From contig CBDDBZ010000019.1 in NCBI GenBank assembly GCA_965225945.1, positions 13,594 to 77,593 on the forward strand: a stretch of DNA of 64,000 nucleotides, written 5' to 3'. The notes beneath the pieces were generated by a model. The model was not told the origin of the DNA, searched no databases, and saw nothing but the letters and a program-made list of their open reading frames with translations. Shown in pieces: positions 1-64,000 of this stretch. The position numbers were made by a program, and so were the translations under genes. Positions within the stretch are counted from its first letter, which is position 1. Each line of letters begins with the position of its first letter. The stretch comes from Alphaproteobacteria bacterium (GTDB taxonomy: Bacteria; Pseudomonadota; Alphaproteobacteria; GCA-2731375).

Positions 1-429
1 GGCTTCCAACCGTTGGTGCCGTCGTAGGGATCCTGATCGCCACGGGCGTCACAGGGCCTTTCCTGGTGTTACTGAGTATCCGGACGGCGCTTACGAGCAA
101 TCAGTAAGGCCTCCCACAGTTGGCAAACCATAGCCTGGGCCGCCGAGTGCTCGGAAAGGGCGCGCAGGTCGGCGCCGGCTTTTTGCGTGCGCTCGATGCC
201 ACGGGCTACGGCGAAATCACCCGGGGCGCGCCGGTTCGCATCCGCAAGCCCGACGCCTCCGAGACCAGTGAGCAAATAGCCCGCCTGTTCCAGAGCCAGC
301 TGTCGGTGCGCGGTTTCGGTATCGCCAGTACCGGCATGGCCAACGTGCTCAGCTTTCGCTTCACCAGCGATGTCAGCGCCGATCCCAAGGCCTTTCCGAT
401 GGTACAAATCGACGACTGTCGGCACAACG

Positions 430-676
430 TCTCGCCATCTTCAACTCGACCGAGCACGCCGCCGACATATATCGCAACATGGGACCAGGTCGATTGCGTC
501 AGATATATGATCGCCGTGCTGAATCGCGCTATGCCGTCCACGAGCAGAGCATCGGATGGGCGAAGAGCGGCCCGCAGCCGTTCCGGATCGCCGGGCGGAT
601 TGAGGCTCGGCGAACCGGAGGGCCGCGTCAGATAGGCCGCCAACAGACTGCCGAAATAGCGACAAACCCGCCTCAT
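430..676 (-). pseudogene. N-terminal fragment of a YiiX/YebB-like permuted papain (NlpC/P60) protein
   Basis: ORF 206..676 has LRPSDALLVDG..RFSTAIIYLTQSTWSHVAIYVG, typical of the family; resemblance ends near 430 (boundary approximate). Confidence 0.55.
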
Positions 677-714
677 GGAACAGTACGGTCTTCTGCGACT
701 CTTGCGTCGTTCGG

Positions 715-960
715 TTATGTTTCCCGAGCGCCGGAAACGACGCGCATGGATGTTCGAGCTGAATGAACAATTCGCCAGACGTCCTCCGACGTAAGACCGT
801 CGCTTAGCACGAGAGAAATGCAGATCGAATCCGATAAGAAATCGTCTACTGAAGGTTCGGCTGCTTTCGCGCGACCAGGCTTCATTCGTTCCCGCCTCCT
901 TCGTTCGTATTCAGCTCGGCAGCCCGATGATGGCCTGCGATCGATGCGCTCGTATACCAC
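715..960 (-). CDS. Small hypothetical protein
   Basis: EPSVDDFLSDSICISLVLSDGLTSEDVWRIV resembles small alphaproteobacterial proteins of the EPxLxELLxDP type; start uncertain; abuts IS630. Confidence 0.35.
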   Translation of the reverse strand: MVYERIDRRPSSGCRAEYERRRRERMKPGRAKAAEPSVDDFLSDSICISLVLSDGLTSEDVWRIVHSARTSMRVVSGARET

Positions 961-2042
961 CTAGTGTACCGACTCTAACGCCTGTCGCCCACGAGCGACT
1001 TTTTCGAGTATGGCGGTGGCGGAAGCGGTCCATACGAAGGGTTTTGGATCGGCATTGTGGTGCTCGAGGTATTCCTGAATGGCTGTTTCGAGTTCGGCGA
1101 CGCTCTTGAACACGCCGCAACGGATTTGATCGCTGGTGATCAGGCCGAAGAAGCGTTCGACCTGGCTGAGCCAGGAGGCGGATGTCGGAGTGAAGTGCAT
1201 ATGGAAGCGAGGATGTTTTGCCAACCACGCCTTGACCTTGGGATGCTTGTGGGTGGCGTAGTTGTCGGCGATCAGATGCAGGTCGAGCTTCTTGGGCGTC
1301 TCGGCGTCGATACGGCGCAGGAATTTCAGCCATTCCTGATGGCGGTGCCGCTTCATGCAGTGGCCGATGACCTTGCCGGTGGCGACGTCGAGCGCGGCGA
1401 ACAATGTCGTCGTGCCGTGGCGCTTGTAGTCATGCGTCATGGTGCCGGCTCGGCCCTTCTTGATCGGCAAGCCGGCTGTGTGCGGTCGAGCGCCTGGATC
1501 TGGCTCTTCTCGTCGACCGAGAGAACCAGCGCCTTGTCCGGCGGATCGAGATAGAGACCGACGATATCGCGCACCTTCTCGACGAAGTGCTCGTCATTCG
1601 ACAGCTTGAAGGTCTTCACCAGGTGCGGCTTGAGGCCGTGCGCCTTCCAGATCCGCTGCACGCTGGTGTAGCTGAGGCCGACGGCACGGGCCATCTTGCG
1701 GATGCTCCAATGCGTCGCCGCCTCCGGCGTCTCGTGCAAGGTCTTATGCACAACCCGCTCGATCACCTCGGCGCTCAGCGGCGGCTTGCGTCCCGGTCGC
1801 GTCGCATCGCGGCGCAGTCCGGCGATGCCTTTGGCAAGGTAGCGCTCCTGCCAGCGCCACACCGTCACCTTACTTTTGCCGACCAACCGGACGATCGTCA
1901 TCGTGCCGATCCCGTCAGCCGACAGCAACACGATCCGTGCCCGCCAAACCAGCTTCTGCGGCGTGTTCCGCCCAGAAACCAACCCTTCCAGCGTCGCCCG
2001 CTCCGCGGGAGACAGCCAGATGCATGCCAATGTCTTCGTCAT
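961..2042 (-). pseudogene. IS630 transposase, frameshifted near 1470
   Basis: ORF 1437..2042 ([19 protein letters not shown]) and ORF 961..1470 ([25 protein letters not shown]) join if one G is restored in CAG CCG (G)GC TTG; no slippery run at the break. Confidence 0.85.
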
Positions 2043-2101
2043 TCCCCCAGAATCGCAGAACGCAAGCCCTTTGGGAAACTTTTGTTAGGATTGGAACACT
2101 A
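962..2101 (-). mobile_element. IS630-family element, copy A
   Basis: Imperfect TIRs TAGTGTACCGACTCTAAC / TAGTGTTCCAATCCTAAC; CTAG at 961-964 and 2099-2102; encloses a DDE transposase. Confidence 0.92.
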
Positions 2102-2129
2102 GAAGTTTCTCTTCGACGGCACGGCGGCT

Positions 2130-2340
2130 TCAGGACGCCTTGGCGGTATGGGTTTGGGTGCGCATGCGAAGCGCCTGTACCAAGCCGTCCATGCCATGGT
2201 TCCGGATGACCGTCGTGAACTCCGCCCTCTGCGTTGCGGCCATGCTAACACCCTCGACCGCGACGTCGATGATTTTATACTGTCGGTCGATCACCCTGAC
2301 GAGCCAGCCGGCCTTGACCCCCGCCGCGGCCCCGATCCCG
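2130..2340 (-). pseudogene. mlaC: C-terminal fragment of MlaC/Ttg2D phospholipid-binding protein
   Basis: YKIIDVAVEGVSMAATQRAEFTTVIRNHGMDGLVQALR is the MlaC C-terminal motif; N-terminal part not found. Confidence 0.6.
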
Positions 2341-2440
2341 TGGCCTACATCCTCTCGACCAACATCCACCGCCGCCACATGACCAGGGGCCGGAGGGCAA
2401 TGGCGGTGACCTCGGGTGGCAGTGTGCGGTAAACTGCCGA

Positions 2441-3053
2441 GTGTCGTTAGCGAGACTGGAACAGAGACTCGTGCGTCGACCGTATCGGACAAGCATCCTA
2501 CTTGCCATCGCGATCCTCATGGGGGTCACGATGGGCCACGCCGCGCCCCGGGACAGTCCCGACGAGAGCACGAAAATGGGCGCCGCCTTCCTTTACTGGC
2601 AAAAGGGATACGTTCTCCACTTGCAGGGGCAGTACGAGGCTGCGGCGCGCCATTTCCGCCTGTCGATCGACGCCAGCCCGACCGAGGAAGGACATACCTA
2701 CCTCGGCTGGTCGCTGAGCCATCAGGGTCAGACCGAAGAAGCCATAGAGGAATGCAGGAAAGCCATAGCGATCGATCCCGATTACGGCAATCCCTATAAC
2801 GATATCGGCGCCTATCTGATCACTCTGGGGCGGGCGGAGGAGGCCATCCCTTGGTTCGAGAAGGCGATCCGGGCCAAGCGCTATTGCTGCTACCAGTTCC
2901 CCGCACTTCAACATGGGTCGGGTCTTGTTGAGACAAGGGCTGATCGAGAAAGTCGAACGCGCCTTCGAGCGTGCACTGTCCCATGAGCCGGACTATCTTC
3001 CGGCGCGGAAGGCGCTCGAATACGTGCGCTCGCTTGCAGGCGAATCCCTTTAA
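2441..3053 (+). pseudogene. TPR protein with a 1-nt frameshift near 2900
   Basis: TPR motifs (HTYLGWSLSHQGQTEEAI, PYNDIGAYLITLGRAEEAIPWFEKAI); removing one C restores YQFPHFNMGRVLLRQG...GESL* ending at TAA 3051-3053. Confidence 0.75.
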
Positions 3054-3171
3054 GCAGAGGGCTACTCCCTCTCGATAGACCGAAAATTTGCCAACCTCAC
3101 GCCGCCTCGCGCACCACCAGCGCGTCGAGGGCGCCCGGGCTCGTCATCCCTCGGCTTGAACGGCGGCTCCC

Positions 3172-3727
3172 TCACCCCCGGACGTGACGGCGCGTTGCCT
3201 CACCACTCCCGCCAGGGATCGGAACCAGGCCCGATCGGGGGCGGACGTTGCCGTCGATCATCTCTCCGAGGCCGGCGGAGCCGTTGATGCCAAAGGCTAC
3301 ACCCGCGTCCAGATCACCCCGCGTCAGGTATTCGATCCTGTCCGCCATACCCATGCCGTCCAATGCCTTGAGATCGGCCTCGTGATGAAGCCACAGCACC
3401 ATGCTCACTTCCGATCTGTAAGCGCGGCCGTGCTCACGGTGGATCTCTTCCGCCAGCGCCCGGTCAACCGCCCTCCGTTCGATGGCCATCTCGCGGTCCA
3501 GCGTATCGGCGGCCGCCATCAGGCGCTCGGCTTCGGCCCGCATACGACCGGCTTCCGCCTCTTGCTCGTCGAGCTTGCCGTAGATTTCGCGCCAACCTTC
3601 GGCTTCGCGCGCCTGCTCCAGGCGTTCGGGGAACATTGCGCCGGCCTCGTTCGGCTCGACGATAATTTCGGCCCCCGGCTCGCCATTCTTGTGGCGGCCG
3701 TATCTGAGGGTAATCCTCCGGCCGTGA
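3172..3727 (-). pseudogene. Hypothetical coiled-coil-rich protein, 5' end cut by IS21
   Basis: Protein-like ORF 3172..3744 whose annotated start lies inside the IS21 left end. Confidence 0.45.
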
Positions 3728-4449
3728 TGTGGAACGGCGTGCAAAGTTGACCCCTGCTGAGGGGTGATCGGCGTCCAAATTTGACCCCCTGAGCCTGGCT
3801 AGTCCAAGTCACCTCGTTTTTGGGCGGACGAGGTGGTGGGGGATGTTGGTCGTGGAGACGATAGCGCGGATCCGGCGGGAGTATTTCGTCAAGGGGAAGC
3901 CGATCAAGGAGATCGTGCGGGACGTGAAGGTCTCGGGCAACACGGTGCGCAAGGTGATCCGTTCGCAGGCGACGGCGTTCACCTACGACCGGCGGGTCCA
4001 GCCGATGCCGAAGCTGGGGCCGTGGACGGCCGAGCTGGAGCGGATGCTGGAGGCCAACGAGACCAAGTCGAAGCGGGAGCGGCTGACGCTGCTACGGATC
4101 TCCGAAGCCCTCGAGGGTCTGGGCTATGGCGGCGGCTACGACGCGGTGCGGCGCTACGCCAAGGCGTGGCGGTGGCGCCGTTCGGCATCGACGGCGCAGA
4201 CCTATGTGCCGTTGGTGTTCTCGCCGGGCGAGGCCTATCAGTTCGACTGGAGCCACGAGTACGTGGTGCTGGCGGGGGTGACGACCAAGGTCAAGGTCGC
4301 GCACGTCCGGCTGTGCCACAGCCGAATGTTCTTCGTCCGCGCTTATCCGCGCGAGAGCCAGGAGATGGTGTTCGACGCCCACGACCGGGCATTCCGGCTG
4401 TTCCAGGGTGCCTGCCGGCGAGGCATCTACGACAACATGAAGACGGCGG
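3728..4449 (+). mobile_element. IS21-family element, left half (IRL plus 5' istA)
   Basis: Begins TGTGGAACGGCGTGCAAAGTTGACCCC with an internal repeat of the motif; truncated by IS256 at 4450. Confidence 0.9.
3843..4449 (+). pseudogene. istA: IS21 transposase IstA, N-terminal part
   Basis: HTH plus PGEAYQFDWS and RGIYDNMKTA, then interrupted. Confidence 0.9.
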
Positions 4450-4984
4450 GGGGATGTCCCGGGCTCTGTTGAAAAGCTGAAGTAGGCGTCGTCCGCCTGG
4501 AGCCGCTAGGCTCTGGGTGCTGATTCCATCAAGGAGAACGACGCCATGACCAAGACTACACGCAACGACCGTTCCTCGGAACCATCCTGTCGGCTCTTGC
4601 CATCGATGCCGGAGGCCTTCGACGATCTGCGCATGAGCGTCGATCGCTTCTGCCTTTTGGCGGGCCTCGAGTCTTTGAACGAGATGATGTCGGCGGACGC
4701 GGAAGCCTTGTGCGGTTCGCGCCACGCCCGCTCGGGCGAGCGCAAGGGCCATCGATGGGGCACGACCCGGAGCGAGATCGCCTACCACGGCGGCAAAGTG
4801 AAGGTCGAGCGCCCTCGGGTGCGGGACTTCGCGGGTCGGGAGATGAGCCTGCCGAGTTGGGAGCTGCTGTCGGAACCCGAACTCTTGCAAGCCTGGGCGA
4901 TGAATCTGATGGTGATCAACGTCTCGACCCGCAAGTATGCCCGCGCGGTGCGCCTGCCGGACGATGCGGGCGGCGATCTGCCGG
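4450..4984 (+). mobile_element. IS256-family element type B, 5' remnant
   Basis: Matches the start of the full copy at 49574; cut at 4984 by the IS3-like element. Confidence 0.92.
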
Positions 4985-5029
4985 TGAGTCGGACCCGATT
5001 TCCTTGGACACAGAATTGGCTTAATCGAA

Positions 5030-5461
5030 GTGTCCAAGGAGGACCGGAACATGACCGACAATTTTGAAAACAAAGTTGCTGTTGATGGGCCTGTGGTAAA
5101 CGAGGGCGAGCTTGGCTCGTCCACGTTTTCCCCGGGCCAGGTTTCGCCGGCAGGCCCGCTGGGACTTGGCCAGCGGTGGACGGTGACGCGCAAGCGTGAG
5201 GTTGCCCTGCGGCTTTTGCGTGGCGAGCCGGTGGAACTTTTGTCGCGGCAGTTGGGCGTGGAGATTTTCCGGCTCGAGCAGTGGCGTGAGAAGGCGATCG
5301 CCGGGATCGATGCCTCGCTCAAGGAACGCAAGGGCGATCCGGTAAAGGCGGAACTGGACATCGCCATGAAGCGGATCGGGGAGTTGATCATGCAGGTGGA
5401 ACTGCTGGAGGCCAAGACGGAGACGTCCGGCCCTTTGGGGCGGCGGAGGTCGCGGCGATGA
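5030..5461 (+). CDS. IS OrfA (HTH)
   Basis: RWTVTRKREVALRLLRGEPVELLSRQLGV; ATGA overlap with OrfB. Confidence 0.85.
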   Translation: MSKEDRNMTDNFENKVAVDGPVVNEGELGSSTFSPGQVSPAGPLGLGQRWTVTRKREVALRLLRGEPVELLSRQLGVEIFRLEQWREKAIAGIDASLKERKGDPVKAELDIAMKRIGELIMQVELLEAKTETSGPLGRRRSRR

Positions 5462-6369
5462 GTGCCGCCACCTCTCCCGGCACGGGTTTGGCCTACGGCC
5501 TCCAGCGGGTCTGTGCGGCCTGGGGTTTTGCCCGTTCCTCGTTCTACGCCATGAAATCCCGGCAGCAGGCCACCGCTGAGCGCCCACCAGCAAAGCGCCG
5601 GGGACCGAAGCCCTCGATCTCGGACGAGGCTCTGCTGGTGGCCATCGAGGCCGACCTGGAGGCATCCCCCTGGGAGGGCGAGGGACACCGCAAGGTCTGG
5701 GCTCGGCTTCGGGTCTGTCGTGGCATCCGTGTTTCCCGCAAGCGGGTGCTCCGGGTGATGCGCGAGAACAACCTGCTCTCGCCCCATCGCTGCCGCCGCC
5801 GTGGCGGAAATCCCCATGTCGGTGAGATCATCACCCATGCCCCCAACCTCATGTGGGGCACGGACGGCGTTCGGGTGTTCACGGTGGACGACGGCTGGGG
5901 CTGGATATTCACCGCCATCGAGCATTGGAACGCCGAGTGCGTCGGCTGGCATGTGTGCAAGCGAGGCGACCGCTTCGCCGCCCTTCAGCCGATCTCCATG
6001 GGGCTTGCGAGGCTGTATGCCTCGACCTCCGCCGGTGCGGCGCGGGGGCTGGCCTTGCGGATGGATCACGGCTCCCAGTATCTGTCGGACCACTTCACCA
6101 ACCAGATCAAGTTCTGGGGCATCCAGCCGTCCTACGCCTTCGTCGAACAGCCCCAGACCAACGGCGTCGCCGAGAGGTTCAATCGCACGCTCAAGGAACA
6201 GATCATCCATGGCCGCATCTACCGCAACATCGCGGAGCTGCGGAACGCCGTCCGCGGGTTCGTCGAACAGTACAATGCCCAGTGGATCGTGGAGAAGAAC
6301 GGCTACCTGAGCCCCGCTCAAGCTCGTCAGGCGTGGCACACCGCGATGTCACTCAGGCCCGCCGCATGA
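5458..6369 (+). CDS. IS OrfB, integrase-core (rve) transposase
   Basis: PNLMWGTD, MDHGSQY, PQTNGVAERFNRTLKE motifs. Confidence 0.92.
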   Translation: MSAATSPGTGLAYGLQRVCAAWGFARSSFYAMKSRQQATAERPPAKRRGPKPSISDEALLVAIEADLEASPWEGEGHRKVWARLRVCRGIRVSRKRVLRVMRENNLLSPHRCRRRGGNPHVGEIITHAPNLMWGTDGVRVFTVDDGWGWIFTAIEHWNAECVGWHVCKRGDRFAALQPISMGLARLYASTSAGAARGLALRMDHGSQYLSDHFTNQIKFWGIQPSYAFVEQPQTNGVAERFNRTLKEQIIHGRIYRNIAELRNAVRGFVEQYNAQWIVEKNGYLSPAQARQAWHTAMSLRPAA

Positions 6370-6552
6370 GACAAACTTGTGTCCAAGGAACCGGGTGCGA
6401 TACACCCGCGACAAGCCGTGTCGGCCCGGCGCCATGGCGCGACGCTTCCGAGGTTCGGCCCGGCGGACGACGTGGCGGATTGGCCGCGCCCGCCGCCCGA
6501 GTATGATATCGAGCGTGAGTTTCGGCATCGCACGCGCGAAACGGGGTGAGAC

Positions 6553-7230
6553 ATGGAGTGGCGGCGGCGGTTCGATGCGGTCCTCTTCGATCTCGACGGC
6601 ACCCTGGTGGAGACGGCACCGGATTTGACGGCGGCGCTGAACCACACGCTGGTTCACGTCGGCCTGCCGCCGGTCGCGCTCGACGAGGTCCGCCACATGA
6701 TCGGCGACGGCGCCCGCGCGCTCCTCGCCAAGGGCATCCAGGCAGCGGGCCGAGCCGCGGACGAGAAGACCTTCGCCGAATGGTTCGATATCTTGCTCGA
6801 GCATTATTCCCATCACGTCGCCGACGCGAGCCACCCCTTCCCCGACGTCGAGGCCCAGCTCCAGGCGCTCCGGGCCGGCGGCGCCCGCCTCGGGGTCTGC
6901 ACCAACAAGCCGATCGCGCTCACCGAAAAGCTGTTGGCGGAACTCGATCTCGCCCGCCATTTCGACGTCCTGATGGGGGGCGACAGCCTGCCCGTGCGCA
7001 AGCCGGATCCGGCGCACCTGTTGGAGAGCTTGAAGCGAATCGACGTCGCGCCCACGCGCGCGGTGATGGTGGGCGATTCCGGGAACGACGTCCAAGCCGC
7101 CCGCAACGCCGGTCTGCCGGTGATCGTGGTATCGTTCGGCTACACCGCGACACCGCCCGGCGAGCTCGGCGCCGACATGGTGATCGACGGCTTCGACGAG
7201 CTGCCGGCGGCGCTCTCGGCGCTCGCTTGA
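6553..7230 (+). CDS. gph: Phosphoglycolate phosphatase (HAD family)
   Basis: FDLDGTLVET, CTNKP, KPDP, MVGDSGND motifs. Confidence 0.9.
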   Translation: MEWRRRFDAVLFDLDGTLVETAPDLTAALNHTLVHVGLPPVALDEVRHMIGDGARALLAKGIQAAGRAADEKTFAEWFDILLEHYSHHVADASHPFPDVEAQLQALRAGGARLGVCTNKPIALTEKLLAELDLARHFDVLMGGDSLPVRKPDPAHLLESLKRIDVAPTRAVMVGDSGNDVQAARNAGLPVIVVSFGYTATPPGELGADMVIDGFDELPAALSALA

Positions 7231-7286
7231 CAGCCCCGGCCGCCGCTCCTATAGCGGGAGCCGGCCATCGCCCGTCGGGCCGATCG

Positions 7287-7363
7287 GGGCGCGTAGCTCA
7301 GGTGGTTAGAGCGCTACGCTCACATCGTAGAGGTCGCTGGTTCGAGTCCAGCCGCGCCCACCA
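7287..7363 (+). tRNA. tRNA-Val(CAC)
   Basis: Acceptor GGGCGCG/CGCGCCC, anticodon arm CTACG-CTCACAT-CGTAG, T-loop GTTCGAGTC, encoded CCA. Confidence 0.96.
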
Positions 7364-7715
7364 TTTTCGTCTACTTATCAGGCGCCTGAGACGAAATCTT
7401 CTTGTCGAATCCGAGCTTGCGGCGAGCCCCGTCCGGGCTTCGAAGTCTCCATTCCACCGGCCTAGTGTCCCGATTCCGAAGTTCGCATGATTTTCGCCTG
7501 CTGTTCAGCGATTTCGATTGTTCGGAGGCAGAAGCGCTGGATGGCGCCGAGGATGTCATCGGCGGATTTGGTCCATTTGAAGGGTTCGGGGTTCTGGTTT
7601 GTCGTGTCGATGTAGTCGAGGATGGTGCGCTCCAACTCCTTGGTGGAGCGATGGACGCCGCGCCTGATCTGCTTGTCGGTCAGCAGCCCGAACCAGCGCT
7701 CGACCTGGTTCAGCC

Positions 7716-8468
7716 CTTGCCTATCCGGTTATCACACACCCACTATATGTAGTGTGTCTCCTTGGACTGCAGGCAAGGGCCGGCGCAGGCGCATTGAGGA
7801 GGCGATCCGGCTAATTCTTGATTGTTCTGAAAACCGAACCGGAGTTTAATTCACGTCACGTATTTAACATCGGGGGACGGAACGGTGGCGACCAAGGGAA
7901 AAACGAAGAAACCCACGGCCAGACGGGAAGCTGCTGATGAAACGACATCGTCTGAGCGATTGACGGCACTAGTCGAAGAAAGCGACGCGCTGGCACGAAT
8001 CGTTGCGAAGAACCCGTCCGCGCCTGTTAGTCTCCTGCGCGTTTTGAGTCGCAGCGAAGACGAAGCGACACGCAAGAACGTGATCCTCAATCCGTTTACT
8101 TCATATGACGTATTGAGCGAACTTGAAAACCAGTTCACAGAGCTATTTGTGAATAATCCGGCACTCGAATCCTACAATTCAATGAAGCTCTGATTTCCTG
8201 GAATATTCCATCGGTGTCGTTCACCTCCGATTTCAGATAAATTTCAATGAAGTGACGGTCCTTTATGCAACGTGGCGTTTTGCCAAATCCGACTCAATGA
8301 TTAGGATTTCCACCACGCTAAAGTGTCGCCTAAAAGGCGCTACAATGCCGTCCGAGTCCCTGCTCGGCATCGCCGGAGATATCTCCGCTTCGACCTGCAC
8401 CGAGCTTTACTCAGGAAAATGGGTGCACACTACATATAGTGGGTGTGGGTGATAACCGGATAGGTAAG
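7716..8468 (+). mobile_element. Non-autonomous IS1595-derived cassette, copy 1 (753 bp)
   Basis: TIR CTTGCCTATCCGGTTATCAC…; 8-bp TSD GTTCAGCC at 7708-7715 and 8469-8476; slightly diverged from copies 2-4. Confidence 0.93.
7885..8193 (+). CDS. Passenger protein, leucine-rich-repeat-variant/HEAT-like (copy 1)
   Basis: 102 aa with VAKNPSAPVSLL, VILNPFTSYDVL and FVNNPAL repeats; GTG start after a GGGGGA RBS-like motif. Confidence 0.7.
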   Translation: MATKGKTKKPTARREAADETTSSERLTALVEESDALARIVAKNPSAPVSLLRVLSRSEDEATRKNVILNPFTSYDVLSELENQFTELFVNNPALESYNSMKL

Positions 8469-9536
8469 GTTCAGCCAGGAGGCGCTGGTGGGTGTGAAAT
8501 GGGCCTGCCAGCGCGGCCGTTTGGCGAACCAGTCGCGGATCGCCTTGGTCTTGTGGGTCCCGTAGTTGTCCATGACGATGTGGATGTCGAGATCAGCAGG
8601 GACGTTCGCCTCGACGAGGTCGAGGAATTTGCGGAACTCTCGGGCCCGATGGCGCGGGAAACATTTGCCGATGATCTCTCCCGTGGCGATGTCGAGGGCC
8701 GCGAAGAGAGAGGTCGTGCCGTGGCGCTTGTAGTCGTGGCTGCGCCGCTCCGCCTGCCCGGGGCGCATCGGCAAGAGGGGCTGGGAACGGTCCAAGGCCT
8801 GGATCTGGCTCTTTTCGTCGACACAGAGAACCAGGGCACGATCCGGCGGCGCCAAATACAGACCGACGATGTCGCGGACCTTCTCCACGAAGAAGGGATC
8901 GCTCGACAGCTTGAAGGTCTCCGAGCGATGCGGCTGCAAGCCGAAGGCCCGCCAAATGCGATGAATGGTCGAGGGCGCGTTGCCGCTCGCCCGCGCCATC
9001 GAGCGAAGGCTCCAATGGGTCGCGTCCGGCGGCGTCTCTTCCAGCGTCAGCCGGACCGCTTCCGCGATGGCGTCATCGCCGATTTGACGCGGCGCGCCGG
9101 GGCGGGGTTCGTCGTACAGACCGTCGAGGCCCTCCGCCGCATAGCGGCGACGCCACTTGCCCACGGTGTCCGCGCTCGCCTCGAGACGAACGGCGATCTC
9201 CTTGTTCTCCAACCCTTCCGCCGCCGCCAAGACGATCCGAGCCCGCCGCGCAAGCCCCTGCGACGTCTTGCGACGACGAGACAGCGCCTCCAATTCGGCG
9301 CGCTCGTCATCGCTCAAAGAGATCGTCACCGCCACTCTCGCCATCAATCGCGCCTCCTGAAAACAAATAGAGATATAATCATATCAATTTATCGATCAGG
9401 ACACCAGTGCATGATACCCTGGCGAGTGACCCAGAGGAGGAGCGGGGCGATCGAGACCGATGTCCATTGGTTTCACGCCACTCGATGACCTTCCGACGAA
9501 AAAATATGGTCTCGCCTCGTTGAAAGCGAAATTGCG

Positions 9537-10292
9537 GTGTCCCTGAAGCGGATTCGATTCCCTTGGCCCGACGGCGCGGCACGGATCGTCGCGATCCTCC
9601 TCGTCTCGCTTCTCTCCGCATGCACGCCGATCGAGCCGAAACCGAGCGGGTCGCGCCCGCCAACGCCGAGCAAAACCGAAACGACCGACGTCTTGAACGT
9701 CGGCACCGCGATCATGGACGGTTGGCGCCACCTGCCGCTGCGGGGCAGCACGTCCTACGGAATCGTCGCCATGGACGGGACCTTGGTGCTGCGCGCCGAG
9801 GGGCGAAACTCGGCCTCGGGCCTGCTCCGACGGGTCGAGATCGATCCGGAGGAATGTCCGCATCTGGAATGGTCCTGGCGGGTCGACGCGATGCAGGCGC
9901 AAGCGGATCTCGAGGTCAAGGAGCGCGAAGACGTCGCGGCTTCGATCATGCTGTTGTTCGGGGATCCGGGGTTCCTTTCCAACCCGGACCCCGTGCCGAC
10001 GGTGCGCTACGTCTGGACAAACGAGGCGACGCCGAAAGGCCGAATCGTCGACAGTCCCTACCTCCCGGGCGTGGTGCGGAGCATCGTTCTCGAAAGCGGG
10101 ATGGGGCGCGCTCGAACCTGGAAAATCGAGCGCCGCGACATCCGGCGCGATTTCGAAACGGCCTTCGGCCGCCCACCCGACGACAAGGTCCATGCCGTGG
10201 TGCTGTTCACCGACAACGATCAGACCAAGCAAAAAGTCGTGGCCTATTACGGCTGGATTCGGAGCCTGTGCCGAGCGCCGGCCGACGGCTGA
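9537..10292 (+). CDS. DUF3047-family lipoprotein
   Basis: Lipobox-like LLSAC; LEWSWRVD, ERRDIRRDFETAFG and LFTDNDQT motifs. Confidence 0.75.
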   Translation: MSLKRIRFPWPDGAARIVAILLVSLLSACTPIEPKPSGSRPPTPSKTETTDVLNVGTAIMDGWRHLPLRGSTSYGIVAMDGTLVLRAEGRNSASGLLRRVEIDPEECPHLEWSWRVDAMQAQADLEVKEREDVAASIMLLFGDPGFLSNPDPVPTVRYVWTNEATPKGRIVDSPYLPGVVRSIVLESGMGRARTWKIERRDIRRDFETAFGRPPDDKVHAVVLFTDNDQTKQKVVAYYGWIRSLCRAPADG

Positions 10293-10304
10293 AGGACCGT
10301 CCGC

Positions 10305-10868
10305 CTAATTGATCCTGAACGCCGCGATCACCAGGACGTCCCGCACCGCTTTGTTGCGAGTGGTGTCCCGGACGATCTTCAGCATGCGGCCCTTGACCTC
10401 CGCCAAGTCGAAGCGGGAGTTGTCGTCCAGGCGCTTGATGGGGATTTGGTGCAACTCGCGCAGCATGGCGTCGCGCAGGCGCGGCATGAAACGTGCCACC
10501 GTCTCCTTCTCGGTCTGATCCGAGATCTCGATCGAAAGCGTCAACAGCACGTTGAAGAGCACCCGGTTGCCCTGAATCACCGGGGCGGCGAGCGGCTTCA
10601 GTTCGATATAGGTGGCGGCTTGCACCGGTTCGGGCTCGGCCTCGGGCTCGGGCTCGACCTTGGCCTCGACCTCGACCTCGACCTTGGCCTCGGCCTCGAC
10701 CTCGGCCTTGGCCTCGTCGTCGCCACCGTCGCTGCCGCCGACGATACCGAGAGCGAAGAGCGCGCCGGCCCCACCGCCGCCGAACAGCAGCAGTCCCGAC
10801 ACGGCCAGGATCAGTAGCCTCTTGTTCACGGGCCTCGGCTCCGATGCGACGGCGGTGCGTCCCGTCAT
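10305..10868 (-). CDS. FliL-like single-pass membrane protein
   Basis: N-terminal TM (LLLFGGGGAGALF), acidic linker, MPRLRDAML motif. Confidence 0.65.
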   Translation of the reverse strand: MTGRTAVASEPRPVNKRLLILAVSGLLLFGGGGAGALFALGIVGGSDGGDDEAKAEVEAEAKVEVEVEAKVEPEPEAEPEPVQAATYIELKPLAAPVIQGNRVLFNVLLTLSIEISDQTEKETVARFMPRLRDAMLRELHQIPIKRLDDNSRFDLAEVKGRMLKIVRDTTRNKAVRDVLVIAAFRIN

Positions 10869-10903
10869 TCACGACCCTGCCATGAATGCCGTTACCAGAA
10901 GGT

Positions 10904-11878
10904 TTACGCGGGCTCGCGCTCGCCGTCCCGGAAATGGCGCCACCCCGCCCGCCGGATTTCGAGCGGCCGGCCGGCCTCGTCCAGCGCGACCACCCCCTCT
11001 CCCGCTTCGACCCTCCCGATTTCGGTGAAGGCCGCATCCACCGCCTCGCCGGCAGGGGCCGACACCAGCAACTCGTAATCGTCCCCGCCGCCCATCACCC
11101 CATCCCAGAGCGCCGGATCCGCCGCCACCGCGCGCGCGGCCGGGGCCGAGAGCGGCAGCCGCCCCCGCTCCACCACCAGGCGGACGCCGGACGCTCGCGC
11201 CATGTGACCCGCGTCCTGAATCAACCCGTCGGAGACGTCCATCGCCGCGCTGGCGAGGCCGACCAGGCCCAGGCCCAGCGCGATCCGAGGTTCGGGCAGC
11301 CGGTAGCGCCCCGCCAAGGCCTCCCGGTCCTCGGGCACGAGCAGGCCGTCCAATTCTCCCCGCGCCGCCTTCAATCCCAAGGCGCCATCGCCGAGGCTAC
11401 CGGTGAGGTACAGCCGCTCGCCCGGCCGCGCGCCGTCGCGGCGAAGCGCCCGGCCCGCCGCCACCCGGCCCAGAAGCGTCGCCGTGAAGCTCACCGGCCC
11501 CGGGGTCGAGACCGTGTCGCCGCCCAGCAGCGAAAGGCCGAACTCCGCCTGATCGATCGCCAGCCCGCGGGCGAATTCGGCGACCCAAGCCTCGTCCACC
11601 GCCCCCGACCAAGCCGTGGTCAAGAGATACCCGAAGGGCCTGGCGCCCATGCCCGCGAGGTCCGAGAGATTGACCCTGAGCAGCTTCCGCGCCACCAGGT
11701 CCGGCGGATCGTCGTGGAGGAAATGCACGCCCTGGACCATGGCGTCGACCGTGACCACGATCTCCTCGCCCGTCTCGGCCTCGATCAGCGCGGCGTCGTC
11801 CAACAGGGCGAGCGCCCCCGGCGCCGTCGCCAGGGGGGCGAAGTGGCGATGGATCAGCTCGAACTCGCCCGCCCTCAT
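10904..11878 (-). CDS. thiL: Thiamine-monophosphate kinase
   Basis: EFELIHRHF, DDAA, VNLSDLAGMGA, GGDT, MDVSDGL, GGDDYELL; ATGA overlap with nusB. Confidence 0.95.
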   Translation of the reverse strand: MRAGEFELIHRHFAPLATAPGALALLDDAALIEAETGEEIVVTVDAMVQGVHFLHDDPPDLVARKLLRVNLSDLAGMGARPFGYLLTTAWSGAVDEAWVAEFARGLAIDQAEFGLSLLGGDTVSTPGPVSFTATLLGRVAAGRALRRDGARPGERLYLTGSLGDGALGLKAARGELDGLLVPEDREALAGRYRLPEPRIALGLGLVGLASAAMDVSDGLIQDAGHMARASGVRLVVERGRLPLSAPAARAVAADPALWDGVMGGGDDYELLVSAPAGEAVDAAFTEIGRVEAGEGVVALDEAGRPLEIRRAGWRHFRDGEREPA

Positions 11879-12369
11879 CGCCCGCCGTTCCGGGGGTCCG
11901 GTTCGAACTCCTCCCGCCTCAGGGTCCGGGCGATGCGGTCCAACACCGCGTTGGCGAACTTCGGCTCCTCGCCCGAGAAATAGGCGTGGGTCGCCTCGAC
12001 ATATTCGTTGATGGTCGCGCGGACCGGCACGTCCGGGCGCAGCAGCAGCTCGTAGACGCCACAGCGCAGTATCGCGCGGAGCACCGATTCCAGTCGCTCC
12101 AGCCGCCACGAGGGGCTGAGCGCGCCGGCGATCCGCTCGTCGACCTCCGCCCGCCGGCGACAGGCGCCCCGCACCAAGTCGGCAAAGAAGTCACCGTCCA
12201 TTTGGAGCGTGGTCTCGCATTCGAGCGTCGCGCCCTGGCGGTGACGCAGGAACTCCAGGATCGTGCCCTCGGCCTCGGTGGCCGCGAGCTCGATCTGATA
12301 GAGCGCCTGCACGGCGGCGAGACGCGCGGCGTGGCGCGGGCCGGGCGAGGTCTCCCGGCCCTCCGTCAT
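11875..12369 (-). CDS. nusB: Transcription antitermination factor NusB
   Basis: RHAARLAAVQALYQ, INEYVE, FANAVLD. Confidence 0.95.
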   Translation of the reverse strand: MTEGRETSPGPRHAARLAAVQALYQIELAATEAEGTILEFLRHRQGATLECETTLQMDGDFFADLVRGACRRRAEVDERIAGALSPSWRLERLESVLRAILRCGVYELLLRPDVPVRATINEYVEATHAYFSGEEPKFANAVLDRIARTLRREEFEPDPRNGGR

Positions 12370-12830
12370 CGGGGGTGGAAACCGAAATGGCGCTTGAGGT
12401 CGATCATGCGGAGCGCCGCCCGCGCGGCAACCGCGCCCTTGTTCCTGCCGTCGACCCGGGCCCGCTGCCAGGCCTGCTCGCGGGTCTCGGTGGTGAGGAT
12501 GCCGTAGCCGAGCGCGATGGTGTATTGCAGCGAGAGATCCATCAGCGCTCGGGCGCTCTGGCCGCAGATATAGTCGTAATGCGTGGTCTCGCCCCGAATG
12601 ACGCAGCCGAGGGCGATATAGGCATCGTAGCGCCGGCGCGCGCCCACCAGATGCATGCCCTTGATGGCGAAGCGGATCGCCGCCGGGAGCTCGAAAGCGC
12701 CCGGCACCGACACTCGCTCGTGGGTGGCGCCCGCGCCCTCCAGTTCGGCGATCGCGCCCTTGACCAACTCGTCCGCGATATCCTCGTAGAACCGCGCCTC
12801 GACGATCAGCACGTGAAGGGTGTCGTCCAT
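12366..12830 (-). CDS. ribH: 6,7-dimethyl-8-ribityllumazine synthase
   Basis: VPGAFELP, GCVIRGETTHYDYI, NKG. Confidence 0.96.
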   Translation of the reverse strand: MDDTLHVLIVEARFYEDIADELVKGAIAELEGAGATHERVSVPGAFELPAAIRFAIKGMHLVGARRRYDAYIALGCVIRGETTHYDYICGQSARALMDLSLQYTIALGYGILTTETREQAWQRARVDGRNKGAVAARAALRMIDLKRHFGFHPR

Positions 12831-12842
12831 TGCCGGCCTCCC

Positions 12843-13958
12843 TCAGCTCTCGTCGATCGGGATCTTGCGGCTGCCGACGACCCTCAGGCCGTAGCCGTCG
12901 AGGCCCCGGATGTCGTAATTGGTGTTGGTCAGGAGTTCCAGCTCCTTGACGCCGAGATCGGAGAGAATCTGCGCCCCGATACCGTAGTCGCGGAGCCTCA
13001 CCTGGGTGTCGACCGGCTGGCCCACCTTGCGCCGAACCCTTTCCGAGACCGCGGTCGGCAGCGCCTCGCGGATCAGCACGACGACGCCGCGCTCCTCCTC
13101 GCTCAACATCCGCATCGCCGCTTGCAGCAGCCCCGCCTTCCCCGCCTTGTCACCCAGCACGTCGCTCAGCACGTCGAGCGCGTGCATCCGCACCGGCACC
13201 GGTCCCGGCGCCGCGACGTCGCCCTTCACCAGGGCCACGTGTTCCGAATAGGCGACCGTGTTGACGTAGACGATTAGGCGGAACGGGCCGCCGTGGATGC
13301 TGTCGAGCTCCGCCTCCACCTCGCGCACGACATAGGTCTCCGTCGCCCGGCGGTATTGGATCAGGTCGGCGATGGCGCCGATCTTGATCCCGTGGAACTG
13401 GGCGAATTTCACCAGATCGGGCATCCGCGCCATGGTGCCGTCGTCGTTCATGATCTCGCAGATCACGCCGGCCGGCGCCAGTCCGGCGAGACGCGCGATG
13501 TCGACCGCCGCCTCGGTGTGCCCGGCACGGACCAGCACGCCCCCCTCCCGCGCCAGCAAGGGGAAGACGTGGCCCGGCGTCGCGATCTCGGCTGGGCCGC
13601 TCTCGGGATCGATGGCGACCTCGACGGTGCGGGCGCGATCGGCGGCGGAGATGCCGGTGGTGATGCCATGGCGCGCCTCGATCGAGGTGGTGAACGCGGT
13701 GGCGTGGCGGGCCTCGTTGCGCCGGCTCATCAGGTCGAGACCGAGCCCCCGAATTCGGTCCTCGGTCATCGCCAGGCAAATCAGGCCGCGCCCGTGCATG
13801 GCCATGAAGTTGACCGCCTGCGCATCGGCCATCTCCGCCGGAATGACGAGATCGCCCTCGTTCTCCCGGTCCTGGTCGTCGACCAGGATGAACATCCGGC
13901 CCTTGCGAGCATCCTCCACGATCTCCTCGACACTCGACAGGTTCTCATGCTCAGTCAT
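12843..13958 (-). CDS. ribB: DHBP synthase fused to a degenerate GTP cyclohydrolase II-like domain
   Basis: DRENEGD, TGISAADR, RAGHTEA, CEIMNDDG; the C-terminal domain lacks the Zn-binding cysteines. Confidence 0.93.
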   Translation of the reverse strand: MTEHENLSSVEEIVEDARKGRMFILVDDQDRENEGDLVIPAEMADAQAVNFMAMHGRGLICLAMTEDRIRGLGLDLMSRRNEARHATAFTTSIEARHGITTGISAADRARTVEVAIDPESGPAEIATPGHVFPLLAREGGVLVRAGHTEAAVDIARLAGLAPAGVICEIMNDDGTMARMPDLVKFAQFHGIKIGAIADLIQYRRATETYVVREVEAELDSIHGGPFRLIVYVNTVAYSEHVALVKGDVAAPGPVPVRMHALDVLSDVLGDKAGKAGLLQAAMRMLSEEERGVVVLIREALPTAVSERVRRKVGQPVDTQVRLRDYGIGAQILSDLGVKELELLTNTNYDIRGLDGYGLRVVGSRKIPIDES

Positions 13959-14544
13959 CTGGCACCTCCACCAAACGTGCCACGTAGCGCGCGAGAACGT
14001 CGATTTCCAGGTTGACGTGGTCGCCGACGGCGAGCCCTTCGAAGGTCGTGACCTGCCGCGTGTGGGGAATGACGTTGACCCCGAAGCGGGTGCTCTCGAC
14101 CTCGTTCACCGTCAACGATACACCGTCCAAGCAGACCGAGCCCTTGGGCGCGATGAAGCGGGCGAGCGCCGCCGGCACCTCGAAGAGGTAGCGGAGCGAA
14201 TCCCCCTCCGCCCGACACTCGACGATTTCCGCGACGCCGTCGATATGGCCCGAGACGATGTGACCGCCCAACTCGTCGCCGACCTTGAGCGCCCGCTCCA
14301 GGTTGGCGCGGTCGCCGGGCCGCCACCCACCGAGCTTGGTCTTGGAAAGCGTCTCGGCCGAGGCCGTGACGTCGAACCAGTCCTCGCCGAGCGCCACCAC
14401 CGTAAGGCAGGCGCCATCACAAGAGATGGAGGCGCCGATCTCGATGCCGGCGGTATCGTATGCGGTCTCGATCCGGAATCGGGTGTCGCCACCCGGGGTG
14501 ATATCCTTGATCCGACCGACGTCGGTGACAATGCCTGTGAACAT
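13951..14544 (-). CDS. ribE: Riboflavin synthase
   Basis: MFTGIV N-terminus, GGHIVSGHIDG, GVSLTVN. Confidence 0.96.
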   Translation of the reverse strand: MFTGIVTDVGRIKDITPGGDTRFRIETAYDTAGIEIGASISCDGACLTVVALGEDWFDVTASAETLSKTKLGGWRPGDRANLERALKVGDELGGHIVSGHIDGVAEIVECRAEGDSLRYLFEVPAALARFIAPKGSVCLDGVSLTVNEVESTRFGVNVIPHTRQVTTFEGLAVGDHVNLEIDVLARYVARLVEVPDD

Positions 14545-14553
14545 GTCCCTTTA

Positions 14554-15663
14554 TTATGTCGTCGGCGCGAAGGATTCCAGTAGATCGTCGCCGAGCCGCA
14601 GCGCGCCGCGCCGCGCCCAAGCGCCGACGTCCGCCATGCTCTCGACCCCCAGCTCGCCGAGCGCGGCCAGCCCATCCTCGCCGATCAGCGAGGGGGCCCG
14701 GAACCATTCGATGCGATCGACCAGTTTGGCGCGCAGTAACGCCGTGGCGAGACCGCGTCCCCCTTCCACCATCGCGCGCGTGATCCCGCGCAAGCCGAGG
14801 GCGCGGAGCGCGGCTTCGAGATCGACGTGGCCAGCGCCATCGCCGGCTACCTCGATGAGCTCGACGCCGCGCGAGGCGAGCGCCGCGCGCGCATCGCCGC
14901 CGCCGCCCCGCGTCAGGACCCAGGTCGAGGTTTCGCCCGCGGTCCGGGCGAGCTGGCTGTCAGCCGGCAGGCGGCACGCGCCATCGACCACGACGCGGAC
15001 GGGCGAGCGTCGTTCCAGGCCCGGCAGGCGACAGGTGAGCGCGGGATCATCGGCAAGCGCCGTGCCGGAGCCGATCAGAATCGCGTCGTGGCGCGCCCGC
15101 ATCAAATGCGCATGCGCCCGCGCGGCCTCGCCGGTGATCCATCGGCTGGCGCCGGTCCGGCTCGCCATCCGCCCGTCGAGCGTCGTCGCCAGCTTCAGGG
15201 TGACGAACGGCCGGCCCCTTTCGCGCGCCATGATAAAGCCGGCGTTGAGCTCGCGCGCCTCCGCCTCCAGCACGCCGACCTCGACCTCGATGCCGGCCTC
15301 GCGCAAGCGTCGGATACCGCCACCATGCACGCGCGGGTCCGGATCCTCCGTGGCGACCACTACGCGCGCGACACCGGCCTCGATCAGCGCCTCGGCGCAA
15401 GGTGGTGTCTGGCCATGATGGTTGCAGGGCTCCAACGTCACATGGGCACTCGCCCCTCGGGCAGAGGCGCCGGCGCGGGCCAACGCTTCGAGTTCGGCAT
15501 GGGGGCGGCCACCCGGTTGCGTCCAGCCTCGCCCGACCAGGCGCCCGTCCCCCGTCAACACACAGCCGACCGCCGGGTTGGGCCAGACGTTCCCCAGTCC
15601 GCGGTCCGCCAGCGCCAGCGCGTGGCGCATCAGCGACACATCGTCGCGTTCAGGCGTTGCCAT
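14554..15663 (-). CDS. ribD: Riboflavin biosynthesis deaminase/reductase
   Basis: [28 protein letters not shown]. Confidence 0.96.
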
Positions 15664-16135
15664 CCGGCTCTTGTACGTCACGCTCGTCGGCGCCGAGCCC
15701 CTCGAGGAAATCCTCGAAATCCTTGGCCTCGCGGAAGTTACGATAAACCGAGGCGAAGCGGACATAGGCCACCTGATCGAGGCCGGCGAGCGCGTCCATG
15801 ACCATTTCGCCGATCCGGGCCGATGAAACCTCGCTCTCGCCGGTGCTCTCCAGGCGACGCTGGATGCCGTTCACCACGCGGTCGATCCGTTCCGGCTCCA
15901 CCGGCCGGCGACGGGTGGCGATCAAGATCGAGCGCAGGAGCTTGTCGCGATCGAAGGGGACGCGCTGGCCGCCGGACTTCAGCACCGCCAGCTCGCGGAG
16001 CTGGACGCGTTCGAAGGTGGTGAAGCGCGAGGCGCATTCGGGACAGGCGCGGCGGCGCCGGATCGCGGCGTTCTCTTCGGCGGGCCGCGAATCCTTGACC
16101 TGCGTGTCGCCATGGCCGCAGAACGGACAGCGCAT
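15650..16135 (-). CDS. nrdR: Transcriptional repressor NrdR
   Basis: [20 protein letters not shown] cone, [10 protein letters not shown]. Confidence 0.97.
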
Positions 16136-16161
16136 CTCTACTCTCCTCCAATAAGTCCCCT

Positions 16162-16403
16162 GTGAAGAAGTCCTTCGCTTCGCGTCACGTGTACTTTCCC
16201 ACATTCTCGGAATTGCGAAACTGCGAAAATGCGGCCCGGGGCGGCCCGGCGCCGCATTTTCTTGTCTTTGTCGATTTGCGAGCTTCAGGGAAGACGTTGC
16301 CCAGAAGCTCGCAAATCCGCCTGCCGAACCGCCTCGAGGGCGGATTTGGTCGAATCAATCCGGGAAAAAGTACCCCGACGCGAAGCCTGGGGACTTTATT
16401 CAC
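16162..16403. repeat. Imperfect ~40-bp inverted repeats bounding ~240 bp; MITE-like
   Basis: GTGAAGAAGTCCTTCGCTTCGCGTCACGTGTACTTTCCC (16162-16200) vs reverse complement of 16362-16403, GTGAATAAAGTCCCCAGGCTTCGCGTCGGGGTACTTTTTCCC. Confidence 0.6.
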
Positions 16404-16433
16404 GATCGACCAATTATCGCGGACGACGCGGCC

Positions 16434-17744
16434 TCAATCCGTGCGCGCCGGATAGATCGGGTGGCGCGCACAAAGCGCCTCGACCTCGCGGCGGACGGCC
16501 TCGATCCGTTCGTTCTCCCGCCCGTCGCGGAGCGCGTCCAAGACCTCGGCGATCCAGACTGCGATCCCCTCGAAGTCATCAGCCGTGAAGCCGCGCGTCG
16601 TGCCGGCGGAGCTGCCGAGGCGGACGCCCGAGGTGATGGTCGGCTTCTCCGGATCGAACGGGACGCCGTTCTTGTTGCAGGTGATGCCGGCGCGTTCCAG
16701 CGCCACCTCGGCCGCGTTGCCCTTCAGGCCCTGGCGGCGCAGATCGACCAGCAGCAAGTGGGTGTCGGTGCCGCCCGACACGACGTCGTAGCCACGGGCC
16801 AGCAGCCTCGCCGCGAGCGCCCGGGCGTTAGCGACGACGGCGGCCGCGTAGCCGGCGAAGGACGGCTCCAGCGCCTCGGCGAAGGCGACCGCCTTGGCGG
16901 CGATCACGTGCATCAGCGGCCCGCCCTGCAAGCCCGGGAAGAGCGCCGAGTCGATTCTGCGGCCGATCTCCGCGTCGTTGGCGAGGACCAATCCACCGCG
17001 GGGGCCGCGCAGTGTCTTGTGCGTGGTGGAGGTGACGACATGGGCGTGCGGCAGCGGGCTCGGATGCACGCCGCCGGCGACCAAGCCGGCGAAATGCGCC
17101 ATGTCGACCATCAGGTAGGCATCGACCGAGTTGGCGATCTCGCGGCAGCGGGCGAAGTCGATTTCACGCGGATAGGCAGAGCCGCCGGCGATGATGAGGC
17201 GCGGGCGATGCGCACTTGCGAGGCGCGCCATTTGCTCGTAGTCGATCTGGCCGTCTTCCGGGCGAACGCCGTAGGCCACCGGCTCGAACCACTTGCCCGA
17301 AAGGTTGACCTTGGCGCCGTGGGTCAGGTGTCCACCGGCCGAGAGAGCCATCCCCATAAACCGGTCACCCGGGCGCAGCAGCGCCAGGAAGACCGTCTGG
17401 TTCGCCTGGGCGCCCGAATGGGGCTGCACATTGGCGAAGGCGCAATCGAACAGACGACAGGCCCTCTCGATCGCCAGGCGTTCGACGACGTCGACATGCT
17501 CGCAGCCACCGTAGTAGCGCCGGCCTGGGTAACCCTCGGCGTATTTGTTGGTGAGCAGCGAGCCCATGGCCTCCAGCACCGCGCGGCTGGCAATGTTTTC
17601 CGACGCGATCAACTCGATCTGGCGATCCTGGCGGCCATATTCGGCCGCGATCACCGCCGCGACTTCCGGATCGACGCGCTCCAAGGGTTCGGCGAAGCGG
17701 CCGGAGACCCGATCCGAAAGCTTGGCGGTGGCATTCAAGGTCAT
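16434..17744 (-). CDS. glyA: Serine hydroxymethyltransferase
   Basis: [35 protein letters not shown] (PLP lysine). Confidence 0.97.
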
Positions 17745-18239
17745 GCGATGGTCCCCGAATCGGACGTTTCGCCGGGCCCTCGTGCCGACCGGGTCCCGCC
17801 GTTCGTTCATACCATATGCTGAGGAGAGGCGCCAAGCGCCCACAACTCCTCGGGCGGGGAAATCGACGAAATCGCCGGTGGTCGGCGACAAATCGTCGGC
17901 CTCGTAGAGTGCGACCTTCGCCTGTCACGTCGGTGATTCGCCTGCCCAAGTGTTCCGTCGTGCTCGCCCGACTTCTCGGCATATACCTGTTAGGGTATTG
18001 AAAACAGACGGAGATCCCGTATTTGCGGCGTCCCGGCCACGGTCGTTGGGCAGTCTCCCCCGGGCGGCGACGTCGGCGTTGCAATTGGCGGGGGCTTTTG
18101 GCATGTTCCGCGCCCGACGCGGCGACGCTCGTTCCGCCGCCGCGTCGCGCGCCGAATCGCGTTCCCCGAAGCAATGGCGTTCGCCCCACCAGGGCCACCT
18201 CGAGCCGATCGAGGGAAATCGAAAACAAAGGATATCGTC

Positions 18240-20324
18240 ATGCCCGCCGGATTGATCTTCGCCATCGTCTGCGGCCTCGTCGCCATCGGCTACGGCGCGT
18301 GGGCCGCCAAATGGGTGATGGCCAACGATACCGGAACCGATCGGATGCGGGAGATCGCGGCCGCCATCCAGGAGGGCGCCGAGGCCTATCTGAAACGCCA
18401 GTATCAGGCGATCGCCATCGTTGGCGTGGTGATCTTCGCCATCCTGTTCCCGGCCATCGGCTGGCACGCGGCGGTGGGCTTCCTCATCGGCGCGCTTTTG
18501 TCGGGCGCGACCGGCTATGTCGGCATGCATGTCTCGGTGCGCGCCAACCTGCGCACGACCGAGGCCGCGCGCCACGGCCTTGGCCGGGGTCTCGAGCTCG
18601 CCTTCCGGGCGGGCGCGGTCACCGGCATGCTGGTCGCCGGCCTGGCGCTGCTCTCGGTCAGCGTCTATTACGCCGTGCTGCTCGGCATCGACGCCAGCGG
18701 GCGCGAGATCGTCGACGCTCTGGTCGGGCTCGGCTTCGGCGGCTCGCTGATCTCGATCTTCGCCCGTCTCGGCGGCGGCATCTTCACCAAGGGCGCCGAC
18801 GTCGGCGCCGACCTGGTCGGCAAGGTCGAGGCCGGCATTCCCGAGGACGACCCGCGCAATCCCGCCGTCATCGCCGACAACGTGGGCGACAACGTCGGCG
18901 ACTGCGCCGGCATGGCGGCCGACCTGTTCGAGACCTATGCGGTGACCGTGGTCGCCACCATGGTGCTGGCCTCGATCTTCTTCGTCTCCGATCCCACCCT
19001 GCAGACCAAGATGATGCTCTATCCGCTGGTGATCGGCGGCACCTGCATCATCACCAGCGTGATCGGCACCTTCTTCGTCAAGCTCGGCGCCTCGCAAAGC
19101 ATCATGGGCGCGCTCTACAAGGGCTTCATCGTGGCCGCCGTGCTGTCGGCCATCGCGCTTTGGCCGGTGACGGAATGGATTATCGGCTTCTCCACCATGT
19201 TGCAGGCCGGCGGCGCCGAATTCCCGGCCCGCCACCTGTACTATTGCGGCCTCGTCGGCCTGGTGGTGACGGGCCTGATCATCTGGGCGACCGAATATTA
19301 CACCGGCACCGAGTATCGGCCGGTGCAGTCGATCGCCAAGGCCTCGACCACCGGCCACGGAACCAACGTCATCCAGGGCCTGGCGGTCAGCCTGGAAGCG
19401 ACGGCGATCCCGGCACTGATCATCTGCGCCGGCATCATCTGCGCCAATCTGCTGGCGGGCCTGCTGGGGATCGCCATCGCGGCCTCGGCGATGCTGGCGC
19501 TCGCCGGCATGGTGGTGGCGCTCGACGCCTACGGGCCGGTCACCGACAATGCCGGCGGCATCGCCGAGATGGCGGATCTGGAGGGCGACGTGCGCGCCAC
19601 CACGGACGCGCTGGACGCCGTCGGCAACACCACCAAGGCGGTGACCAAGGGCTACGCCATCGGCTCCGCCGGCCTGGCGGCGCTGGTGCTGTTCGGGGCC
19701 TATACCGAGGACCTGAAGCTCTACTTCTCCGATCTCACGATCGACTTCTCGCTCTCCAACCCCTTCGTCGTCGTCGGCCTGTTCTTGGGCGGCATGCTGC
19801 CGTTCCTCTTCGCCGCCATGGGCATGACCGCGGTCGGGCGGGCCGCCGGATCCGTGGTGGAGGAGGTCCGCCGTCAGTTCCGAGAAATTCCGGGGATCAT
19901 GGAGGGGACGGGCAAGCCCGACTATGGCCGCGCCGTCGACCTGCTGACCCGGGCCGCGATCAAGGAGATGATCCTACCCTCGCTGCTGCCGGTGCTGGCG
20001 CCGGTGGTGGTCTATTTCGCGATCAACCTGATCGCCGGTCAGGCCCAGGCCTTCGCCACGCTCGGCGCGATGCTGCTGGGCGTGATCGTCACCGGGCTCT
20101 TCGTCGCGATCTCGATGACGGCGGGCGGCGGTGCCTGGGACAACGCCAAGAAGTATATCGAGGACGGCCATCACGGAGGCAAGGGCTCGGAAGCGCACAT
20201 GGCGGCGGTGACCGGCGACACGGTCGGCGATCCCTACAAGGACACCGCCGGCCCGGCGGTGAACCCAATGATCAAGATCACCAACATCGTCGCCCTGCTG
20301 CTGCTGGCGGGCCTGGCGCAATAG
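18240..20324 (+). CDS. hppA: Membrane-bound H+-translocating pyrophosphatase, probably K+-independent
   Basis: [30 protein letters not shown] (Lys at the K+-determining position), [10 protein letters not shown]. Confidence 0.95.
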
Positions 20325-20443
20325 GCGCCGGCGCGATCGGCCGATGGGTTTTCCCGACCGTCCGGAGCGCGGAGGCGGCCATGCCAGAGGGGCCGGACGA
20401 GCGAGCAAGCGCGGCGGACCTTGTGTTTTGTGGGCGTTCGCAG

Positions 20444-21592
20444 TCAGTTCAAGCCGTACAAACCTGCCACGTTGTCGCGCGTGATCTTGCGCCGGACAGA
20501 GGGCGGCAAGCCCGAAAGGTTGCGGTCCAGGATCTTTTTCGATTCCGGCCACAGGCAGTCTGGATGCGGATAGTCGGCACCCCAGATGATGTTGTCCTCG
20601 CCGATCAGCGGCACGATCGGCTCCAAGAACTTGTCCTGCTGGTAAGTGACGTAGCCCTGGCGGCGGAAGTAGTCGCTCGGCTTCATCTTGAAGCCGAGGC
20701 TGCGCGCCCGGTCGTGGTACTCGGTATCGAGCCGGTCGAACACGTAGGGCAGCCAAGTGACGCCGGACTCGCCGAGCACGAAGTTGAAGTCCGGGTACCT
20801 CTCGCAGGCGCCGGAGGCCAGCAGCGAGACCAGCACCTCCATGGTGTCGAGTTGGAAAAGCGCCGAGCGCACCAGCCGGTACTCGGTGAAGTATTCCTTC
20901 TCCATCTCCGGCGTATCGGGCGCGCGCAGCGCCTTGAAGCCGGTCGAATGGAAGGAGATCGGGAATCGGCATTCCGCCGCCGCCTCCCACAGCGCATCCC
21001 AGTCGTGGTGCCAGAGCGGCAGCGACATGCGCTTGAAAGCGAGATCGCCGCCCCGCAGGCCGAGCTTGGCACAGCGCCGCACCTCGGCCGCCGCGGCCTT
21101 CGGATCATGGTTCGGCACGATAGCGAGCGGGAAAACCCGGCTGGCGTCCGCTCGGCCGGCGAAGTCGGCGACCCAGTCATTGTAGACTTGGTCGGCCCAT
21201 GAACGCATCTCGCCCTCGTCGATCATTTCGTTGATCATCAGGCAGCCGTAGACGATCTCGGCATCGAGCCCGTCGCGATCGAGGTCGGCGATCCGAAGCT
21301 CAGGCGTGGTGGGCCGTGGCCTGGCGCCGCGCTGGTAGTCCCATTCGAAGCCGGCCTCTTTCATCTCGTCGATGTGGCCGAAAGACCCCTTCTGGTACTT
21401 CAGAAAGCCGGGCCCGACACCGTTCCACATACCTTTGTCCTGTCCGTCGACGATCCAGTGCAGCCCGTCTTCGCGCTCCTCGCAGCGCGGCGCCGTCGCC
21501 TTCCACTTCGCTGGCGCCGCGTCCGACCACAACTCAGGCGGGCAGTAGGTCAGGTCGATGTGGTTGTCGCCCGATATCAGTTCGTAGGACAT
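20444..21592 (-). CDS. Amidohydrolase family protein
   Basis: ISGDNHI, LGESGVTWLP, IIWGADYPHPD. Confidence 0.85.
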   Translation of the reverse strand: MSYELISGDNHIDLTYCPPELWSDAAPAKWKATAPRCEEREDGLHWIVDGQDKGMWNGVGPGFLKYQKGSFGHIDEMKEAGFEWDYQRGARPRPTTPELRIADLDRDGLDAEIVYGCLMINEMIDEGEMRSWADQVYNDWVADFAGRADASRVFPLAIVPNHDPKAAAAEVRRCAKLGLRGGDLAFKRMSLPLWHHDWDALWEAAAECRFPISFHSTGFKALRAPDTPEMEKEYFTEYRLVRSALFQLDTMEVLVSLLASGACERYPDFNFVLGESGVTWLPYVFDRLDTEYHDRARSLGFKMKPSDYFRRQGYVTYQQDKFLEPIVPLIGEDNIIWGADYPHPDCLWPESKKILDRNLSGLPPSVRRKITRDNVAGLYGLN

Positions 21593-21643
21593 GGCTTCCC
21601 TCTCTCCGGTCGGCCGTTAGGCAGCGTCACACAGTTTAAAAGA

Positions 21644-21952
21644 CTATCGGGCGATCCGTTCAAGCGAGAACACGGCTTGTCGGATTCGTTCGCGTTCCCG
21701 CGAAGCGCCCCGGTCGCGGATATCCTGGCCGGCGTCGAATACCAAGGTCAAATGCGTGCCGTCGCTCACGACCGCGACGCTCTTCGGTTCGATTTGGTCG
21801 GATGTGCCCGGTTCCGTCGGCACGATGTCGACCGCATGCTTGGCAACCTCCGCCCGCGCCAGCAGACTAAGCGCCAGGACGACGAGGCCGCCGAGCAGAG
21901 CATGGCGCAGATGGGTGAACCGAGATTGGTGAGGCGTCGAATTCCGTTTCAT
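21644..21952 (-). CDS. Hypothetical protein with signal/TM segment
   Basis: ORF directly downstream of the 564-aa ORF; hydrophobic N-terminal stretch; may be a fragment. Confidence 0.4.
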   Translation of the reverse strand: MKRNSTPHQSRFTHLRHALLGGLVVLALSLLARAEVAKHAVDIVPTEPGTSDQIEPKSVAVVSDGTHLTLVFDAGQDIRDRGASRERERIRQAVFSLERIAR

Positions 21953-21955
21953 GGA

Positions 21956-23758
21956 TTATCGGACCCCCATGGCTTCCAGCAACGGATCGAGCGAACGCTC
22001 GTTGATCATGATCTTGCCGTCCGGCTGGGCCGCGATCCGGTAGCGGTAGCTCCCCTGGTCCCCCGTGGGTTCGCCAAGTGCCGTCAGCAGCGCGGTCACG
22101 GCCATGAAACCCGGAGGCGCGCCCATTTGCTCGGCGACGTTGATCACCTCATCCAGGTTGCGCACGACGACAGTGGCGTCGCCGGCGACCAGTAGCGGCG
22201 CGGCGGGGTCGATCCGCGCCTCGCCATCGGCGGTGACACCGGCCACCGGTCCTTCGATGGCAAACCCCCGCAAGGCCAGCGCCGATTTGTTCCGCATCAG
22301 GGGATAGACCGCCCGCAGCCCACCGATTGCCGCGGCGATGTCTTCATCGCGGGGGCTCTTGGTCAGGTAGTCGATCAGCACGCCCCACAGCTCGGTGAAG
22401 GGCGCGCGTTCCAGGGAAAGGGTGAAACCGGCGCGTTCGGGTAACAATTGCTGAACCGGTGGCGGTAGCTGGCCCTCCGGTACGTGAATGCCGGAAACAC
22501 CGAATGTGAAGGCCAGCCGCGCCTGATTTTTGTCGACGTCGGCCACGGTCATGGCGAATTCGATTCCGCCGATGCCACCACCAGCCGCCGGCCCAGCCAC
22601 CATGAGATCACTCGCGGCCTTCATCCCTTCGGCCTTGAGGGTCACCGTGGCAGTGTCGAACGGACGGGCCAACGGTTTCAAGCGGGCGCCGAACAATGCC
22701 TGGACTTCCGCCAACTCCATATTCTCGATGCCCATGAGTTGCGCCATGAAGTCCTTGTCCTGAGCCAGCTTGCGCAATGCCGCGAAGGTCGCGATGTCCA
22801 TGGCACCGACGGCGGAGGTCACGCTAAAGCGGGCCAGGTTGAACACGCCCCCGACATTCACCCCGGTGAACTCTGCCTGGCTGTCGATATCGATATGGTC
22901 GGGGTCGGTGTCCTTGCTCCGCGTTTTGAGGCCCACGCGATCGACCTCGAACATGGGCGCGCCGTCGGCCATGCCCTTGACCCGGATGAATTCCCCGTCT
23001 AGGGCGGTGAAAATCTGTAACCTGCGGTCCCACGTTCCGGCAAATTTCCGGCTGCCGATCACAACCTCGATGCTCGGTTGCCCGTTTTCGGTGAGCAGAG
23101 TGATCTTTTCGGGGATCCTCGAGCGCACGGTCAATCTGTGTGCGCTCAGCAGCGAAAACTCGCTCGCCACCGTCCCTATCACCAACCGGTCGCCGCCAAG
23201 GATCAACGACATATCCGGAATGGTCAGACGAAAGCCGTCACCGGCGGCCTCCAGGGGCAGGTGATGGGGATTGGCGAAGCGGATCGGCAATTCGCCGATA
23301 CGCAATTGATCAATCTGACGCATCTGGATGAGCAATTCGTCACGGATGGCGGCTGCGTCCGGGTGGGCCACGGCGAAGGCGCGATCCGCCGCGATGCGTT
23401 GGTGCAGGGCCGCGAGGGAAGCCTCGACCTGGACATCGGCATTGGCGACCTCGCTATCCGGGCAACGCGCCAACACTTGATCGCGAAGCTCTTCGTTCTC
23501 GCGGGTGCCATCGCGGCGGTTCACCAAGACCCGTGATACATCGACGCGGATCAATCGCCCGTCACCGTCGATACGGAGATTTTGCTTCACTTCGAGATAA
23601 CCCTGGTCATCGACCATCTCGACCTTTGACGTCATGACGTTACCGTCCAACGAATACCGGCCGGCAAAATACTTGGGAGACGCCGCCCAGGTTCCATCCT
23701 GGCGGCGTCGCGCGCGCCCGATCGCGCCATCGGCGCGGTATTCGTAAAACGGAATTTC
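21956..23758 (-). pseudogene. Large hypothetical (possibly envelope) protein, probably 5'-truncated
   Basis: ORF 21956..23650; the frame stays open upstream (EIPFYEYRADG…GRYSLDGN) to a TAG at 23759-23761 with no ATG or RBS. Confidence 0.55.
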
Positions 23759-23777
23759 CTAGTTTAAGGTCGGCCTT

Positions 23778-23996
23778 TCATCGATTCTCGTAGGCGTCCT
23801 TTATGCGGCGGGCCTTATCTTTGACCGCATCTTCGACACCTTCCCGCATGTCCCCTAACCATTCCTTGGTATCCCCTACGGGATTGCCAACAAGGAAAGC
23901 TATGAGATCCACTCCGATCCAGAATTCAACGATCAGCAACGCGACGACAAGCAGAACAATTATCCAGAAAAGGCACCCCAAGAAATTATCAGCCAC
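23778..23996 (-). CDS. Small membrane protein
   Basis: GTG start overlapping the upstream stop; TM segment CLFWIIVLLVVALLIVEFWIG followed by a charged tail. Confidence 0.55.
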   Translation of the reverse strand: MADNFLGCLFWIIVLLVVALLIVEFWIGVDLIAFLVGNPVGDTKEWLGDMREGVEDAVKDKARRIKDAYENR

Positions 23997-24168
23997 GTCG
24001 GCGTCTCCGTAAATCGATCCAGCAGCACCAGACGAAGCTGCCGACAATCATGGCTCCTATCACACGCCCTGGATCGTCCATTCCAAGAACCAGAGCACCG
24101 CCAACTCCCATGAAGCTGCCGACGACAGCATGGCAACCCCATACAAAGAGCTTCTTAACGGTGCTCAT
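23989..24168 (-). CDS. Small two-TM protein (59 aa, below the ORF-track cutoff)
   Basis: Hand translation MSTVKKLFVWGCHAVVGSFMGVGGALVLGMDDPGRVIGAMIVGSFVWCCWIDLRRRRRG*; AGGAAAG upstream. Confidence 0.5.
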   Translation of the reverse strand: MSTVKKLFVWGCHAVVGSFMGVGGALVLGMDDPGRVIGAMIVGSFVWCCWIDLRRRRRG

Positions 24169-24195
24169 GGCCGCTTTCCTGTCCGACAGAGTCGC

Positions 24196-24769
24196 TCACT
24201 CATCGTCTCCCAGCGCTAGGGGAATCTGTTCACGCATCTTCGGGTACGCGCGTTGCAGGCTACGGTAGAAGGAAGTCCAGTTCGGCGCCGCGCGCATCAG
24301 CGCCATGACGCCTGCCAAGTGCTCCTTGAGCCTTAGGTCGCCAAAGTCGGGAGTGAACCATTGATGGTGCCGACTCTTTCGGTATCCGGCTGGCAGCTTC
24401 GGGTTTTTGCGTCGCAGTTCAGCAAGCACGCCAGGGGCGAGCCGAGCATAAACGAAGTCGTTGGTGTAGTGGCCGATAACGGATGGACGCTTCACGCCGT
24501 CCGGTCCAGGCCATCCCTTGAGCCTGAATATCTGATCGTAGAACTCGTAGGGGAATGTCCTGGTCCAGGGTTGGAGTTCCTTTGCGATGAAGTTTTCAAG
24601 GATCGTCGCGAGTGCGCGGAGTGCTCGGATTTTCTGATACCCGGTCGCTTCATCGACCAAGCCGATGATTCCGACCCGCCGTAGGCCACGATTGAGGGCA
24701 TGTGCCCTCTGAACGATATTGGCGTTCCGTACTGGCAGCGCCCCTGCTTGTTGGGCATCGATGATAACG
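24196..24769 (-). pseudogene. P63C-domain protein, N-terminus cut by IS256
   Basis: VGIIGLVDEATGYQ, ELQPWTRTFPYEFY, RPSVIGHYTNDFVYARL, HHQWFT. Confidence 0.8.
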
Positions 24770-25051
24770 GCTTGTGTAGCGTGAGGTCTGGAAATTTGGC
24801 TTCGCCCCGCGCCGGGGTATACCCCGGCGCGGGGCGATCCGTCATTTTGGTTATCCATGAAAGCGTCCAAACAAACATGGAGAACCAGTATGCGGAAAGA
24901 CCAGGATAGCGCTGTCGAGGCTTTGGTGGAACAATTGATCGAAGGCGGTAGCGAGAACATGGCGCCGGTCTTCGCCGGCCTTTTCAATCTCGCCATGCGG
25001 ATCGAGCGGGAGAGGTTCTTGGGCGCCGGCCACTATGAGCGCACGCCCGAG
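24770..25051 (+). mobile_element. IS256-family element type A, 5' remnant
   Basis: Matches the reverse complement of the IS256 left end at 39407; cut by IS3-like copy 2. Confidence 0.9.
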
Positions 25052-25086
25052 TGTATCGCACCCGGTTCCTTGGACACAAGTTTGTC

Positions 25087-25998
25087 TCATGCGGCGGGCC
25101 TGAGTGACATCGCGGTGTGCCACGCCTGACGAGCTTGAGCGGGGCTCAGGTAGCCGTTCTTCTCCACGATCCACTGGGCATTGTACTGTTCGACGAACCC
25201 GCGGACGGCGTTCCGCAGCTCCGCGATGTTGCGGTAGATGCGGCCATGGATGATCTGTTCCTTGAGCGTGCGATTGAACCTCTCGGCGACGCCGTTGGTC
25301 TGGGGCTGTTCGACGAAGGCGTAGGACGGCTGGATGCCCCAGAACTTGATCTGGTTGGTGAAGTGGTCCGACAGATACTGGGAGCCGTGATCCATCCGCA
25401 AGGCCAGCCCCCGCGCCGCACCGGCGGAGGTCGAGGCATACAGCCTCGCAAGCCCCATGGAGATCGGCTGAAGGGCGGCGAAGCGGTCGCCTCGCTTGCA
25501 CACATGCCAGCCGACGCACTCGGCGTTCCAATGCTCGATGGCGGTGAATATCCAGCCCCAGCCGTCGTCCACCGTGAACACCCGAACGCCGTCCGTGCCC
25601 CACATGAGGTTGGGGGCATGGGTGATGATCTCACCGACATGGGGATTTCCGCCACGGCGGCGGCAGCGATGGGGCGAGAGCAGGTTGTTCTCGCGCATCA
25701 CCCGGAGCACCCGCTTGCGGGAAACACGGATGCCACGACAGACCCGAAGCCGAGCCCAGACCTTGCGGTGTCCCTCGCCCTCCCAGGGGGATGCCTCCAG
25801 GTCGGCCTCGATGGCCACCAGCAGAGCCTCGTCCGAGATCGAGGGCTTCGGTCCCCGGCGCTTTGCTGGTGGGCGCTCAGCGGTGGCCTGCTGCCGGGAT
25901 TTCATGGCGTAGAACGAGGAACGGGCAAAACCCCAGGCCGCACAGACCCGCTGGAGGCCGTAGGCCAAACCCGTGCCGGGAGAGGTGGCGGCACTCAT
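25087..25998 (-). CDS. IS OrfB transposase
   Basis: Same protein as 5458..6369. Confidence 0.92.
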   Translation of the reverse strand: MSAATSPGTGLAYGLQRVCAAWGFARSSFYAMKSRQQATAERPPAKRRGPKPSISDEALLVAIEADLEASPWEGEGHRKVWARLRVCRGIRVSRKRVLRVMRENNLLSPHRCRRRGGNPHVGEIITHAPNLMWGTDGVRVFTVDDGWGWIFTAIEHWNAECVGWHVCKRGDRFAALQPISMGLARLYASTSAGAARGLALRMDHGSQYLSDHFTNQIKFWGIQPSYAFVEQPQTNGVAERFNRTLKEQIIHGRIYRNIAELRNAVRGFVEQYNAQWIVEKNGYLSPAQARQAWHTAMSLRPAA

Positions 25999-26426
25999 CG
26001 CCGCGACCTCCGCCGCCCCAAAGGGCCGGACGTCTCCGTCTTGGCCTCCAGCAGTTCCACCTGCATGATCAACTCCCCGATCCGCTTCATGGCGATGTCC
26101 AGTTCCGCCTTTACCGGATCGCCCTTGCGTTCCTTGAGCGAGGCATCGATCCCGGCGATCGCCTTCTCACGCCACTGCTCGAGCCGGAAAATCTCCACGC
26201 CCAACTGCCGCGACAAAAGTTCCACCGGCTCGCCACGCAAAAGCCGCAGGGCAACCTCACGCTTGCGCGTCACCGTCCACCGCTGGCCAAGTCCCAGCGG
26301 GCCTGCCGGCGAAACCTGGCCCGGGGAAAACGTGGACGAGCCAAGCTCGCCCTCGTTTACCACAGGCCCATCAACAGCAACTTTGTTCTCAAAATTGTCG
26401 GTCATGTTCCGGTCCTCCTTGGACAC
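25995..26426 (-). CDS. IS OrfA
   Basis: Same protein as 5030..5461. Confidence 0.85.
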   Translation of the reverse strand: MSKEDRNMTDNFENKVAVDGPVVNEGELGSSTFSPGQVSPAGPLGLGQRWTVTRKREVALRLLRGEPVELLSRQLGVEIFRLEQWREKAIAGIDASLKERKGDPVKAELDIAMKRIGELIMQVELLEAKTETSGPLGRRRSRR

Positions 26427-26567
26427 TTCGATTAAACCAATTCTGTGTCCAAGGAAATCGGGTCCGACTCACGGCTTGTCGCGGGAAAGGATTTTGCGCC
26501 CCGCCGTCGACTGTGGCATGGTCCGCCGAGAATCGTCGATAGATATTGTCGGACAAAGAGTTAGCCG

Positions 26568-27944
26568 ATGAATGATTGGCGCGCCATCGTTTTGGCGGCC
26601 GGCCGGGGGACGCGCATGAAGTCGGCGCACGCGAAGCCGCTGCATGAGCTCGCGGGCGTGTCGATACTGCATCACCTGCTCTCCACCTTGAAGGCGGCGG
26701 GTCCCTCCGGGACCATCCTCGTGGCCTCGCCGGAGAATCACGAGGTCCTGGCACGGGCGGCGCCGGCGGCGACGGTCGTCGTGCAGGAACGCCCGCGCGG
26801 CACCGCTGATGCGGTGATGGCGGCGCGCGACCGGCTCGAGGGCTTTGCCGGCGACGTTTTGGTGCTCTTTGCCGACACGCCGCTGGTCGAGCCCGAAACC
26901 ATCGAGCGGATGCGTCGGGCCCGTCATGGGGCGAGCGATCCCGCCGTCGTCGTGCTCGGCTTCGAGCCGGCGGACCCGGCAGAATACGGCCGTCTCATCC
27001 TCGATCCCGACGGCGCGCTCGAGGGCATCGTCGAATATGGCGAGGCCGACGCGGGCGAGCGCGAGGTCGGCCTTTGCAACTCCGGCTTGATGCTGATCGA
27101 CGGCCGAATCCTGCCGGATCTACTCGACGCCATCGACGACGACAACGCCAAGGGCGAATTTTATCTCACCGACGTGGTCGGCGCGGCGCGGGCGCGGCGG
27201 CGGACGGTGGCCGTCGTCGTCGCCGACGAGGACGAGGTGATGGGGATCAACTCGCGGGCGGACCTGGCGGCGGCGGAGGCGATCGTGCAACGCCGCCTCC
27301 GTGCCCGGGCGATGGCGGCGGGCGCGACACTGGAGGATCCCGACTCCGTCCACCTCTGCCACGACACGCGCCTCGGCCGCGACGTGGTGATCGAGCCCAA
27401 CGTCTATTTCGGTCCCGGCGTCGAGGTCGGCGACGACGTGCGCATCCGCGCCTTCAGTCATCTGGAGGGCTGTCGCATCGAGAACGGCGCCTCGATCGGC
27501 CCCTTCGCCCGATTGCGGCCGGAGACGGAGATCGGGGAGGGCGCCCGCATCGGCAATTTCGTCGAGGTGAAGAAGGCGCAGATCGAGGCCGGCGCCAAGG
27601 TCAACCACCTCAGCTATATCGGCGATGCCCGTGTCGGGGCCGGGGCCAATGTGGGGGCGGGCACGATCACCTGCAATTTCGACGGTTATGGTAAGAACTT
27701 CACCGATATCGGCGAGGGCGCCTTCATCGGCTCCAATACGGCGTTGGTGGCCCCGGTTCGCGTCGGCGCCGGCGCCATCATCGGGGCCGGCAGCGTGGTC
27801 GCCAAGGATGTCGCCGAGAACGACTTGGTGTTGACCCGGGCCAAGGGAACCACGATACCCGACTACGCCACTCGCCGGCGCGGGAGAAAGGCCGAGGAGG
27901 CGCGCGGCAAAACGGGCAAGCGCGCGCTCGGCGACAAGTCCTGA
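26568..27944 (+). CDS. glmU: Bifunctional UDP-GlcNAc pyrophosphorylase / GlcN-1-P acetyltransferase
   Basis: LAAGRGTRMKS, GEFYLTD, GNFVEVKK, NHLSYIGDA, hexapeptide repeats. Confidence 0.97.
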   Translation: MNDWRAIVLAAGRGTRMKSAHAKPLHELAGVSILHHLLSTLKAAGPSGTILVASPENHEVLARAAPAATVVVQERPRGTADAVMAARDRLEGFAGDVLVLFADTPLVEPETIERMRRARHGASDPAVVVLGFEPADPAEYGRLILDPDGALEGIVEYGEADAGEREVGLCNSGLMLIDGRILPDLLDAIDDDNAKGEFYLTDVVGAARARRRTVAVVVADEDEVMGINSRADLAAAEAIVQRRLRARAMAAGATLEDPDSVHLCHDTRLGRDVVIEPNVYFGPGVEVGDDVRIRAFSHLEGCRIENGASIGPFARLRPETEIGEGARIGNFVEVKKAQIEAGAKVNHLSYIGDARVGAGANVGAGTITCNFDGYGKNFTDIGEGAFIGSNTALVAPVRVGAGAIIGAGSVVAKDVAENDLVLTRAKGTTIPDYATRRRGRKAEEARGKTGKRALGDKS

Positions 27945-27963
27945 AAGCAACGGAAACGATGCA

Positions 27964-29787
27964 ATGTGCGGCATTATCGGAATACTCGGTTCGGGCGACG
28001 TATCGGCGTCTATCCTCGAGGGACTTCGACGTTTGGAGTATCGTGGTTATGATTCCGCGGGCATCGCCACGCTCGTCAACGGTCGCATCGAACGGCGGCG
28101 GGCCAAAGGCAAGCTCGATTGCCTGGCGGATCGGCTGGCCGAAGCGCCGCTGGCGGGCGACGTCGGCATCGGCCATACACGCTGGGCCACCCATGGCGCG
28201 CCGAACGAGATCAACGCCCACCCCCATGCCACCGATCGCGTCGCCATCGTCCACAACGGCATCATCGAGAACTTCCGCGAGATTCGCGAGGCGCTGATCG
28301 CCCGGGGCAGCAACTTCGCTTCCGAGACCGACACCGAGGTCGTGGCGCACTTGATCTCGGCGAACCTGGACGATGGGCTGGACCCGGTGGCGGCCGCCGG
28401 CGAGGCTTTTTCGCGGCTGGAGGGGGCGTTCGCCCTCGCCGTCATCTTCAACGGCCACCACGACCTGATGATCGGTGCGCGGCGCGGCAGCCCGCTGGTG
28501 GTGGGCCACGGCGAGGGCGAGATGTATCTCGGCTCCGACGCGCTGTCGCTGGCCCCGCTCACCCGCCGGGTCAGCTATCTGGAGGACGGCGACTGGGTCG
28601 TGCTGCGCCGCGACGGCGCGCGGTTCCACGATAGCGCCGGTGGCGAGGTGGGGCGCGATACGAAGGTCATGAACGAGGCGTCCGGTCTTTCCGGCAAGGG
28701 CAATCATCGCCATTACATGCTGAAGGAGATCCATGAGCAGCCGACGGTGATCGGCGATACGCTGCAATCCTTCGTCAACACCGCCGAGCGACGGATTTCG
28801 CTCCCCGATCTCTCAATCGTGCTCGACGAGGTCGAACGGGTGAACCTGGTGGCTTGCGGTACCTCCTATTACGCCTGCCTGGTGGCGCGATATTGGTTCG
28901 AGGGCCTGGCGAGAATTCCCGTCGACGTCGACATCGCGTCGGAATTCCGCTATCGCGAGCCGCCGCTGGCGGCCGGCGGCGTGTCGCTCTTCGTCTCGCA
29001 GTCCGGCGAGACGATGGACACGCTGGAGGCGCTGCGCCTGGTCCGGCGATCCGGCCAGCCGATCCTGAGCATCGTCAACGTGCCGCACAGCTCCATGGCG
29101 CGCGAGAGCGACGCCGTGCTGGTGACCCACGCCGGACCGGAGATCGGCGTCGCCTCGACCAAGGCCTTCACCACGCAGTTGACGACGCTGCTGTGTCTCG
29201 CCCTCGCCATGGGCCGGGCGCGCGGCGCGCTCACGGCGGAGCGCGAGGCGGAGTTGGTCCACGCGGTGAGCGAAGTGCCGGCGCGGGTCGCCGAGTTCCT
29301 GGCCGACGACGCGGCGTTGCGGGCCTTGGCGCAAGAGCTGAGCCGGGCCCGCGACGTGCTCTATCTCGGGCGCGGCACCAACTACCCGATCGCCATGGAA
29401 GGCGCGCTCAAGCTCAAGGAAATCTCCTATATCCACGCCGAGGGCTATGCCGCCGGCGAGATGAAGCACGGACCGATCGCGCTGATCGACGAGGACGTGC
29501 CGGTGGTCATCGTGGCGCCGCCGGACGCCTTGCTCGAGAAGACGATCGGCAACGTCCAGGAGGTGGCGGCCCGGGGTGGCCGGGTCGTGTTGTTGAGTGA
29601 CGCCGCGGGAATCGCCGAGGTCGGAGAGGCGGCCTGGGCGACGATCGAGTTGCCGGCCGTCGATCCCGTCGTGGCGCCAATTCTCTATGCCGTGCCGGTG
29701 CAACTGCTCGCCTACCACGTCGCCGTGGTCAAAGGCACGGACGTGGATCAGCCGCGCAATTTGGCCAAATCCGTGACGGTGGAATAG
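27964..29787 (+). CDS. glmS: Glutamine-fructose-6-phosphate aminotransferase
   Basis: MCGIIG, HTRWATHG, C-terminal PRNLAKSVTVE. Confidence 0.98.
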   Translation: MCGIIGILGSGDVSASILEGLRRLEYRGYDSAGIATLVNGRIERRRAKGKLDCLADRLAEAPLAGDVGIGHTRWATHGAPNEINAHPHATDRVAIVHNGIIENFREIREALIARGSNFASETDTEVVAHLISANLDDGLDPVAAAGEAFSRLEGAFALAVIFNGHHDLMIGARRGSPLVVGHGEGEMYLGSDALSLAPLTRRVSYLEDGDWVVLRRDGARFHDSAGGEVGRDTKVMNEASGLSGKGNHRHYMLKEIHEQPTVIGDTLQSFVNTAERRISLPDLSIVLDEVERVNLVACGTSYYACLVARYWFEGLARIPVDVDIASEFRYREPPLAAGGVSLFVSQSGETMDTLEALRLVRRSGQPILSIVNVPHSSMARESDAVLVTHAGPEIGVASTKAFTTQLTTLLCLALAMGRARGALTAEREAELVHAVSEVPARVAEFLADDAALRALAQELSRARDVLYLGRGTNYPIAMEGALKLKEISYIHAEGYAAGEMKHGPIALIDEDVPVVIVAPPDALLEKTIGNVQEVAARGGRVVLLSDAAGIAEVGEAAWATIELPAVDPVVAPILYAVPVQLLAYHVAVVKGTDVDQPRNLAKSVTVE

Positions 29788-29800
29788 GGCTCGAGCGATC

Positions 29801-31018
29801 ATGAGGACGGCGTCGACCTGGCCGACGCCCGTCGTGGCGTTGATCGCCGGTGGCCTGGTCCTCTTGCTCTCGATCGGCTCGCGCCAGTCTTTCGGCCTCT
29901 TCTTGGTGCCGATGAGCCTCGACCTCGGTTGGGGACGCGAGACTTTCGCGCTGGCGATTGCGATCCAGAACCTCGTCTGGGGTCTCTCGCAGCCGGTTCT
30001 CGGCTATTTCTCCGACCGCATCGGCGCGAGCAGGATCATCATCGCTGGTACGTTGTTCTACGTCGCCGGTGTTTATCTGATGGCTCTGACCGGGGGCGAA
30101 GGGGCGTTCTATTTCAGCGCCGGAGTCTTGGTGGGGCTCGGACTCTCGGGCACCAGCTTCGCCGTCGTGCTGGGTGCGGTCGCTCGAGTCGTCCCGGCGG
30201 AGAAGCGAAGCATGGCACTCGGCCTTGTAAGCGCCTGCGGATCCGTCGGGCAATTCGTCATGGTGCCGATCGGCCATGAGCTTATCGGCGCCCACGGCTG
30301 GGCCGGCGGGCTCACGGTCCTGGCCGGGATCGTCGCCATGATGGGCATTTTCGCCCTCGGTTGCGCCGGCCGGCCCGCCGAGCCCGCGGCCGGGCGGGCG
30401 AGCCCCGGTCGTGCCATCGGCGTCGCGCTCGGCCACGGAGGCTACTTGCTGCTGACGATCGGTTTCTCGGTCTGCGGCTTTCAAATCACCTTCATCATCA
30501 CCCATCTCCCGGCCTACCTGGGCGATCAGGGGCTGACGGCGACGGAGGCGGTGCGGGCAGTGGCGCTGATCGGCCTCTGCAATATATTCGGCACGCTCGC
30601 CTGCGGCGCGCTCGGCCAGCGTTTTGCCAAGAAATCGGTGTTGAGCGTGCTCTATGCCGCCCGGAGCGTTGTCCTCGTCGCCTTTCTCCTGATTCCGCCG
30701 AGTGCCACTTCGGCCTATCTCTTCGCGGGCTCCATGGGCTTGCTCTGGCTCGGCACGGTGCCGTTGACCGGCGCGCTCGTGGCCCAGATCTTCGGGCCCC
30801 GCTACATGGCGACGCTCTTCGGCGGCGTGTTTTTCGCACATCAGGTCGGCGCCTTTCTCGGCGTCTGGCTCGGCGGCCGACTCTACGACGCGACCGGCGG
30901 CTACGAGGTCGTCTGGTGGACCTGCATCGCCCTCGGCGCGATCTCCGCCCTGCTTCACCTCCCCATCGACGAACGTCCCGTGTCTCTCGCGAAACCCGCC
31001 AGAGCCACGACGTGGTAG
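29801..31018 (+). CDS. MFS transporter
   Basis: About 12 hydrophobic segments; GYFSDRIGASR motif A. Confidence 0.88.
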   Translation: MRTASTWPTPVVALIAGGLVLLLSIGSRQSFGLFLVPMSLDLGWGRETFALAIAIQNLVWGLSQPVLGYFSDRIGASRIIIAGTLFYVAGVYLMALTGGEGAFYFSAGVLVGLGLSGTSFAVVLGAVARVVPAEKRSMALGLVSACGSVGQFVMVPIGHELIGAHGWAGGLTVLAGIVAMMGIFALGCAGRPAEPAAGRASPGRAIGVALGHGGYLLLTIGFSVCGFQITFIITHLPAYLGDQGLTATEAVRAVALIGLCNIFGTLACGALGQRFAKKSVLSVLYAARSVVLVAFLLIPPSATSAYLFAGSMGLLWLGTVPLTGALVAQIFGPRYMATLFGGVFFAHQVGAFLGVWLGGRLYDATGGYEVVWWTCIALGAISALLHLPIDERPVSLAKPARATTW

Positions 31019-31331
31019 GGCCGCTCATTCCAAGGTTTCGGCGCCGCCACCTCGTCAACATTCGCCACCCACTTGGTCCATTGGCCCAGGTTGCCGGTCG
31101 ATGCACAGATGGCGAGCAATGGCTCGTCAAGGGACCTCATGGCGTGCGGTTGGTTCGATGCGTGGACGAAGCTCTCGCCTGGCCGCCGGGTCGGCCACGG
31201 CTCGGTGCCGCGCTTCCATTCGGCCGTGCCCGCGAGCTTCACACCAATCGCGCGGCCTCCGCGTCCCCTTCCGAGGGAGGAGGCATTTCGCCCACTCGTC
31301 GTTCGATCTCCAGTACCTCGCGCGGGATATC

Positions 31332-31784
31332 TCAACGCCGCAGGTCCGGCGCCGCCGAATTCGACGCCGCCTCGCCGTCGAAGCGGCCCTCATAGATCGG
31401 GCGGGCGCCCGTGCTGGGGCCGGGGTATTGCATGAAGACGATCGTGCAGCCGGTCTCGGTGTACATCTCGGGCTCGTAATGCGGATCTTCCATGTAGACC
31501 ATGTCGCCGGCCCCGAGCGTGCGGGTGCCGAAGCGGCACTCGCCTTCCAGCACGTACCAGAGCTGCGCGAAGTCGTGCATGTGGCGGGGAAAGCCGGCGC
31601 CGGGTCGATAGGTGATAATGCCGGCATTCGGCTCGCTCGGATGCTCGGCCGTCGGGTGGAAGACCATCCGCGTGACGTTGCCGAAGCGCCCCGTCTCGCC
31701 CGGGTGATCCGCCGGCCGGCGGACGATCGGCGCGTGATGGGTGGCGCGGGCCTCGGTCTCGCTCGGGCGCTCGGTCTCAGACAT
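31332..31784 (-). CDS. Cupin-domain protein
   Basis: FPRHMHDFAQLWYVLEGE cupin motif; paralog of its neighbour. Confidence 0.8.
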   Translation of the reverse strand: MSETERPSETEARATHHAPIVRRPADHPGETGRFGNVTRMVFHPTAEHPSEPNAGIITYRPGAGFPRHMHDFAQLWYVLEGECRFGTRTLGAGDMVYMEDPHYEPEMYTETGCTIVFMQYPGPSTGARPIYEGRFDGEAASNSAAPDLRR

Positions 31785-32214
31785 CCAACCGCTCCTGCGA
31801 AAGCGGCCGTCGCTCGGCGAGGTTGAAGCGATCCTCGTAGATCGGCCGGCCGCCGGTCGTCGGGCCCGGATACTGCACGAACAGCATCGTGCCGCCCGTC
31901 TCCGTCGCCAGCTCCTTCTCGTAGTGGGGATCGGGATGGAAGATCATCGTGCCGGGGCCGAAGGGCTCGCCGCCGATGGTGAACTCGCCGTCCAGGATGT
32001 ACCAGACCTGGGCGAAATCGTGCCGGTGCATCGGGTGGTGCGCCCCCGGCTCGTAGCGAATGAGACCGGCGTTGGGCTCCGTCGGCCGCGCCTCGCGCGG
32101 GTGGAACAGCATCTTCGAGAGCTGGCCCGGAAAGCGCAGCGTTTCCCAGTCCATGTCGTTCTCGTGGATCGCCTCGAAGGCATGATCGCCGGGCTTGCGT
32201 CGCACGCTGGTCAT
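31777..32214 (-). CDS. Cupin-domain protein
   Basis: HPMHRHDFAQVWYILDGE cupin motif. Confidence 0.8.
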   Translation of the reverse strand: MTSVRRKPGDHAFEAIHENDMDWETLRFPGQLSKMLFHPREARPTEPNAGLIRYEPGAHHPMHRHDFAQVWYILDGEFTIGGEPFGPGTMIFHPDPHYEKELATETGGTMLFVQYPGPTTGGRPIYEDRFNLAERRPLSQERLDV

Positions 32215-32418
32215 GGTGCTACCTCCGCTGATCGGATCGCTCTCCGCTCGGCGCCCGAAATCGCGCGGGCACGACGGCCGATAGCGAGCTTACAGCAAAC
32301 GCCCCCTGCGCGGTCGTGCACATTTTCCCTTGGCCGGCGCCTCTGGCATAATTCGATGCTCTGGACCGACGCCAAAGGATGACGATGAACCAGACCGCAC
32401 ACTCGCTCGCTGGTGTTA

Positions 32419-33589
32419 TACCAATCGGCATTAATCAGAACTCATGCGCCCATTTACGCCGCCCGATGGACGTGATGTTCCATGGTTGATCGATGAGCTT
32501 GTTCCAGGCTTCGCAGCAGGAGGTGATGATCTGCTCGTCGGATTGGAAGACCAAGTTGGACAGCCAGTTGTCGCGCATGAACTGCCAGATGTTTTCGGTC
32601 GGATTGAGCTCCGGCGAGCGTGGTGGCAGGGGCAGGAGGGTAACGTTGGCGGGGATCTTCAGCTTGTCCGTGGTGTGCCAACCCGCCTGATCGAGGAGCA
32701 GGAGGGCATGCGCGCGCGCGCCTACCCGGGAGGAGATCTCCTCCAGATGCAGCTGCATGGCCTGGGTGTCGCAGTGGGGGAGCACGAGGGCGGCGCCGAC
32801 GCCGCGTTCGGGACAGATGGCGCCGAAGATATAGGCTGATTTGGTGCGCTGGTCATGCGGTGCGCGGGGCCGGGTTCCGCGCCGCGCCCAGCGCCGAGTG
32901 ATCTTGTTCTTCTGGCCGACACGGGCTTCGTCCTGCCACCAGATTTCTATCTCGGTGCCGTCGGGCAGGCGCCGGCGAGCTTGCGCCACCAGCTCGGGGA
33001 ATTTTTTTTAAAATCCTCGATGACGCCCTCCTCCTGGGCATGGTGGCGCGGACGCGCCGTCATCTTCGTGAAGCCCGTCGCCTTCAATTCCCGGCTCACC
33101 GTGGTCTCGTCGAGCGAGATCGCGAACATATCCCGGATCCAGCCCGCCAGATCCTTCAGCCGCCAGCGCACCACGCCGTCGACCGCCGGGTTCGGCCCCG
33201 CATCGACGCGTGCCCCCAGCGCCTGGCGTTGTGCATCGTCGAGCTTCGCCACCGCACCGGGCGCCTTGCGATCGATCAAGCCGTCCGGGCCCTCGGCGTT
33301 GAAATGCAACACCCAATCTCGGATCACCTGAAGCCCCACGTGGCCGGTCCGTGCCGCATCCGTCCGCCGCCCACCGTCATAGATCACCGCGAGAGCCAAG
33401 AGCCGGCGGCTCTGGCCGGCATCCTTGGAAAGCTTCGCCAAGCGACGCAGCTCCGCCGCATCGAAATCCTCTCGTAACCCGATCGCCGCTCCCATGGTGA
33501 ACCTCCTCAACTCCGAATCACCGGAATTGAGTCAGAAATCATCCACCATGGGAATCCTCAAAGTGAGTCTCCCTCAAGGCCGATTGGTA
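32419..33589 (-). mobile_element. IS630-family element C with probable programmed -1 frameshift
   Basis: TIR TACCAATCGGC / GCCGATTGGTA; ORF 32947..33510 (HTH) and ORF 32435..32989 (WQDEARVG, DQAGWH, PELNPTENIW) joined at TTTTAAAAAAAA near 33002-33013. Confidence 0.9.
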
Positions 33590-33700
33590 TTAGCCGACAC
33601 GCTTTCGGTATACGCGCCGGAGGCCCGCGATCCCTGGGACGAACGGATCGCCCGCGCGGTCCTCGACACGCGGCCATGAGGGGGGGGAGGAACTCGACCG

Positions 33701-34879
33701 ATGCGCGCCCTCCTCGTCGCCCTCGGCTTTCTTCTGTCGCTGTCGGCGGCTCCCGCTTCTGTCGCTGTCGGCGGCTCCCGTGCGCTTCTGTCGCTGTCGG
33801 CGGCTCCCGTGCTCGCCGATGCCCGGGCGGATTTCGAGCGGGCCAAGCGCGCGGTCCGGGCCGGCGAGCATGATCAAGCCGTCGGCTATTACACGAATAT
33901 CATCAGGTCCCGGGAGCTCGGGGGCGAAGCCCTGGCCGTGGTGTACCAGAACCGGGGCCACACCTTCCTCATGCTGAAGCACTTCGACGGCGCCATCGGC
34001 GACTTCACCACGGCCTTGCGCATAAAACCCGATTATGCCGAGGCACACTACGGTCGGGGCGTCGGACTGGTGGCGAAGCGGCGGAGCGAGGCGGCGCTCC
34101 GGGATTTTGACGCCGCCATCGCCTTGAAACCGGAGTTCGCCCCCTCGCATGGCGAGCGGGGGCGGCTCAAACTCCAACTGGGACGGCACACGGAGGCGCT
34201 GGCCGACCTGGAAGAGGCGATCCGCCTCGGCTCGGCTGACTGGCGGTTCTACAACGACCGGGGCATCATCATGTTGGCTTGGGGCGATCTGGAGAATGCC
34301 TTCCTTTCCTTCGACGCGGCGATCGGCATCTCCTTCGACGCGGCGATCGGCATCGATCCGAAATCCAACGTCGCCTACCGCAACCGCGGACTGATATATT
34401 TCCTTGCCAAAAAGATGCCGGAGGCGAGCTTCGACTTCACCCAGGCTCTGGATCTGGCGCCTGGCGACATGGAAACGCTCCTGTGGCAGACGATCTACAA
34501 CACCTATGTCGCCCTCGACGTCGGTCCCGATATCGCCAAACGCGTCAATGCCGAGCAAATGTTGAACTGGCCCGGGCCGTTGTTGGAACTGTTCCTCGAC
34601 AAGGACGTGCCAGCAGCGGTGCTCAGGATCGGCGAGACGCAGTTCGCCGGCGGGCCGGCGAAGCTCTTGGCCCAGACCCGTTACTCGGTGGGCGTCTACT
34701 ACCTGAGTCGGGGCGAATTGGAGGCGGCGCAATTCCTCTTCGAGAAAGTGGTCTCGATGCGGGCGACGACGCTGATGGAGTACCACGCCGCGTGGATGGC
34801 GCTCGAATGGATGGGCGTCACCGAGCCGGTGCCAGCGGAATCCTCCACCGTCGCGCCCGCCGACGAGAAGAAGGAATAG
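33701..34879 (+). CDS. Exported TPR protein (NlpI-like)
   Basis: Signal-like N-terminus; multiple TPRs (YQNRG, HYGRG, YNDRG, YRNRG); internal tandem duplications. Confidence 0.8.
   Translation: MRALLVALGFLLSLSAAPASVAVGGSRALLSLSAAPVLADARADFERAKRAVRAGEHDQAVGYYTNIIRSRELGGEALAVVYQNRGHTFLMLKHFDGAIGDFTTALRIKPDYAEAHYGRGVGLVAKRRSEAALRDFDAAIALKPEFAPSHGERGRLKLQLGRHTEALADLEEAIRLGSADWRFYNDRGIIMLAWGDLENAFLSFDAAIGISFDAAIGIDPKSNVAYRNRGLIYFLAKKMPEASFDFTQALDLAPGDMETLLWQTIYNTYVALDVGPDIAKRVNAEQMLNWPGPLLELFLDKDVPAAVLRIGETQFAGGPAKLLAQTRYSVGVYYLSRGELEAAQFLFEKVVSMRATTLMEYHAAWMALEWMGVTEPVPAESSTVAPADEKKE
33731..33809 (+). repeat. Three copies of a 25-bp unit in the signal-peptide region
   Basis: CTTCTGTCGCTGTCGGCGGCTCCCG at 33731, 33756 and 33785. 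Confidence 0.85.
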
Positions 34880-34946
34880 CCGCCTCGGAGCGGTGGCAGC
34901 GGCGAGGGGAGCGCGAGTGCATGGTGAACATCGAGTGGGGACCGTG

Positions 34947-36578
34947 ATGAGCGAGGCGGCGACGCGAGCGAACGGCAACGGTAAGGCGCGGGACGGCGAG
35001 TTCGATGTCATCGTGGTCGGGGCCGGCTTCGCCGGCATGTACCTGCTGCACCGCCTGCGCGGGATGGGGTTCCGGACGCGGGTGCTGGAAGCGGGCGGCG
35101 GCGTCGGCGGGACCTGGTATTGGAATCGCTATCCGGGCGCGCGCTGCGACGTCGAGAGCGTGCAGTATTCCTACCAGTTCTCCGATGAGCTGCAGCAGGA
35201 ATGGGACTGGTCGGAGAAATATTCGCCCCAGCCGGAGATTCTGAGCTATGCCAACCATGTCGCCGATCGCTTCGACCTGCGACGAGACATCCAATTCGAC
35301 ACCCGCGTCGTCGTCGCCCGGTTCGACCACCAGGCCGCGCGGTGGCGGATCGAGACCGAGGCGGGCGAGCAATTCGGCGCCCGCTTCTGCGTCATGGCCA
35401 CCGGCTGTCTCTCGGCCTCCAACACGCCGGCGTTCGAGGGCATCGACAGCTATCGGGGCGAGCGCTACCACACCGGGCATTGGCCGCACGAGGGCGTCGA
35501 CTTCACCTCCAAGCGGGTCGGCATCATCGGCACCGGTTCCTCCGCCATCCAGGCGATTCCGCTGATCGCCGAGGAAGCCGAACACCTCTACGTCTTTCAA
35601 CGAACCCCGAACTACACCGTGCCCGCCCACAACGCGCCGCTCGACCCGGCGACGATTCTGGCGGTGAAGGCGGATTACGCCGGCATCCGCGCGCGGGCGA
35701 AGCAAACCGCCCCCGGCCTCGACTTCGTATTCAACACGGGCTCGGCCGTCGAGGCCACGGAGGAGGAGCGACACAGCGAGTTCAGATCGCGTTGGGACTA
35801 TGGCGGCGTCACCTTCATGGGCGCCTTCGGCGATCTTCTGTTCGATCCTCGGGCGAACGATCTCGCCGCCGAATTCGTGCGCTCCGAGATCCGCGAGCTC
35901 GTCGACGACCCCGGGGTCGCCGAATTGCTTTGTCCCGACAACGTCATCGGCTGCAAGCGACTGTGTGTCGATACGGACTACTGGAAGACCTACAACCGGG
36001 CGAACGTCACGCTGATCGACGTCGCGGGCGTGCCGATCGAACGTCTGACCCCGGCCGGCATCCGGGCCCGGGGGCAGGAATACCCCCTCGATGCCATCGT
36101 CTTCGCGACCGGCTTCGATGCCATGACCGGGGCCCTGAGCCGAATCGACATTCAGGGCGTCGGGGCTGAACGGCTGGCCGAGAAGTGGCATGGCGGCCCG
36201 CGCGCCTATCTCGGATTGGCCACCGCCGGCTTTCCCAATCTCTTCATGATTACCGGGCCCGGCAGCCCCTCGGTGTTGACCAACATGCTGCCCTCGATCG
36301 AGCAACATGTGGAATGGGTGAGCGATTGTCTCGGCTGGCTCCGCGAGCGGGGTCACGCTTCGATCGTGCCGACGCGCGAGGCGGAGGACGAATGGGTCGC
36401 CCACGTCAACGAGATCGCGGACGGAAACCTCCGCTCGACCTGTAGTTCCTGGTACGTCGGCGCCAACGTCGCCGGCAAGCCCCGGGTGTTCATGCCCTAT
36501 ATCGGCGGCTTCCCGGCCTATCTGCAGAAATGCGCCGAGGTCGTCGCCGACGACTACGCCGGCTTCACCTGCGCTTGA
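34947..36578 (+). CDS. Baeyer-Villiger monooxygenase (cyclohexanone monooxygenase family)
   Basis: GAGFAG, GGTWYWNRYPGARCD, YRGERYHTGHWP fingerprint, GTGSS, ATGFDA. Confidence 0.93.
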   Translation: MSEAATRANGNGKARDGEFDVIVVGAGFAGMYLLHRLRGMGFRTRVLEAGGGVGGTWYWNRYPGARCDVESVQYSYQFSDELQQEWDWSEKYSPQPEILSYANHVADRFDLRRDIQFDTRVVVARFDHQAARWRIETEAGEQFGARFCVMATGCLSASNTPAFEGIDSYRGERYHTGHWPHEGVDFTSKRVGIIGTGSSAIQAIPLIAEEAEHLYVFQRTPNYTVPAHNAPLDPATILAVKADYAGIRARAKQTAPGLDFVFNTGSAVEATEEERHSEFRSRWDYGGVTFMGAFGDLLFDPRANDLAAEFVRSEIRELVDDPGVAELLCPDNVIGCKRLCVDTDYWKTYNRANVTLIDVAGVPIERLTPAGIRARGQEYPLDAIVFATGFDAMTGALSRIDIQGVGAERLAEKWHGGPRAYLGLATAGFPNLFMITGPGSPSVLTNMLPSIEQHVEWVSDCLGWLRERGHASIVPTREAEDEWVAHVNEIADGNLRSTCSSWYVGANVAGKPRVFMPYIGGFPAYLQKCAEVVADDYAGFTCA

Positions 36579-36588
36579 GCCTTCCCGG

Positions 36589-37458
36589 CTATTCGTCGAG
36601 CGTGCGACCGGCGCCCTGGACGCGGGTCTGGCGCATATGGCGGCGGTAGCGGTCGGCGTCGTAGCCGGCGCCTCGGTGCAAGAGACAGCGGTTGTCCCAG
36701 ATCACCAGGTCGCCCGGCCGCCAGGCGTGCGAATAGACGTGCGCGTCGGCCGTGGCGCGGGCCTGGAGATCGTCGATCAGCTCCCGGCTCTCCGCCTCTC
36801 CCCAGCCCTCGATCGTCTTGGCATGGGAGCCGATATAATAATTCTTGCGCCCCGATCTGGGGTTCTGGCGCACCAGTTTTTGCCGCACGGGTGGCAGCGA
36901 TCGGGCGTGCGAGGGCGTGACCGCGTCGGGCGCCACCTTGGCGCGCGAGTAGACGTAGTCGTGGATCGAGATCAACGGGTCGATCGCGGCCTTCTCGTCG
37001 CCCGATAGCCGGTCGTAGGCCGCGCGCTGGCTGACGAAGAGCGTTTGTCCGCCTTCCTCGGGCACCTCATGGGCACAGGTGATCGAGACCAACGCGGGGA
37101 CCTCGCGGAACGAGGAGTCCGAATGCCACATATTGTTGCCGGTGAGGAAGATCGTCTTCTTGTGATCGTTTCCGATTGCCGTGCCGTCGGCCTGCACGTT
37201 GCCGATGGTGCCGAAGTATTCGATCCGCCCTTCCTGGCCGAGGACGACGTGGTTGGCCTCCGGCTCGCCGAGCAAGCAGGTGAAGGCGAGCTGGCGCTCG
37301 TCGTCGAAGGGCTGGTCGGGAAAGCAGAGCAAGGAATATTCGTCGATCGCTTGCCGGATCTCCTCGACGGCCGCCGAGTCGAGCGGCCGGCGGAGATCGA
37401 TGCCGGTGACGCGCGCGGCGAAGTCCTCGTGCAGCGCCTCGATGTTCAATCCGGCCAT
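36589..37458 (-). CDS. TauD/TfdA-family Fe(II)/2OG dioxygenase
   Basis: WHSDSSF and WDNRCLLHR motifs. Confidence 0.9.
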   Translation of the reverse strand: MAGLNIEALHEDFAARVTGIDLRRPLDSAAVEEIRQAIDEYSLLCFPDQPFDDERQLAFTCLLGEPEANHVVLGQEGRIEYFGTIGNVQADGTAIGNDHKKTIFLTGNNMWHSDSSFREVPALVSITCAHEVPEEGGQTLFVSQRAAYDRLSGDEKAAIDPLISIHDYVYSRAKVAPDAVTPSHARSLPPVRQKLVRQNPRSGRKNYYIGSHAKTIEGWGEAESRELIDDLQARATADAHVYSHAWRPGDLVIWDNRCLLHRGAGYDADRYRRHMRQTRVQGAGRTLDE

Positions 37459-37499
37459 GTTTCGCTCCGCCTCCTCGGTTTCGATCCTCGCCCGTCCGA

Positions 37500-37817
37500 C
37501 TAGGCGTCGGACATCACGTGGATCACGCGGGCTTCGATCATGTCCTTGGTCTTGGCGGCGTAGGCGGCCATGTGGGGGGACGTGGCATGGGCCTTCAAGG
37601 CTTCCAGGCTCGCCCATTTCTCGACCACGACAAAACTCTCCGCGCCAAATTTGGTCTGGAAGCCGCCGACACCCTCGGCGTCGACCGTGGCATCATATTC
37701 GATGCAGCCGTCCTCGGCGTGGACGGCCGCCACGTTGGCCTTGAAAGCCGCCAGGATCTCGTCGCGCTTGCCGGGCTTCGCCGTGATCACCGCGATGACA
37801 TGGACTCTCGACATCAT
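37500..37817 (-). CDS. Putative quinol monooxygenase (ABM/YgiN-like)
   Basis: AEDGCIEY, VVEKWASLEALKAH..SPHM. Confidence 0.85.
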   Translation of the reverse strand: MMSRVHVIAVITAKPGKRDEILAAFKANVAAVHAEDGCIEYDATVDAEGVGGFQTKFGAESFVVVEKWASLEALKAHATSPHMAAYAAKTKDMIEARVIHVMSDA

Positions 37818-37887
37818 CCCTCTCCCCTGTTGGATCCCTCGCTCTCGGGCCGAATTGTTCCATTTTCCGTGCGTCCGGCAAAGTCCC

Positions 37888-38022
37888 TAGTGTACCGACT
37901 CTAACGCCTGTCGCCCATGAGCGACTTTTTCGAGTATGGCGGTGGCGGAAGCGGTCCATACGAAGGGTTTTGGATCGGCATTGTGGTGCTCGAGGTATTC
38001 CTGAATGGCTGTTTCGAGTTCG
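37888..38022 (-). mobile_element. IS630 copy-A right-end remnant
   Basis: Near-identical to 962..1096 (one SNP seen); cut by IS256. Confidence 0.9.
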
Positions 38023-39407
38023 GATTGAGCAACCTGATGTGTGGAAATTCGGAACGCCGTTGATCAGTCATCCTCTGCTTTCCAAGTGATGTAGGGTTTT
38101 TCGGTGGTTTCCCATTTCTCGTCGATTTCGACGAGGATGGCGGTGACCAGACGTTCGAGCGAGGCCTCGTTGGGAAAGACCCTGACCTTTACGGTGCGGC
38201 GCTTGATCTCCTGCTGGATGGATCGCTCCATGGGGTTCGAGGTTCGCATGCGCTTTTGGTGGCGCTCGGGCAGGGCGAAGACGGCGAGGCCCTCGGGGAT
38301 CGCCGTCTCCAGCCAATCGGCGAGCTTGGGGGCGCTGTCGCGGTAGGCCGCCACCAGATGGCCCAGCTCGGCCTCGGCGGCCTTGCCGTCGGCGGCGTTC
38401 CAGACCCGGCGCAGCTCCTTGCCGATGGCCTTTCGGATGGCGAGGTTGGGGGCGTGATGGATGGCGTTTTGAGCCAGATGGTACTGACAGCGCTGCCAGA
38501 CGGCGCCGCCGAGGACGGCCTTGCGCGCGGCGCCGAGGCCTGGATGATCATCGGAAACGATATAGGCGACACCGCGCATGCCACCGGCAACCAGGGTCTC
38601 CAGGAAGGCGCGCCAGTGCACTTCGGCCTCGGAGAGCGCACAGGAAACACCGAGCACCCGGCGGCGCTGGTCGGGGCCGATGCCGATCACCGAGAGCACG
38701 GCGGCGTCGCGCACCACGCCACCCTCTCGGACTTTCTCATAGCGCGCGTCGAGGAGCAGGTAGCGGATCTCGCCCAGCGGCCGGTTGCGCCAGGCATCCA
38801 GCTCCCCATCCAAGAGCTTGGCGGCGCGGCTGACCTGGCTCGACGACAGGCTCTCCAGGCCGAACTCGCGCATCACCGCCTCGGCGTCACGGGTGGAGAC
38901 GCCTTTGATATACATCTCCGCCACGGCCAGCATGACAGCGCGGCAGGAGCGCCGTCCGCGCTCCAGGGCTTGGGGGTACGTTCCGCGGCAGGAGCGCCGT
39001 CCGCGCTCCAGGGCTTGGGGGTAAAAAGGCGCCTCATGACCGGCGGTCTTGGGAACCTCGAGCCTCACCGTACCGGCCGGGGTGTCGATCTTCTTGGGTC
39101 TGGTGCCGTTGGCGTATCCCCGCCGCTCGGGCGTGCGCTCATAGTGGCCGGCGCCCAAGAACCTCTCCCGCTCGATCCGCATGGCGAGATTGAAAAGGCC
39201 GGCGAAGACCGTCGCCATGTTCTCGCTACCGCCTTCGATCAATTGTTCCACCAAAGCCTCGACAGCGCTATCCTGGTCTTTCCGCATACTGGTTCTCCAT
39301 GTTTGTTTGGACGCTTTCATGGATAACCAAAATGACGGATCGCCCCGCGCCGGGGTATACCCCGGCGCGGGGCGAAGCCAAATTTCCAGACCTCACGCTA
39401 CACAAGC
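38023..39407 (-). mobile_element. IS256-family element type A (full length)
   Basis: TIRs GATTGAGCAACCTGATGTGTGGAAATTCGG / GCTTGTGTAGCGTGAGGTCTGGAAATTTGG; no matching TSD. Confidence 0.92.
38064..39320 (-). CDS. IS256 transposase with an in-frame internal duplication
   Basis: LLDARYEK, VSDDHPG, WQRCQYH, RTSNPMER; YPQALERGRRSCR repeated. Confidence 0.9.
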   Translation of the reverse strand: MKASKQTWRTSMRKDQDSAVEALVEQLIEGGSENMATVFAGLFNLAMRIERERFLGAGHYERTPERRGYANGTRPKKIDTPAGTVRLEVPKTAGHEAPFYPQALERGRRSCRGTYPQALERGRRSCRAVMLAVAEMYIKGVSTRDAEAVMREFGLESLSSSQVSRAAKLLDGELDAWRNRPLGEIRYLLLDARYEKVREGGVVRDAAVLSVIGIGPDQRRRVLGVSCALSEAEVHWRAFLETLVAGGMRGVAYIVSDDHPGLGAARKAVLGGAVWQRCQYHLAQNAIHHAPNLAIRKAIGKELRRVWNAADGKAAEAELGHLVAAYRDSAPKLADWLETAIPEGLAVFALPERHQKRMRTSNPMERSIQQEIKRRTVKVRVFPNEASLERLVTAILVEIDEKWETTEKPYITWKAEDD

Positions 39408-39416
39408 GGCATTAGC

Positions 39417-40383
39417 GGCATTCCGGCTGTTCCAGGGTGCCTGCCGGCGAGGCATCTACGACAACATGAAGACGGCGGTGCAGACCGTCCTCATCGGCAA
39501 GGAGCGCGCGTTCAACCGGCGCTTCGTGCAGATGTGTGGCCACTACCTGGTCGAACCGACAGCATGCACGCCGGGAGCGGGATGGGAGAAGGGGCAGGTC
39601 GAGAACCAGGTCGGGATCATCCGCGGTCGGTTCTTCACCCCGCGGCTGCGCTTCAAGACCTACGACGAGCTCAACGCCTGGCTCTTGGACCAGTGCGTCG
39701 CCTACGCCCGGCGTCATCCCCACCCGGTGTTCAAGGACAGGACTGTCTGGCAGGTGTTCGAGGACGAGCGTCCGTCCCTGGTCGGCTATCGCGGGCCGTT
39801 CGACGGCTTCCACGCGGTCCCGGCGTCGGTGTCGAAGACCTGCCTGGTGCGCTTCGACAGCAACAAGTACAGCGTGGCGGCGCGCGCCGTCGGCCGTCCG
39901 GTCGAGGTCCATGCCTACGCCGATCGCATCGTCATCCGCCAGGACGGCGAGATCGTCGCCGAGCATGCCCGGCGCTTCGGCCGCGACCAGACCGTCTATG
40001 ACCCGTGGCACTACGTGCCCGTGCTGGCGAGGAAGCCCGGTGCGCTTCGTAACGGCGCGCCGTTCAAGGACTGGGCGCTGCCCGGCGCCCTGGGTCGCGT
40101 GCGCGTCCGGCTCGCCGGCCACGACGACGGCGACAGGCAGATGGTCGAGATCCTCACCGCCGTGCTGGCGGATGGGCTGGCGGCGGTGGAGGCCGCCTGT
40201 GCCGAGGCGCTCGCTGGCGGCGTGTGCAGCGCCGACGTCGTGCTCAACATCCTCAATCGTCGGCGCCAGCCGTCCGAGACGGCGCCGATCCCGACGCCCG
40301 CGAACCTGCGTCTTCGCTTTGAGCCGGTGGCCGATTGCACCCGCTACGACCGCTTGAGGGGGGTCGGCCATGGAGCGCCATGA
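39417..40383 (+). pseudogene. istA: IstA C-terminal part
   Basis: RGIYDNMKTAV, GWEKGQVENQV, VRFDSNKYSV, RKPGALRNGAPF. Confidence 0.88.
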
Positions 40384-41098
40384 GGTCCTGGAGATGATGG
40401 CCGCACTCAAGCTCGCCGGCATGCGCGACGCGTTCGACGAGGTGCTCGCCGACGGCCTCAAGCGCCAGCATCCGATGCAGCGAATCATCGGCGAGCTGTT
40501 GAAGGCCGAGATCGCCGACAAGCAGGCGCGATCCATCAAGTACCAGATGAGTGGCGCCAAGCTGCCGCTGGCCAAGGAGCTGGCCGACTTCGACTTCACC
40601 GACACCCCGGTCAACGAGCCGCTGGTCCGCGAGTTGGCGGTCGGCGGCTTCCTGGCCAACCAGCGCAACGCCGTGCTGATCGGCGGCACCGGCACCGGCA
40701 AGAGCCATCTCGCCGTCGCCATCGCGCGGGCCTGCATCCGCGATGGCGCCCGGGGCCGCTTCTTCAACGTCGTCGACCTGGTCAACCGGCTCGAGGCCGA
40801 AGCCCGCGCCGGCCGCCAGGGCCGGCTCGCCGATCAGCTGGCCCGGCGCGACCTCGTCATCCTCGACGAGCTCGGCTACCTGCCCTTCGCCCAAACCGGA
40901 GGCCAGCTGCTGTTCCACCTCGTCAGCCGGCTCTACGAGCGCACCTCGATCATCGTCACCACCAACCTGACCTTCGGCGAATGGCCGTCCGTCTTCGGCG
41001 ACGCCAAGATGACCACCGCGCTCCTCGATCGTCTGACGCACCACTGCGAGATCATCGAGACCGGAAACGACTCCTGGCGCTTCAAGAATCGGTCCTAA
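40370..41098 (+). CDS. istB: IS21 helper ATPase IstB
   Basis: GGTGTGKSH Walker [10 protein letters not shown] Walker [10 protein letters not shown]. Confidence 0.95.
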
Positions 41099-41494
41099 AG
41101 GCAACCGATCCACCTGCCGCCCGGTCGCCCAGGTGGGCCCACAGGAACCTCCCACGCGCGGTCCGCCGCCAGCCGCGTGGTGGGCGCGTCGGCCCGCGCG
41201 CGGGCCCCTCCTATGGACTACCTGTACGACCTCCGCCGTGCATCCCCAAAGGGGTCAACATTGCACGCCGATAGGGGGTCAATGTTCAACGCCGATTGAC
41301 AGGACGGAAGCCGCAAAACCACGAAATCGTCGTATTCGGCCGTATGTCCTCGGCGAGCCGACAAGACTTTCATCGGGCGGATCGAAGGGGGGTTGATGTC
41401 CTCGGCTATCACCTCCGGCAGGCCGGCGAGGAAGGGGTAGACGTCCGGCTCGCCGAAAAGGCGCGCGACCGCCCGCCACCGCTCCCAGCTCTTC

Positions 41495-43150
41495 TCAGCT
41501 CGTGTGCCAGCCGAACTGCTGTGGCTTGCGGCCGGCCGCGTGGTGCAGGCGGACATTGACCAGCGCCGGGCCGTCGAAGGCCATCGCCTCGTCCAGCATG
41601 CCGCGCAGGTCCTTCGGATCCTCGATATAGGCACCGAAGCCGCCGAAGGCCTCCATCATCTTGTCGTAGCGGGCGCCGATGCCGACGACGTGGGGCGGGA
41701 TCTGGCCCTCGCTGGGATAAGCCTCGATGCCCCGCCCGATCCCGCCGTTATTCAGCACGACGATCTTCACCGGCAGCTTGTAGCGGCAGACGGTCTCCAT
41801 CTCCATGCCGGAAAAGCCGATCGCGCTATCACCGGAGACGGAGATGATCGCCCGCTCGGGGTGCACGACCGCGGCCGCGATGGCGAAGCCCATGCCGACC
41901 CCCATGGTGCCATAGCTGCCGGCATCGAGCCTGAGGCGCGGTTGCTTGTTCGGCAACTGGGTCCGGCCGATATCCATGGTGTTGGCGCCCTCGCCGACGA
42001 TCACCGAGTCCTCGCCGGCCCATTCGCGAATATCGCGCAAGGCGCGGTAGTAGTTGGTGGGCGCGGAATCGTCCTCCGTCATCGCCCGGATCGCCTCGGC
42101 GTTGGCGGCCGCCTTCTCGGCCATCGCGGCGTGCCAGGGGGTGTCGTCGGGATAGAACCACTGCCGGCCCTCCAGCGAGCGGTTGAGCTGTCCGACGATC
42201 GCCTTGCCGTCGCCGACCAGGGCCACCGCGGCCGGCACGTTGTTGCCGATCGCCTCGGGCGAGATGTCGAGCTGGATGACGCGAACGTCCTTGTCGAAGC
42301 GCGGCGGGCGACCGAAGTGCATGATCCAGTTGAGCCGCGCGCCCATCAGAAAGACGACGTCCGCTTCCCTGAGCGCATGGCTCCGGGCCGCGCCCACCGA
42401 GAGCGGATGGTCGTCGTCCAGGACGCCCTTGCCGAGTGGCGAGGCGAGGAAGGGGAGGCGGGTCCGCTCGATGAAGGCGCGCACCTCATCCTCCGCGCGG
42501 GACCAGGCCATGCCCTTGCCGACGATGACCAACGGCCGTTTCGCCGACTCCAAGGCGTCGAGCGCCGCCTCGACGTCTTCCTGCATGGCCTGCGTGCGGG
42601 GCGGTTCGCCGACCGTCGCCACCGGGGGCGCATCGTCTTCCTCGACCTCGGCCCCGATGATGTCGTCCGGCATGTCGAGATAACAAGCGCCGGGCCGCCC
42701 GAAGATCGACTGGCGGACCGCCATTTCGACGTAGAAGGGGATGCGATGGGTGTGCTCGACCGCGTGGGCGAACTTGCAGAAGGGCGAGGCGATCTGCACC
42801 TGCCGCTCCTCCTGGAAGGCGCTCATGGCGTTCTGATAGGTCGCCGAGGCGCCACCGATCATCAACATCGGCCAGAAATTCTGCTGCGCGTTGGCGAGGC
42901 CGGCGAGGCCATGCACGACGCCCGGGCCGGAGACGGTGAGGCAGACGCCCGGCCGGCCGGTCATGTAACCCGCGGCTTGGGCGGCATAGGAGGCCGCCTG
43001 TTCGTTCCGCATGCCGATATAGGTGATGCCGAACTCTTGCGCCGCGACCGCGATGGGCGTCACGGGAAAGCCGACGACCCCGAACATGTAGTCGACGCCC
43101 TGTTGTTTGAGGCTCCGTGCCATCAACGTGGCGCCAGTGACCTTAGCCAT
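41495..43150 (-). CDS. 2-hydroxyacyl-CoA lyase / oxalyl-CoA decarboxylase family ThDP enzyme
   Basis: GVVGFPV, RNEQAASYAA, AFQEERQ, GEGANTMDIGR, GDSAIGFSGME, C-terminal RKPQQFGWH. Confidence 0.88.
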   Translation of the reverse strand: MAKVTGATLMARSLKQQGVDYMFGVVGFPVTPIAVAAQEFGITYIGMRNEQAASYAAQAAGYMTGRPGVCLTVSGPGVVHGLAGLANAQQNFWPMLMIGGASATYQNAMSAFQEERQVQIASPFCKFAHAVEHTHRIPFYVEMAVRQSIFGRPGACYLDMPDDIIGAEVEEDDAPPVATVGEPPRTQAMQEDVEAALDALESAKRPLVIVGKGMAWSRAEDEVRAFIERTRLPFLASPLGKGVLDDDHPLSVGAARSHALREADVVFLMGARLNWIMHFGRPPRFDKDVRVIQLDISPEAIGNNVPAAVALVGDGKAIVGQLNRSLEGRQWFYPDDTPWHAAMAEKAAANAEAIRAMTEDDSAPTNYYRALRDIREWAGEDSVIVGEGANTMDIGRTQLPNKQPRLRLDAGSYGTMGVGMGFAIAAAVVHPERAIISVSGDSAIGFSGMEMETVCRYKLPVKIVVLNNGGIGRGIEAYPSEGQIPPHVVGIGARYDKMMEAFGGFGAYIEDPKDLRGMLDEAMAFDGPALVNVRLHHAAGRKPQQFGWHTS

Positions 43151-45325
43151 GTTCTTCCTCCCATCTTGGCTCCGGCGCCGGACGGCGCCTCATGCTTAGC
43201 GTTGGCCGTTTGTTTAGCGGTCGGGTCCATGCTCTGTCAAAAGCCGGCCGCACGGCGATTCCGGCGCGCCTCCGCGCGCGGTTTCGCTCAGTCGTTTGCT
43301 AGCTCCCCCAACGCGGATTGCAATCGCGTCCAGGCCCCCTCGATCGAGGCTTCGTCGGCCGAGAGATCGGTTTCGCCGGCCTTGAGCGCCGTCTCGATCC
43401 GGCCGAAGAGGGCGCCGAACTCACCCGCGCCTGCATTTCTCGACGATCCAGCGAGGCTATGGGCGGCATCGGCGGCGAGCTCGATGTCGCCGTCGGCCCG
43501 CGCCGTCCGATATCGCGCCAACGCCTCCGCCGCCGTGCTTCCATAGAGCGCCAGCATTTCCTTGGCCTCGTCGTCCAAGGCGCCGAACAGTTCCGCGATG
43601 CGGGAGGTGTCGAGCACGACGTCGTCATCGCCCTCGCCGCCGGCCACGATCGAGATCGTGTCGTATCCGGACTTCATCGTTGCCGGTATCCAGCGTTCGA
43701 GCGCGCTCGACAGCACGGCGATATCGATGGGCTTGCCCAGGTAGTCGTCCATACCCGCGTCCAGATAGTGCTGCCGGTCGTCTAGTTGGACGTGCCCGGT
43801 CATCGCGATTACCGGCGTCCGGCGTTCCGACCCCGCTTCCCACGACCTGAGGCGTTCCAGGAAGGTCAAGCCATCCATTTTGGGCATGGTGATATCGACC
43901 AGAACGACATCGATGCCTCCGGCCCGCGCCATCTCCAACGCAACTTCCCCGTTCTCGGCGAGGCGGCAGGCGATGCCGAGCTTTTCGAGCTGCTTTCGCG
44001 CGAGGATTCGATTGGCTTCGTCGTCGTCGACGACGAGCGCGGTCGCGCCGTCGTAATCCAGCGGTGCTCTCGGACGGTCGTCGGTCAGTCGCGCGAGCGT
44101 GTCCAGCAACCCGTCGGCCCTGACCGGCTTGGTCAACACGACATCCATGCCCGCCTGGAGGCAAGTCTCGAGCTCGGCCTCGATCACGCTCGCCGTTATC
44201 CCGACGATCGGAAGATCGGACCACGGCGGGCCCATCCGACGGATCCGTCCCGTCGCTTCCAGACCGTCCATGATCGGCATGTGCCGATCCATCAGGATGA
44301 TGTCGAAGCGTCCCGCCCGGGTCGCCTCGAGCGCCTCGACTCCGTTCTCGGCTTCGACCACCTGGTGGCCGGCGCGAAGCAACATTTGGTTGACGACCCG
44401 TCGATTGGTCGCGTTGTCCTCCACGTGCAGGATCGACAGCGGCCGCTTCGGCTCGGACGACGGCGCGAAGCGGGGAAAGCCGGATCGCGAGCTCTCGGAG
44501 GCTTCGGCGAGATCGTCGGCGGAGCTAATGGGGAAGCGGGCGGTGAAACGGAACGTGCTGCCCGTGCCCAGCTTGCTCTCCAGCGCGATCTCGCCGCCCA
44601 TCATGGCGACCAGGTGGCGGCAGATCGACAGGCCCAGGCCGGTCCCGCCAAATTGGCGCGCGACGTCGAGGGATTCCTGACTGTAGGCAGAGAACAGCTT
44701 GGCCTGTGCGTCCTCGGCAATCCCCTTGCCGGTATCGACGACGGCGAATTCCAGCAGCGCGGTCTTATCGTCCGAGTCGGCGAGTCCGACCTCGACGCGG
44801 ACCGAGCCCTGGTCGGTGAACTTGATCGCATTGCTGAGCAGATTGAGGACCACTTGGCGGAGACGATACGGATCGCCCGAGAGCACGTCCGGCACCTCCG
44901 GCGCGATTTCGCCGGTCAACACCAGCCCACCTTCCAGGGCGCGCGGTTCCAAGAGGCGCACCGCGTCGGCGACGACACTTGCGACCTCGAAGGGGATCCG
45001 TTCCAACTCCAGACCCTCCGCGTCCAGGCGCGCCATGTCGAGGAGATCGTCGACGACCCGCAGCAACGCACGGCCGGAAGTGACGATCACCTCGACACAT
45101 TCGCTGCTCTCCTTGTCGAGCTTCATGTCTTGCAGGAGCTGAGCCATGCCCAGTACGCCGTTCATCGGCGTGCGGACCTCGTGACTCATCATGGCCAGGA
45201 ACTCGGACTTGGCTCGATTGGCCTCGTCGGCGCGCAGGCGCGCCGTTTCCTCGCCGGCATAGGACGTGCCCTGCGCGCTGGTGAAGACGAAGAAGATCAT
45301 GACCACCGGCGCGATCGGATCGAAC

Positions 45326-46080
45326 CTTGCCTATCCGGTTATCACCCACACCCACTATATGTAGTGTGTCTCCTTGGACTGCAGGCAAGGGCCGGCGCAG
45401 GCGCATTGAGGAGGCGATCCGGCTAATTCTTGATTGTTCTGAAAACCGAACCGGAGTTTAATTCACGTCACGTACTTAACATCGGGGGACGGAACGGTGG
45501 CGACCAAGGGAAAAACGAAGAAACCCACGGCCAGACGGGAAGCTGCTGATGAAACGACATCGTCTGAGCGATTGACGGCACTAGTCGAAGAAAGCGACGC
45601 GCTGGCACGAATCGTTGCGAAGAACCCGTCCGCGCCTGTTAGTCTCCTGCGCGTTTTGAGTCGCAGCGAAGACGAAGCGACACGCAAGAACGTGATCCTC
45701 AATCCGTTTACTTCATATGACGTATTGAGCGAACTTGAAAACCAGTTCACAGAGCTATTTGTGAATAATCCGGCACTCGAATCCTACAATTCAATGAAGC
45801 TCTGATTTCCTGGAATATTCCATCGGTGTCGTTCACCTCCGATTTCAGATAAATTTCAATGAAGTGACGGTCCTTTATGCAACGTGGCGTTTTGCCAAAT
45901 CCGACTCAATGATTAGGATTTCCACCACGCTAAAGTGTCGCCTAAAAGGCGCTACAATGCCGTCCGAGTCCCTGCTCGGCATCGCCGGAGATATCTCCGC
46001 TTCGACCTGCACCGAGCTTTACTCAGGAAAATGGGTGCACACTACATATAGTGGGTGTGGGTGATAACCGGATAGGCAAG
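45326..46080 (+). mobile_element. Non-autonomous IS1595-derived cassette, copy 2 (755 bp)
   Basis: 43-bp perfect TIR (45326-45368 / 46038-46080). Confidence 0.93.
45497..45805 (+). CDS. LRV/HEAT-like passenger protein (copy 2)
   Basis: Identical 102-aa ORF. Confidence 0.7.
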   Translation: MATKGKTKKPTARREAADETTSSERLTALVEESDALARIVAKNPSAPVSLLRVLSRSEDEATRKNVILNPFTSYDVLSELENQFTELFVNNPALESYNSMKL

Positions 46081-46107
46081 GAATGAAGATTTCATGTAAG
46101 ATCGAAT

Positions 46108-47228
46108 CTTGCCTATCCGGTTAACGCCCATGACCGCTACATGTAGGGTGCCGCCACTCTCCCGAGTAAAGCTCGGCATAGGTTGGAGCAGAGGTGTCGC
46201 CCGCGATGCCGAGCAATGAGCGGAAGGCGTTGAACGGGTAGAACCGCCTGTTGAAGCGGAAGGTGAACTCGTTGAGGTAGGCTTGTAGGTGCTGGTGGCT
46301 AACGCCGTGGTGGATACCGATCAGCCACGTCTTCAGGTTGGCGAAAACCAGATGGATGATCGGCAGGTATTGCTCGGCAACCTCTGGATCACCACACTCG
46401 GCAACAGCGAAGTGCTCATAGCCGCGCTTACCGAGGCCAGCATAGCCGCTCCAATCGTCAGTAACGATCAGCGATCCCGGCGCGACGGTGCTCTCGACGA
46501 ACCCACAGAGCGACTCGGCGCTACGGTCGAGCACGACGGCGAGCCGAACGCGTCCGGCATAGCGTCCGTCTTTCCGGTTGTCGAGCTTGGTGCCCGGCTT
46601 TCGATGACGCACCTCGATGGCACAGGAGACGAGAACCTTGTGGTGAACACCACGGCCTTCCCCACGCGTTCGCCCGCCAACCCAGGTTTCGTCCACCTCA
46701 ACATGGTTCTTGGGCTGTCCACCGATCCTGTCTTGGTTGGGCCGCACCATGCCCGAGCGGAGCTTGTGGAGAATTTGAAAGGCCGTCTCGTAGCGCGAAA
46801 GACCAAGTTGCCGCTGAAACTGCACGGCGGACATGCCGGGCGTCTGACTGGCGACCAGATAAGCGGCCCAGAACCAGACGTTCAGCGGAGTGTGGCTACG
46901 CTCCATCACTGTTCCCACCGTCAGCCCGGTGTTCTGGCGGCACTTGCGGCAGCGCAGGACGCCAGGGCGGTTTTCAAAGTGGAACGGCTCTCCCGCCGTG
47001 CCGCAGTGCGGGCAGGCAAAGCCGTCTCCCCAGCGGGCTTTCTCCAGGTAGGCGGCGCAGGCCGCATCATCGGGGAAAAGTCGCTGGAACTCGGGTACCC
47101 GTTCAACGCCTTCCGCTCATTGCTCGGCATCGCGGGCGACACCTCTGCTCCAACCTATGCCGAGCTTTACTCGGGAGAGTGGCGGCACCCTACATGTAGC
47201 GGTCATGGGCGTTAACCGGATAGGCAAG
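46108..47228 (-). mobile_element. IS1595-family element with a duplicated right end (133-bp perfect TIR)
   Basis: 46108-46240 is the reverse complement of 47096-47228; TSD GATCGAAT at 46100-46107 and 47229-47236. Confidence 0.93.
46121..47095 (-). pseudogene. IS1595 (ISXO2-like) transposase lacking its start
   Basis: Zn ribbon CPHC…CRKC, VEVDETWVGG, TDDWSGY, YLNEFTFRFNRR; in-frame TGA just upstream within the duplicated arm. Confidence 0.88.
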
Positions 47229-47545
47229 GATCGAATCTTAGGCCATCTATTCGCTGAATGCTGTGATGGCCATCACATGCCGGCCATGGAATCGTGAAAT
47301 TCGCCGTCGCGCGCCAGGCGGTCCGGCCGGTTGGGCCTGGGGCTGGGCGGCGACTTCGACCTAATTTCCGGGCGCGGGGACCGACTCGGCGGCGCGTCGA
47401 GGCCAGCGCGACGCGAACCGGGAAACCACCAATGGACATATCCCTCGCCCTCGTCCCGAAGCTACCATGCCCCGCCGGGTTGGCCGGGGAAGCGGGTGGC
47501 CGGTCGATTCCGCGCCGGCGGATCACGCTCACAAGGAGGGATATC

Positions 47546-47852
47546 GTGCCCGAGGGACGCATCGTCTTCACCCGGATGGAGCGCTCTTCACCCGGATGGA
47601 GCGCGTGATCTTCGGCCGGGCGGCGCCACGCTCGCCCGCGAAACCGACGAGGTCGACCGGATCCGCGCCGCGCTGGGCGACCGCTTCGCCGGCCTGGGCT
47701 TGCTGCGGAGCCTGGCCGAGGTCGGTGTCGGGCGGCACGACTTCGAGCTCATCGCGCGCAACACGATGAACGATTCCTGGACCTATTCGAACCCGAGGAA
47801 GATCGCCGGTCCCGAGGACGTGATGGGGATCCTCCACGCCGCCGCCGGGTAG
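47546..47852 (+). pseudogene. Iron-containing alcohol dehydrogenase remnant with internal deletion
   Basis: RBS plus GTG, N-terminal FTRMERVIFG (with a 20-bp tandem duplication) fused to C-terminal GLLRSLAEVGV…SNPRKI. Confidence 0.6.
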
Positions 47853-47860
47853 CCGCCCCG

Positions 47861-48690
47861 CTAGTCGTCCGCTTGCGCTAGCAGGGTGGCGTTGCCGCCG
47901 GCCGCCGTGGTGTCGATGCAGAGCACCTGCTCGTGGACGAAGGGGCGGAGATCGCCGCCCGTCTCCAGCGCGACGATTCCGCCCTCGCGCGCCGCCAGCG
48001 CGCGGCGCAGCGCCGTCAAGGGCCCCGCCTCGCCGCGCGCGACGAGACCGGCCAGGTGCGGCAGCGCGACCAGGTCGGCGGGGTCGAGCGGACCGGCGCG
48101 CGCGACCACGGGCAAGCCGGCCTCCCCGAGACGGCTGGCGAGCGGCCCCGGGGGATCGATCATCAGCACCGCGTTGGCCAGCGCCAGCGCCCCCACCATC
48201 GCGGCATCGTCGCCCAGGACCAGAAACACGCCACGCGGCCGTAGCGAAATCCGGTTGCTCTCTCCGGTCGGACCGGGGAGCTCGGCGGGCGCATCGAGCA
48301 GGGCCTGGGCGGCCTCCAGCGCGGCCGAGGGTTCCGCCATGGGGCTGCCCAGCAACGCCCGGAGCAGAGCCGGTCGATCCCCCCGCCGGGCCCAGTCCGG
48401 TTGCAGCAGGGCGAGACGCGCCATCTCGTGCCCGAGCGTCGCCGCCTCCGACAGCGTTCCGAGCACCAGGGCGATCCCGGGCCGGCAATCCGGGCGGCGG
48501 CGAAAGCGCGGCAGATAGTTGGGCCCGCCCGCCTTCGGCCCGGTGCCGGAGTTGCCCCGCCCGCCGAACGGTTGCGAGCCGACGACGGCGCCGATTTGGT
48601 TGCGATTGACGTAGAGGTTGCCGGCCTGGATCCGCTCGACCACCCGCTGCACCCGGCGGTCGACCCGGGTGTGGAGGCCGAAGGTCAGGC
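47861..48690 (-). pseudogene. putA: C-terminal fragment of PutA (P5C dehydrogenase part)
   Basis: GLTFGLHTR, AGNLYVNRNQIGAVVGSQPFGG, GTGPKAGGPNYL, LPGPTGESN, IDTTAAGGNA; cut by cassette copy 3. Confidence 0.92.
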
Positions 48691-49445
48691 CTTGCCTATC
48701 CGGTTATCACCCACACCCACTATATGTAGTGTGCACCCATTTTCCTGAGTAAAGCTCGGTGCAGGTCGAAGCGGAGATATCTCCGGCGATGCCGAGCAGG
48801 GACTCGGACGGCATTGTAGCGCCTTTTAGGCGACACTTTAGCGTGGTGGAAATCCTAATCATTGAGTCGGATTTGGCAAAACGCCACGTTGCATAAAGGA
48901 CCGTCACTTCATTGAAATTTATCTGAAATCGGAGGTGAACGACACCGATGGAATATTCCAGGAAATCAGAGCTTCATTGAATTGTAGGATTCGAGTGCCG
49001 GATTATTCACAAATAGCTCTGTGAACTGGTTTTCAAGTTCGCTCAATACGTCATATGAAGTAAACGGATTGAGGATCACGTTCTTGCGTGTCGCTTCGTC
49101 TTCGCTGCGACTCAAAACGCGCAGGAGACTAACAGGCGCGGACGGGTTCTTCGCAACGATTCGTGCCAGCGCGTCGCTTTCTTCGACTAGTGCCGTCAAT
49201 CGCTCAGACGATGTCGTTTCATCAGCAGCTTCCCGTCTGGCCGTGGGTTTCTTCGTTTTTCCCTTGGTCGCCACCGTTCCGTCCCCCGATGTTAAGTACG
49301 TGACGTGAATTAAACTCCGGTTCGGTTTTCAGAACAATCAAGAATTAGCCGGATCGCCTCCTCAATGCGCCTGCGCCGGCCCTTGCCTGCAGTCCAAGGA
49401 GACACACTACATATAGTGGGTGTGGGTGATAACCGGATAGGCAAG
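48691..49445 (-). mobile_element. Non-autonomous IS1595-derived cassette, copy 3 (inverted)
   Basis: Reverse complement of copy 2. Confidence 0.93.
48966..49274 (-). CDS. LRV/HEAT-like passenger protein (copy 3)
   Basis: Identical 102-aa ORF. Confidence 0.7.
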   Translation of the reverse strand: MATKGKTKKPTARREAADETTSSERLTALVEESDALARIVAKNPSAPVSLLRVLSRSEDEATRKNVILNPFTSYDVLSELENQFTELFVNNPALESYNSMKL

Positions 49446-49573
49446 GTTCGAACATCCATTGGTAATGCACGAAGGCGAGCCACGAGCCGGCCACGACAAA
49501 GGCCGTGCCGATGGCGGCGATCGCCAGACCCGCGTAAGCGCCGAAGCGCCGTAACAACACGATCAGGAGCAGG

Positions 49574-51024
49574 GGGGATGTCCCGGGCTCTGTTGAAAAG
49601 CTGAAGTAGGCGTCGTCCGCCTGGAGCCGCTAGGCTCTGGGTGCTGATTCCATCAAGGAGAACGACGCCATGACCAAGACTACACGCAACGACCGTTCCT
49701 CGGAACCATCCTGTCGGCTCTTGCCATCGATGCCGGAGGCCTTCGACGATCTGCGCATGAGCGTCGATCGCTTCTGCCTTTTGGCGGGCCTCGAGTCTTT
49801 GAACGAGATGATGTCGGCGGACGCGGAAGCCTTGTGCGGTTCGCGCCACGCCCGCTCGGGCGAGCGCAAGGGCCATCGATGGGGCACGACCCGGAGCGAG
49901 ATCGCCTACCACGGCGGCAAAGTGAAGGTCGAGCGCCCTCGGGTGCGGGACTTCGCGGGTCGGGAGATGAGCCTGCCGAGTTGGGAGCTGCTGTCGGAAC
50001 CCGAACTCTTGCAAGCCTGGGCGATGAATCTGATGGTGATCAACGTCTCGACCCGCAAGTATGCCCGCGCGGTGCGCCTGCCGGACGATGCGGGCGGCGA
50101 TCTGCCGGCGGCATCGGGTGACGCAACCTCGAAGTCGGCGGTCTCGCGCCGTTTCGTGGCGTTGACGCGAAGCAAGCTGAAGGCCTGGCTGGCGAGCCCG
50201 CTCGACGATCTCGATCTCGTGGTGCTCCAGATCGACGGGCTCCATGTCGGCGATCACCTGATGGTGGCGGCGATCGGCATCGACACCGGCGGCGCGAAGC
50301 ACGTGCTGGGCCTGGCCGAGGGCGCGACGGAGAACGCGGCCACGGTGCAAGCCATGCTCGACAACCTGATCGAGCGCGGTCTCGATCCCGAACGGCCTCG
50401 GCTCTACATCGTCGACGGCGCCAAGGCGCTCTCGAAGGCGATCCGGCGGACCTTCGGGCGGGCGGCGGCCCTCCAGCGCTGCCAGGTGCACAAGGGGCGC
50501 AACATCACGGACCGGCTGGACGAGAGCCTCCATGCCGGCGTCAGGAAGGTCTTGCGGCAGGCCTGGCAGCAGGACGACGCGGCCAAGGCCGAACGGCTCT
50601 TGCGCAACCTCGCCCGCCGTCTGGAGCATGACGCACCCGGCGTCTCGGGCTCGATCCTGGAGGGCCTGGACGAGATCCTGACGGTGATCCGGCTCGGCCT
50701 CCCGCCGCAACTTCGACACTCGCTGGCTTGCACCAACGCCATCGAGAACGCGATCGGCACCGTCCGGACGGTGCAGCGGAACGTCAAGCGCTGGCGCAAC
50801 GCCGAGATGGCGCTGCGTTGGACCGCCGCCGGCCTCTTGGAGGCGCAAAAGACCTTCCGCCGCCTCAAGGCCTACCGCCAGCTCCCCGTCCTTGACGCCG
50901 CCCTGCGGGAGGCGGTGAGAAAGGCCGGAGCAAAGTCCGTCATTGAAGACATCGAGGTGGCCGCGTAGCCTCTCGATCAGACGATGCCTATCTCGCACTT
51001 TTCAACATTGGGCGGGACATCGCC
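49574..51024 (+). mobile_element. IS256-family element type B (full length)
   Basis: TIR GGGGATGTCCCG / GGCGATGTCCCG; 8-bp TSD GGAGCAGG at 49566-49573 and 51025-51032. Confidence 0.95.
49670..50968 (+). CDS. IS256 transposase
   Basis: LQIDGL, IVDGAKAL, LQRCQVHK, CTNAIEN. Confidence 0.93.
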   Translation: MTKTTRNDRSSEPSCRLLPSMPEAFDDLRMSVDRFCLLAGLESLNEMMSADAEALCGSRHARSGERKGHRWGTTRSEIAYHGGKVKVERPRVRDFAGREMSLPSWELLSEPELLQAWAMNLMVINVSTRKYARAVRLPDDAGGDLPAASGDATSKSAVSRRFVALTRSKLKAWLASPLDDLDLVVLQIDGLHVGDHLMVAAIGIDTGGAKHVLGLAEGATENAATVQAMLDNLIERGLDPERPRLYIVDGAKALSKAIRRTFGRAAALQRCQVHKGRNITDRLDESLHAGVRKVLRQAWQQDDAAKAERLLRNLARRLEHDAPGVSGSILEGLDEILTVIRLGLPPQLRHSLACTNAIENAIGTVRTVQRNVKRWRNAEMALRWTAAGLLEAQKTFRRLKAYRQLPVLDAALREAVRKAGAKSVIEDIEVAA

Positions 51025-51116
51025 GGAGCAGGCCCAGCACCAACATATAGACCAGCTCCACCACGTTGGCGAAGCCGGGGCGGAGCAGATAATCGCCCGC
51101 GATGATTTGTTCGACG

Positions 51117-51871
51117 CTTGCCTATCCGGTTATCACCCACACCCACTATATGTAGTGTGTCTCCTTGGACTGCAGGCAAGGGCCGGCGCAGGCGCATTGA
51201 GGAGGCGATCCGGCTAATTCTTGATTGTTCTGAAAACCGAACCGGAGTTTAATTCACGTCACGTACTTAACATCGGGGGACGGAACGGTGGCGACCAAGG
51301 GAAAAACGAAGAAACCCACGGCCAGACGGGAAGCTGCTGATGAAACGACATCGTCTGAGCGATTGACGGCACTAGTCGAAGAAAGCGACGCGCTGGCACG
51401 AATCGTTGCGAAGAACCCGTCCGCGCCTGTTAGTCTCCTGCGCGTTTTGAGTCGCAGCGAAGACGAAGCGACACGCAAGAACGTGATCCTCAATCCGTTT
51501 ACTTCATATGACGTATTGAGCGAACTTGAAAACCAGTTCACAGAGCTATTTGTGAATAATCCGGCACTCGAATCCTACAATTCAATGAAGCTCTGATTTC
51601 CTGGAATATTCCATCGGTGTCGTTCACCTCCGATTTCAGATAAATTTCAATGAAGTGACGGTCCTTTATGCAACGTGGCGTTTTGCCAAATCCGACTCAA
51701 TGATTAGGATTTCCACCACGCTAAAGTGTCGCCTAAAAGGCGCTACAATGCCGTCCGAGTCCCTGCTCGGCATCGCCGGAGATATCTCCGCTTCGACCTG
51801 CACCGAGCTTTACTCAGGAAAATGGGTGCACACTACATATAGTGGGTGTGGGTGATAACCGGATAGGCAAG
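51117..51871 (+). mobile_element. Non-autonomous IS1595-derived cassette, copy 4 (755 bp)
   Basis: 8-bp TSD GTTCGACG at 51109-51116 and 51872-51879. Confidence 0.95.
51288..51596 (+). CDS. LRV/HEAT-like passenger protein (copy 4)
   Basis: Identical 102-aa ORF. Confidence 0.7.
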   Translation: MATKGKTKKPTARREAADETTSSERLTALVEESDALARIVAKNPSAPVSLLRVLSRSEDEATRKNVILNPFTSYDVLSELENQFTELFVNNPALESYNSMKL

Positions 51872-53116
51872 GTTCGACGATCTGCGCTCGAATTTCGACC
51901 TTGGGAACCGAGTGCTCGAGCGGGGTCGAGCCGTAACCGTGAAGGCCCGCCGCGCCGCTCCTGACGAAGACGATCTTGCCGGTGATTTGCGCGCCGTCGA
52001 AATCTTCCGCCAGCACCCGCCAGGCCGGAATGAAACGGCTCGCCTCGTGCTTGGTGAAACGGCCCCATATGCGACCATGCACGTCGGTGGGCACCTGGAA
52101 ACGGCCGATACGGACCACCTCCACGCCACTTTTTCCGCCGAAGGCCTCCGCGCGGCTCGAACCCGATATCCTCAGGAGATAGGTCTTGGCACCCTGCGCG
52201 ACGCGAAGCGTCTCCGCCACCAAGGTCGGATACAACTAGCCATTGAGCTGCAGGACCAACGGCATCTTCCGCTCCACGCGGTCGTATTCGTAGATCGCGT
52301 TGAGCGCGCCGTTGCTTGCGCTCGCCGCGCCTATGTCCGCCAGATTGACGATGGCGTTGCGATAGTGGGGAAGGAAGAAGCGCGGATCGTCGCCGGCATA
52401 GGAGAAGGCGGCGCGCTCGACCGGGCGGCGTGGCTCGGCGCTTCGACGTCCGTCGTCCAACCCGGCTTCGCTCCCTTGCGTCAGCAGGAAACCGGTGACG
52501 ACCGGTGCGTTCACCATCGCGGCGGCGAATACCGAGTCGTATGTCGCAATCCCCGCCAACATCGGCCCGAGCGCACGCACCTCTTCCGTGTCCGGCAAGG
52601 CTTTCAACGCCTGTTCCGGCGAGGTCGGATCCGGTTCCGAAAGAACGTCGTCCAAGACGATGGCGGCGGCCCCGGCCTCCGCCAAGCGATCGATTAGTCG
52701 GGCGAGGCGCGCCCGGGGCCACGGCGCGGGGCCAAATCGTGCCCGAGATTCGCCATCGACATCGACGATCCTGACCGGGATCTCCGAGTCGCAGGCGCGC
52801 GGCATCAGCCGCTGATAGGTATCGAAGACGAGATTGCGTGCGTGCTGGGCGTAGGCCGGATCCCAGACGCGCACAAGCAGGATCGCGAAGAGTATCAAAT
52901 AGGGCAGTGCGTGGATCAGACGGACGATGATCGATCAACCAGCCCTGTGTGTCGTGACATCGACGCATCTCGGCGGGGCGAGATGCCGGACGGTCGGCGA
53001 CGCGCACCCATCACCGAGCCTGCGGCATTTCCCCTGCGAGCTCAAGGCCGTCGGACGAGGGCGGCGGCGAGGACGAGCGCCCAGGGCATGATGGATCTCG
53101 GCGGAAGCGGAGCGCG

Positions 53117-53944
53117 TCAAGCCGGCAGCAGCTCGCGCGCCTGCTCCAGTTGCTCCGGCCGGTCGAAGGGACAGACCAGCAGGGCATCGTCGAGGCCCAG
53201 CCCCTCCAGTCGCTTCAATCGCTCACCCGCCATTGCCGGGGTGCAGACGAGGTTGATCCGGGTGCGCTCGATCAGTGGCGTCGTCACCGGTGTCGCGCGG
53301 AAGTCGGTGAAGATGTTGGCCAGCACCGCCCGCTCGCCACCGGCTGCCCGGAAGATGGCGAGGCCGGTCGCCAGATCCTCCCAGGTGGTAAAGATGCCGG
53401 AGGCGATCCAGCCCCGGCAGTCCCGGGCTGCCATGTCGATCCAGCGTCGGTTGCGCCAGGCACCGAGCAGGATCGGCGGCCCGTCCTCGCCGCCGCACCA
53501 GGGGGCCAGCGCCGGGCCGTAAACCGGCTCGCCGCGCCAGGTCCGACGCATCGTCTCGAGGCTTTGGGGGAGCGCGCGGAAGCGGCCGGCGTAGTCGGCG
53601 TCGAGCGCCAGGAAATCGGCCTCCGTCGAACCCGCGCCGATCCCGAGACGCAGGCGGCGATCCGAGAGCAGGTCGAGCGAGGCGACCCGGTGCGCCAGCT
53701 CGACCGGGTGGCGCAAGGGCAGTTGCAGGACGCAAGTGCCCAGCTCGATCGTGGAGGTCTCGCCGGCGAGCGTGGCCAGGAGCTGGAGGGGATCGACGGT
53801 GGGAAAACCGCGCCCGAGCGCATCGGTCGCCCAGAGGCCGGCGAAGCCGAGCGTCTCGGCCCGCCGGGCGATCTCGCGCGCCCGCGCCGCCGTCGACGGC
53901 CCGCCGGCCACCGGGGTCGGAATTACGACGATACCCAATCGCAT
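53117..53944 (-). CDS. Luciferase-like (LLM) flavin-dependent oxidoreductase
   Basis: AETLGFAGLWATD, LGTCVLQLPLRHPVELA, LDLLSDRRLRLGIGAG. Confidence 0.88.
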   Translation of the reverse strand: MRLGIVVIPTPVAGGPSTAARAREIARRAETLGFAGLWATDALGRGFPTVDPLQLLATLAGETSTIELGTCVLQLPLRHPVELAHRVASLDLLSDRRLRLGIGAGSTEADFLALDADYAGRFRALPQSLETMRRTWRGEPVYGPALAPWCGGEDGPPILLGAWRNRRWIDMAARDCRGWIASGIFTTWEDLATGLAIFRAAGGERAVLANIFTDFRATPVTTPLIERTRINLVCTPAMAGERLKRLEGLGLDDALLVCPFDRPEQLEQARELLPA

Positions 53945-53952
53945 GGCGCCGT

Positions 53953-55032
53953 TCAGGCGACCGCGTCGCGCGGCGCCGTCTCGTCGCGAACCTGCGGCAT
54001 CACCTCCTCGGCGAAGAGCCGAAGCATGTCGAGCGTCTGCTCGGGCCCGTAGTAAGGCGGGTAGTGCAACATGATCGAGGTGATGCCGACGGCGCGGAAT
54101 GCCTCGATCCGAGCGATCACGGTGTCCGGAGAGCCGTGCAGAATCGTCGTCTCCACCAGATGGTCGTAAGAGAACTGATCCTCGCCCGTTTTCTCCGTCA
54201 CGTCGCCCAGATAGCCGCCGGTTTTGCCACCCGACAGGAAGGTCCGCATATGGTGGGTGATGCCGGCCTCGCTTTCCTCCCGCGCCTTCGCGTCGGTGGC
54301 CGCGACGTAGACCATGCGCACGACATCGGCCTGTCCGAACGCCGGATTTTGGTTGAGCGGCGCCGGCGCCTCTCCCATGTGCCGGCGGTAGAACGCGACG
54401 TGATCGGCGATGGTCTCGACCGAGGGTAGCGAGGACAGCATCAGCCCGAAGCCGTTCCGCGCCGCGTTGGCCCTCGAGCGCTCGGTGCCGGCGGCCATGT
54501 AGAAGGGCGGATGCGGGCGCTGCACCGGTTGGGGAAAGATCTCGTAGCCCTCGTCCATCTTGAAATTGAAATATTTACCCTCCGCCGTGACGCGCTTTTC
54601 GTGGAAGCCTCGCAGGATCAGCGCAACCGCCTCTTCCTGGATTTCCCGCCTCGCCTCGTAGTCGATTCCCAGCCCCGCGAATTCGTAGGGCCGGTAGCCC
54701 GAGCCGAGACCGAGTTGGAAGCGTCCCTCGCTCAGGATGTCGACGAAGGCGGCATTCTCGACAATCCGCATGGGATGGTGCAGCGGCACCACCATCACCG
54801 CCGCGCCGAGCTTGATGCGGCTGGTCTTGGCGGCGATATAGGACAGATAGCTGAAGGGATCGGGCAGGACCCCGTAGCTGTTGGAGAAATGGTGTTCGGC
54901 GATCCACACGCCGTCGAAGCCCAGCCGCTCGGCCTCCAGGATTTCGCGCGTCACCCGGGCGTGAATCGCCTGATGGGGATAGGGCTCCGATTTCGGATCG
55001 GGATGCGAGGTGAAGAGAATTCCGAATTTCAT
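53953..55032 (-). CDS. Luciferase-like (LLM) monooxygenase
   Basis: MKFGI, GFDGVWIAEHHF, HHPMRIVE, SEGRFQLGLGSG, GSPDTV. Confidence 0.9.
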   Translation of the reverse strand: MKFGILFTSHPDPKSEPYPHQAIHARVTREILEAERLGFDGVWIAEHHFSNSYGVLPDPFSYLSYIAAKTSRIKLGAAVMVVPLHHPMRIVENAAFVDILSEGRFQLGLGSGYRPYEFAGLGIDYEARREIQEEAVALILRGFHEKRVTAEGKYFNFKMDEGYEIFPQPVQRPHPPFYMAAGTERSRANAARNGFGLMLSSLPSVETIADHVAFYRRHMGEAPAPLNQNPAFGQADVVRMVYVAATDAKAREESEAGITHHMRTFLSGGKTGGYLGDVTEKTGEDQFSYDHLVETTILHGSPDTVIARIEAFRAVGITSIMLHYPPYYGPEQTLDMLRLFAEEVMPQVRDETAPRDAVA

Positions 55033-55094
55033 CAGCTCGTGCGCCTTTCTTCGGCGTTGGCGGGGGTGCAAGCGAAGCGGTGGATCGGCGGCGA

Positions 55095-55976
55095 TCAAGC
55101 GGCCTGGGTCGCGGTCGGGCCGTCGCCGGCCAGCGTCGTGCGCCGCATGTCGCGGGGCTCCTCGGCCGGGAAGGGCCGCGCGCGATGCATGGTCTGCCGG
55201 TTGTCCCAGATCACCAGATCGCCCACCCGCCACTCGTGTGCGTGGACGAATTGGCGTTGCGTTGCGTGCTCGATCAGATCGCGCAGGAAGGCGCGCGCTT
55301 CGGGCACCGGCCAGCCGAGGATGGCGCCGGCGTGGGAGGAGAGATAGAGCGACGTCCGCCCCGTCACCGGGTGGCTGCGGACCAGGCTCTGGCGCACCGG
55401 GGCGAAGCGCTCGAGTTCTTCCTCGGTGAAGTCGACGAAGCCCAGCAGCGCGCGGGAATAGATCTGCGAGTGCTCGCAGATCAGCCCCTCGACTTCCCGC
55501 TTGGTCTCGGGCTCCAGCGCGTCATGGGCCGCCCGCATGTCCGCGAACTCGGTGTTGCCGCCCTTGGAGGGGACGCTGAGGGCATGCAGCAGCGAATACT
55601 TCGCCGGCGTCGGCTTGAAGGAGCTGTCGGAATGCCACAGCCGGTTGCCGATGGCGAAGAGACGGCGCCGATCCGCGAGCGCGAGAGGCTCGTCGTTCTG
55701 GTCGAGATTGGAGACGTCGGCGAAGGTCGTCGGCAGGCGTTGCTCCTCTGGCTTGCGCAAACTGCTGCCGATGGCGTGCTCGATTTCGCCGAGGACGCGC
55801 GTGAAGGCGAGATGCTGTCGGTCGTTCAGCGGTTGATCACGGAACACCAGGACGGCGAATTCGTCCATGCCCGCGTGGATCGACGCCGCGTCCTCGGGCG
55901 CCAGCGGCTCGGCGAGGTCGATGCCCGTGACTTCGCCGGCGAAGCAGGGTCCCACTTGGCGGATGGAGAGTGACAT
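55095..55976 (-). CDS. TfdA-like Fe(II)/2OG dioxygenase
   Basis: DVSNLD, GNRLWHSDSSF, GGNTEFADMR, WDNRQTMHR. Confidence 0.92.
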   Translation of the reverse strand: MSLSIRQVGPCFAGEVTGIDLAEPLAPEDAASIHAGMDEFAVLVFRDQPLNDRQHLAFTRVLGEIEHAIGSSLRKPEEQRLPTTFADVSNLDQNDEPLALADRRRLFAIGNRLWHSDSSFKPTPAKYSLLHALSVPSKGGNTEFADMRAAHDALEPETKREVEGLICEHSQIYSRALLGFVDFTEEELERFAPVRQSLVRSHPVTGRTSLYLSSHAGAILGWPVPEARAFLRDLIEHATQRQFVHAHEWRVGDLVIWDNRQTMHRARPFPAEEPRDMRRTTLAGDGPTATQAA

Positions 55977-56074
55977 CGCCGTCCTCTCTGTTGGATTCTA
56001 ATCGATGTTCGATTCTACCGCCCGCGCCCCGTTGACGCAAACCGCTTAGAACGTAGCCTCCAGCACTCGCTCGC

Positions 56075-57796
56075 TCAGTCTTGCTTGGATTCGTGGGCGT
56101 GGAACTCGGCCATGAAGGGAGCGGCGACATCGGCGTTGAGCTTGCAGTCGAGCAGGATCGGCCCGTCTGGTGCCGCCAACAGCGGCGCCAGCGCCCTGAG
56201 TTCGTCCAGCGTGCGAACCGTAGCCCCCTGGAAGCCGAAGCCTTCCGCGATCGGCGCATAGTCGACGTCCGGGAACACCGACTTGGCGATCGGAAGCTGC
56301 CACATCTTGAGAAAATGCACTTCGGCGCCGTAAGCGCAGTCGTTCATCACCACGATGACGAGGGGCAGGTCCTCGCGGACCACCGTCTCCAATTCGCCGA
56401 GCGTCATCAGCAGGCCGCCGTCGCCGATCACCAGCACCGTGGTCTCGTCGGGCCGGCCCTTGGCGAAGCCGAGCGCCGCGCCGAAACCGATGCCGATCGA
56501 GGCGAAGTCGTTGGTGAACTTGAAATGATCGGGTCCGGGCACGGTGAGATAGGGCACGACGCCGAGGAAGTTGCCGGCGTCGAAGACCAGGTTTCGCTCG
56601 GCCGGCAGCAGCTTGTCGAGCTCGACGCCGACCGAGCGGGGATCCATCGTGCGGGCGGTGTTGGCGGGCTGGAAGTCTTTGGCGATATCGAAGTCGGCGA
56701 GAAATCGGCGCGTCTCCTCCACATGGAAGGGTTTTTCGTCGGCCTCGCGCTCCGGCAGCGCCTCCAGCAGTTGTTCCGCCACCAGCTTGGCATCGCCGAC
56801 GATTGCGAGGTCGGCGGTGGTCCATTGGTTGATGGCGGCGCGGTTGCGGTCGATCTGCACCAGCGGCGCGTCGGGCAGCGATTCACCGAAGCTGGTGGTG
56901 AGGAAGTTGAGCCCGGCGCCGAACGCCAGCACGCAGTCCGCCTGCTCGATCAGGCGCCTGCCGGCGGAATGGGAGAACGAGCCGATGATGCCGAGGTTAT
57001 AAGGGTTGCCCCGGAACATCTCCTTGCCCCGCGCGGTGGTGACGAGGAGGCCGCCGACGCGACCCGCCAGTTGCTCCAGCGTTTCCTTGGCGCCGGCCCG
57101 ATACGCCCCCAGACCGCCGATGATGAGCGGCCGGCGGCTTCGCGCGAGCAGGGCGACGGTGGCCTCGATCGCCTGTGGCCGGCCCGGCCTGGGCGCCAGC
57201 GGCGCGAGGTCGCGCGCCGGCGAGCCCGCGTCCTCCGCCACCACGGTCTCGGAAAGTTGCACCGTCGTCGGCAGCAACAGGGCCGCGGCGCCCCCCTTGG
57301 CGACCGCGGCCATCGCGTCGGCCAGCGTCGCCCGCGCGGCTTCGGCGCTGGTGGCGAGGAAGGTCTTGAGCCCGGCCGCGTTCAGCACGCCGACCGCGTT
57401 GAAGCCCTTGTAGTCGGGGCCGATGGTGTTGATCGCGCCGCTCGGCACCGGCGCCTCGCCATACATGATCAGCACCCGGTTGCCGGCGCGGCTGGCGTAG
57501 ACCGCGCCATGCAGTCCGTTGGCGGTGGCCGGGCCCCGGCCGATCAGCACGACGCCGATCCGCCCGGTGGCGGCGGCGTAACCGTCGGCCATGGCGACCG
57601 CGACGTTTTCGTGCCGGGCGCCGTGGAAGGCGATGCCGATGGCGTCCAGCGTAACGGCGAAGACGGCGGTGTCGTCGCTCATCAGGCCGAACACCACCTC
57701 GACGCCGAGGTCGCGGAGATCCTCCGCCAGGAGCTGGTAGGCGGGGACCAGGCGGCCCCCGGTTTCGCCTGCATGGTCTCGTATGGCGCTCGACAT
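56075..57796 (-). CDS. ThDP-binding enzyme (acetolactate synthase-like superfamily)
   Basis: ARHENVAV, GDGGLLM…VMNDCAYG. Confidence 0.88.
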   Translation of the reverse strand: MSSAIRDHAGETGGRLVPAYQLLAEDLRDLGVEVVFGLMSDDTAVFAVTLDAIGIAFHGARHENVAVAMADGYAAATGRIGVVLIGRGPATANGLHGAVYASRAGNRVLIMYGEAPVPSGAINTIGPDYKGFNAVGVLNAAGLKTFLATSAEAARATLADAMAAVAKGGAAALLLPTTVQLSETVVAEDAGSPARDLAPLAPRPGRPQAIEATVALLARSRRPLIIGGLGAYRAGAKETLEQLAGRVGGLLVTTARGKEMFRGNPYNLGIIGSFSHSAGRRLIEQADCVLAFGAGLNFLTTSFGESLPDAPLVQIDRNRAAINQWTTADLAIVGDAKLVAEQLLEALPEREADEKPFHVEETRRFLADFDIAKDFQPANTARTMDPRSVGVELDKLLPAERNLVFDAGNFLGVVPYLTVPGPDHFKFTNDFASIGIGFGAALGFAKGRPDETTVLVIGDGGLLMTLGELETVVREDLPLVIVVMNDCAYGAEVHFLKMWQLPIAKSVFPDVDYAPIAEGFGFQGATVRTLDELRALAPLLAAPDGPILLDCKLNADVAAPFMAEFHAHESKQD

Positions 57797-57953
57797 CCGA
57801 TGTTCCCTCCCTCGGTTAGCTCCCGCGAAGTATAGGTTTCGCGGTCGCGGGTGCAAAATCGCTCGGGTCGGGTGCTTGATGGAGAACCGCGTTTCGCCGG
57901 ATTTTTCTTGCTGATATAGTTTGGCGACACAGGGAACACACTGGGAGGGAGCG

Positions 57954-58331
57954 ATGGCGAAATCGATCATGGAACGGGTGGCCGAGGCGAAGGCCGTCGT
58001 GCCGGACATCAGCCCGGACGAGGTCAAGTCGCTGATGGGACGCGCGGATGTTCTGATCGTCGACGTCCGCGACGACGGCGAAGTCGCCGCCACCGGCAAG
58101 GTCAAGGGCGCCGTGCACGCCTCGCGCGGGATGCTGGAATTTCGCGCCGACGAAACCACGCCCTACCACGACGCGGCCTTTGCCAAGGACAAGACCGTGA
58201 TCCTCTACTGCGCCTCCGGCGGCCGCTCGGCCTTGGGCGGCAAGGCGCTCATCGACCTCGGCTACGAGAAGGTCCGCAACCTCGGCGGTTTCCAGGGCTG
58301 GGTCGACGCCGGCGGCGAGGTGGAGAAGTAG
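57954..58331 (+). CDS. Rhodanese-like protein
   Basis: IVDVRD, RGMLEF, YCASGGRS. Confidence 0.9.
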   Translation: MAKSIMERVAEAKAVVPDISPDEVKSLMGRADVLIVDVRDDGEVAATGKVKGAVHASRGMLEFRADETTPYHDAAFAKDKTVILYCASGGRSALGGKALIDLGYEKVRNLGGFQGWVDAGGEVEK

Positions 58332-58389
58332 AAGTAGAAGTAGGTTTTTCGGTTTGGCCACGCCGCGGCCGGCCAGGGGGAGGAGCGAG

Positions 58390-59247
58390 ATGTCGATCGA
58401 GACCGAGGATATCGCCACCCTGGAGATCGAGTATTTGCGCCACGGCGAACGGGCGTTGTCGATGACGCTCCGTCGGCCCACCGGCGCGGGGCCGCATCCG
58501 GTCGTCATCGACCTCCATGGCGGTGCCTGGACCGCCGGCGACAGGAGCGGCTGCGCCGATCGGGACGAGGTGCTCGCCAGCGCCGGCATCGCCGCCGCCG
58601 CGGTCGATTTTCGCGACGGCGAGGATGGTCATATTGCCTCGATGGTCGATATCAATTTTGCCGTTCGCTGGCTGAAAGCCCGAGCCGGCGAGCTCGGGAT
58701 CGATCGGGGGCGGATCGGTCTCGTCGGCCAGTCGAGCGGCGGGCATTTGGCGATGCTGGCGGCGATGCGGCCGGACGATGCGCGCTATACGGCACTGCCG
58801 CTTTCCGGCGGTCCGGCGCTCGACGCCGCCGTCCGTTGCGTCGCCATGGTGTGGCCGGTGATCAATCCGCTGTCGCGCTATCGCCACGCGCTACGCTTGC
58901 GCGGATACGACGATCCGCCGGCCTGGGTCGCCAACATCCCCGAACGCCACGACCGATACTGGGGCGACGAGGCGGCGATGGCGGAGGGCAATCCGATGCT
59001 GGCGCTGGAGCGGGGCGAGGCGGTGGCGACGCCGCCCGCGCTCTGGGTGCAGGGTCGGCCGGACCCGGTCCACGACTACCGCGACCCCGAAAGCCCGATT
59101 CCGGCCAACGAGCCCGAACGCTTCGCCGCCAGCTACCGGAACGCGGGCGGTGAGATCGAGGTGCTCTATATCGACCAGGCCGTCAGAAGCACCAACGCCT
59201 CGCACGATCCCATCGCGGCTTTCCTGCGCCGCCATCTGGCCGAGTGA
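58390..59247 (+). CDS. Alpha/beta hydrolase (HSL-like esterase)
   Basis: HGGAW and GQSSGGH motifs. Confidence 0.85.
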   Translation: MSIETEDIATLEIEYLRHGERALSMTLRRPTGAGPHPVVIDLHGGAWTAGDRSGCADRDEVLASAGIAAAAVDFRDGEDGHIASMVDINFAVRWLKARAGELGIDRGRIGLVGQSSGGHLAMLAAMRPDDARYTALPLSGGPALDAAVRCVAMVWPVINPLSRYRHALRLRGYDDPPAWVANIPERHDRYWGDEAAMAEGNPMLALERGEAVATPPALWVQGRPDPVHDYRDPESPIPANEPERFAASYRNAGGEIEVLYIDQAVRSTNASHDPIAAFLRRHLAE

Positions 59248-59261
59248 GGGGCAGGGGTTTC

Positions 59262-60044
59262 ATGGCGGACGAGGCGCTGCGGGCCTCCGAACTCCTTCTC
59301 GGCCTCTGGGATCGAGGCGAGCGGATCGCCGAACTGCCGGCGGAGCTCCGGCCGGGGACGCGGGCCGAGGGCTATGCCATCCAGGCGTATCTGGAGCGCG
59401 AACGCGGGCCGCTTCTCGGTTGGAAGATCGCCGCGACCAGCGCCCAGGGCCAGACCCATATCGGCGTCGACGGGCCCTTGGCCGGCCGCTTGCCGGCGGC
59501 CCGCGCGGGGAAGAGCGGCGCCACGCTTTCCCTCGGCGGCAATCACATGGCCGTGGCGGAGCCGGAATTCGCTTTCCGCATGGCCCGTGATCTGGCGCCC
59601 CGCGCCGAGGCCTACGAGGTCGCGGAGGTGCTGGCCGCCGTCGCTTCCGTCCATCCGGCGATCGAGGTGCCGGACTCCCGCTTCGAGGACTTCGCCGTCG
59701 TCGGCGCCGCGCAGCTCATCGCCGACGACGCCTGCGCGCATGATTTCGTGCTCGGCCCGGCGAGCGCGGCGGATTGGCGGGCGATCGATCTCGCCGCGCA
59801 TCCCGTCGTCGGCGAGGTCGTCGGCGGCGCTCGGCGGGAAGGTTCGGGCGCCGACGTCCTGGGCGATCCGCGCGTGGCGCTGGCCTGGCTCGTGAACGAA
59901 CTCTCGGGCCTCGGCCTGACGCTGGCCGCCGGCCAGGTGGTGACCACCGGTACCTGTTTGCAGCCGCTCCCCGTCGGGCCGGGCGCGGAGGTGGTGGCGG
60001 ACTTCGGCGTCCTCGGCCGCGTCTCCGTCCGCTTTGCGGACTGA
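59262..60044 (+). CDS. 2-keto-4-pentenoate hydratase family (FAH superfamily)
   Basis: GWKIAAT, EPEFAF, AIEVPDSR, VLGDP, GQVVTTG. Confidence 0.88.
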   Translation: MADEALRASELLLGLWDRGERIAELPAELRPGTRAEGYAIQAYLERERGPLLGWKIAATSAQGQTHIGVDGPLAGRLPAARAGKSGATLSLGGNHMAVAEPEFAFRMARDLAPRAEAYEVAEVLAAVASVHPAIEVPDSRFEDFAVVGAAQLIADDACAHDFVLGPASAADWRAIDLAAHPVVGEVVGGARREGSGADVLGDPRVALAWLVNELSGLGLTLAAGQVVTTGTCLQPLPVGPGAEVVADFGVLGRVSVRFAD

Positions 60045-60053
60045 TCCGGCGGC

Positions 60054-60803
60054 TCAACCCTCCATGATGCCGGCGGTGGTGTAACCGCCGTCGGCGGCAT
60101 AGACGTGGCCGGTGACGAAACTACTCTCCTCCGAGGCGAGGAAGGCGGCGACAGCGGCGATCTCTTCCGGCCGGCCGAAGCGGCCGAGCGGCATTCGTGC
60201 CTTGACGCTGGGCCAAGGTTCCTCCGGCTGATCATCGCGGGTCTTGGTCGGCCCCGGCGCCACCGCGTTGACTCGGATGCCGTGCTCGGCCAGTTCGATC
60301 GCCATGGTCTGCGTCAGGTTGACGATGCCGGCCTTGCTGGCGCCATAGGCGGCGCGCCCACGGCCGCCGAAGATACCGGAGTTCGATGCGGTAAAGACGA
60401 TTCGCCCGCCGCCCTGGGTCGCCATTTGGCGGGCGGCGAGCTGGCCGCAGAGAAAGGCGCCATGCAGGTTCACCGATAGCACCCGCCACCAGAAATCGTC
60501 CGTCATTTCCAGGAAGGGTGCGCGATCCATGATACCGGCGTTGGCGATCAGGACGTCGAGCCGGCCTTGGGCCGCGACAACGGCGTCGACCGCCGCCTCG
60601 ACCGAGGCGCGGTCCGTGACGTCGACGCGTCGATGACTGGTCGCGCCGCCGATCTCCCGCGCCGCCCGGGCCGCCGCGTCATCGTCGATGTCGGCCAGCA
60701 TGACCGACGCGCCGTCGGCCGTCAGGCGCTGGGCGATGGCCCGCCCGATGCCGCGCGCCGCCCCGGTGACCAGCGCGGATTGACCGTCCAGAGGTTTATC
60801 CAT
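60054..60803 (-). CDS. SDR-family oxidoreductase
   Basis: TGAARGIG, NAG, YGASK, VNAVAPG. Confidence 0.92.
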   Translation of the reverse strand: MDKPLDGQSALVTGAARGIGRAIAQRLTADGASVMLADIDDDAAARAAREIGGATSHRRVDVTDRASVEAAVDAVVAAQGRLDVLIANAGIMDRAPFLEMTDDFWWRVLSVNLHGAFLCGQLAARQMATQGGGRIVFTASNSGIFGGRGRAAYGASKAGIVNLTQTMAIELAEHGIRVNAVAPGPTKTRDDQPEEPWPSVKARMPLGRFGRPEEIAAVAAFLASEESSFVTGHVYAADGGYTTAGIMEG

Positions 60804-60823
60804 TCTGCGGGTCACCGTCGCCG

Positions 60824-61153
60824 TCAGCGACGCAGGAAGACTTGCGAGCGGGCCTTGATGTGGTCGGCGAACTGGTACCAGCCGCGCATCGCCTGAAATT
60901 CCGGCGTGTCCATCGCCTCGGGCGAATTGAACTCGTAGAGCGTGACGTAGACCCGGGCGTCGTCGCCGCCGGCCTGGCCATGGTCCATCAAGCCGGCGTC
61001 GCGGGCGCAAAGGTATCGCGCGCCCCGGATCACCCCGGGGCAGGCCAACGCGGCGGGCAGATGGACCTCGTCGTACCACGCGTTCCAGGCTTCTTCCTGG
61101 GCCGGATCGATCTCGGCGGTAACGACGAGAACACAGTTCGCCATGTCCGACAT
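60824..61153 (-). CDS. Dimeric alpha/beta-barrel protein (EthD/DUF4286-like)
   Basis: WNAWYDEVHLPAALACPGV…YVTLYE. Confidence 0.7.
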   Translation of the reverse strand: MSDMANCVLVVTAEIDPAQEEAWNAWYDEVHLPAALACPGVIRGARYLCARDAGLMDHGQAGGDDARVYVTLYEFNSPEAMDTPEFQAMRGWYQFADHIKARSQVFLRR

Positions 61154-61264
61154 CGGGTTGCTCTCCTCATCGTCGATGGTTCGTTAGGCATTGTCGCACG
61201 AAGTGGCGTGGGCGAGGCGAACTTCGTAAAGTCCGCCGCGCGAGATGCGCGGGGAGGGGAGGCC

Positions 61265-62308
61265 ATGGCGCTCGACCATGATTGGCTGGCCTTGACGCGC
61301 GAAGAGGCGCTGGAGCCGGAGCTGCCGATCTGCGATCCCCACCACCACCTCTGGGACTTCGATCATGAGCCGCCGACGCCGTCCCGCCCCGCGCGAGTTC
61401 CGAACCGCTATCTGCTGGACGAGTTGCTGGCGGACTTGGCGAGCGGCCACAATATCGTCTCGACCGTGTTCATCGAGTGCGGCTCGATGTACCGCGGCTC
61501 GGGACCCGAGGCGATGCGGCCGGTCGGCGAGACCGAGTTCGTAAACGGTATCGCGGCCATGAGCGCCTCCGGCCTCTATGGGCGATGCCGGATCGCGGCC
61601 GGCATCGTCGGCCTGGCCGATCTCACGCTCGGCGCTTCGGTCGCCGAGGTGCTGGAGGCCCATATCGCCGCCGGGGCTGGGCGGTTCCGCGGCATCCGGC
61701 ACGCCGCCGCCTGGGACGCGAGCCCCGAAATCCGCAATTCCCATACCAGCCCGAACCAGGGGCTCTACGCCGACGCTGGGTTCCGCGCCGGCTTCGCCCG
61801 GCTGACGCCCCTCGACCTGAGCTTCGAGGGCTGGTGCTACCACCCGCAGATCCCGGAATTGACCGACCTCGCGCGCGCCTTTCCCGGGACCAGCATAATC
61901 CTCGACCATTTCGGCGGGCCGCTCGGAGTCGGCCCCTACGCGGGAAAACGCGAGGAATATCTGCCGCGATGGAAGCGCGATATCGCCGAGCTGGCCGGCT
62001 GTCCCAACGTCGTCGCCAAATTGGGCGGCATCAACATGAAGGCCAACGGCTTCGGCTGGCACAAGCGGGCGCGGCCGCCGGGAAGCGCGGAGCTGGCCGC
62101 CACCACCCGGGTCTTCTACGACCATTGCATCGAGCATTTCGGGGTCCAGCGCTGCCTCTTCGAAAGCAATTTCCCCGTCGACAAGACGACTTGCGGTCAT
62201 GGCGTCTTGTGGAACGCCTTCAAGCGGATCGCCGCCGGCTGCTCGGCCGGAGAGAAGGCCTGGCTGTTCCACGATAGCGCCGCCCGGGTCTATCGCCTGG
62301 ACGGGTAA
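61265..62308 (+). CDS. Amidohydrolase family protein
   Basis: ICDPHHHLW, ILDHFGGP, FESNFPVD. Confidence 0.88.
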   Translation: MALDHDWLALTREEALEPELPICDPHHHLWDFDHEPPTPSRPARVPNRYLLDELLADLASGHNIVSTVFIECGSMYRGSGPEAMRPVGETEFVNGIAAMSASGLYGRCRIAAGIVGLADLTLGASVAEVLEAHIAAGAGRFRGIRHAAAWDASPEIRNSHTSPNQGLYADAGFRAGFARLTPLDLSFEGWCYHPQIPELTDLARAFPGTSIILDHFGGPLGVGPYAGKREEYLPRWKRDIAELAGCPNVVAKLGGINMKANGFGWHKRARPPGSAELAATTRVFYDHCIEHFGVQRCLFESNFPVDKTTCGHGVLWNAFKRIAAGCSAGEKAWLFHDSAARVYRLDG

Positions 62309-62380
62309 GGCCTCGGTTGCTCGACAATTCGCCGGATTTCCCCGAGGATGCGCCCGAGCCAACGACACGGGGCAGACATC

Positions 62381-63223
62381 ATGAGCGACGCGGCGCGGGC
62401 ACAACCGCTACCGGAATTTGTCGAGGCCGACTTGCACTACGTGGTCGGCGACGGCCGGCCCTCGATCCGCCACGTCGATTGGCCGGAGATGGCGCATGCC
62501 GACAGCATCCCGGACTACGAGCCCAGGCGCATGCGGATCGCCAACGGCCGCCTCGCCGACGCGGCGGAACCGTTCAGCCTCGCCCGCCAGGGCTTCCGCC
62601 TGGTGGCGCACGAGACGGCGGTGAAGGATTTCTTCGACGAAGACGAGGTCCTCCGCGTCTATTACCCGGAGACCGAGGATTTGATCCAACGGATTAGCGG
62701 CTGCGCCCGCGTCGTGGTGTTCGATCACACCGCGCGGACGGCCGACCCGTCCCGTCACGCCGATCGCTGGATCCGCCCAACGGTCCGCTCCGTCCACAAC
62801 GACTACACCGAGCGCTCGGCGCCCAAGCGGGTCCGCGAGGTGCTACCGGCCGAGGAGGCGGAGCGCTTGCTCCAGCGGCGCTTCGGCATCATTCAGACGT
62901 GGCGCACCACGGCGGCGAGGGTGGAATCGGAGCCGCTGGCGCTGTGCGACGGGCGGAGCATTCCGGAAGTCGGTTTCGTGCGCAACGAGCGGCGCTACCG
63001 CGACCGGACGGCCGAGACCTATCACATCACCCATAACGCGGCGCACCGCTGGTATTATTTCCCGGAGATGACGCGGAACGAGGCGATCGTCTTCAAGGTC
63101 TTCGATACCGACGCCTCGGCGGGCACCCGTTTCACCGCACACACCGGCTTCGACGATCCGACCACCAAGGCGGGTGCCGCGCCGCGCGAAAGCATCGAGA
63201 TGCGCGCGCTGGTGTTTTATTGA
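62381..63223 (+). CDS. CmcJ/NvfI-family oxidoreductase
   Basis: VFDHT, VHNDYT, PLALCD, HRWYYFPEM, AHTGF, RESIEMR. Confidence 0.8.
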   Translation: MSDAARAQPLPEFVEADLHYVVGDGRPSIRHVDWPEMAHADSIPDYEPRRMRIANGRLADAAEPFSLARQGFRLVAHETAVKDFFDEDEVLRVYYPETEDLIQRISGCARVVVFDHTARTADPSRHADRWIRPTVRSVHNDYTERSAPKRVREVLPAEEAERLLQRRFGIIQTWRTTAARVESEPLALCDGRSIPEVGFVRNERRYRDRTAETYHITHNAAHRWYYFPEMTRNEAIVFKVFDTDASAGTRFTAHTGFDDPTTKAGAAPRESIEMRALVFY

Positions 63224-63264
63224 GGACGGCTCCGCCTCGCCGCGCGGGGTGGCGTGCCTTTCAG

Positions 63265-64000
63265 TCAGTCGGACGGCATCTTGCGATTGCGTTTGGCCTT
63301 GCGCTTCGGGGGGATTGGTTTCGGGTCGGGGAGATCGCGCAGGCGACGGATCAGCGTCGCCCTATCCGGATCCATCCGGGCCAGCGCGGCTTCCGCGTCA
63401 TCGGCTTCGTCGACGTCCGCCAAGGCGCGCAGCAACGCCTGGCTGTCCTCCGCCTGCGGCGCGAGATCATCGGTAAGCAGCGCCGCCACGTCACGCAATG
63501 TGCCGGGATCGCGGCAGGCACCGGCAAATCCGGAGATCATGTCGGGCAGCCATGTCTCGTCGCGCTTCTCTGAGGGGAGCCTCCGCATAAAGGCCGCGAT
63601 GCGCGGCAACAGGCCGGCCACGGCTTCACAGGCTTCGGCGCGTCCCTCCGTCAGGGCGATGTCGGCGAGGTTCTCTCCATCTTCGCGATGAAAAAAGACC
63701 CCCTCTGTAGCATCGACCAAGCTGTCGCCATGCTCGTCCAGCAGTGCGTCCAGGGCACCAAAAGCATGAGCGCGTGCGGCAGCGATAAAGAGATCATCGA
63801 TCCACGAGCCCGGGTCGAAGACGATTTCGCCTCCACCGCTGGAGCGCCACGCCTCCAACCACTCCTCAAAGAGCGTAATGGCCTGCGGGCGCGGCACATG
63901 CGCGGCAGCAATAATAGCTAGTGCCATCGCGCATGACAGGTTGCGCCGGTCGCCGTCAGGCCGCGCGATGGCGATGCAGTCCGCCGCAGCTGTCCACGCG
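63265..64000 (-). CDS. C-terminal part of a helical hypothetical protein running off the window
   Basis: The frame of ORF 63265..63927 stays open to the window edge. Confidence 0.6.
   Translation of the reverse strand, partial: AWTAAADCIAIARPDGDRRNLSCAMALAIIAAAHVPRPQAITLFEEWLEAWRSSGGGEIVFDPGSWIDDLFIAAARAHAFGALDALLDEHGDSLVDATEGVFFHREDGENLADIALTEGRAEACEAVAGLLPRIAAFMRRLPSEKRDETWLPDMISGFAGACRDPGTLRDVAALLTDDLAPQAEDSQALLRALADVDEADDAEAALARMDPDRATLIRRLRDLPDPKPIPPKRKAKRNRKMPSD

Follow-up and report, generated by a model that had tools for sequence, protein, structure and literature searches.

The window, a 64,000-nucleotide stretch of an alphaproteobacterial contig, contains a 4,120-bp unit (45326–49445) in which two inverted 755-bp cassettes bound 2.6 kb of chromosomal DNA. 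Cassette copy 2 occupies 45326–46080 on the plus strand, and copy 3, which is 100% identical to it and inverted, occupies 48691–49445 on the minus strand; both direct the terminus that we call end A outward. Each copy is a non-autonomous IS1595-family element of the MIC type with 43-bp perfect TIRs. The unit interrupts a gene for a CHASE2 hybrid histidine kinase that is read from the minus strand. The downstream part of this gene, with the HisKA-HATPase-REC-REC-Hpt portion, lies at 43288–45325, while a transmembrane piece at 49446–49573 is held between the unit and an IS256-like insertion. The two copies of the target-site duplication, GATCGAAC on the left (45318–45325) and GTTCGAAC on the right (49446–49453), directly adjoin the outer ends of the cassettes.

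The DNA between the cassettes begins with a 27-nt spacer (46081–46107), composed of the inner flank of copy 2, GAATGAAG, followed by 11 nt and by GATCGAAT, the left duplication of an inner IS. This inner IS (46108–47228, minus strand) is a 1,121-bp variant of a 1,105-bp IS found elsewhere in the genome and has its own 8-bp duplication, GATCGAAT. Its positions 1–990 match the 1,105-bp IS, and the end at which the transposase starts is replaced by an inverted stretch of about 133 bp from the other end. Its transposase frame stays uninterrupted over 331 codons and lacks a start codon before the zinc ribbon. Beyond the IS lie intergenic DNA and an Fe-ADH pseudogene (47229–47860, plus strand), a C-terminal remnant that is internally deleted and carries a 20-bp tandem duplication absent in the public runs X15 and X17. 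The last ~275 codons of putA follow (47861–48690, minus strand), cut exactly at cassette copy 3. The cargo given in the preliminary description, namely a double-ended IS1595, an Fe-ADH remnant, and a 3′ part of putA truncated at copy 3, was thus recovered in full.

Flanking duplication, interrupted kinase gene, and empty site

Comparing the flanks, it was confirmed that neither cassette has a target-site duplication of its own. The flanks of copy 2, GATCGAAC and GAATGAAG, are alike at 5 of 8 positions, and those of copy 3, read in the orientation of the element, GTTCGAAC and GCCTGACC, at 4 of 8, whereas the outer flanks of the whole unit match at 7 of 8, as had been described, so that the duplication is imperfect. 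Among the 66 full-length cassettes of this genome, 50 are flanked by perfect 8-bp duplications and another 4 by duplications matching at 7/8, which identifies 8 bp as the duplication signature of the cassette and indicates that single mismatches occur. The cassette prefers a palindromic target, G-W-T-C-G-A-W-C, and because of this preference flanks of unrelated cassettes match at 7 or more of 8 positions in 30 of 2,450 comparisons (1.2%). A chance match of this quality is therefore well above the uniform-random expectation and still rare.

When the block and one copy of the duplication were excised in silico, a single open frame resulted, reading ...HYQWMF(E/D)PIAPVVMIFF... at the junction. 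The restored kinase aligned with a homologue from the same genus across the junction without a gap (606 columns, 57% identity), which bears out the earlier proposal that removal of the 4.1 kb restores the kinase reading, and the homologue has D at the junction, as encoded by GATCGAAC. The 57%-identical homologue was used for this frame check because a closer one was not found: no close kinase orthologue was present among 40 relatives, in which the best matches had 54–59% identity. Replicative intramolecular inversion was considered as an origin of the arrangement and rejected, since under it the outer flanks should stem from two separate loci and not be the halves of one gene.

The comparison with relatives carrying an intact kinase that had been suggested thus yielded no close orthologue, but the exact empty site was found in X15 and X17. 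In contigs of these public runs, which come from two studies, position 45319 is joined directly to 49448, so that 4,128 bp are skipped. The empty site reads GATCGAAC, the same sequence as the left copy of the duplication and one change away from the right copy, and either flank is otherwise identical. The same two runs hold the cargo DNA (47229–48691) without the cassette and without the inner IS, and these contigs extend 709–781 nt past the cassette boundary and 202–1,502 nt past the boundary of the inner IS.

Source of the cargo and integrity of the locus

The 5′ part of putA, which the preliminary description had suggested seeking elsewhere beside an element or a scar, was located on contig C18. 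The first 13 nt of this contig belong to an IS1595-type end and are followed by GGTCAGGC and then by the putA 5′ part; GGTCAGGC also forms the final 8 nt of the putA portion in the cargo (48683–48690). Because these 13 nt occur in both the cassette and the IS, the element at the start of C18 cannot be named. The halves of putA complement each other, covering positions 7–397 of the Aldedh profile on C18 and positions 409–454 in the window. In G002, a genome of the same genus, putA and a full Fe-ADH gene are convergent neighbors, and putA lies on a contig other than that of the kinase homologue; putA is not native to the kinase locus.

The other side of the donor was sought as well. The 19-nt spacer and hypothetical pre-insertion junction strings were searched across the genome, with the window itself as the sole match. 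A cassette on C39 that has GAATGAAG as its duplication was rejected as the other flank of the donor, its flanks being unrelated. The native left flank was not located because, by tblastn, the genes that lie past Fe-ADH in G002 match this genome at no more than 35–57% identity. The cargo (47229–48690) occurs once in the assembly, although a donor with the whole unit would be expected to supply a second copy. Either this second copy is unassembled, as C18 breaks 13 nt into a repeat, or the donor was later rearranged.

The single-copy cargo and the break of C18 precisely at the element end that adjoins putA are also what an assembly artefact would leave, in which wrong exits at two cassettes stitched a simple kinase insertion to a cassette-flanked putA locus. 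Likewise, no outside read or contig spans the whole 4.1-kb unit, the public-run contigs being short, with those of X20 and X1 extending 22–25 nt into the repeats. However, contigs from X20 and X1 carry, independently of the assembly, both the junction between kinase and copy 2 and the junction between inner IS and cargo. The presence inside contigs of 66 complete cassettes, mostly 99–100% identical, and of IS copies of 1.1–1.6 kb suggests that repeats of this kind were routinely resolved. C18 is the only contig that starts in a cassette or IS end, one end of C27 lies inside an IS, and apart from C18 no contig terminates within or next to a cassette or has GAATGAAG at its end. Moreover, both false paths would need to lead back into one and the same gene, preserve its frame, and happen on a matching 8-mer, and one of the wrong joins would rest on the 43-bp repeat alone, since the same cassette end adjoins the kinase gene on either side. 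We therefore regard a misassembly as highly improbable. Contig word depths of the cargo and the kinase flank, which are not copy numbers, were 8.3–10.1 versus 2.7 in X20, 3.2–4.5 versus at most 1.5 in X1, 5.4–5.5 versus 3.4 in X15, and 12.4 versus 6.95 in X17. Exact-pattern scans of metagenome contigs, one with cargo DNA and one with a kinase flank, returned 0 stretches.

A route by recombination would also account for a cargo that is single-copy although an element end still adjoins the 5′ part of putA. Here, a single cassette in the kinase gene with its own duplication would have gained the cargo and a second cassette through an exchange between cassettes with the putA locus, either by gene conversion or by a homologous double crossover. 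The homology for such an exchange is abundant, with 66 near-identical cassettes, and the kinase duplication would stay in place. However, both kinase flanks abut end A, an arrangement that crossovers in the body of a single cassette cannot yield. A single inserted cassette presents end A on one side and end B on the other, so that this route would need at least one crossover inside the 43-bp terminal repeat. The donor cassettes are mutually inverted, which does not fit a simple two-ended invasion, and, from layout reasoning by hand, simple inversions between the kinase cassette and a putA cassette would separate the kinase halves, which are here only 4.1 kb apart. Recombination is thus a distinctly improbable origin of the unit.

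Taken as a whole, the locus has two copies of one element around unrelated DNA, a duplication that flanks the unit rather than the individual copies (short of perfect, at 7/8), an empty target site, and cargo that originates elsewhere. It is therefore very likely that 45326–49445 represents a composite (compound) transposon with an IS1595-family MIC at each end.

Cassette pairs, probable transposase source, and proposed route

Within the genome, we surveyed 21 pairs of neighboring cassettes lying within 20 kb. In three of the 21, both members lack their own duplication, and all three have matching outer flanks: the window unit (7/8), the pair at C24:55786–61169 (8/8), and the pair at C33:252803–254713 (8/8). 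When the C33 pair is removed, a 564-aa frame is regained that runs on into that of a HAMP-PAS-HisKA-HATPase kinase, and this cassette-cargo-cassette module is also present on C38 with 99.9% identity over 1,833 bp. While the window copies are inverted, the C24 pair is direct. In terms of the ends that face outward, the window unit is A/A, and the C24 and C33 pairs together cover B/B and B/A. The occurrence of all three configurations in one genome suggests that the two cassette ends are interchangeable. The two further pairs, with their perfect outer duplications, fit a transposase acting on any two ends and weigh against recombination as the origin of the window unit. The earlier proposition that any two copies can mobilize the DNA between them is supported by these three pairs, and its generality extends as far as these cases. 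In pseudo-compound transposons of the IS26 or ISApl4 type, the bounding copies are directly oriented; the window unit, with copies 2 and 3 inverted, falls outside this class.

The 1,105-bp IS is represented at C26:2024–3128, where it encodes a 339-aa protein with the domains DDE_Tnp_IS1595 (PF12762, E 3.7e-37) and Zn_ribbon_IS1595 (PF12760, E 6.9e-14). The IS1595 family is described as having a single transposase with the DDE_Tnp_IS1595 domain, an N-terminal zinc ribbon, and 8-bp duplications (PMC8101967). Both domains are found in the 1,105-bp IS, and 8-bp duplications are seen as well. In nine copies of this IS in the genome, the frame stays open for 350 codons or more, and the genome holds 149 matches to the IS1595 transposase domain. 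The first 15 nt of the perfect 43-bp cassette TIRs are identical to both ends of the IS, and 35 of the 43 positions match either end. In addition, the cassette contains a 126-bp transposase vestige, which shares 77% identity with the 3′ end of the IS. A Pfam scan of two cassette ORFs, of 102 and 66 aa, detected no transposase domain. The transposase must accordingly act in trans, and the similarity of the ends points to the 1,105-bp IS as its probable source. The unit had been called transposase-less, and this holds in the sense that its transposase must come in trans; it does not extend to the cargo, which holds most of an IS1595 transposase frame, without a start.

The composite transposon probably arose as follows. 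A cassette would have inserted into putA at the native putA/Fe-ADH locus, duplicating GGTCAGGC, and a second cassette would have inserted about 2.6 kb away, beside GAATGAAG, with the IS1595 variant between them. A transposase supplied in trans, likely by the 1,105-bp IS (at least nine open-frame copies), would then have paired the two outward ends, which are identical 43-bp repeats. The 4,120-bp block would subsequently have entered GATCGAAC in the CHASE2 hybrid histidine kinase gene, where filling in of a staggered 8-bp cut would have produced the flanking duplication, one copy of which would later have acquired a single change. As an element end still lies beside the donor putA, either the unit would have been copied or the donor would have been restored from a sister chromosome. 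The movement itself is read from the empty site and the donor site.

Related systems and the passenger gene of the cassette

Composites bounded by non-autonomous elements are already known, as TIME-COMPs and MITE-flanked integrons, and the principle is not new. TIME-COMPs are built from 262-bp Tn3-family MITEs, whose repeats measure 38 bp and whose duplications measure 5 bp, and trap plasmids served to demonstrate that they move (PMC4133298). As in the window, two non-autonomous copies, inverted or direct, bracket unrelated DNA. TIME-COMPs move as entire units with a trans transposase and a duplication typical of the family, and their cargo was captured after a second copy of the element had landed nearby (PMC4133298), as is likely for the window unit. 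By contrast, the window unit has 755-bp gene-carrying IS1595-family cassettes, 8-bp duplications, and chromosomal cargo, and its movement is deduced from an empty site and a donor site. With IS1595-type ends and an 8-bp duplication, it is not a TIME-COMP, although it works like one. The Acinetobacter MITE-flanked integrons are reported to lie on a plasmid, to be bounded by a non-coding element of 439 bp, and to carry resistance genes as cargo (PMC3934969). They likewise have the same element at both ends, are inserted in an ORF, and were read as mobilization by a pair, whereas the cassette studied here is 755 bp, carries a gene, and encloses chromosomal cargo.

Other counterparts share the family or the cassette design. 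Tn7560 is described as a pseudo-compound transposon bounded by the IS1595-family ISApl4, from a genome with 39 copies and with resistance genes as cargo (PMC12561309). The IS1595 family, the 8-bp duplications, and the many-copy genome are common to both systems, and in Tn7560 two copies mobilize the intervening DNA, as they very likely do here. However, the ISApl4 copies encode a transposase, whereas the cassettes in the window encode none, are inverted, and enclose housekeeping gene fragments. MIC231, related to IS231 in the Bacillus cereus group, consists of IS-type IRs without transposase around one or more passenger genes, spans 0.7–3 kb, and is moved in trans by the cognate IS (PMC6199540). 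The cassette resembles it in its IS-type repeats, absent transposase, passenger gene, and size, and would resemble it in trans mobilization. MIC231 is an IS4-family cassette of Firmicutes (PMC6199540), whereas the present cassette has IS1595-type ends, identical 43-bp repeats, an LRV gene, and a transposase 3′ vestige, and its pairs very likely act as a compound transposon.

Since the mechanism is established in other families, the value of the locus lies in a well-documented example and an entry to a MIC family that appears undescribed. Three stages of one event are kept, namely the donor putA half, the moved unit, and the empty target in other samples, and together they indicate that transposase-less cassettes can, in pairs, relocate ordinary chromosomal DNA. 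For the annotation of IS-rich, apparently sponge-associated genomes, this means that gene fragments like the putA 3′ end can be transposon cargo and not local decay.

The cassette combines IS-related TIRs and the absence of a transposase gene with a passenger coding sequence, as expected of a MIC. In copy 2, this gene (45497–45805, plus strand) encodes a 102-aa LRV_2-domain protein (Pfam PF25591, E 2.6e-08). An IR/LRV-gene/IR cassette is present in Alphaproteobacteria and in a Dehalococcoidia MAG. One speculative reading, which we consider unlikely, is that these cassettes form a cross-phylum family of hyperparasites whose LRV protein, instead of being a passive passenger, recruits or redirects IS1595 transposases to the symmetrical cassette ends. 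If true, it would account for the excess of the cassette over its autonomous partner (66 versus about 10 copies), for the two identical ends on every successful derivative seen here, and for the ready movement of host DNA by cassette pairs, and the cassette would then be no decayed IS but a system dedicated to hijacking transposases and shuffling genes. The structure model of the LRV protein, a weak one with a mean pLDDT of 61.5, is all-helical with a disordered basic N terminus. The protein has 234 homologues at E ≤ 0.001, with identities of 74–99% among the 120 matches listed, and 24 of these 120 aligned with no internal indel except one missing residue.

The cassette and its paired copies in the kinase gene

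Four copies of one element lie in the window, positions 13594–77593 of contig C19. The element is 755 bp long, ends in perfect inverted repeats of 43 bp, and has a GC content of 51%, compared with 66% for the genome. It codes for a 102-aa LRV_2-domain protein (PF25591, E 2.6e-08), and a 66-aa ORF gave no match in a Pfam scan. Because its final 126 bp share 77% identity with the 3' end of an IS1595-family insertion sequence (IS), this segment represents the vestige of a transposase gene. Mobile insertion cassettes are defined in PMC6199540 by two IS-type repeats and at least one coding sequence without a transposase, and the element is such a cassette under this definition. The assembly harbors 66 full-length cassettes, mostly 99–100% identical, with perfect 8-bp target-site duplications in 50, duplications matching at 7/8 positions in four, and fewer matches in 12. 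Read from these duplications, the target preference is the palindrome G-W-T-C-G-A-W-C.

Copy 1 (7716–8468) and copy 4 (51117–51871) are flanked by the duplications GTTCAGCC and GTTCGACG, respectively. The preliminary description, whose coordinates were all correct, held that copies 2 and 3 have no duplication of their own, and indeed copy 2 (45326–46080) lies between GATCGAAC and GAATGAAG and the inverted copy 3 (48691–49445), 100% identical to it, between GGTCAGGC and GTTCGAAC on the + strand. As was also claimed, the outer flanks of the 4,120-bp unit that they bound (45326–49445) are alike, matching at 7/8 positions; unrelated flanks of the cassette reach at least 7/8 in 30 of 2,450 comparisons. 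Both kinase flanks adjoin end A of a cassette (the repeat, then TCTCCTTGG...), and a single cassette has each end, A and B, only once. A simple insertion cannot acquire such A/A flanks through crossovers in the cassette bodies; that would take an exchange within the 43-bp repeat itself, and a recombination origin of the unit is very unlikely. The unit is very probably a composite transposon that moved as a whole, an interpretation already proposed and supported by the A/A ends, an empty site, the donor half of putA, and the recurrence of such pairs.

The gene targeted by the unit (43288–52898, − strand) encodes a CHASE2 hybrid histidine kinase and has four breaks: the unit, an IS256-like element (49574–51024, duplication GGAGCAGG), cassette copy 4, and an in-frame TAG (52236–52238). 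In silico excision of 45318–49445 (the unit and one duplication copy), together with the IS256-like element and copy 4, each with its duplication, yielded an 865-codon open frame, in agreement with the claim that excision restores the kinase. Aligned over 606 columns with the same-genus homologue L006, the restored frame showed 57% identity and was gapless at all three junctions (...HYQWMFEPIAPVVMIFF... versus ...DYHWLLDPVAPLVVVFF...). The first 537 bp of the IS256-like element recur at 4448–4984. A 1,425-bp repeat, which occurs in the window as two inverted, 100% identical copies (4984–6408 and 25048–26472), truncates this second copy at 4984.

We compared contigs from four public sequencing runs, as assembled contigs rather than reads, over 44300–49900. 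In one contig each of X15 and X17, runs from two different studies, 45319 is joined directly to 49448, so that 4,128 bp (4,120 + 8) are absent and the flanks otherwise show no differences. The joint reads GATCGAAC; therefore, of the two duplication copies in the window, the left one is ancestral and the right one, GTTCGAAC, has undergone one change. The match of both contigs ends at 49573, at the start of the IS256-like element, with 2,425 (X15) and 279 (X17) letters beyond. At least the first two kinase insertions, the unit and the IS256-like element, are absent from these contigs. The occupied form was found in the runs X20 and X1, whose contigs cover the junction of the kinase with copy 2, reaching 22 nt into the latter, and the junction of the inner IS with the cargo. 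None of the contigs compared spans the whole unit. That the unit is an artefact of assembly is highly unlikely.

Cargo and donor locus

Apart from its inner IS, the unit carries a Fe-ADH remnant and the 3' part of putA, and this unique cargo (47229–48690) occurs once in the assembly. The 5' part of putA, sought elsewhere in the genome, was located at the start of contig C18, the sole Pro_dh match. At its start, C18 has CCGGATAGGCAAG, which is the final 13 nt of an IS1595-type end, followed by GGTCAGGC and the putA 5' part, and the order in the window is putA 3' part, GGTCAGGC, copy 3. The C18 part encodes PRODH, DNA-binding, and Pro_dh domains and Aldedh profile positions 7–397, and the window part encodes Aldedh positions 409–454. 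The halves read ...ATGHGLT and (G)LTFGLHTRVD..., versus ATGYGLTFGLHTRVD in the intact putA of the same-genus genome G002. Since a full 389-aa Fe-ADH gene is next after putA and convergent with it in G002, the cargo is one contiguous piece of the native putA/Fe-ADH locus, with an internal deletion in Fe-ADH. As to whether putA is native at the kinase locus, putA and the kinase homologue lie on separate contigs in G002. The Fe-ADH remnant contains a 20-bp tandem duplication (47566–47605) that is missing from the X15 and X17 contigs.

Cargo contigs of X15 and X17 continue 709–781 nt past 48691 and 202–1,502 nt past 47229 and have no match to cassette or inner IS beyond these boundaries, which fits an uninterrupted native locus. 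The native left flank of the cargo locus was looked for and not found, and two metagenome scans gave no matches. The putA part on C18 still adjoins an element end, and thus the donor did not just become an empty site. Had the whole unit stayed there, a second cargo copy would be expected; the assembly has one copy, and C18 is broken 13 nt into the repeat. The second cargo copy may be unassembled, the donor may have been rearranged later, or the population may be mixed.

Recurrence of cassette pairs and known composites

Among 21 neighboring cassette pairs at most 20 kb apart in the assembly, only three have both members without their own duplication, and all three have matching outer flanks. 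Besides the A/A unit in the window, these are C24:55786–61169, with direct copies, ends B/A, and GATCAGAC at both sides, and C33:252803–254713, with ends B/B and GTTGATTC at both sides. The 3,874-bp cargo of the C24 pair has a 99.5% copy without a cassette on C34. Excision of the C33 pair, which encloses a 401-bp cargo, restores a frame of 564 aa, continuous with that of a HAMP-PAS-HisKA-HATPase kinase, and the C33 module is also present on C38 (1,833 bp, 99.9% identity). At C26:1253–3136, three copies of GTTCGATC frame a cassette and the 1,105-bp IS that follows it, one on each outer side and one in the middle; the later arrival used the duplication made by the earlier one as its insertion site. 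Each insertion re-forms the palindromic target, which may favor closely spaced pairs.

Composites bounded by non-autonomous elements are already known, and the unit is another of that kind. For Tn3-derived MITEs, such units were shown experimentally (PMC4133298); the copies are inverted in TIME-COMP1 and direct in TIME-COMP2, and the duplications of both are 5 bp long, whereas the cassettes here make 8-bp ones. Comparable units around integrons are reported in PMC3934969. Tn7560, an IS1595-family pseudo-compound transposon reported in 2025, is bounded by full IS copies (PMC12561309), whereas the unit is bounded by cassettes without transposase. A full-text literature search, which does not prove absence from print, returned no composite bounded by IS1595-family cassettes and no record of this LRV cassette.

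Candidate transposase source and cassette relatives

Judging from sequence, the autonomous partner of the cassette is likely the 1,105-bp IS (e.g., C26:2024–3128), whose transposase may move the cassette. Its 339-aa product has Zn_ribbon_IS1595 and DDE_Tnp_IS1595 domains, and in nine copies the frame stays open over 350 codons or more. The terminal 15 nt of the IS and the cassette are identical, and 35/43 repeat positions agree at either end. These features agree with the IS1595 family description in PMC8101967. The inner IS of the unit, a 1,121-bp variant with the duplication GATCGAAT, has no start codon upstream of the zinc ribbon in its transposase frame, and a functional transposase is thus probably absent from the unit.

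Derivatives of the 1,105-bp IS with two identical ends lie at 46108–47228 (the inner IS), at C34:188810–189930, and on C1, C14, C15, C27, C33, and C38. In the 1,121-bp form (two copies, differing duplications), ~133 bp of one IS end take the place of the other end, and the 1,631-bp form (six copies) consists of a complete IS to which 505 bp of that same end are added again in inverted orientation. In contrast to the parent IS, whose repeats differ from each other at 12/43 positions, the cassette and the two derivatives have symmetrical ends. The assembly has 149 DDE_Tnp_IS1595 matches, from several distinct IS types, and many other repeated ISs, such as a 310-bp IS end in >60 places.

Nine loci (L033–L041) in MAGs labeled Proteobacteria, Alphaproteobacteria, Rhodospirillales, and Dehalococcoidia carry an LRV gene 70–81% identical, between the same repeat tips (mismatched at no more than two of 13 nt). 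In seven of the nine, ~520–550 bp separate the tips; no transposase gene is adjacent, and the element is a shorter cassette form without the transposase vestige. Among the 120 LRV matches listed, most are on contigs below ~1.5 kb. The presence of cassette DNA in genomes of other species suggests a recent horizontal spread: it occurs at G002:C2:13043–13726, G002:C3:1427719–1428062, G017 contig ends, and G029:C1:2267776–2268145, with 89% identity over the full length in the same genus and with partial copies 99–100% identical in another genus and another family.

Follow-up and report, generated by a model that had tools for sequence, protein, structure and literature searches.

How did a 755-bp element without a transposase gene come to stand in four places within one stretch of 64,000 nucleotides of an alphaproteobacterial genome (hereinafter referred to as the window), and what does the single small gene that it carries do? 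The reference copy (copy 2; 45326..46080, forward strand) begins with a 43-bp terminal inverted repeat (left TIR; 45326..45368, forward), which is right-end-like and has no -35 box such as native left ends of the resident IS1595 group carry. This is followed by a conserved 5' non-coding segment (45369..45496, forward) with a purine-rich stretch ahead of the start, by a 102-aa passenger gene (45497..45805, forward), a stand-alone N-terminal LRV-repeat module (Pfam LRV_2) under purifying selection, and by a spacer (45806..45954) that is mostly missing from short family members and has a GC content of 45% over cassette positions 506-630. The right arm (45955..46080, forward) is a remnant of the 3' end of an IS1595 transposase gene (peptide at 45969-46064) and closes with the right 43-bp TIR (46038..46080, reverse), the perfect inverse of the left one. 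These 31 codons are all that the cassette retains of a transposase.

Copies 2, 3 (48691..49445, reverse; ORF 48966-49274) and 4 (51117..51871, forward; ORF 51288-51596) were identical across 755 bp, including the perfect 43-bp TIR. Copy 1 (7716..8468, forward; 753 bp; ORF 7885-8193) lacked 2 bp in the left TIR, had two substitutions and encoded the same protein. Copies 1 and 4 were flanked by perfect 8-bp target duplications (TSDs), and copies 2 and 3 had none of their own. The first-pass annotation of the window had described the four copies, their differences and these two TSDs in the same way, and sequence comparison bore all of this out. Around the copies, 4291-9488 and 49572-50968 were crowded with other IS-related genes, including an integrase-core (rve) ORF (5458-6369), a DDE_3 transposase adjoining copy 1 (8430-9347) and a Mutator-family transposase (49670-50968). 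Within the left arm, 45379-45389 and its family equivalents, at position 53-54 of the element, matched an outward-facing IS tip at 9-10 of 11 bases; the match was found in 5 of 54 family elements and is perhaps the trace of a tiny MITE-like unit.

The source genome (G000) is a 6.27-Mb draft in 39 contigs with 5.6% contamination. A genome-wide BLASTN search with a TSD count, which had been proposed as a check on the four copies, recovered 65 cassette copies with both ends, each as a single hit, and another 21 pieces no shorter than 100 bp, so that all cassette DNA came to 58.7 kb, or 0.94% of the genome. Perfect 8-bp TSDs flanked 49 of the 65 full copies, four had one mismatch and 12 had more; among cross-pairs of TSDs, used as a chance control, a perfect match occurred in 4 of 2756. 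Copies identical to copy 2 numbered 22. The cassette has thus inserted repeatedly with 8-bp duplication, and the earlier description of a recently active, transposase-free IS1595-derived passenger cassette is supported by the TSDs and the identical copies. That description had missed the genome-wide copy number, the wide family to which the cassette belongs and the selection on its gene.

Among the 12 copies without a TSD of their own, two pairs (on contigs C33 and C24) were flanked by a shared perfect outer TSD. In the window, the inverted copies 2 and 3 bound a candidate composite transposon (45326..49445) whose outer flanks match at 7 of 8 positions. Its empty site, with the 4.1-kb block removed, restores a 737-codon frame running into a hybrid histidine kinase; the block is a probable composite transposon interrupting that gene. 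From the shared outer TSDs and the restored frame, it follows that cassette pairs probably carry host DNA as composites, which would make the cassette able both to move host DNA and to break genes. The overall rate of gene disruption was uninformative, as most sites fell in long open frames whether they were empty sites (41 of 52) or chosen at random (376 of 400).

A search for an intact IS1595 with matching ends identified a 1105-bp ISAcr1-like element (hereinafter the helper), of which 10 full copies are present. Seven have an ORF of 339 aa, two one of 348 aa and one an ORF of 254 aa; nine copies thus harbored a 339- or 348-aa ORF. Its single gene encodes a transposase with the Pfam Zn-ribbon and DDE_Tnp_IS1595 domains and a match to NF033547, 81% identical to an ISAcr1-labelled RefSeq transposase from Acidiphilium plasmids. 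ISAcr1 itself presumably belongs in the ISSod11 group. A Zn-ribbon plus DDE_Tnp_IS1595 transposase and an 8-bp target duplication are given as features of the IS1595 family in the relevant part of PMC8101967, and the 8-bp duplication was seen for both helper and cassette. The helper ends and the cassette had 15-16 terminal bases in common, and the helper right end was 77% identical to the cassette right arm over 126 bp, in accordance with the earlier reading of this arm as encoding a transposase C-terminus. The cassette TSD profile was palindromic. Scored with a matrix built from cassette TSDs, flanks of helper right ends reached 4.72 (n = 18) and cassette flanks 4.95, against -1.82 (n = 17) for a second resident IS1595 and -5.58 for random DNA, a comparison that is not fully independent, since several helper flanks abut cassette copies. 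This second IS1595 (1078 bp; G000:C37:313383 and 17 other ends) showed approximately 36% amino acid identity to the helper and a different target preference, and it has inserted into a cassette TIR.

We conclude, with a probability of roughly 0.85, that the cassette is a non-autonomous IS1595-family mobile insertion cassette (MIC) mobilised by the resident ISAcr1-like helper. Mobilisation in trans, as first suggested from the window, is supported as the most likely route by a helper with matching tips and target preference. In the proposed mechanism, the DDE transposase of the helper would bind the two approximately 40-bp cassette ends in trans and insert the element at loosely palindromic 8-bp sites, which become duplicated. 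Native left ends would double as the transposase promoter in the helper IS group. The cassette ends are both promoter-poor and right-end-like and have changed together within each family member. By analogy with Mos1, for which PMC4505599 gives a 26-fold better transposition in vitro with two preferred ends, paired right-type ends probably serve as a better substrate than the ends of the helper; this would account for approximately 65 cassette copies against 10 helper copies. Our committed guess for the 102-aa protein is that it favours the spread of the element, possibly through contact with the borrowed transposase as the likeliest route. Against the helper link, genome G029 contained many helper copies and only broken cassette pieces, so the presence of a helper does not guarantee amplification. 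Further, no helper match was found in the fragmented assemblies of G017, G325 and G326, which bear the cassette or its relatives.

The element at 46108, whose tip shares its terminal 16 bp with the cassette as noted before, had been described as a neighbouring IS1595. It is not an intact one but a 1121-bp two-right-end derivative of the helper (46108..47228, reverse) with a 133-bp perfect TIR and an 8-bp TSD, in which the inverted 133-bp right end stands in place of the first 115 bp, namely the native left end, the promoter and the start codon. A second copy lay at G000:C34:188810-189930 with a different 8-bp TSD. The junction is a 10-bp palindrome at a short repeat found near both helper ends, and a template switch is suggested as the origin of this derivative. 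A further type, at G000:C1:44070-45700 and four like loci, consisted of a complete helper and, after 13 bp of spacer, an inverted 513-bp 3' part of the helper, and it moves as a unit with two right ends; five such composites were complete (1631-1658 bp, 7-8-bp TSDs) and a sixth was cut by a contig end. Taken together, two-right-end helper derivatives with 7-8-bp TSDs stood at seven complete loci, two of which had flanks in common, and such derivatives have transposed.

Related elements outside the source genome showed other end arrangements. Autonomous ISAcr1-like elements of G323 and G324 (L286-L291) had an extra promoter-poor end approximately 52 bp outside a degenerate native left end (left ends near L286:1337-1431), with the TSD at the outer end; here end and promoter are uncoupled. 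The idea that these outer left ends are right ends was rejected, as they were classified as tie or left. Viral-contig relatives of the helper (L212-L274) with both ends were mostly 1.4-2.6 kb long and contained at least one small ORF between the left end and the transposase, and none of the 63 loci had an LRV gene beside the transposase.

The window cassette is the long form of a widespread family of approximately 520-580 bp. A near-length search returned 234 passenger homologs, and most of those listed were approximately 102 aa long. Of 81 family loci examined (15 from genomes and 66 from metagenomes), 53 had both ends, mostly 516-582 bp in size, and 19 of these 53 had a perfect TSD. At least one end was present at 68 of 70 loci with at least 67% identity and at none of eight distant LRV homologs; three fragments of 20-30 residues without ends (L091-L093) were excluded from this count. 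The other two of the 70 were one locus seen twice (L045:200-626 and L046:616-1042), which had an intact passenger ORF without ends, adjoining an acyl-carrier-like ORF, and represents a stranded or domesticated copy. Named carriers were mostly Alphaproteobacteria MAGs. Matching DNA was found in 8 of 41 genomes searched, the source genome included, and several of these matches were to the ends only. The search for passenger relatives on viral contigs found none, and the plasmid search returned only distant cyanobacterial LRV genes. In G213, a genome of another family, there were six full-length ORF matches; at all five loci fetched, the copies were 98.8-99.6% identical, each with its own perfect TSD, and the helper there was 99% identical. 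The near-identical cassette together with the 99% identical helper points to a recent horizontal spread of both.

Compared with the short forms, the 755-bp form has approximately 209 bp extra in the right arm. With a midpoint root, the deeper branches were all short, and the long forms lay together with short ones in a single branch of poor resolution. A reading of the 755-bp forms as one derived clade lost ground once L045 was added, and the long forms do not make up a single clade (one-clade test, p-AU 0.025). The long form is likely of secondary origin; a search for the donor of its spacer found none.

Whether the two ends of the cassette derive from two right ends, as first proposed, was addressed with native ends of related elements. 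TTGACA occupied positions 14-19 in 36 of 44 distinct native left ends, with a -10-like box 17 bp further, and judged from these motifs a sigma-70-like promoter appears to sit at a fixed place in native left ends, right ends being without it. At position 16, A stood in 32 of 34 cassette-family left ends, against G in 41 of the 44 native ones; at position 36, C was absent from the family left ends (0/34) and occurred in 30 of the 44 native ones. The native end nearest to each of 32 family left ends was a right end in 28 cases, a tie in four and a left end in none, also when only the four closest helpers served as reference; the controls placed 41 of 44 native left ends and 38 of 41 native right ones correctly. 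A weight-matrix test (44 left and 42 right native ends), which is dominated by a distant clade, was near neutral, with right-like calls for 22 of 34 left and 22 of 39 right ends. An early classification had rested on three distinct native end pairs and its control failed. Given the near-neutral matrix result, end typing relies on the nearest-neighbour tests with controls. The window TIR itself tied against its own helper, with 35 of 43 bases matching at the left end and 35 of 43 at the right. It matched the ISAcr1 right end at 39 of 43 bases, and given this better fit it may have been shaped by a helper that came earlier or by a different one. The two-right-end claim is partly supported, in that the family's left ends lie nearest to native right ends and lack the promoter signature; the tie with the resident helper and the neutral matrix speak against it.

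A second part of that claim, in which the left TIR is an inverted duplicate of that same right end, was not supported. Past base 43, the left arm resembled neither helper end (z from -0.7 to 1.3). Each family member's left and right ends co-varied, with 35.7 of 39 positions agreeing against a maximum of 34.5 in 2000 shuffles that leave relatedness uncontrolled. Only one other long form, L008, has a distinct right end; there, as in L033-L038, the left end had the window bases at 31-36 and the right end differed. The perfect 43-bp repeat looks like recent end-homogenisation, and since the left ends of near relatives already match the window while their right ends differ, the copying probably ran from left to right. 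We give only a little under even odds to the alternative that the ends began as an ordinary left and right pair, of which the left one lost its promoter bases and was homogenised, in which case two right ends would describe a sequence type and not an origin. The first 32 bp of the window TIR match the resident helper left end at 30 positions, and the score at the -10 position (of 6) was 3.16 in cassette left ends, close to 3.41 in native left ends and above 2.32 in right ends. The homogenisation itself and the left arm devoid of right-end sequence past base 43 agree with such a pair. Against this origin, not one of the 32 cassette left ends was nearest to a native left end under well-behaved controls, and literal right-end duplication occurs in the same helper.

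The passenger protein matched Pfam LRV_2 (PF25591) with 34.1 bits (gathering cut-off 27) and corresponds to the N-terminal two-repeat-plus-cap module of long LRV proteins, with which an Atlas feature search agreed. In the family, 48 of 54 elements had an intact ORF, and 47 of these encoded 101-104 aa. Residues E31, E32, E58, E60 and E81 and a C-terminal Y-N-x-x-K motif were conserved in the family and rare in 125 long LRV proteins. Among 41 distinct intact ORFs, the median dN/dS was 0.28 and all usable pairs (812 of 820, with dS >0.05) were below 1, the pairs being non-independent and broken ORFs excluded; other frames gave 0.45-2.11. A 95-aa antisense ORF was rejected as a gene, as it had no selection signal of its own. 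In the source genome, 54 of 65 full copies passed the ORF test (48 identical and six variants) and 11 failed, some of which may be intact because the test demands exact terminal residues. The variants carried 10 non-synonymous and no synonymous changes, so the individual copies show no purifying selection; the variants could reflect neutral decay in dead-end copies, or else errors of sequencing. Selection appears to work on those lineages that go on spreading. AlphaFold gave a middling model for the passenger (pLDDT 64). A Foldseek search with this model against the PDB and a viral library gave no match at E<=0.001, a PDB sequence search gave nothing significant, and no NCBIfam family matched.

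What the passenger does can be approached through its distribution and its selection. One tentative reading makes it a transposition accessory: as a small helical-repeat adaptor, it would bind the borrowed IS1595 transposase and either boost its action in trans or bias it to the cassette. The near confinement of the gene to the cassette (68 of 70 close loci) is in line with this, as are the family-specific acidic residues with the Y-N-x-x-K motif and selection across lineages but not among copies within one genome. Transposases are likewise selected across lineages and not among the copies of one genome. A predicted complex of the passenger with the helper transposase scored 0.34 against 0.00 for the best of three controls, which lends this reading a little weight; its runs agreed in at least 93% of contacts, with a partner pLDDT of at least 85. 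Of 157 solved complexes, 116 reached the mark applied to such models, as did 2 of 215 mismatches; at scores <=0.60 it was reached by 18 of the 157 solved complexes and both mismatches. A pass of this kind is rated as more often wrong than right unless the pairing is likely beforehand, and it gives no interface. An accessory role also sits poorly with the viral-contig transposases, all 63 of which lack an LRV gene nearby, with the end-less L045/L046 locus, which retains an intact ORF, and with gene-less MITEs, which spread without any gene. In a stronger form, about which we are more doubtful, the cassette would encode its own transposase-piracy factor: the LRV mini-protein would bind, redirect or stabilise the IS1595 transposase in trans, and the promoter-free twin right-type ends would out-compete those of the helper. 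The cassette would then be a true IS satellite, akin to phage satellites, and not passive cargo.

An equally tentative reading is that the passenger benefits the host, as a stress or phage defence protein or a protein-binding scaffold, in the manner of ordinary MIC cargo, and that copy number reflects good ends only. Known MICs, as presented in parts of PMC4337579, bear endopeptidase, resistance or regulatory genes, and the purifying selection on the passenger and the intact end-less copy beside the acyl-carrier-like ORF (a label taken from its translation) would fit such a role. A beneficial gene would be expected to occur as single fixed copies, yet nearly all close homologs remain in a mobile context; moreover, the copies of the source genome show no synonymous excess, and the NCBIfam, solved-structure and fold searches hinted at no function. 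We hold it improbable that the passenger is selfish by a different route, acting as an addiction or antidote factor or working against silencing of the element by the host, with no contact to the transposase. Selection at the level of the element is consistent with it, and helical-repeat proteins often serve as binders or antidotes. Neither a second conserved gene nor an Rfam RNA was found in the cassette, the long antisense frame has no separate selection signal, and 21 partial pieces persist in the genome, though intact copies could complement them. Finally, we regard it as negligibly probable that the copies are assembly artefacts of a contaminated 39-contig draft, since this is contradicted by the 49 perfect TSDs, by the independent G213 copies with TSDs of their own, and by a 729-bp cassette contig present in runs X1 and X18.

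The cassette was also found in RNA runs of three studies, and contigs from 4 of 20 RNA runs covered cassette and helper alike, which is no sign of transcription as such; a promoter scan and an Rfam search gave nothing above chance.

Non-autonomous IS derivatives are usually viewed either as gene-less MITEs or as cassettes with cargo useful to the host. Here, one small gene has been kept in the same minimal cassette across many lineages and under selection. Should its protein turn out to work on the borrowed transposase, it would represent an accessory to transposition of a new kind and offer a direct handle on how transposases act in trans. The difference between a promoter-bearing left end and a promoter-free right end offers a testable reason for the repeated rise of twin right-type derivatives.

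Among known systems, the transporter IS (tIS) of the IS1595 family, which PMC3129680 names, resemble the cassette in having IS1595 ends with passenger genes; unlike the cassette, they retain the transposase, and their viral-contig counterparts had an LRV gene at 0 of 63 loci. ISAcr1 is an IS of approximately 1.1 kb whose right end agrees with the cassette TIR at 39 of 43 bases, but as an autonomous element it bears a promoter in its left end and lacks a passenger. MITEs are short and without a coding gene, whereas the cassette has a gene under purifying selection. Long LRV proteins (PF01816, LRV; PF25591, LRV_2) share the N-terminal module with the passenger, which differs from them in standing alone at 101-104 aa with its own acidic residues and C-terminal motif; the literature search found no function for the passenger LRV module. 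The mariner elements Mos1 and Mboumar-9 offer a parallel in that their natural ends are unequal and two preferred ends transpose better, according to PMC4505599, but they are eukaryotic Tc1/mariner elements engineered in vitro, and for this IS1595 an end preference is proposed by functional analogy.

The closest likeness is to MICs. A literature search turned up no account of this cassette family, nor one of an IS derivative bearing an LRV gene, though a catalogue such as ISfinder may list it. In the sections of PMC4337579 and PMC3129680 that concern them, MICs are marked by IS-related inverted repeats around a passenger, target duplications and a cognate transposase elsewhere in the genome, and the cassette has a passenger between IS-related ends, no transposase of its own, TSDs and a cognate transposase in the genome. 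MIC231 of Bacillus cereus and the TnXax1-type MICs of Xanthomonas are likewise presented there as passengers between inverted repeats without a transposase. In contrast to these, the cassette belongs to the IS1595 family, is present in at least 65 full copies in one genome, has ends that are both right-end-like and co-evolving, and keeps one invariant gene across a wide family where theirs is varied adaptive cargo. The cassette is thus a MIC, an element of a known kind, from a family that appears to be undescribed and whose one gene seems to be under selection at the level of the element.
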